Shown here one piece after another: positions 1 to 64,000 of a stretch of 64,000 nucleotides of DNA; positions within the stretch are counted from its first letter, which is position 1; the number at the start of each line of letters is the position of its first letter. The notes under the pieces were generated by a model. The model worked only from the letters and a program-made list of their open reading frames with translations, did no database searches and was not told where the DNA came from. Both the position numbers and the translations under genes were made by a program. The DNA comes from Haliotis rufescens. Its lineage: Eukaryota. The stretch lies in assembly GCF_023055435.1 (NCBI RefSeq), contig NW_025963957.1, forward strand, positions 6,572,001 to 6,636,000, in the 5' to 3' direction.

Positions 1-2135
1 GGAGACAGAGTAACCTGTAAGTCAATGAGCTACGAATACAACAAAATATGTATCGGTAGATGTAATCAAATGTTGGACTGACTTTTGATGTTTTGAATAC
101 ACACTTTGAATCCAGCTAGCTATATCATGGTGTCCTGTACACAACTTAATGTTGACCTGACAACCCAGTCATTGATTTGAGAAAAATGCAATCGCGGCGA
201 GTGACCCACAGTAACTGAACGTGACCACCGAATTCATTACGTTCACTGGTATATGTCATCGTGGAGAAAGACCTATCACCCTAGGGTTAATAGAGCACCT
301 TTGTTTGGTTAAAATATAATGATATCATCACTTTAAATGGCCAGATAATTAATGGTGCAGCAGTACAATAAATAGTGCACAAGATCATGTGACCTCACAA
401 ATATGGAGAGGCAATTTCAAAACAGTCAGATCTCCACTGAGAGAAAAAGAATGCTTCTAACTCGAGCTATAGCACATTGAAAGCTGAAATTTGTTAGTGA
501 GCACTACACTAAATGGTAATTATTTCAAGATTCCAGTCAAATTGCACAAAAACAACTCTTATGGCTCTTCTTGTTCTTCTGTTACACGTAGTGTTATAAG
601 TATCAGAGGCAAGATTTGCAGGACGGGCCCGGTATTAAGAAACATTAATCAGTGGCGTTTCTCACACCCTCCCCCCGTAGTCTCCCCCTTAGCAAAACAC
701 CCTGAGGGGGAGATACACCTTGGAACTACCGTTGACCTGGCTAGAACATGCATGTTAGCCACGGAAGGACGTCTAAACAAGGGGTGAGAGAAGTCAGGTA
801 TATTCTTAGAACTCAGGGATATTCTTGGAATACAAGCCCCAAAACAAAGTATCCTGATGGTCACTGCATTGACAACATGGGGGATTGCAGACGAGGTGCT
901 ACTTGTCAGGAGGTATAACCTTATTAGGACCATGATCAGGAATGTAAGATATGTTGAGAAAATATATATATGATTGTGAACCAGCCGAGCGATGCAGTCA
1001 AGGCCAAGAGTCAGAGCTACACATTGTAACTGTGTCTCAATAAAATCGTTGTGGACCCTCAGACAGACTTGTGTCGTATATAGAAGGAGTCAAGAAGTAT
1101 CCCCCAGAACGCAAACTTCTACGGCAGATATATTGGTGGAGAAAAGATTCCTGTACTTCCAAGCAGCAAGAACTGAGGTTAGTGTACCTATTATCTTCAT
1201 TAATTTCGTCTGGGGTCCACAGCCAGCACTAAAATTCCATCCGACTGTCTGTAAACACCATTCTAGAGCACCAACAACTTATTTTCCGGTACAAACAATA
1301 CCACTAATGCTCAATAAGTCAAGAACTTGTGTAACAAATACCTGGACCTCAATCCTAACAACGTTCGCCCAACAGGTGACCCTGTCAGGACGCTGCTCTC
1401 ATTCTGCTTAAACAGGTGTTTCAGCAGTGTTAGAAAATCTTTCATAGCACAAGCTCATTGTGCTCACCTGTGACGGTCCAGCCACAAGAACTCCACTCCA
1501 CTCCACTCCACTCCACTCCAGCAGTGACTATCTCATTGTACTCACCTTCAACACTCTAGCTCGAGTCCTTCACCCCACGTCACTAGTGACGATTTCCCTG
1601 CTATCAATATAGTCGTCCAGCCTCAAGTCTACCGCTGCAAGTCCATATGTCACCAACGACAGGGCAACCGCCAAGGCTTCCATCTGTGCAGTGACAGTGT
1701 CAAGAACCACGAACTGTGTAAACTACCAGAACTGCTCCAGATCTCTCTCCATTTTGTTCTCCCTTAGACTCAGTTATTTTACCTAAATTTTGTTATCAGC
1801 TTTCTCCTTGCCTCCATGACGCCAGTATGGAAGTTGCAGGAATAAGTCAACGTGATTTGTGTTGTGTGTTGTGTGTGAAACGATGGAAAAGATAAGCCAG
1901 ACAAATTTATTACCCCTGTGAACAAGATGGTCAGACCTACTTATGAATGAGGGATCAGACCCCACAGGAAGACATTTATTGAAAGGGGCAACTGTTGAGT
2001 TCAGTAATAAGTCCTTAGAAAAGATTAACTGTGTGACATTTCATATCATTGACAATTGATCGGTCTAAACAATGTCAGATGGTCATACCAGCCTGGCAGA
2101 CAATTACTGATAATATCAACTGGAAATACACATTT

Positions 2136-3835
2136 CAGTGTGCGAGCTTGTAATTGATATCTTTTCCCGTAAAAACCAAGCCTCGTTCTCAAGTGCGACC
2201 TACAAACAGTAAATACAATTTGCTAGCAGATGACATATTCACTCTATAGTCTCTGTCAACTGGAATTTTTAAACAGAGGTTTCTACTGAAACAACTTTTT
2301 TGTACTTTTATTAGCTTTCCATGTTACAAAATATATTCACTGGATATTAATGCTTTTCACCTGGATAATAAGGTTTATTCATTTCATGATGAGGATCATC
2401 TTTTTTTAAATTGTCCCAACTGTATGCATACCTGACTAGGACGACATTGGCTACCATTATGTTACGATGTCTTACATTTTTCTCAGGAGGAATGCCATTA
2501 TTTTTTCTTTTGTTTCTATTTTTTCTGACTTGTTGGATGGCATAAATGCACATATATTCACAAGATGTAAAATTCTACTAGCGTTTAAACTTCTATATAA
2601 TATTAATGCATACACAAGCCTTATTGGTATAAATGTACTCTTGATATTATCCACTTGAAAATTCATTAGTTATAGAGGTGCCAGAATTCCAATATGTTCA
2701 TACCTTTCTTGACAAATCTCCAGTGGTGTCACTTGGAAGTCGCATCATGATAAATAGTTAGTAAGAGACTGGTATTCCAAGTGAGTTCCAAGAAAATAAC
2801 AGTTGAAACACACAATTTAGCCATGACCGAGCATAAAAATGCAATAGCCAAGGTATAATCCAAAAGTAATCGTCCACCACAACAGTAAAAGAAGTATACT
2901 GCTACAGCAGAAGATAGGTTTGAGCCAATCATTTTACTGATAGAGGTCACGTGACTAAAATCTTGACAACTTCCGGTGGTGTGAAGGGTTACTTTCCCTA
3001 ATTAAAACTAACAAACCAATACATATTTGAGATTTAAGTTCTGATTTATTTAAGCGCAAATGTCTGTTCAGTGTGATAACACTGACAAACTATGTCCAGA
3101 CAGCTTAAGACAGAAAGAACCAAATGTCAAACACCACAACCTGTAAACCATCAGTTTAGACCCCTGACACACAAATTAGTCCCTCAATGACATATCAGTC
3201 AACTCAAATTTAAACAAACGGTGTTAAACTGCCCTAAAGTAACATATCTGTCACTAGAATGTGATGCTATCAGTAAGATGCCAGATTTATTTATGTTTCT
3301 GGCCGCTCTGTGTGGGACTTCTTGGTCACTTTGAGGGGGAAACTGGGGACTGTCTTTTATCCAATTAAAAACATGTTTACATTTGTAGCTCCTCCTGTTT
3401 TAAGTTGGATATAGTAAGCTTAGTGATCAGTGATTGCAGGAAACATAGGAATTGGCCCCTCCTCCCTTTAAGATAGCTGGAACCCATATTTTTGTGAATG
3501 ACTTCTACCCTGTGAGAGAATATTTTGAGGTCACGTGACTTCAATAAACATGTTCTCACAGCCTCTACAGTGCATGGATGGGTTATATTTAGGTATTATT
3601 TTGGTAAATTGACATATGTGGAAATGGGAAATATATGAAAACATTACATGTACATATAGGATTTGTAATAAAAGGTTTATATGAGGTAGGTGTAGAGCCC
3701 AGGATTTTTCACTTCCTGTGACAGGGGCTGTGACGTCACTATGGGGCCTTTAGCATTGAATCTATTTATAACCTGTGTGAAAGCGAGGCTTGGTTTTCAT
3801 CTATAAGAGGTAACATAGCCTGAGCTCGCACACTG
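2136..3835. mobile_element. Non-autonomous TIR DNA transposon (about 1.7 kb) carrying a decayed ORF of unknown identity
   Basis: CAGTGTGCGAGCT...AAAACCAAGCCTCG (2136-2185) is inverted at CGAGGCTTGGTTTT...AGCTCGCACACTG (3784-3835); TTT flanks both ends. Confidence 0.55.
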
Positions 3836-4146
3836 TTTATAACATGGGTGGACGGAAAGATAAAGGTACAGGAATACAATTCGCTTCATTCATTGACAAC
3901 TTGCCCAGGCATTACAATAGAAACCAATTCTCTCTTGAGCGACCAGTCCCATGATGAACAAACAGTTACTGTGCAAAGAGTACGGGATGTAAACAGGGCC
4001 ATGAAGCCAAGAAAAAGATGTGCATCTGATAATCCCTCCCCACAAAGGAGGAGAAATTTGAAAAGGAGGTTGATCACTTCAAAACAAAGTGGAACACTAA
4101 ATTTTATTACAGCACTAATGTAGAGAAGATAGCACTGTATAATAAG

Positions 4147-4600
4147 ATGGACACTACCAAGATGAAGATGGGAGAAGGGAAAGTGTCGCAGGTGTCTACC
4201 TTTTCTTTTCTTAACAGCATCATGGACTTCTACATTAGTCACAGTGTTGGCAGTACCACTCAAACTGATGGCAGCGCATCAGCTAGTTCAAGAAGCTGTA
4301 ATTACCAGTATGCTACCTTTGATGAGAGCCTGAATGAAGACTTATTCCAAACTACACCTACAACTATCCAAACAATGATTAACAGAATTGAACTTCAGTC
4401 CAAGTGTACTTTCAAACTCACTTCTGGCGACTGTGAAAAAAGAAATTATGTTGCTAAATTCAACATAAAATGTTCAAGTGGTCAATTCTGCGGAATGGTG
4501 CTCATCACAACATGTGGAGGGTGGCAAACTACCAGCAAATCTGAGGCTGGCCCATGCCTTTTTTGACATGTACTTTCCATTCCTTCTATCGCTACCAGTA
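4147..4600 (+). pseudogene. Kolobok-like transposase, N-terminal remnant (frameshifted)
   Basis: KCSSG..WCSSQHVEGGKLPANLRLAHAF resembles ASSPYLPDNKFLVNEKIGHA upstream of the 24076 ORF. Confidence 0.45.
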
Positions 4601-4982
4601 TTTCTTCCAAAAGAGAACATGAAACATCACATAACAATAGTATTCCGCCATTATCAAAAGAGGGTAACTGTCATGGAAAACATAACACACAAACATCAGA
4701 CCCAAGAACTCCATCTCATGGGCATAAGAACATGCTTTAAGATGCTGATCAACCTAAAAGGAAAAAAACACGGGACAAAGCTAATGCAGAGCCTTACCCC
4801 ATGGCCAAAAAAATACATCCATGCCCAATTAAACTTAAAAGATATTGAGGCATATTGTATGTGTTATTCTATGATGAATGAAGTAACATGAAAATAATTC
4901 AGCTGACATAGCAGGATACCATGTTGTGTGTTATTCTCTGCCTTCCTTGGGCGGTTGTATGGCTAACCGTTATCACATTTAT

Positions 4983-6013
4983 CAAGGAATTACAGATATC
5001 TTCAATTCTTTTAAAGATATCGGTATTTTATTTAAAGATATCAATAATGTTTTTAAGATATCAAAAAATAATTGAAGATATCTTAAATTCATTTCTAATA
5101 TCCATAATGCAATTACTGATATCTTAAAATGTTACAGTGATATCAACAAATTAGTTTGTGATATCTCTAAATGTACTTAAGATATCATTAAACATTTACC
5201 ATCCTACTGTACATATAAATATATTAGAAATAAATTCAAGATATCTTAAATTCAATTCAAGATATCTTGAAACAAGTATTTGTCACAGAGTGACGAAATA
5301 TCCCCCGCCTGTACACCATAGTACCAAATATGAAGAAAATCCAGCGATTAGTTCTTGAGATATCGCGGCAACACCGTTTTCCAACTCTAAAAGCAGATTT
5401 GTCTGCTGTGACCTTGAAAATGGGATCAAGGTCACCAAAACCGACTGGTGTCTGCGGAGTCTGTATATACACCATAGTTCTAAATATGAAGACAATCCAG
5501 TATTTAGTTCTTGAGATATCGCGGCAACACCGTTTTCCAACTCTAAAAGCAGATTTGTCTGCTGTGACCTTGAAAATGGGATCAAGGTCACCAAAACCGA
5601 CTGGTGTCTGCGGAGTCTGTATATACACCATAGTTCCAAATATGAAAACAATCCAGTGTTTAGTTCTTGAGATATCGCGGCAACAAACAGGTGGGACGTA
5701 CGGACGTACGGACGGTCGTGAATACTATATCCCCCGCTTCGCGCTTTCGCGCGGCGGGGGATAATAAGTTATACATATCCACAAATGCATTACAGATATT
5801 AATTTGTTTTAGATATCTTTAATTCAATTCCAGATATCATTAATTCTGATCGTTACTGATATCAAAAATCCAATTAAAGATATCATTAATAATTTTGATG
5901 ATATCTTTATGTCAATTATTGATATCAGTTATCTAATTTAAGGAACATGAAGGAATTACACGAATTGTTCCAGTCCCCCAAATGGCGGGAAATGATTTAC
6001 AGATATCTTTAAA
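4983..6013. repeat. AGATATC-rich repeat element interrupted by a Helentron-type insertion
   Basis: More than 15 GATATC motifs at about 20-nt spacing on both sides of 5270-5766. Confidence 0.5.
5270..5766 (-). mobile_element. Non-autonomous Helentron/HINE-type element with an internal 156-bp tandem repeat (about 2.4 copies)
   Basis: AACAAG end; repeated ATATCCCCCG subterminal motif; 156-bp period (5313/5469/5625); (GACG)n microsatellite; terminal CCCCCGC...GCGGGGG hairpin followed by ATAATAA. Confidence 0.7.
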
Positions 6014-6669
6014 TACTTCCTGTCTGGCTACATATCCGTAAATTCTTCCGGTTCCAATATGGCGGCAAACCACGCCCAACTTGTGCAGGAGCTTGTCTCA
6101 ACAGCACGCCAAGCAATTCGCGGAGGAGTTGAGTCCGATACTGACAATGACAGCAGTGACCAATTTCAAAACATGGTCTCAGTAATGAGAAGAAGTTTTT
6201 CAAGATCAGACACAAGTATTGACGGCAAGTCATAATATTAACGATGAGAAGAGATGATATATTATTTAAACACAATACAAACTTATTTGCAAGTGCTCTG
6301 GTCACTTTATAGTAATTAAGCGGTCTGCATGAGATCACCAAAAATGTTAAGGGAAGTCATCGAGGCGGCACGACTTGCTGAAAGTGTCCTGCCCCCGATG
6401 GAAGCCACATCCCTGGCTGTGAGTCTCCTTTCCGCCAGTGCCGTATGAACGACGACATCCTGCCTGTACTCGCTGTGATGAGTACAATCATGCCAAGTCT
6501 CAATGTCCCGCACTGAGTAGACAATGTTATAATTGTGGTCGATAGGACTTTTAAAGGCAGTCTGTATATCTGCAAAGGGCAACAGGCAGTTTAATCCATG
6601 TTATCAGTATAGGAGATAGGGACGCGCACCTGCACAATGGAGACAAAGTTCCCGCTCAGGATATTTGAA

Positions 6670-6900
6670 TCAAAATCTAAAAATTCGCTAACTGATATTT
6701 TCAAAATTTCAAATGTCAAACACCCTTGGACGAACGTCTCTGTGGTCACTGCTCAGTCCTTGAAGATGAAGAACATTATTTGATATCTAGTGTAAATATG
6801 CAGATGTAAGGCACTCCCCATTTCCTTAAAACATTTTGAAAGTCTTAAAATCTGAAATATTTAGTCTACTTTTTTCTTATAGACATAGAAATAATCTGCT
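6670..6900 (+). mobile_element. Degenerate LINE ORF2 C-terminal fragment
   Basis: RLCGHCSVLEDEEHY zinc-knuckle motif, as in the copies at 8197, 9010 and 18090. Confidence 0.45.
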
Positions 6901-7544
6901 ATCACAGTGCAACAAGTGTGTGTTGACAATGGCTTTGACTTTAAACCCCTCAATAGTTACTTCACTGACAGAAATAATTTTGCCTCTACATACATACAGT
7001 GTACATCCAAATCACATTGGCTCTGCTGTTATGGGCAAAGTAATGAGGACATTCATATAAAAACATGGAAAAGAAGACATAAACTTGTAAATCTGACTAA
7101 CTCTCCATCATCTTTGAACAGAGAAAGCAGGGATACTAAATGCAAAGGGACTTCACATGATGATGTAACAGCTCCTTCTGTGAGCTGCACAGAGACAACA
7201 ACTCCCAGCATCAGCCACCCAACAGTGATTACTGAACACACCAGCTCATCTCCATCTGCCGTGACAAGACATACCTGACTGTAATATATGACTGTTATAA
7301 TTATCTGGGAATTGTATTCCACAAAAATGGTTCATTCAAGCAAGCAATAATGAACTTGAAAACCAAAGCCATGAGAGCGTGGCACAAGATGAAAAATAAC
7401 ATCACAATGAATTCCTCATCTGTTACATCTCCTATTTCATTTACAAAATGTTCAGGCAAAGAAAATCTGCATCTCCTCTCTAGACCTTAATGATAGCAAT
7501 ATTTGTATTCCATTGTGTATGTCAATGTTTCTAACTTTTCATTA

Positions 7545-7617
7545 TAATTAGTCATGAGCATGTTTTGTACCCTGCCCCCTGTGGGTGTTTATGTACAATA
7601 AATATTCTTCTTCTTCT
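7545..7617 (+). mobile_element. Retro-element 3' tail ending AATAAA-(CTT)n; second copy at about 9895-9966
   Basis: The string catgttttgtaccctgccccctgtgggtgtttatgtacaataaat followed by (CTT)n occurs at both sites. Confidence 0.6.
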
Positions 7618-7939
7618 ACGTCCAAATCAAAAGACAGTCATTGAAAGGTATTTAAATGGTAAAGATGTGTTGTTTTGCTCTCCAACTGGGAGTGGAAAAT
7701 CATTGACATTTGAACTTTCTCCCTATTTATACAAGGCAGTAGAAAACACAAGCCATGCTTCTGTCATTGTTTTGTCACCCTTGATCGCACTTATGAAGAA
7801 GCAAACGGAGAAATGTGTGTCATTAGGACTCAAAGCTGTGTACCTGAATGATGTCGCACAGAAGGCAACACTGACGAATGATGACAGTCTGGTATCTACC
7901 ATAGAGAAATTGACTGTCGATGACATAAGGGATGGATGA
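7617..7939 (+). pseudogene. RecQ-type SF2 helicase N-terminal fragment (probably AcademH-associated)
   Basis: RPNQ Q-motif, KDVLFCSPTGSGKSLTF (Walker A), VIVLSPLIALM (motif Ia). The 5' end is replaced by a retro-element tail and the ORF stops before the DEAH motif. Confidence 0.75.
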
Positions 7940-8096
7940 GGTGAAGTTGTTTAGCCAAGCTGGTACCCAAGCTTGCTCTCAAAATAGATTTCTGGACATT
8001 TGATACTTACTGCCCTCTAAACTGACCCCCTGCTTCCAGTGGGAGGGTTGTGTGTTTGGGGAGAGGTGGTGGGGGCAATAAATGTTCCTGTCACAC

Positions 8097-8220
8097 ACAC
8101 TTCCTGTCCACTGCCATTCCGTGGAGGATGAGGAACACTTCCTGTCCACCGCCATTCCGTGGAGGATGAGGAACACTTCCTGTCCACCGCCATTCCGTGG
8201 AGGATGAGGAACACTTCCTG
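8097..8220 (+). repeat. 38-bp tandem repeat (3 copies) derived from a LINE zinc-knuckle coding segment
   Basis: Unit cacttcctgtccaccgccattccgtggaggatgaggaa; runs into EDEEHFLLSCPL. Confidence 0.8.
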
Positions 8221-8349
8221 CTCTCATGCCCACTGTGTACTGACCTTAGGAGAAATCTCATCTCACTGATAGAAATAGGCGACCCTTCCCAGACTGATAA
8301 AACCAACCTCCTAAAACAATTTATGAACCCACCAAAAGAATGGTCAAGT

Positions 8350-8520
8350 CTTGTTGCCAGGATCTCAGTTAGCCTTGTCTCATTGGAATGAGAATGTTGA
8401 CCGGGACTTTACCTCACAATGGCATGCCAGTAACTCCAGGGCACCAAGATCTCAAACCAGGCAGAAGAAGAATCTGTCACCTATCACTACTGCGGAAATA
8501 TTTGGAGCCGTTATGTGGGA
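8350..8520 (+). pseudogene. Kolobok-like transposase C-terminal remnant
   Basis: SQLALSHWNENVDRDFTS matches LAISDWNEHVDRPFSS (10212 ORF) and LAVCH*NKNVDRSFTS (about 25020). Confidence 0.65.
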
Positions 8521-9004
8521 AATTTGTTCTAATTGTCAGACTTTTAATTATTGCCAGGACTGTATTCCACATATTTAAGCTGAGGCCATGAGAAATTCTC
8601 TTCTAGTCCATCAACACTAATTTTTTATTCTTGATTCTTTCAATGGCATACCAGTGATGGGTGATAGGATCCTTTGCACTTGTCGTAAAATTCCAAGAAA
8701 TTATAGCTCTGCAGATTTTTTAGTCTCTGAAAATGAAGAGAGTCACTGGGCTCCTTTTTATTATATTTTGATTAAGAGAACTGAAAACTGTTTTTTTCTG
8801 TACGATATGTTCATTTCAGAGAATAGATGTTAGTTTATGTGGTAACAGTGAAAAGGAAACTTCTAAAGATAGAATTCATACTTTAGTATCTTGGACATCA
8901 GTGATCATGTGAGATGTTTGCATGATCTCAAAGCAGCAAATGATAAACTGAGAAGGGAAATTCATCTCTTGTTGAGCGCAAGATGTAAATGCAACAAGAG
9001 GCAC

Positions 9005-9857
9005 AGGAAAAAAACTTAGGACATACAGGATAGTTAAAAATGAAATAAAATTAGAACCCTATCTCAGTCACTGTAAAGTAAAAAAATATCAAGTGCGCTT
9101 TTCTAAACTAAAATTAAGTAACCATAAATTAAATATTGAACTTGGAATACAAAGCCACCAAGCCCACTACATCAGAGGCTATGCTCTACATGTTCAACCA
9201 TTGATGACGAAAAACACTACTTACTTCACTGTATTAAACACACTCAAGAAAGAAATATACTCTTTGAAAAATTATCCAGACAAAACGTAAATTGTCATGA
9301 AGACAAACTATTTCACTACATCCTCTCAAATAATGAAGCAGTCAATATCAACTGTATTTGTTTCCATATCTATAATTTTAGTAAAATCTAAATATTTTTT
9401 ACATTTGTATACTTATCCTGCATTACTCCTTAATGTATTCACGTGACAGGCAGTGATGTGAAGAGTTGACCTTTGGTCACGTGAGGTCACAGGGACAGCG
9501 ACAGCGGGGTGGAAAAGTGGGATTACGAACAGAGCCATTCACCCAAGGACCATCGCCGGAGTGCTGTCCCAGTTCGTTTTTTTTGTCGTAAGGTAAGCAG
9601 TGAATGCATTTAAGGAGTAATGCAGGATAAGTAAAAAATTCAAACAATAAATACCCCTTCATAATGAACCGCTGACATTTTATGTATAAAAATATCATCA
9701 AAAATATTGATTGTTTTATTTTTGTATGTGTCTACAGGAATGTAAATTATGTATGTCTGTATATATGTATATATGAATCATAATGTCTTGTCTTTTAAAA
9801 TTGCATCTGTCCCGTAATGGAATGTTTCTGCAATAAATATTATCTTATCTTATCTTT
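9005..9857 (+). mobile_element. 5'-truncated LINE (RTE-X/L2-CR1-type C-terminus) with (TCTTA)n tail
   Basis: KLRTY..KNEIKLEPYL...KLKLSNHKLNIELG...LCSTCSTIDDEKHYLLHC; AATAAA plus (ATCTT)n tail; close copy at 18090-18657. Confidence 0.75.
9410..9633. mobile_element. MITE inserted into the LINE fragment
   Basis: About 33-bp TIR tacttatcctgcattactccttaa..attcac / gtgaat..ttaaggagtaatgcaggataagta; absent from the 18090 LINE copy. Confidence 0.75.
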
Positions 9858-10149
9858 GTAAGTTGGAGAATGATAATGAGAATGTAATGTTTTCAATTGG
9901 TCATGTTCATGTTTTGTACCCTGCCCCCTGTGGGTGTTTATGTACAATAAATCTTCTTCTTCTTCTATCTCCAAGAAGAAAGAACAGTGTTTATAGGACC
10001 TGCAGAAATCTAATGTGTACAGAAGGGAAGCAACATCTCGCTCATCATGGGCAAAAAAAACAAAACAACTAATAGTAGGCTGGGACTAACGCAAGAACAA
10101 GAACGGTTTGCCATGAATAAACAATTTAGAGCAAGATCTTGAGATTGAA

Positions 10150-10770
10150 AAAGTGCTCAGCAGAGATAATTACCTCAGTTTTGAGCGACACAGACAGGCC
10201 CAGCCCTCAACATGCAAGGGCAGAACACCATCAAAATGACTCCAGGGTCTTGTGCCGAATATGGTTGTTTGGGTGTTTCCCGGTCAAGCAGAACTTCATT
10301 TTTGTCACGTGTCATGCATTTCCAGAACAAGCACAAAACATGCCACGAGGAATCGGAATGCAGAAGAGCAGACTATGTTCCAGAATGGAGAATCATAACA
10401 GACCCATTTGCTGTAGAACTCTTGACAAAATTCATCAAAGCACAACTGATTTTCAAAATGCCTTTGGACTGTATTTTGGGTAACAGCACGTTTTATGTGG
10501 AGTCTTTCAACAATGCATGTTTAGCTCACCTGGATAAGAGAATTCATTATGAAACACTTGTGTACAAATCAAGAATGAGCCTGGCTATTTCAGACTGGAA
10601 CGAACATGTGGACAGACCTTTCTCATCTAGACACCAGCGACTCAGAGTGCATCATCCAAACAGATGCACTGGGAAGAAATGTTACAAGCAGAAAGATTAA
10701 GAATGTGTTGACAGATTTGGATACAACTACAGACGGTTCTTTCTGAAGATGATGATATGCCAGCTGAGAA
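10150..10770 (+). pseudogene. Kolobok-like transposase, C-terminal half
   Basis: HFQNKHKTCHEESEC...STFYVESFNN...LDKRIHY...YKSRMSLAISDWNEHVDR. The acidic tail resumes after the insertion, at about 11485. Confidence 0.7.
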
Positions 10771-11484
10771 CAAGCATGAAATACTCACATCCCCCGCCAA
10801 TATGACATGTCGGGTGTGTGCAATGCATTAGCTCCTGTGAACTATGTTCACTGGGCCTTTTTGTAAAGAAAAATAGTACGTTTTTCAAGATCTGCTCAGG
10901 AAAGGAGGACTACCTCCATTTTCAGTCCAAATCAAAGTCGTTGCCATGGAAACTCGAAAAAATAATTTTTTTAAAAATCCCAAACTATCAAAAGGCACCA
11001 GTTCACCACTAGACCTATCTATGTGCCAAGTATGGTGAAGAAATATGGTACGGTTTTCAAGATCTGCTCCGGAAACGAGGACTACTGCCATTTTCAGTCT
11101 AAATCAAAGTCGTTGCCATGGAAACTCGAAAAATAACTTTTTTAAAAATCCCAAACTATCAAAAGGCAACAGTTCACCACTAGACCTATCTATGTGCCAA
11201 GTATGGTGAAGAAATATGGTACGGTTTTCAAGATCTGCTCCGGAAACGAGGACTACTGCCATTTTCAGTCTAAATCAAAGTCGTTGCCATGGAAACTCGA
11301 AAAATAACTTTTTTAAAAATCCCAAACTATCAAAAGGCACCAGTTCACCACTAGATCTATCTATGTGCCAAGTTTGGTGAAGAGATATGGTACGCTTTTC
11401 AAGATCTGCTCCGGAAACGAAATGTGACGGACGGCTGGCACCCATTCCTATATCCCCCTTCCACTTCGTAGCAGGGGATAATAA
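10769..11484 (-). mobile_element. Second Helentron/HINE-type element with a 171-bp tandem repeat (about 3.2 copies)
   Basis: AACAAG...CATCCCCCG start; period 171-172 (10886/11058/11229/11400); GACGGACGG; ATATCCCCC...GGGGATAATAA end. Confidence 0.7.
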
Positions 11485-13921
11485 CCTCAGTGTCAGTGAC
11501 ATCGATGATGAGAGGAAGCATTTCGGATGAAGAGAGTGACGATAATCAGTGAGGACCTACAGGTGTCAGTTTACTGTAGCATGGACTTGGACCTGTGACA
11601 AACTGATCACCTAAAACTATCTGGATCCTATGTAAATAGCAGCATGAAGTATGTGAATATACACAACCTATATGAATATGTGTTTCATTTTATGAGTGAA
11701 AAACAATCATTATTAATATTAAAGGGCAGCTTATTAGATTACTTAATTTATGGCCACTTGACTTAAATTGAAATAGGTACATATTTTTAGTTTTATTTAT
11801 TTGATGTGGTGTGCTTTTCATTTAATACCATTTTGATATTCTTTATGTTTAGGACACTTTTTCCATACCTGAAAGTTGATTTTGGATCTCAAATTGAAGT
11901 TATGAAAGATGTGCATTTATGTTCATGCATATTTATCCCAATAGAAGTGAAGTACCGAGAAGTAGCAAATCTAGTGTGGAAGTAGTTATCTGCAGTGACA
12001 GATTTCCAATGTCATGATCCTAGATGTTATTTTGAGACACTGTTCATACGTTTGCTAACTTACCAATATTTATTTACTTTTGAATACCTATTATATTTAT
12101 TATTTAAAAAACAATTTTAATTTATTGTAGCTATTGTAAAAGTAGTACTTTTTCTTTGAAGAATGTTCATTGTAGCATCACTGGATATTTCCAGGAACTG
12201 TTTATAATAATGCTGACTTGCAAATATTTATATTTATGTATGATTAGTCCAATAGAAGTTGAAATGTACGACCAGCAAATTTAATGTAGAAATGGTCGTT
12301 TGCTTTGGGCAGTTGTAATTAATATTATTGTTTTCATGCTACATTTGTAATTCCTTGGCACAATTGATCATTTGTATGAAAACAACACCCTGTACAGTAA
12401 ACTTAATACATTTTGATGTACCAAGATCAGTTATATCAAACTAGCAATGATGTAGTTTCACTTACCCCTGCAGTCCATTATTAAAGAGAATTATGTGTGA
12501 GTACATATTAACTGCACAGGTGCACAAATCTCTAAAGCAATAATCATTCATTTAAAATCATAATCTCTAGATTATATAAATAATAATAACAAGTTGGGTT
12601 TTAAAAGATTTGCATCCTCAGACTGTCTGGTGATTGAGACTTGTCTATTATAAGGATACAACTACTATACTCCTAAGGACTTGGAGCAAGGCTAACTACA
12701 GACAGTGGGGAGAGGCTTGGGAAAAGGAGGCCGACAGCAGGGGAGCTGTCAAGCTCCCACGGTATAAACAAAGAGGTCATTCCAGTCATCTGGGTCCCCT
12801 CGCCCTTATCAGTAGATCCCAAATCTCCTGCCTGCCTGTCACATCCATTTTGATAAACTATTAGCAACATCTTGAAAGCAAATTCCATTCTTCTCAGTAT
12901 TTTTAATAAAGTGATACATTTTTTAACATACAGATATGAAATTATCATCTATATATGCAGTTTGTCTTGTAGTCCTTGTCCTTCCACACATCAGCAGTTT
13001 CAAGTCATCACAGACTAACACCTGTTGAAGAAGCTGTTGAAATATATGAAGACTTTGGGACTTTATCACCTTTGTGCTGGCAAAATGTTAATTTAGCCTG
13101 TACAATTGTGGAATTTCAAATTTTGGATGTTTGGTTTTATTTCTGGATTGTTTTAAACTTTTAGCAGACAAGACTATAAGATATTGTCTGCCGTTGCTTA
13201 CACTGTGCCGTGATTGTAACATAATCAGCACTAGTTAGAAAGAAAATGAAACGGATATGCATAAACAGTCTCGGAGAAAGGCCTTGGTTCCCTATGTCGG
13301 ACAACACAATATTTCGGACATCACATCATCATCTTGTGAAGTTTTATAAGAAGCAAGACAGTTTTGCTTTGGTGTGTGAATGCATAAAAAATAAATATTA
13401 CAGTAAAATATCATCAAGATATGTTGAACAATTACCTGATAGTTACTGTACCACAGCAGATATTTGCAGATATTACTTACTTGGGTCACTGAACGGAAGT
13501 GAGCATCGTTTATGTTGATAATACTTATTCAATGCACCTAAGTGCATGTGTCTTTTCTTGTATGAAGCAAAATACAGACTGCAGTTTTTGTCATTTGGTC
13601 TATAATTTCTATGGTCCTGGGAAAATGCCAAGGCATAAGTAAACAGGAAATGCCAAAAGGTGATGTTTTATTTTTTTGTCAAGATAAGGAAGATTTATTA
13701 AACAGAAACATTGCAAACTGGACATTACAGATGAAAGACACTTCCTCCAGACTAATTGATAGCGGTCATTCCTGGGACAGACAGTCTTCCTAAGGAAATG
13801 GGAAGGGTGATAAACAAAAAAATGCTTGTTTAACTACAATTGCCAATATGCTTGCCATATAGTTGTCTTGAACATCACACTAGAAGGTACCATTTTGTAA
13901 TCTCTCACAAGCAAGAAGAAA

Positions 13922-14500
13922 ATGGAAAACCCTCATGTTTTATGCCTGTTGGTTACTGACGACATGGAAGAGATCATAGATGGTATATTTACACACCATG
14001 GGTGGGAACTGAAACGTGCATTGCCTGCTGATCATGCTGGAGATCAAAACTGCACATCATCTGATAACCCACAAATGACATCAGAAGATAACAGTGAAGA
14101 GAGTGATGACCGTGAAGGGGACGATTTACATGCCCCCATCCCAGCTGACCGAGGAGGAGATCCCGAATACCCCCACTGTTTATACAGTCCATGCATGACA
14201 CATTAACAGTACAGACAGTCTTGAATACCATCTCAAAATGCCTTTCCTAGCGTTAAAAACCATCAATTCCGGAAGGTACTATACAAGAAATATTGGACAT
14301 TACTCCAAAACAGGAATGTGTGGTGTGATCCACGATATATAGCCAGGAAATGTTCAGCTCTGAGACAAGACAGAAGGATACAAGACAGACATACTACAGG
14401 TGGCATAGGAGGGACATAACGCCCAACTGTGTTATCAGGAAAACAAGACAATGGATGCCTAAGACTGACAGGGAGGAGTATGTCGACATCAGTGGGAGAA
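13922..14500 (+). pseudogene. KolX / P2X7-ballast-like Cys-rich protein (frameshifted)
   Basis: Acidic linker, CLYSPCMT, RKVLYKKYWTLL...VWCDPRY and RRDITPNCVIRKTRQWMP..Y; homologous to the 23260 ORF. Confidence 0.6.
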
Positions 14501-15249
14501 TGTGTAGAACATTATTCTTTGGAAAGATTGAATGATTGATAACTGGTGCCGAATTTGTTCTATTTTGTTCATTTCTATAAAAAGGTATGATTATTTTAAT
14601 ACTGTAATCTTGTCCCACATTAATATTCAGTATACATACAATACAAATACTACCAATGAGAAAAAGGAAAGAAGGAAACAGAAGTTGATTAGATTCAACA
14701 TTCAAATACTGGAATTCTTATGCAGATTTCCTATTGTCATAAAAAACACATACACAAAGATATTTTGTATTCATTGACAAGAAACAATTACTTAAAATGT
14801 TTTTTTCAACAAATGTTAGGAACATTTTCTGTAGAATTTTTATCATTCTTTTCTCCACTAAATTTACATTAGAGGTGCCATGCAGTGACATGGCAGACAC
14901 CTACACAGCCACATGGCCAAAGCAGAGATCTCTATCAGGCTCATATTTCAGTCACCACTCTGCTTGGTGAGCATGGGCTAGGCTAATATTTTTCTCCCAT
15001 GGGAGAAATACTTGGGCAGTTTGGCCTACTATACATTAATGCCATCCTATCCTTTATGTCTGTAAAATAATAGTAACACATACTAGCAAATATATATGGC
15101 ATAATTTATCAATGGTACAAGGATCGAATTGAAGACATATATGGCATGACATGTTCTGAAGATGACTGGATTTGTTGTCAATGTAGTTTCGATTTTTTGA
15201 AAGAGGAGAGCACAAAAGTTCAATTTGAAAATGATTTAAGGTCACGTAT

Positions 15250-16780
15250 TCCATTCATAAGAAAACTTGTAGAACATACCAAATATGCATTACAGACGTG
15301 AAGAAGAATGGATATAAAATGAGAAGTTCATTTGTTAATGCCTTTCGACAAACTTTGCCAGATTCATCTGATCAACAGACTCTAGTGAAAAGATTTGAAA
15401 TTATCTTGCAAACCAGATACGAAAATGTGTGGATATAAGCTCTTATAATGATTCTAGGACTTGTGGGACAATGTTGTATGACAAGACTGTTCTTAATGAT
15501 TCATCCATTAAGTGCATATATGAAATTGTACAAGAGAATTTCAAACTTCGAATGAAACTAGAAGCACCAAGAGAAGGATCTATCACAATCAGTGATATAC
15601 AGAGTATAATTGACATTCAAACAGAGCTTATGTGTAATAAACATCTAACAGTTGACTTTCGAAGTGTTTTAGATCATCACGAAGAAAACGAACAACCATA
15701 TTTCCGTGACAACTATTTACATTCGCCATTGGTACAATTTTTAGAAGAGATCTTAATATGTGATAAAACATCAGAGAAAAACCTACACAGATTAAAGATT
15801 CAAACTATGATTGGCATTATGTGCAATATTCGAAACGGTAAAGTACTTTTAGTCCAAATATTGGTTGGACTTTCGGCATATGCTTGTGGATTATGCGACG
15901 AGGGATTTGATATTTTGAATGCAATGGGATTATCATGTGGAATAAATGTTATTCGTCAGGAAGCAGCTTTGTGGTCTAAGAAGAGAACAGCTACTGATGA
16001 AATTAATCAATCTGCATTTTGGAGGATAACCTTTGAGAATCTAAATTTCAAGAGAAAGTTTGCAAAAACATTTTCATGTGGTAGTGAAGTTTTGGGGAGA
16101 ATGTTGAATCTTATTACTGGCCAAGTTACACACAGGAAATTATTCATGTGCCAAACCATGAACATGTCATAATTGATGAAAATAGTTTCAGTGGTGATAT
16201 TAACCTACCTGACAATTCCTGGTTCGATACCAACAAAATTTGCAGATTTCGGATAACAGGAAACATTGACTGTTAGCAAACATTGTTATTGCAAGATTTG
16301 AGAAATACAATGCCTGACTTCACACCAGCAGCAGGGGATAATGTTGCCTATGCTACAGTCGAAACAGCACAGGCATCAAGTATAACAGATGTATCAAAGT
16401 ATCTTATTAAACTGAAACAAGATCTGAAAATAGGTGAAGAAGGATATCCAAATAATGTGGTTGTTGGAGGTGACCAGCAGACATAGGCAATTGTGATAAA
16501 CTTGATAAAAAACTATCCTGGTACATTCCAATGAATTACTCCTGTTCCTGGACATTGGCACTTACTTAAAAATGCAGCTGAAACTCTTAGAGACATGTTT
16601 TGGGATGGGGGACTTCAAAACTTATGTAAAGTATGTAAACATATGAAAGATATTGTACAATGGAGAGATATTCATAATATGCTTTCTGCTATCCATGACT
16701 CATTGGTCTGTGAAGCTTTGAATGATATTCAAGAGGGAAATCAACACACTGATGTATCTCTTGGTGAATGGATATTTCTA
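15250..16780 (+). pseudogene. AcademH-like (DUF6589-type) DDE transposase, disrupted
   Basis: GLSAYACG...ILNAMGLS, ITFENLNF, VVVGGDQQT and PVPGHWHLLKNAAE motifs; several stops and frameshifts. Confidence 0.65.
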
Positions 16781-18089
16781 CATTGTCGGATTGGTGGTAT
16801 AAACCATATTTCACTGCGTTTTCCCACTTGATGTGATAGTGACGTCACCTTGTATTCAATAATAATATAATGTATTATATCATATGGCCAATAATTTGCC
16901 GGCAATTTGAGTAATATATATCATATTATTTATTACATTCCTTTTTAATGTATTTGCTTTAATTGGGCATTCATTCTGCTGTAGCCTTATCTACTGGGTG
17001 TATTGATCTATGGTTGGAGCTGGTACGATCATCCAATAAGCAGTCATACCCCACTCCTCGTAGCCGGCTTTCTCGTACAGTCCAGGTATCCTGTTGTGGT
17101 TATCAGTACTGCGTGTTTAAACCGGTTTTATATACATGTACATATCATACTCCAAATGTGCTGGGATAAATATTTCCTCATTTTGGGTTCAAATGTATTT
17201 TACCAAAATCCCCATTGGCTGCCATTAAAGTGACTTTCACATTACGTCAAGTGGGATCTTATATGTATCCTGTGGTAGAAAGGATGCGATGATTATATTT
17301 GGGGATTATTAGTTAATATTTCCGTAAACAATCATTGGGGTTGTGTGTTTATTTATGCACATATGCTTTTTGGTATCAACAATGCATTTGCATAGTCTTT
17401 AACAATATCGTTTTCTCCTGTAAGTATCATCATCACATCAATTACACAAAAGACGTAATTTATAAATAAACTCTTCTCCTTAGTTACCTCAATTAAAAAA
17501 ATATTCTCCACATCTCAACCTTATCTACTGAGCTGCCATCATGTCCTCGCACACATACTCTTAGCTCTTGGAAGCCATGTTGACCCCCATACCCAAAATG
17601 CAAATGAATCTATCAACAGCAAAGTGAAAAATATCTAGGAAAGGACAAACTGACAGAGCCAGAATTTGTCAAAAGATTTAAAAAAATCAACAGGATGAAA
17701 TTAAGCTCGCAATTCTTGGACAGGGCGAACTAGAATTGAAGAGAGTACAAGCATCTTCAAGTTCAAGAGGACAAGTACTACAGGATGACCAGTTTGGTAA
17801 TATAAGAGGTATAAGGGCAGATGAAAGAAAACAAGAGGGACTAGAAGCTAACATGCACTCTGGCTGCCCTAAGTAAAGACCACTACTGGTCTTTGCGTGA
17901 ATATTAGGTCAATGTATCAGAACACCTTTGCTGAAAGTATAAATTTGGTGAATAAACGATTAGGATGGGTTTTTCCAGCTCAATCTATTTTAAGAAAGAC
18001 ACAATTTAAGTATTTCAGCTTTCCTATCACCAATATTCAAAGAGACAATAAAATCTCCCTCTTCAAGGAATCTCTTCAAGATGTGAATG

Positions 18090-18657
18090 CAGGATAGTTG
18101 AAAATGAAATAAAATTAGAACCCTATTTAAGTCACTGTAAAGTAAGAAAATATCGAGTGCACTTTCCCAAACTAAGATTAAGAAACCATAAATTAAATAT
18201 TGAACTTGGAAGACATACAAAGCCACCAACCCCACTACATCAGAGGCTATGCTCTACATGTTCAACCAGTGATGACAAAAAACCCTACTTACTTCACTGT
18301 ACCAAACTCTCAAGAAAGAAATATACTCTTTGGAAAATTATCAACACAAAATGTAAATGTCCACAGTCATGAAAACAAATTATTTCACTACATCAACTCA
18401 AATAATGAAGCTATCAATATCAATGGCATTCGTTTCCATATCTATCATTTCAAACGAAAAATACCCCTTGATCTTAATCAACCGATGACTTATATGGATA
18501 ATATCAAATATGTAACATGATGTAATATTGATTGTTTTTTTTGTCTGTAAGTCTGTATATATGTATATATGTATATATGAATCATAATGTTTTGTCATTT
18601 TAAAAAAATACATCTATCCTGTAATTGAATGTTTCGGCAATATATCTTATCTTATCT
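18090..18657 (+). mobile_element. 5'-truncated LINE copy (same family as 9005-9857)
   Basis: KLRLRNHKLNIELGRH...RLCSTCSTSDDKKPYLLHC; (ATCTT)n tail. Confidence 0.75.
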
Positions 18658-21579
18658 ACAACCCCCTAAGCAGTGCTGGATGGGAGCATATCTAAGATCT
18701 GTTTTGTTGTCAACACCAACTTTCTGGTGGACAATTAATTACCTAACACACTGGAGGGGAGGGTATTCTCGGGGTGTTTGTCATTTGCAAAGGTCAACTC
18801 AAAGAAAAAACAATAAGAAAACTGCTTCTCTGTGAAATGCTTCTTGTATAATATTTCCAAGTTAGGAACATCTAATTCAATGGCATTGTAATCAATAAGG
18901 TCATGGACGTCACATGTGAATTGTGATTCTGCAATCTTTTGATATAAGTTAAATAATGTTCTTGAGTTTTCTGTTGGCCTCCAAATATACTGCTGCGAAT
19001 GCTGTGTTATCTTTGATCATAATCTCAAGTCATCACTGTAGTGAAAACAAAAAGTAGGCAAAGTTTTGGCCAGAGTTCCCCTCTTACATCTGAGAAAGTC
19101 CAAGGTTAATACTTTGTTTGATGCATACGTCACGCTGGCCTTGTGGAGCTGCTCATGGCAACGAGAGATCAAGATGTCACGGAATGGTCACAGCTACTTA
19201 CAGCTGATCACATGGACACAGCAACAAGACATGTTCGAAGAATTGCTCAGGCACGGCAAATGGCATTCTTGGCATTTTGGCCAATTTACAGTCTCTGGGG
19301 GATGATGATGCGGAGTTAATCACTGGGCACAAGCTCTACTGCTTCCGAGACATGGGATGAACGAATGACATGGGTGAAGGAAGGCAAATGATGCCTCCAT
19401 TATGACATGATGACACACTGCAACAAAGTATTAGATTAATAGCGTTAATGCTATGCATCATGTGTCAGTTGGATATGGGTGCTCTGATCTCCCCCACAAT
19501 GTTTTCAGCTATCGCAATGGAAGCCAAAGGACCTAATGGATCTCTCCTCCAGGAACTCGAAATCGTCCAGAGGCAAAAAGACCAGGCCAGGGCCAGGGCC
19601 ATGTTTAAGATGACGGGAAAGATCTCCTTTCAACGTCATGGCTTCCCTCAATCGGCCTGTGGAAGCAGGAACTGGGCCCTAGGTGCTGAAGTTGCCAGCC
19701 AGGCCTTAGCACCTCAGGAAGACACCCCCAAAGAGCAGCTTCATAATCCTATGGTCCATCTTTGGACTTGGAAATGGAACTGACCAAAATCTTTATGAAC
19801 AGGAAGAGGGAGGGGGGGGGGGGGGGGGGAGGAGACATCACCTGGCTGGTACCTGAAGGACACATCATTGAACGGCACCTTCGCCATAGAGATTTGTCCG
19901 TCACAACTACTGATGGGACTGTCAATCACCCAAGCAGACATATCTGACCCAAGGCTCTTCCACCATAGACCAGACTCTGAGACGGACACTGAGATCAACC
20001 GCCACAAAGAACATTCCCAGCACCATCGTCAAGCAGCACAAGCTCAAGGGACAGATGTGTCATTGGGGATCTCATTCAGCAACCTGGATTCAGAGGTTGA
20101 AAGTGAAAGGGAAAGCAACTTGAAATCTATTCTGTCAACGCTTGTTATAGTCTTGCTTTAATATGTTAATGTCAGTAGGAACTAATATTTTGTTGGAATC
20201 CATGTTAATATGGATGTTGGCTCCTCTGATTCCAGAGGAAAAACATTTCTTAAAGTGGGGGAGAGTGCAAATGCTGGATATTTTGCCCAAATTTCTTACA
20301 CCAGTAGCCCAAACATCCTGCCAATTTACTAATTAAAGAATAGGGTTTGGGGGTTCACGGCACTGGTCTCATTGGTGCCATAGTGACAGCTTTTGGCCAA
20401 TAGACTGAGGCCTCACATGACGGGGCCAGAGCCACCATGGCCCCCTAAACCTTTCAGCAGCCTCTTTCTGTCTGCACTGCCCGGGTGCCAACATCACCAG
20501 CCATATGTTGATTTTGTTTTAGGTTTCTCCCAGACTGTGCAGCCAGGATTTGCACCCTGTAACTTTATACTTCAATACACTATCATTACTATCTTTTTGT
20601 GTAGTGTCATCTTTGACTGGAGTAGTTCGCGCTGTCAGCATCCCTTTCTGTGGGACGTAATTGTTATGCAAACATGGTAAATTCACAGGTCTTAGATTCA
20701 TATCAAGCAAACTAGACTTTGTTAGTTTCATCTAGACTTGCCTAGGCTTTTAGTAAAAAACAATATACCTAAACAATATAAATTGCACAGTCATGGTGCA
20801 GGGGTAATAAAGTAGTTGCTGTTTCAGTTTCAGAACGACATGGGGGCTCCAAGGATGCAGCCTCCAGTGGGAACTGTCAAGTCATCTTTGAAGTTTTCCT
20901 TGAATGGCATTATCTCAAGTGCCCCCTATAGTGCAAGGCTACTGGCTCATCATTATACAGCAGGCATCTTCCACCAGAAGTTAATGGAGACACTACTCAC
21001 TACCCAAGTTTTGCTTGTTATACCAAGAGGGAGATGGACCACAAAGATTTAGATCAGGCTCATCTCTTGAATCTGCTTCAAGAAGGATGTCTCTTACTGA
21101 TACATTCAATGACATCCATTCCACCAGAAGACCAAAGAAAATGACGGAATATCTTGGTATTTTTTAACATAGATGCTGAACATATTTTCAGGGTAGTAGA
21201 AGTCATTTTATGCCAGGATTCTTTGTCTTTGGAGGCCTGCACCACTCCATTCAACATGTGTTCTGACAAGGGGGCTGTACTGTCCAGGGACATTCTTGAT
21301 GATACCTGAGCAATTGGCGAATATCTCATAAAAGGAGTTCATTTGTCATGATCAACTGTTTGGTCTATCATCTGCTGATGTTCCAAGCCTTACAGTGGAA
21401 GGTCCTAAACCACTGCTCAGCAGAGTGAAGAGATCCAAAGGTGTTACTATCAAGAGAACTATCAAAACTACAAGACACGTCCAACAGTCTGAACGTGACG
21501 AGAAAGAAGCAAAATGATCCAAGGCCATGCCCTCTCAAGTGTTTCAAAACTGATTGTTTCCAGGTCGTAGTGATTGACA

Positions 21580-22130
21580 TTTAGTTCCCTCTGTAGTAAA
21601 CTGTCAGACACAGTTTGTCAGTGTTATCACACTGAACAGACATTTGCTCTTAAATAAATCAGAACTAAAATGTCAAATATTTATTAGTTCTTAGTCTACA
21701 TTAGGAATAGCAACCCTTCACAGCACAGGGAGCGGTCAAGATATTAAGTCACATGACCTCTATCAGTAAAATGATTGGCTCAAGCAGAATACTACTGTTT
21801 ATTTCCTTTTGGATTATACCTTGGATATTGCATTTTAATGCTCAATCATGGCTAAACTGTTTTCCAACTGTTATTTTCTTGGCACTCACTTGGAATACTA
21901 TGTGTTTTACACACTGTTCATCATAATGCGACGTCCAACGGACACCCCTGGAGATGTGCCAAGAAAGGAATGAACATACTGGAATTCTGACACCTCTAAC
22001 ACTTATGAATTCTCAAGTGGAAAATATCAAGAGTACATTTGTACCATATGGGCTAGTGTGTGCATTAATATTATATAGGACTCTAAAACCTTATCAAATT
22101 GTGCACCTTGTGAATGTATGTGCATGTGCG
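21580..22130 (+). repeat. Diverged inverted copy of the 2550-3185 segment
   Basis: Shared DNA blocks (e.g. gtcagtgttatcacactgaacagacatttg and tgacctctatcagtaaaatgattggctcaa) and homologous peptides MNFQVDNIKSTFIP.. / MNSQVENIKSTFVP.. Confidence 0.8.
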
Positions 22131-22149
22131 CCCCGAGTTATCTGATAAA

Positions 22150-22570
22150 CTTTCAGGCGTAAAACCCTCTATACTGGGGTATGAAAATCTGTGGTGGATC
22201 TGCTGCAAAATTAAAAGATCATATAGACAATATCGTCAAGCACTACCAAAACAAGCCTGATCACTGTGATTGCACATCAAGATGCAGCACTCAGGACATC
22301 TACATATCAACGAGGAAAGCGATCAGAGTTGACACTGCTCTAAATATACTAAAGAAAACCATCAAATCCTTCTACATCTACAACCATCCTGAGAAGTACA
22401 TTCACTGTACGGACACTCAGTTCGTTTCCACAACACCATCCTGGTATATGTTGATAAACGCGTTCACTTGCAGAATTCAATGTATGAAATAAAAACAGGA
22501 ATTGCTATTTTGGACTGGAACGAAAACATCAACCGAGCCTTTCTTTAGTATGACAACATCCGACAAAGGA
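22150..22570 (+). pseudogene. Kolobok-like transposase C-terminal remnant
   Basis: MKICGGSAAKLKDHIDNIVKHYQNKPDHCDCTSRC...HPEKYIHCTDTQFV, then a frameshifted YVDKRVH...AILDWNENINR. Confidence 0.65.
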
Positions 22571-23259
22571 TGCCTTCTCAGCATAAGATGGGACTTTCCA
22601 CTGATCATGCTGATACTCCTTTGTGTAATTATAAAAATGACTGACTAATATTTATAATGCTTTAGATTATAGATCCAATTATACCTTCATGGCATATTGT
22701 TCAGAAGTATGGTATATATATGAAAGTATATGCTTTTAAAGGTAAAATAGAACATAATACTAGTAGCTGACCTTGCATATTGCTTTTTCATTATTTTTGT
22801 AGTGTTAAAAATAGTTATATTGTTCATAAAATACAATATTTGGATATTGACAGTATGAGTATATCATAATATTGTTTGATGTTGTCTTGTAAGGCCAGGA
22901 GTAAGACCATCTGGACAACCAGTGCACGAGAGGTACTACGTGATCTGGCCATATTACCTTATTAAGAACCTGATGAAGGTTAGCTTTAGGCATGTAGACC
23001 AGCACGAGCTGGGCAGTTGAGATCTGGCCAGATTACCTTATTAAGTACCTGATGAATGTTATCTCCAGGGCTACTTCCTGTCTAGAGAAGGCTGTGAGAG
23101 TATGACATGAAGACACAGTGAACATGGAATTAAAGAAGATAGACTGTCTCTCAAACTGATGGTAACTCATTTGCAGCGAGAAACTAATTACAGTTTATTT
23201 CAGCTGGGATATTATACACTGTAGAAGTTCCTCACTCCAAGACAACACCAGCTACAACT

Positions 23260-23667
23260 GTGTCGGGTATTAATGACCCTGATGATGACCCCGAGTTTAT
23301 GATCCAACAGAGAGCTGATGCAGATGAGTGTCCTCCTTGTGTATGCAAACCATGCATAACGGACTCTAGTAATAAGCAGATGTGGTGGGAAGAAGACATC
23401 CTTCAAGACAATGTTCATAATTCTGAACTAAGAAAGGGACATCATAAGAGATTTTGGACCAGGCTTCTTCACCGAGGTGTATGGAGGGATGCACGTTATC
23501 AAGAGAGAAAGAGACAGGCATTAGAAAGACATGTGAACAGACATCACTTGGTTTGGAATGGAACCCGACACAAACGTGACCTGAAGCCGGATTGTGTTAT
23601 AGTACTAGTTCGGACATGGCTACCAAATCCACCCAATAAACCATATTTGGGACATACCTGGAATTGA
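23260..23667 (+). CDS. KolX / P2X7-ballast-like small protein (open for 135 codons; start codon uncertain)
   Basis: CPPCVCKPC...LRKGHHKRFWTRL...RDLKPDCVIVLVRTWLPNPPNKPYLGH fits the R-x-x-x-P-x-C-V...R-x-x-x-P...Y-x-G pattern. Confidence 0.55.
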   Translation: MSGINDPDDDPEFMIQQRADADECPPCVCKPCITDSSNKQMWWEEDILQDNVHNSELRKGHHKRFWTRLLHRGVWRDARYQERKRQALERHVNRHHLVWNGTRHKRDLKPDCVIVLVRTWLPNPPNKPYLGHTWN

Positions 23668-23839
23668 TGCTACGACTACATATTTGTTATATTTGGGTCG
23701 GTATATGGAATATACCCGTTCAATAATTGTGTTTCTTCATTGTTTATGTAGTATCATATTGATGTTGTTGTTAATAATGTACTCTCAATTACCCTAACAA
23801 GATTACCTGTTAAAGGCCGGGGTTCAAGCCTATGCACAA

Positions 23840-25185
23840 AGGGTGTGTGGCCACAATGTATGGTTAAAACTGTCTTGTGATGCAAAGCAAAGCAGTAGTC
23901 AAATACATTCGATGAAATATCACAAAATCGACTTACCGGTTAATGATGATATTCAGCCATAGTACACAGAAGGATGTTATGAAGACTTACTATGAAAAAG
24001 TATGGATACAGATAGTCTACAAAACGTATTGTCTGGCATCATCACCCTACCTCCCAGACAACAAATTCCTGGTGAATGAGAAGATTGGACATGCTTCTCA
24101 CAGCTGTGGCATGTTACAAGTCCAGAACACGAGGTTCTGTTCAGCTGCAGGGATTGGTAATCTCTCACGGAAGTATACAGAAGGACAGCACCACCCATAA
24201 GAACTGTGTTCAGACAGGGTATAGGGATTCGTGTGAAACGGCATTGTTAGAAGAAGTCGCTGGTTATGAAGATTTAGATGGCATAAATATCATGACAGAT
24301 GCTCGGCATGGCTGGCGGAAAAATGCCAAGGACACTAGTGTTGTGGCCATTGGTGACCACACACACAAGGTGTTAGCATGCCCACATATCACTAAACAGA
24401 TCGATCCTGTCTCTCGGAGACATGAAAAGATTGGAACTGGACAAATCTATGATTACCTAGAAGAGAATGATGTCCGTGTTAAAGTCCACACACATGACAG
24501 AAATTTATCTGTTAATAAATTCATTCGGGACAGTGGAACTACAATTAACCAAAACGACACATGGCATGGTGTAAAATCGGTAGCAAAATCTCTTTCTGCT
24601 GTATCCCCTGGGCCAAAATATAAGCATGGCAGTACCTGGCATGAGCAGCTGTCTGACAAAGTACAACCTGTCACAACTCACTTTCATCATGCCATTCGGA
24701 ATTGTTATGGTGACAGTGATTATCTGAGATCTTCCCTCTTAAATGTGATCGAACATTACAAGAACAATCATTCAGACTGCAATCCTTCATCTAGATGCAA
24801 GAAAGATCCAAACTATGAACCATCACGTGTCGTGCTCACAAGCAAGAAATCCATCTCATTATTGAAAGGAGTCATTACAAATTCAGTCATTTTCAAGTAC
24901 CCAGATCACTTCAAGTTGGCCAAAGATACATTCTTTGTTGAAAGTTTCAATAATGTTATGAATATTTTTCAAGATAAAAGAATCTCATTTTCTGACAGAG
25001 TGTATGACATGAAGTCTCAATTAGCTGTTTGTCACTGAAATAAAAATGTTGATAGGAGCTTCACTTCCGAGTGGCATTCAAGGAATCCGTGTGCACAGAG
25101 ATGTCGCAGGAAGAAGAATTACAAATCTGTCTCCTACAATTACAGGGGCAATGTATGGAGCAGATATTTAGGCAGATTATTTTGA
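23840..25185 (+). pseudogene. Kolobok-like DDE transposase, near full-length (one frameshift, one TGG>TGA)
   Basis: IMTDARHGWRKNAKDTSVV, HTHDRN, NDTWHGVK, TFFVESFNN and DKRISF. The stop at 25036 replaces the W conserved in the other copies, and the frame continues to TGA at 25185. Confidence 0.75.
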
Positions 25186-25275
25186 CCTGAACCAATTACT
25201 TCTTGCCAACTGATAGACAGATAACATATTTTCTCTTGCTGACACTTATAATTGCTGATTTGTTTATGACTTTAC

Positions 25276-25741
25276 TGCAAACCATGCATAACGGACTCTA
25301 GTAATAAGCAAATGTGGTGGGAAGAAGACATCCTTCAAGACAATGTTCATAATTCTGAACTAAGAAAGGGACATCATAAGAGATTTTGGACCAGGCTTCT
25401 TCACCGAGGTGTATGGAGGGATGCACGTTATCAAGAGAGAAAGAGACAGGCATTAGAAAGACGTGAACAGACATCACTTGGTATGGAATGGAACCTGACA
25501 CAAACGTGACCTGATGCCAGATTGTGTTATAATACTAGTTCGGACATGGCTACCAAATCCACCCAATAAACCATATTTGGGACATACCTGGAATTGATGC
25601 TACGACTATGTATTTGTTTTGTTTGCATCGGTATGTGGAATACGCCCTTTCAATAATTGTGTTTCTTCATTGTTTATGTAGTATTATATTGATGTTATTG
25701 TTAATAATGTACTCTCAATTACCCTTACAAGCTTATCTGTT
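25276..25741 (+). repeat. Direct repeat of 23344-23811 (3' part of the KolX-like ORF plus downstream region)
   Basis: About 466 bp, highly similar, with a 2-nt deletion that frameshifts the ORF. Confidence 0.9.
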
Positions 25742-27102
25742 GTAAAGTTAGAAAGATCAAAAGAACTTTAACAATTGTGCTTAAAGTTCAATTAAATGAT
25801 GAAGAGAGCGCCTGTAATGACACACATATTTGTTGGTTGTAAACAATATATATAAGTACCTTGGTACTTTGCCATGAATTAAAATGTGTAAATGAATAAT
25901 GGATGATCTTTCGAGGAAACCTTGACATTTATGTTGGGCACCTCCTCCCTGTTGCGGATACTTGACACACTAAGTGGGTGAGTGAGTGAGTGAGTGAGTG
26001 AGTGGTTGAGTATGAGTGAGAGTGTGAGAAACTTTTTGTGAATATTATTTTTGTCTTAGAACTCATTTTTGAAAATATGTACATTCATGAATCAGTAAAA
26101 TTTCATATATGGTTATCAAATGATTCTGTCTTTTTTCTTTTGAATTTGTAGAGAAAGTGTAGTTGGATACAGGATTTACTACAAGGCACATGTTTATTCT
26201 TGTAGTAAATTCCATGCTTAACCTTTGACCTCGCCAGGCTCCCACCAAGCAGCAAAACCGTTAGAGTTCTGTCACTCATGGGCAGATAAAATCTACACTG
26301 CTGAGGAGTAGCCAATGGGAGTAATTAGAAACCCTTGGGGTTTTCTTCAGTTTGCACTCCGGCCCTTAAGAATAAGTTAGTTACAAAGGGTCATATTCTT
26401 TGTTATATTTTCTAAAGTAGTTTTCATTATTCAGTTATTAATCTGTTAAATGGAATCACAGACCTGTATCTGTGTGGGGAGACTTGCCGATGTCATCCAC
26501 AAAGTGACCAGTGCAGTGATATTTCCATGCTTCGGTTTAGTTGACAAGGTAGACACAATTTAATGGATAACTTCTTAAATACTGTAATAAGCAATCTATA
26601 CCGAAACAAGGCTTTTTAAAGTATTAAAGAAGTTGTTATCCATGCCTATCAAACAATTTCTGTTTAGTTGCAGATATGATGCCGACATAGACAGCTTATA
26701 CACAAGTCTGTACACAAGCCATGCATGATAGACTCTCATAGTCGTGTGTTCTACAGGGCAGGTCCTGCAATGGTCTGTGTTAATGAGGAACAATATAATA
26801 CATATCAATGTAAAACATTTGCAGACATTGTAAACATCCCTGCTTTGTTTCACCACATTGTTTTACAGTTGCTTTAGGTGTTGCAATAAGCACTAGGTGT
26901 ACAGATATGTACTACAATGGCTAATTTAACAACACATCTGTGCTATGACTAACATGATCAAGAGGGTCATATCATTGACAAGACAGGCTTCCTTTGAAAC
27001 CTTAACATCATGTTTCCATAAATCTTATTTGTGTGAAATATATTCATAAATGTTAAACTGACCTGCTAAATTACATGCTGATCTTTTGTAGATAGATACA
27101 CT

Positions 27103-27390
27103 GAGTGAGTGAGTGAGTGAGTGAGTGAGTGAGTGAGTGAGTGAGTGAGTGAGTGAGTGAGTGAGTGAGGTTTAACGCCGCTTTTAAAAGTATTCCAGTT
27201 ATATCGCGGTGTGTCAGCTTAAAGTGGGAGGAAAGCCCGAAGTGATGCAGGTCTCAGACGTTTACCACTTCCGTGAAACCCACAAGCACGGGTATGGTGC
27301 TGACAAACCTAGAAACATAGGTTCCTGCCGTGCCCAAGGGACGCAACTCTGCACAGCGAATTGCGGCGCCTTAGACGACAGGGCCACCCA
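27103..27390 (-). mobile_element. SINE family D copy (internal deletion) with a long (GAGT)n tail
   Basis: Aligns to 52364-52622 and, inverted, to 29075-29358. Confidence 0.8.
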
Positions 27391-28004
27391 TGCCTCCACA
27401 CTGAGGGATGACTTCCCTATAGTGAGTGAGTGAGTGAGTGAGTGGAGTTCTATGCCACTTCTCTGATCTGCCAGCTTACTACACATCATTCACATTAACA
27501 AACTTCGTCTTTACAAGTACACGGCAGTGCAAAAACTTCTCAAATGAAACATCAGTGCTGAACAAAACAAATTATTTGTTGGAATATATTTGGAAAATAA
27601 GGAAAAGGCAATAATTATTTTTCCACTTTTAAAAAAATTAAAAAATCTATAACATACCAAAACAAACGCATAATGAACTTTAACTCACAATTAAAACAAT
27701 TTTGCCAGTCACATCTCAAAACACTTTGAAATTCGAGCCCGTATTACCGACATTGTTGTTCATTATCTCATGCCTAAATACACAGAACATAATTTCATTT
27801 CTGTGACCATATTGCTAATATTGCAAAATTCAAATATGCGTTTTCAAAGTGTGTCAGCACATGATAAAATCTTATTCCTCAAACAAAATCTAAATCTGAT
27901 TAGAATAACTATATTCTTCACAAAAATGCTTTTTGGTGCTCTCATAAATTATACCCAACATTTTATTGGACAATGAATTTAATTTGCCACCAACAAAATG
28001 TGTT

Positions 28005-28290
28005 GAGGTGAAATTGGGTTTAACGTCACGTTAAGATGATTGCACTAACAGAGTCATGCGAGTGTGTCTGCTTGTACTAGTCCGGCTAATGCCAATTTTA
28101 TAGTGCTACCCCACTGAGATACCACGTCACAGTTTAACATGAATACCCAACTCAGAAAAAGTATGCTGACTCCTTGTTTTAGCCCCTTAATGCCGAGCGC
28201 CAGACAGGGTAACAAGTACCATCATTTAACATCTTTTGGTATTACGTGGCCGGGGATCGAACCATCGGCAGACACTCTACCACGGACATC
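28005..28290 (-). mobile_element. SINE family C copy (degenerate)
   Basis: Aligns to 30854-31215. Confidence 0.75.
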
Positions 28291-29074
28291 CCACCAACAA
28301 AAAGAAAACGCCTTAATGGACCACATTACTGAACAGAATTTTGAGCTCTACTTTTACTGATTTCTTCTGGACAAAGTATGACATACTACATGAATTTTAT
28401 TGAAGCTTGAACTATCCTTTAACAGATCTCACACTTCAGTTCAAGCTTCTGTTTACGGTCTAGGAGCCTCTCTAAGACACACTTGACGACTAGTGTAAAC
28501 CTTATTTAACTGCTCCTCCGAGTTTGTAGCTAGTCCTGCGAGTTTGTAGCTAGTCCTGCGTGAACATGACTGACATGTTTAATATGTTTACATTTTCTGT
28601 CAGTTATATCCAGGTTTGTAGCGAAACTGAAGCATTGAGAATTGGGTCATAATTATAGCCCTCAAATACTAATTCATGAGGGCTACCATCACTGGATTTC
28701 ATCGTCCTCAGCACAATTTAGTAGACTATGGTACCGTCAACCTTGTGGCGTCAGGATGGGCAAGTTTAGGTCTTCTTGGCTTCTTTCTTCCGTTTCCTCC
28801 ACCGCGTCAGGAAGATGGCATCTCATTCTACTTCAGACTGTAGCCACCAGCCTCTGCAGCATGGAAGCAGGAAGTGAGTGAGTGAATCAGTGAGTGAGTG
28901 AGTGAGCAAATTACAAGGTGAGTGAGTGAGCAAATTACAAGGCGACTGAAGGGATCAGGTGGTCAGGCTCAGTGACTCGGTTGATACATGTCATCGTACC
29001 CCAATTGTATGGATTGATGCTCATGATGTCAATCACTGGATTCTCTCGTCCAAACTGGACTTTCATGTTGCTGT

Positions 29075-29358
29075 TGTGGGCACGGGTATCCAAGGGGTCT
29101 AAGGCACTGCCATTTGCTATGCAGAGTTGTGTCCCTTGGGCATGCCAGAAACCTATGATCGTGGATTCCAATTCGGGTTCGCCCCGATTATGTTTCTAGG
29201 TTTGTCAGCCCCAAAACCGTGCTTGTAGGTGTCACCAAAGTGGAAAACGTCTGTGACCTGCATCACTTCGGGCTTTCCTCCCACATCAAGCTGACACGCC
29301 GCGATATAACTGGAATACCGTTCAAAGTAGCGCTAAACCCAACTCACTCACTCACTCA
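29075..29358 (+). mobile_element. SINE family D copy
   Basis: Reverse complement of the 52364 copy; (ACTC)n tail. Confidence 0.8.
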
Positions 29359-29414
29359 GGTCGCCGTCATATACACAACAAACACAAGGAAACGAGTGAG
29401 AGAGACAAGATTTT

Positions 29415-30152
29415 TGTTTTTGTTTTGTTTGCAGTAATAACGTAACACTCAGCAATTTTCCAGCTATATGAAAGCAGGCTGTAAATAATAAAGTCTGGAC
29501 CAAACAATCCAGCGATTGATATTGTGAACAACAATCCACACCATTTGGGTACAATGACATGTATCAACCAAGTCACCGAGCCTGACCATCTGATCCTGTT
29601 AGTCACCCCTTACAACTAGCAAAGATTGATGGGACGTATGGTAACTTGGAATACCAACAGTATAAACATGAACATATGCATTAAGCAGAAGTGATATCAG
29701 CAACTAAAGAAATAAAAGAGATAACACTGTCTTCTTGTACACATACGATAATGTCATTTCGCAAGCATGACACAGAAGGACAATATTTTGTTTTGCGAAC
29801 AAATGTTTACAATTTGTTGGGCAATATGTCTTACCGTGAATGTGTCTTTGCCAAATCTTCATCCAATGGATGACCTTGGTGACCCCATTCTTGTGATGGC
29901 TAAAACATAAATATTTCCTTTTTCAAACCGGGGGAATAAAACAAATGAAGCTTTTAATTTGATTTTATTTGTTGTTGAACACCGCAGTTCAGTTAAATGG
30001 CGGTGGTCTGTAAATAATTGAGTCGGAACCAGACAATCCAGTGATTTACATCATGAGCATTGATCCACACAATTGGGATATGAAGACATGCATCAACTCA
30101 GTCAGCGAGCCTGACCACCCAATCCCCGAAGTCGCTGTTTACGACAAGCATG
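29415..30152 (-). mobile_element. Two 5'-truncated SINE family A copies (about 29415-29620 and 29965-30152)
   Basis: Core ctgtaaataat.gagtctggaccagacaatccagtgattgacatcatgagc is shared with other family A copies. Confidence 0.75.
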
Positions 30153-30189
30153 TAGTTATTTGTCATCACTTATTTCATGACCCGTAAAT

Positions 30190-30430
30190 GACCCGTGAAG
30201 ATCCGGGGTAGAATAGGTCTTCAGCAACCCATGCTTGCAGTAAAAGGCGACTAACGGGATCAGGTGGCCAGGCTCGCTGACTTGGTTGATGCACTGTCAT
30301 CGATCCCAATTGAGTGGATCGATGCACATGATATCAATTACTGGATTGTCTGGTCCAGACTCGATTATTTATACAGACCGCCGTCATATAGCTGGAATAT
30401 TGCTGAGTGTGGCGTTAAACAACAAACCCA
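30190..30430 (+). mobile_element. SINE family A, full length
   Basis: GACCCGTGAAGATCC... through ...GCTGGAATATTGCTGAGTGTGGCGTTAAACAACAAAC. Confidence 0.85.
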
Positions 30431-30464
30431 AAAAAAATTCTTTCATGCAGCAGCAAGCTAATTG

Positions 30465-32615
30465 TCATGATGGGCGTGCGACATAATGGGGATGAGACAT
30501 GATGGGGTGTGACATGATGGGGGTGATACATGACGGAGGGGTGACATGACGGGGGTGTGACATGATAGGGGTATGACATGACGGGGGGGGGGGGTGTGAC
30601 ATGATGGGGTGCGACATGACGGGGGGGGGGGGGGGTGACATGATGGGGGTGCGACATGACAGGGGTGCGTCATGATGGGGATGCGACATGACGGGGGGTG
30701 ACATGATGGGAATACGACATGATGGGTGTGTGACATGATTGGGATGTGACATGATGGGGGGGGTGCGACATGATGGGAATGCGACATGATGGGGATGCGA
30801 CATGATGGGGTTGCGACATGATGGGGATGCGACATGAAGGGGGTGCGTCATGAGGTGAGGTGAGGTGAGGTGAAATTGGGTTTAACGTCGCGTCCAAGAT
30901 TATTGCACTTATATAGCGACGTGCATGCACGTGTATGTGTGTGTGTGGCTGCTTGTACTAGTCCGGACTGATGCCGATTTATAGTGCTAGCTCACTGAGA
31001 TACCATGCTGCAGTTTAACATGAATACCCCACTCAGACACAGTATACTGACTCCGAGCCGACCAGTCCTTGTTTTAGCCCCTTAATGCCGAGCGCCAGAC
31101 AGGGTAACAACAAGTACAATCTTTTCACGTCTTTTTGTATGACGCGGCCCGGGATCAAACCCTGGACCTTCCGCTCTCCGGGCGGACGCACTACCACAAG
31201 ACCACGGAGGCGGTCGGGTGCATCATGATGGGGATGCGACATGATGGGGATGCAACATGACGGGGGGTCGACATGATGGGGGGTCGACATGACAGGGGTG
31301 CGACATGATGGGGTGTGACATGATGGGGGTGCGACATGACGGGGGTGCGACATGATGGGGGTGCGTCATGAAGGGGGTGGGACATGACGGGGATGCGACA
31401 TGAAGGGGGTGCGACATGATGGGGGTGCGTCATGAAGGGGATGCGACATGATGGGGGTGTGACATGACGGTGATGCGACATGACGGGGGTGCGTCATGAA
31501 GGGGATGCGACATGATGGGGGTGGGACATGACGGGGGTGCGACATGAAGGGGGTGCGACATGATGGGGGTGCGTCATGAAGGGGATGCGACATGATGGGG
31601 GTGGGACATGACGGGTGTGTGACATGACGGGTGTGTGACATGATGGGGGTGCGTCATGAAGGGGATGCGACATGACAGGGGTGCGTCATGAAGGGGATGC
31701 GACATGATGGGGGTGTGACATGATGGGGATGCGACATGTTTGGGGTGTGACATGATGGGGGTCTGACATGATGGGGGTGGGACATGATGGGGGTGCGACA
31801 TGACGGGGGTGTGACATGATGGGGATGCGACATGATGGGGGTGCGTCATGAAGGGGGTGGGACATGACGGGGGTGCGGTATGAAGGGGATGCAACATGAT
31901 GGGGGTGCGACATGATGGGGGTGTGACATGATTGGGGTGTGACATGACGGGGTTGCGACATGATAGGGATGCGACATAATGGGGGTGTGACATGACGGGG
32001 ATGCGACATGAAGGGGGTGCGACATGACGGGGGTGCGACATGATGGGGGTGCGTCATGAAGGGGATGCGACATGATGGGGGTGTGACATGACGGGGATGC
32101 GACATGACGGGGGTGCGTCATGAAGGGGTTGCGACATGATGGGGGTGGGACATGACGGGTGTGTGACATGATGGGGATGCGACATGATGAGGGGGGGGGG
32201 TGACATGACGGGTGTGTGACATGATGGGGGGTGTGACATGATGGGGGGGGTGACATGACCGGGGTGCGACATAATGGGGATGCGACATGACAGGTGTGTG
32301 ACATGATGGGAATGCGACATGAGGGGTGTGTGACATGATGGGAATGCGACATGATGGGGGTGTGACATGATGGGGGTGCAACATGATGGGGGTGAGAAAT
32401 GATGGGGGTGCGACATGATGGGAATGCGACATGACGGGTGTGTGACATGATGGGAATGCGACATGATGGGGGGGGGGGGTGACATGATGGGAATGCGACA
32501 TGATGGGGGTGTGACATGATGGGGTTGAGAAATGATGGGGGTGCGACATGATGGGGGTGAGAAATGATGGGTGTGTGACATGATGGGGGTGCCACACGAT
32601 CGGGGTGCCACATGA
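30465..32615. repeat. G-rich minisatellite with an approximately 16-bp unit (GACATGATGGGGGTGC variants)
   Basis: More than 100 degenerate units; it produces the spurious SHPHHV/TPPSC ORFs. Confidence 0.92.
30854..31215 (-). mobile_element. SINE family C, full length with tRNA-derived head, inserted in the minisatellite
   Basis: A-box TGGTCTTGTGG and B-box-like GGTTTGATCCC on the minus strand; (CACCT)n tail; flanked by gggtgc(g/a)tcatga. Confidence 0.85.
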
Positions 32616-35374
32616 TACAACAGACAATCAATGATGCAGCAACTTGGACACTTGTGATCGCCATCATCATCACAATCTGTACATATCCAAATTGGGACAA
32701 AACAAAAGAGTAAACATTTCATTGTAATTTCTACCAACAGTACTATAATCCATGGTGTCAATCTCATAAAATACTTCCTCTCCATGACCTCAGTTATTGC
32801 ATTTTTAAGCAAACTCACTGGAAGAAATCTGACATGATATTCACCTGTTTGTGAGTCTTGCTGTTGGAACATCTTGATGCCCGAGAACACCTCCACATTG
32901 CAGTGTTTCCCCTGTATGGGGCCGGCATATCTCCTAGGCCAAGGACATCTTTGCACAGGGAACACAAACGGGTCTTTGTTGATCATATTGATGGCAATTA
33001 TGAAAGTTCTTCTGTTCGATTTGTGGAAGATGGTGTAAAGACAGTTCTGTGTTGTAAATATCTTATCACCCAAAAAGGCTGGGAAATGTTTCAGCCTGCT
33101 CAAACTGTTCTGCCTTGTGTGTAATGAATGTCCTCTTGTATGTGACATACTTTTAAAGATGTCCATATAACGCCCAAATGTGTGGAGCCCTGTTCTTCCC
33201 TAGACCACTGTCCGAGTTGCTGGTACTACTGGCGGAACCTGGTGGTGCTACCATCTTCCGTCTGTAGGCCTGAAATTAAGATTCCACTTGAAATCTGTTT
33301 GAAAATTTGTTTGTTGTCTTATAGAAATAAAGAGTCAACTGACATACATGTTTCACAGTCAACCTCATCTCACTTGACCTTCACTCCAGCAGATATACAG
33401 TCTGCATGTTTAATTGGTCCTTCCAGGAAGCAAGACGTTCTGACACTGGGTCTGGTGCCTGAATCACCACTGGCGAGGTAGCAAAATACTCCTGAAAGTA
33501 GCAATTTCTAAAACTAAGTAACTTCCCGACTGTGCCAGAGCTAGAAACTAATAGCTTTAGTCCACTAGTCCTAATGATAACATAAAACAAAACCCTTGAA
33601 AAGGGCAAATGTCTCCTGGTCCTTACGCTACCTGATCTATTGGGCAGTTGGGCAAGAATTACAGGACTGGAGCTAAGTCCTAATCTCGGAACATAACGTC
33701 AGAGATATTTGAATCCAAAAGTAAGGAAGACTTATTTCAGGCTTCTGGAGCAAAGTTCATGATGTGCATGGGATCATGTGTTCTATAAATAGAACATGTC
33801 ACATGCTTTATGTTAAAATTATTATGTGACAACCCATGTTCAGTCAAGATTGAGCAACAGAAGTATAATTGGCTATAGTAGGATATATAATACAAGTCAT
33901 ACAATTGACACAGGCAAATTCATTTTTCTTATCGCATTGCAACACAAGTTTTCACCGTTTCTCAGGCAGCCAGTGGTGCCATTCAGAGCAGGTGTTGAGA
34001 CATGCAAGTTCTACATAGTCAGTACATCTACATGACAGGGAATATTAAAGGAGATATTGAATGGATGACTCCGACAAAGCAAGATCTAAAAATCAATGCC
34101 CTAGCCCTAAATACCGATATGGCACAAATTTGACCAAAACATGCAACAAGAACCTAAACTTCTGTTCCTAAAAGTACCTGTGATAGAAAACAATGCAATT
34201 GTACTTTTGAGAGTCTCCAAAAATACATTGCGGTACTTATTTGAAAAGACATCAACGAGAAGGCAACGAGACTTACATTTGAAAATGCCACGCGTCCGGT
34301 GCTGACGCTCGCTCAACAAAGAATGAGTTCCATGCAAGGTGGTCACGTGGTGGTTGGGTTTATAGCCGAATCAGCACCGCGTCAAACCGCTGCGAACCGA
34401 AAACGGCACCAAATGCATTGACGAAAACGGCACCGCGTTGCCTCTCGAAAAACGGCTGTGTTTATATGAGTTTGTATCATTGAAAGTATAACATAGGTGA
34501 GAACGTCATATTCTAGTGATGTCTTCTTAAAGAAGCGAAGCCTAACACGCAGCAGTACTTATCTAATTATTTTAAACAATTCGTTTTGTTCTCGTTTCTC
34601 CCAAACCAAGTATTGCCTATGCCAGACATATCACAAGACTACAAGACTACACTGGATTACAAAGAGATTAATACACGAGCATTTGTGTCATACTGGTTTT
34701 ACGAAATGAGTGTCAGTCTTCTTCTAATTCTCGAGCGAGGGAGAGGGTAATACATCGTTTAGTATTCTGTATTTATCAACTCGGTTATTCCTAAGATCGT
34801 TATTTTGACAGGTGGACATACGAGGAGTGGGGGAAAGGTTCCGAGTCTAACTATGATGGACAACGTTGATGGAGTGGGTTGCCAAATATTTTTCAACATA
34901 CTCCCCTCTGAGGCCCACACGGTTCTGACAAGGATGCTGGAGCGCCCGAATCCCACTGGTTTAGAAGGCTTCCTCCTGGTTTCGTGAAAGCAATAACGTC
35001 ATAATCATTTGAATAATGCTTGCCAGGCACTTCTTTCTACAAGTTTGGTAAGGGGTGGAAATCTGACGGTGCTAAATCTGAATACGGAAGATGTTCAATG
35101 AGTTCCAAGGCGCAGTCATGGTCTGACCTTTCGGGAGGTAGTCCACCAGTAGGATTCCTTACAGCTATAGACGGGTGAATCTTGTGTCAATATTTGGAAC
35201 AGGTGTACCGAAGATATATCAAGATGTATATGGTATGGTTGGAAAGCTTGGAATCTAGTTTTCGAAAACCAGCGTTGCCAGACTTGAAAGTGTCAGGCAA
35301 CACGTCTTTTAAGGGCACCTTGGTTGCTATTCTATTTTGGAAAGGGCACTGGTGCTACTACTACACATAATAGG

Positions 35375-35640
35375 ACCCGTGAAGATCCGGGGTAGAATAG
35401 GTCTTCAGCAACCCATGTTTGTCGTGAGGCGACTATGCTTGTCCTCAGAGGCGACTAATGGGATCGGGTGGTCATGCTCGCTGACTTGGTTGATGCATGT
35501 CATCGTGTCCCAATTGCGGACATCGATGATCATGATGTCAAATCTCTGGATTGTCTGGTACAGATTCGATTATTCACACACTGTCGTCAAAAAGCTGGAA
35601 TAATGATGAATGCGGCGTTAAACTACAAAGAAACAAACTC
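35375..35640 (+). mobile_element. SINE family A, full length
   Basis: Same 5' start and tail as the 30190 copy. Confidence 0.85.
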
Positions 35641-35669
35641 TTGTTATTATATTTATTGCTATTGATGTA

Positions 35670-35811
35670 CAGTAAACTACGGTTATAACGAACTCGAAGG
35701 GACCACTAACTTTAGTTCGTTATAAGCATATATACAGCATTTATACAACAAATGGTCGGGACTAAAAAATAAGTTCGTTATGAACGTGTTCGTTATAAAC
35801 GTAATTTACTG
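35670..35811. mobile_element. Tc1/mariner (pogo-type) MITE
   Basis: TA|CAGTAAACTACGGTTATAACGAAC ... GTTCGTTATAAACGTAATTTACTG|TA, i.e. TIRs with a TA target duplication. Confidence 0.85.
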
Positions 35812-36393
35812 TAGTTAAGTTAGAATAAAACGTGTATGTGAAGCTGGGTTAAGACCAACAGAAACACCTCCCAAACTCAAGGCACGAATCAACACAACAA
35901 GTCACACGCTAAATCAGGAAGCACCTATGGTTATCTTCGTAGGGAGGAGAAGAACCTGTAGAAAGTAAACCCTTTCTCTGAAGGTATTTGTTAGAAAACG
36001 GAGATGAGCACAACTGAAATTGCTTACGGGTGAACATCACAGCTGGAAACACACCAAGAAGATAAATAATAACAATCGTTACTTTTGCCGAAAAGTATTG
36101 TCATCCAACGACTGCAACATCATTTGAAACCGACGCCGATGGGCGTGAATTACTCCTGAAATACTTGACATCATCATTCGGCAATTCTTCCAGTATGGAC
36201 ATCCAGGTCAAGACCGAAAACTTCCTCCTTGGTTCCCAAATTTTCTGACTGGGAAACATTATCTTCCGACATTTTGGCTTGTCGTGAGAAATAGTACCGT
36301 TCATTTATTCATACGCAGTTAAGAGGCTTATGTGGATTTGTCATGATAATCGACGAGGTAGGCTGACCAATCAGATGGCGGAACACAGTCACT

Positions 36394-37213
36394 ATTGGTT
36401 TACAATTAGAAGATAAACAGTTACGTTTGATACTTTTGCCGAATGTTATTGTCATTCAACGACTGCAACGACTATCGGTGTCAGTTTCAAATGAATTTGC
36501 AGTCGTTGCATGACATTATAAACCTCCGGTGACGTCATCCTATTGTTCTCCAGTCGGGTTAAATCTCATAAACGGGGACGTTGTAATATCCCCGGGATTT
36601 TATAAGATATTTAAGACATATTTGCTATATAATGTGTTATAATATCCTGGGTATTTTATTAATTAATATAACTTCCGTTCAGGTTGTAGCATGTAATGAA
36701 ATGTAAAATCAAATGACAAATGTTTTCTTTATATTCCCGAGGATCGAACTCGCAACCTTCATATCTGTAGCCCAGTGAGGGTACCACATGGCTATTTTAC
36801 GCCCGTTTCCTAAGGTTCATGGAAAGTATGTTCGAAACATAAAAATTGTTGATAAATGTTGTTTTAAGTTTCTTTTTGTCGGTTCATAAGTTAGATAAAA
36901 CACTTCCCCTCGGGGTTTTATGATATGTAAAACCGTTATCCTTGGTATGCGTGTTTTAAATGTGATAAGAACCCTTGGACGTGCTTTATTGTACGCTTAT
37001 AATGGGTTGAAATTTAGTTTGGGGATAATTTAAGGTTCAAAATCGGTTTATTAGTAAGATAAAACACTTCCCCTCGGGTTGTTATGATATTGAAAACCCT
37101 TTCCCTCGGAAAATCCCTCGGGGTGCGGGTTTTAAATATCATAACAACCCTCGGACGTGTTTTATCCTATACATAACATTCGGCAAAAGTAACAAACGTA
37201 ATCGTAAACCAAT
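36394..37213. mobile_element. Foldback/TIR element with nested hairpins and a tRNA-like segment
   Basis: TIR attggtttac..ttacgtttg.tacttttgccgaatgttat inverted at 37173-37213; internal gataaaacacttcccctcggg hairpins at about 36893 and 37058. Confidence 0.55.
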
Positions 37214-37502
37214 CTACAGAGAGAAGCGTTATAATGGGGGACGCCCATTAGCGGGGAATGTCCTGATGCACGCCTTTAGAGGACAGAGATGTCCTTGTAC
37301 AGGATCCCAGTTGAGGGGACGATCCAGGCAAAGATGAACTGCTCACTCTCAGGCACGATCCGCTTTAACTGGAGATTTGGTTAAATTTTGACACAATATA
37401 CAACTTGGTAGTGTTGTTTCCATGGTGATTAATACGCATGTTCCATGTAATGAACACACAATGACATTTAGAAAGTTCTCAAATGTAACAAATGTTTCTT
37501 TT

Positions 37503-37747
37503 TAAAGTACAGATTCTCGTACTTTTTGGAGTTGAGTCCGTGATTCGGACCCACACTGCCAGAGTGAGGCACCTAATCGCCAGCACACAGAGAAAGCGAT
37601 CTAACCCACTCAGGCACCGATGCTTCCACACAAATGAAAGTCTGACAACTGGTAGTCTAGATCACGTACTTTGTGTACCCCTCTGACAGTGTGGGCTCGA
37701 ATCCCGGATGGGACTCAAACCCCCAAAGTACTAGGATCTGTACTTTA
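37503..37747. mobile_element. Palindromic MITE-like element with tRNA-like arms
   Basis: About 62-bp imperfect inverted arms, aaagtacagat..cccacactgccagag and ctctgacagtgtggg..atctgtacttt. Confidence 0.7.
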
Positions 37748-38024
37748 CAAAGAAAGTGTTATCCCACATATAACTTTTGTGACTGTTCCATGTTAACTGT
37801 GGATGTTTTAAACATATTGTGTTTTGTTGGTTATTTAATTCCGCTCACGGGACGACTCGTCGCCCACAGCAGTGAGACACAGAAAAACAACAATGATATT
37901 AAACTATGAACGGATAAGGGGATACAGTACCCGCAGCTACCACAACCACCTTAACGTGGTGTTCGTTTGTTTACGCCGCTCTCGGCTATATTCAAGCTAT
38001 ATGAGGCTGGTCTGTAAGTAATCG

Positions 38025-38190
38025 GGGGCGGTCGGGTAGCCTAGTGGTTAAAGCGTTCGCTCGTCGCGTCGAAGACCCGGGTTTGATTCCCGACATGAGT
38101 ACAATGTGTGAAGCCCATTTCTGGTGTCCCCCGCCATGATATTGCTGGAATATTGCTAAAAGCGGCGTAGAACCATACTCACTCACTAAA
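38025..38190 (+). mobile_element. SINE family B (tRNA-derived) nested in a family A remnant
   Basis: A-box TAGCCTAGTGG, B-box-like GGTTTGATTCCC, (ACTC)n tail; 12-bp TSD tgtaagtaatcg at 38013-38024 and 38191-38202. Confidence 0.88.

Positions 38191-64000: not shown

Follow-up and report, generated by a model that had tools for sequence, protein, structure and literature searches.

The RNA of an LP-type SINE of Haliotis rufescens is predicted to begin with a covarying H-type pseudoknot, behind which lies a T-loop-like hairpin; the two make up the head of the element. The same RNA module opens several LINEs and lies in the 3' untranslated regions (UTRs) of RNA viruses. We tentatively favour the explanation that this module is a barrier to 5'-3' exoribonucleases, resembling the xrRNAs of viruses and borrowed from the 5' ends of LINEs. 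That it represents a new structural class of xrRNA, by which retrotransposons would carve their 5' ends from host transcripts and which would have been exchanged among LINE types, SINEs, small RNA viruses and a large DNA virus, we regard as possible rather than probable.

All nine copies that the original prediction had placed in one family with a common start were found in the window, a 64-kb stretch of H. rufescens DNA, with starts corrected to 35374, 38884, 60897 (previously 60892), 61559 and 63806, together with two older copies (Table 1). The elements are 240-260 bp in length and have a non-tRNA 5' end at a fixed point: the nine copies and the two older ones all begin at GACCCG or a few bases off it, and the sequence 5' of the head differs between copies, with no relation among the flanks. 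A 21-mer of the head had seven matches in the window against none in 100 shuffles, and a 22-nt hairpin unit is present two or three times in six of the nine copies. The head sequence that had been quoted is a consensus, from which the copy at 30190 departs by GCAG in place of GTCG. A 5'-truncated copy (29968-30152, minus strand) faces the copy at 30190 head to head, giving a long inverted repeat. Partial direct duplications, covering 10-48 nt from the start of the element, adjoin its 5' end in the window (30179-30189) and in loci L025 and L063, and look as if they came from template jumps of reverse transcriptase. Other repeats in the window are a tandem array of a G-rich unit of ~16 bp (GACATGATGGGG...) at ~30460-32615 and a tRNA-headed SINE with a (CACT)n end and a Nimb-like tail, at 37967/38024-38187 (plus strand) and 63364-63525 (minus strand).

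Table 1. Copies of the LP-type SINE in the window and predicted parts of the copy at 30190.
Feature	Position	Strand	Remarks
LP-type SINE copy	30190-30437	+	head, body, Nimb-like tail, (CAAA)n end
RNA module (LP head)	30190-30258	+	predicted pseudoknot and T-loop-like hairpin domain; equivalent to 'Nimb-17 homology' in PMC4758252, Fig. S2
S1 5' strand (CCCG)	30192-30195	+	pairs with 30204-30207
S2 5' strand	30197-30203	+	pairs with 30216-30222
S1 3' strand (CGGG)	30204-30207	+	
Pseudoknot L3	30208-30215	+	ends in conserved AGAAUA; invariant columns among homologues
S2 3' strand	30216-30222	+	
Hairpin domain	30228-30258	+	variable closing stem P3, 30228-30230 with 30256-30258
P4	30237-30240 with 30248-30251	+	within hairpin domain; mutated in copy at 30190
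3' tail	30375-30422	+	common to tRNA-headed SINE and full-length Nimb-like LINEs of H. rufescens
SINE copy	35374-35629	+	hairpin unit twice
SINE copy	38884-39143	+	hairpin unit twice
Older SINE copy	start ~41108	-	
SINE copy	44654-44910	-	hairpin unit twice
Older SINE copy	46227-46521	-	absent from the original prediction
SINE copy	56563-56800	-	hairpin unit once
SINE copy	60616-60897	-	hairpin unit three times
SINE copy	61299-61559	-	hairpin unit twice
SINE copy	62821-63080	-	hairpin unit twice
SINE copy	63596-63806	-	hairpin unit once; internal deletion

In a sample of 40 arbitrarily placed 10-kb stretches of the H. rufescens genome, the LP element gave 65 matches, 26 of which reach its first seven bases (one of these being a LINE head). 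A stricter, gap-free count of head-bearing copies in the sample gave 20, and extrapolation suggests that 1.33 Gb hold ~7-9 x 10^4 of them. The tRNA-headed SINE, with 23 head-bearing matches in the same sample, is about equally common, and the sample does not mark the LP family out as the most abundant SINE of the genome. The last ~45 nt are common to the two SINEs, as originally predicted. One of the 65 matches (L400:5468-5607, minus strand) is a chimera in which a tRNA head is joined to the body, from position 96, and tail of the LP SINE. An absence of A and B boxes had also been claimed: no B box was detected in L022, the sole good copy scanned, and no tRNA was called by ARAGORN within the window, but one A-box-like match occurs at +84. 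The element thus lacks the combination of tRNA head, A box and B box that defines a tRNA-derived SINE. A survey of 62 heads yielded 45 with a tail, of which 16 had a TSD; exactly GA was left before CCCG in seven of the 16, four further ones end in GA and five differ. The terminal repeats are (CAAA)n or (CCAA)n.

By its head, length and architecture the element appears to be an LP-SINE and a member of Hdi_LP. LP-SINEs, named for a LINE-promoter head and ~255 bp in length, were described from abalone, oysters and periwinkle (Matetovici et al., 2016; PMC4758252) and include Hdi_LP, Hmi_LP, Sgl_LP and Lsa_2, alongside the pectinoid MESC SINEs; their first ~70 bp also occur at the 5' ends of Nimb-17_LMi, I-3_DR and RTE-9_CPB. 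The present element agrees with them in its ~70-nt head, in its length (255 bp in their consensus), TSDs and tandem-repeat end, in a tail common to tRNA-headed SINEs and in a head common to Nimb and RTE LINEs, and the scallop sequences in Fig. S2 of that paper have the two domains as well and can be paired in the same way. The available portions of PMC4758252 propose a promoter, note the promoter-plus-ribozyme of L1Tc and leave the partner LINE unnamed, and they contain neither a structure nor viruses, whereas the present analysis adds a covarying fold, copies in viruses, a neighbouring HDV-like ribozyme and a LINE that may be the partner.

Homologues were collected by the 3' core alone, the exact 20-mer core being present in 52 metagenome stretches, an 18-mer in 10 viral stretches and the core with AGAAT upstream in seven MAG contigs. 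The knot pattern among them consists of the S1 5' strand, one U, a 7-nt S2 5' strand, the S1 3' strand, a loop of 8-17 nt ending in AGAAUA and the S2 3' strand; in the 3' domain, a variable P3 encloses GC-NN, GUCG, U-A-N-R-A-G-G, CGAC and Y-N-A. The hairpin domain of the window copy follows the order P3, GC-UU, P4, loop U-A-N-R-A-G-G, Y-N-A, and the SINE starts 2 nt ahead of the S1 5' strand and 6 nt ahead of the linker U at 30196. L3 is predicted to lie in the minor groove of S1. A fixed-geometry knot score was passed by 10 of 44 metagenome, six of eight viral and four of seven MAG contexts; none of 20 chance cores from phages passed it, and shuffles did so at a rate of 1.1% at most. The 34 metagenome contexts that missed this strict score are old or 5'-truncated copies or have longer loops, and the remaining two viral contexts, which have no knot, are chance matches.

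Covariation was assessed in 10 sequences selected for equal geometry, six of them viral. In this selected set 95.5% of 110 cells were paired, compared with 42-48% in slid controls, the covariation score was reached by none of 500 shuffles, and two-sided changes occurred in nine of 11 pairs (all seven of S2 and two of four of S1). The proposal of a structured, pseudoknotted RNA head was thereby supported for S1 and S2, and the pairing of TGAAGATC with GGTCTTCA proved right. The loop GGGT had been paired with a flanking ACCC; its GGG does pair, but the partner is the 5' CCC, the 3' ACCC being paired elsewhere. A second pseudoknot, GCTT/AGGC, was not upheld, since its positions were paired in 15-18 of 19 score-passing lineages with zero compensatory changes; a 2-bp GC/GC contact is possible in its place. 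Nor can the change in the copy at 56800 be taken as compensatory, as it stands in a single copy, and in seven other copies with GGT/GAT variants ACCC is kept or altered irrespective of them.

Among true copies none turned up with an altered GUC/GAC stem, which leaves P4 unsupported by covariation; a bulge in scallop aside, P4 does not vary among them, partly because it served as query. The loop occurs in the variants AAG, AAA, AUG and ACA. T-loops follow the rule U-N-N-R-A with two extruded bases, and the hairpin loop fits this pattern. Nested folding gave no better energies than shuffles (z -0.7), the program being unable to fold pseudoknots. When the window and 28 homologous loci were searched against Rfam 15, the module matched no described family, in line with the original prediction, and there was no match to hammerhead, twister, twister-sister, pistol, hatchet or hairpin ribozymes. 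A minus-strand hammerhead was rejected by eye (CUGAAGA is there, its GAAA partner is absent), and a hairpin-ribozyme reading of the module was likewise dropped by eye.

In retroelements the module is 5'-terminal. The endonuclease ORF begins directly after it in the RTE-type LINEs L058 and L063, and L062, which we take to be R4/Dong-like, is a module-bearing element without a Pfam match, inserted in (TAA)n. A further LINE with an ORF1, L218, carries the module, and its ORF1 as a protein query led to LINEs of H. rufescens in which the module lies upstream of ORF1 in 19 of 20 loci. In full-length copies ORF1 has a zinc knuckle and ORF2 comprises APE, RT and RNase H, which is the architecture of the I group; the final ~45 nt of these LINEs can be aligned with the tails of the LP and the tRNA-headed SINEs alike. 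Because of this alignment with both SINE families, these LINEs are the likely partner of the LP SINE, as a candidate suggested by sequence; the label Nimb-like is provisional and follows their architecture and PMC4758252. Dense clusters of young Nimb-like LINE copies, some of them inserted in one another, lie in C445 (~31.2-32.1 Mb), C46 (~5-6.8 Mb) and C101 (~8.4-9.0 Mb). The module was absent from 37 weak RTE-like or L062-like loci of H. rufescens, but most of these are partial matches and the absence carries little weight.

Two LINE families, A and B, are 69% identical over the 5' UTR and ORF1. In family A no unit lies upstream of the module in any of 26 distinct scored copies (two more have no S1), and a U stands at -6 in 24 of 25 copies with random bases ahead of it. 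A tail and a TSD call were obtained for 13 of 17 loci; among these 13, exactly U stands between the TSD and CCCCG in eight, the U falls inside the TSD in two, and 3-4 nt are left in three, two of them in local repeats. None of the ten clean TSD calls has an added G. The start U of family A could form a sixth S1 base pair. The start base is G in the SINE and U in family A, each 6 nt before the linker U, with L3 differing by 9 nt; the end of the element follows the fold, and neither a sequence nor the distance to the invariant core. A 5' end tied to the head, as originally proposed, is supported.

In LINE family B a canonical HDV-like ribozyme lies directly upstream of the intact module, its P2 ending at the -6 base of the module. 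It appears to be a genuine ribozyme beside the module and a separate unit from it, with a predicted P1 with a G1-U wobble, P2, P3/L3, P1.1 and C-U-A-A, and scores 25-29 bits with Rfam RF02682, whose gathering score is 44. The unit is present at L431:865-921 and about 30 other H. rufescens loci; it was found in none of 26 loci outside H. rufescens. Among family B copies, collected with a query that did not contain the ribozyme, 29 of 30 start at G1 of the ribozyme, one is cut inside it and none starts at the module; TSDs abut G1 in four of five calls (seven loci). Copies arising by self-cleavage, or from a promoter, at the module would have lost the ribozyme in front of it, and both routes are disfavoured by this distribution, with the caveat that the -6 base lies inside P2 of the ribozyme, which could mask a cleavage site. 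The S2 strands of the SINE (window 30197-30222) are identical at six of seven positions to the P2 strands of the ribozyme in L431, and the knot may be what is left of a ribozyme after loss of its core, or a recombinant. Small-RNA libraries gave 0-53 reads per run on two stretches, those in run X21 being mainly antisense and on the 5' end of family B; such reads do not show 5' ends.

The module was further identified in the 3' UTR of six RNA-virus contigs, and because it is present there it works as RNA. Viral contigs with the module encode an RdRp (L171, L242, L249 and L455), an S-domain coat protein (L118) or a peptidase A21 capsid protein (L144 and L090). In five descriptor-passing contigs the module lies 6, 10, 23, 75 and 101 nt past the last stop, and 27-119 nt separate it from the contig end. 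Tandem copies occur in L118, where the second is cut, and in L455, where two looser ones were read by eye, the one that was scored reaching a score of 6. A fixed stop-codon read-through signal was rejected, as the distance from stop to S1 varies from 6 to 199 nt. Matches to looser viral patterns are mostly due to chance, and variants may be missed by them; among the knot-pattern matches listed (at least 101), only the two L118 copies had pairing at seven of seven positions. One module lies between two genes of a 212-kb DNA-virus contig. Seven bacterial genome records (MAGs, L213-L219) carry it at contig ends or beside microsatellites or other eukaryote-type repeats, in one case with a LINE ORF1, and are likely to reflect eukaryotic contamination of the assemblies. 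L080 is a head-to-tail array of 74-nt units, each exactly one module, within a larger satellite.

Plant-virus class 3 xrRNAs (ST9a, PLRV and SCNMV) combine a pseudoknot with a T-loop and lie in 3' UTRs; they arrest Xrn1 at one position or at two, and more classes are expected (PMC12397905). The module shares with them a small pseudoknotted RNA with a T-loop, a 3'-UTR position and a sharp 5' boundary; by position it is xrRNA-like in lying past the last stop of viral 3' UTRs, often in tandem. In class 3, however, the T-loop sits in the apical loop of one stem-loop that forms a pseudoknot with the 3' end (PMC12397905), whereas the predicted fold of the module opens with the H-type knot and has the T-loop-like hairpin downstream. 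With this different order of elements, the module does not have the J1/2 bulge, apical T-loop and 3' pseudoknot of that class. The xrRNAs of PMC12397905 are all viral, while the module is also found in cellular retroelements. Class 1 and 2 xrRNAs have a three-way junction and a double pseudoknot; the covarying fold of the module is without a three-way junction.

For the exonuclease barrier, we infer the three-dimensional fold, nuclease resistance, read-through transcription and partner LINE as follows. The SINE would be transcribed by read-through within a longer host RNA; after decapping or upstream cleavage, Xrn1 or Xrn2 would degrade the host portion as far as a point ~6 nt ahead of the S1/S2 junction and stall there. 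The remaining uncapped RNA would be reverse-transcribed by the protein of a Nimb-like LINE via the shared 3' tail, and new SINE copies would thus begin at the base of the knot. In family B the upstream ribozyme would leave a 5'-OH end and, because a 5'-OH RNA end is not an Xrn substrate, the copies would keep the ribozyme, which renders the barrier compatible with its retention. By means of the same fold, RNA viruses would retain a stable RNA from the 3' UTR. The element end lies 6 nt from the S1/S2 junction, the site of the conserved U and AGAAUA; this distance is about the footprint of Xrn1 on flaviviral xrRNAs. Against the barrier stand a topology unlike that of class 1, 2 or 3 xrRNAs and the fact that in a plain H-type knot the 5' end is not threaded; a ring around that end cannot be derived from the sequence. 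A base-precise end at the first S1 pair would also be expected of a ribozyme. A barrier would be partly redundant behind a 5'-OH, and that family B keeps the module may hint at a different function. In its near invariance the hairpin resembles a binding or active site, beyond the needs of a barrier, although the searches selected for the hairpin, and exactly GA is left in only seven of 16 SINE TSDs.

The original prediction had suggested that the head may be an unclassified self-cleaving ribozyme. A ribozyme of a new class whose cut falls at the foot of S1, just as that of HDV-like ribozymes falls at the base of P1, we now consider unlikely. Base-precise starts, at U or G, and a near-invariant core would suit it, as would the head-to-tail array of module units in L080. 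Like the HDV-like ribozymes of non-LTR retrotransposons (R2, RTE, R4 and L1Tc Pr77), the module is 5'-terminal, with the element beginning at the base of the first helix, and S1 and S2 share the strand order of P1 and P2 and an A-rich joiner, six of seven S2 bases of the SINE on both strands being identical to P2 of the HDV-like ribozyme in family B. Linear RNA viruses are also known to carry ribozymes in their UTRs, in exceptional cases in the 3' UTR (PMC13725137). However, a cut in the viral 3' UTR would lose the genome end, 27-119 nt past the core, and the family B copies, none of which starts at the module, have the module intact. The would-be cut site has no conserved base (G, U or C), the conserved bases lying at the far end of S1. 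As had been recognized, the head is not canonically HDV-like: it is without P3/L3, P1.1, P4-CNRA and the catalytic C, the S2 5' strand runs straight into the S1 3' strand, the joiner is AGAAUA, and no Rfam ribozyme matches. Self-cleavage of the module is accordingly disfavoured on account of both the family B starts and the viral 3'-UTR sites. An element for cap-independent translation, or for binding proteins or ribosomes, would act like a 3'-CITE in viruses and from the 5' terminus in LINEs, and SINEs would thereby reach the LINE protein at the ribosome; we judge it unlikely, its fixed end being a side effect or needing a second mechanism, but it may exist alongside a barrier. Such a role would not be redundant with the HDV-like ribozyme, whose uncapped product must still make ORF1, and it fits the ORF that starts right after the module in L058 and L063. 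T-loop platforms bind proteins and ribosomes (PMC12397905). The module resembles the 3' cap-independent translation enhancers of Tombusviridae in being a structured 3'-UTR element of a tombus-like RNA, and differs in being also 5'-terminal in SINEs, which are non-coding and yet keep it. Tombus-like viruses do use 3'-UTR enhancers, but to our knowledge the module has no likeness to BTE, PTE, ISS, TED or TSS folds, and we know of no class of Tombusviridae 3' enhancers with its fold. The S1-base start of unrelated SINE bodies and of LINE family A would also be left unexplained.

The two remaining explanations fit worst. An internal RNA polymerase II promoter acting in DNA, as proposed for LP-SINEs (PMC4758252), agrees with a 5'-terminal position in LINEs and SINEs and with the purine first base of the SINE, and has a precedent in L1Tc Pr77, a promoter plus ribozyme (cited in PMC4758252). 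We consider it quite doubtful: the module occurs in RNA viruses with RdRp genes, its covariation is two-sided, family A starts with U and has no added G in clean TSD calls, the distance from start to invariant core is not fixed, and transcription from the module would shed the upstream ribozyme, as seen in none of 30 copies. Less likely still is a hitch-hiking element, like the s2m of RNA viruses, spread by template switching and with no role in forming ends. Its patchy occurrence among LINE types, RNA viruses and the 212-kb DNA virus, and the frequency of partial and tandem duplications, would be expected of such an element, but its position is strict (the 5' terminus of retroelements, past the last stop in RNA viruses) and the compensated stems indicate selection.

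The LP SINE type and its head were already known (PMC4758252). Open PubMed Central papers and bioRxiv yielded no report of the structure of the module, its viral copies, the HDV-like neighbour or the partner LINE, and no paper with the core sequence, whether written as DNA or as RNA. Among the papers listed on xrRNAs in connection with retrotransposons, tombus- or toti-like viruses or H-type knots, and on Nimb elements with ribozymes, none describes this motif, and PMC4758252 is the sole relevant one for LP-SINEs. A structured RNA common to animal retrotransposons and the 3' UTRs of RNA viruses, and absent from Rfam 15, was unexpected. How SINEs without a promoter or tRNA obtain a fixed start has been a question since LP-SINEs were described in 2016, and a candidate for their partner LINE can now be offered. 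Natural variants of the module could serve as controls that separate a barrier, a ribozyme and a translation element. If the module cleaves, it would be a new ribozyme class. If it halts Xrn1, programmed exonuclease resistance would move from viruses to cellular mobile elements, a compact fold for stabilizing RNA would be gained and, beside internal promoters and ribozymes, retroelements would have a third route to their 5' ends.
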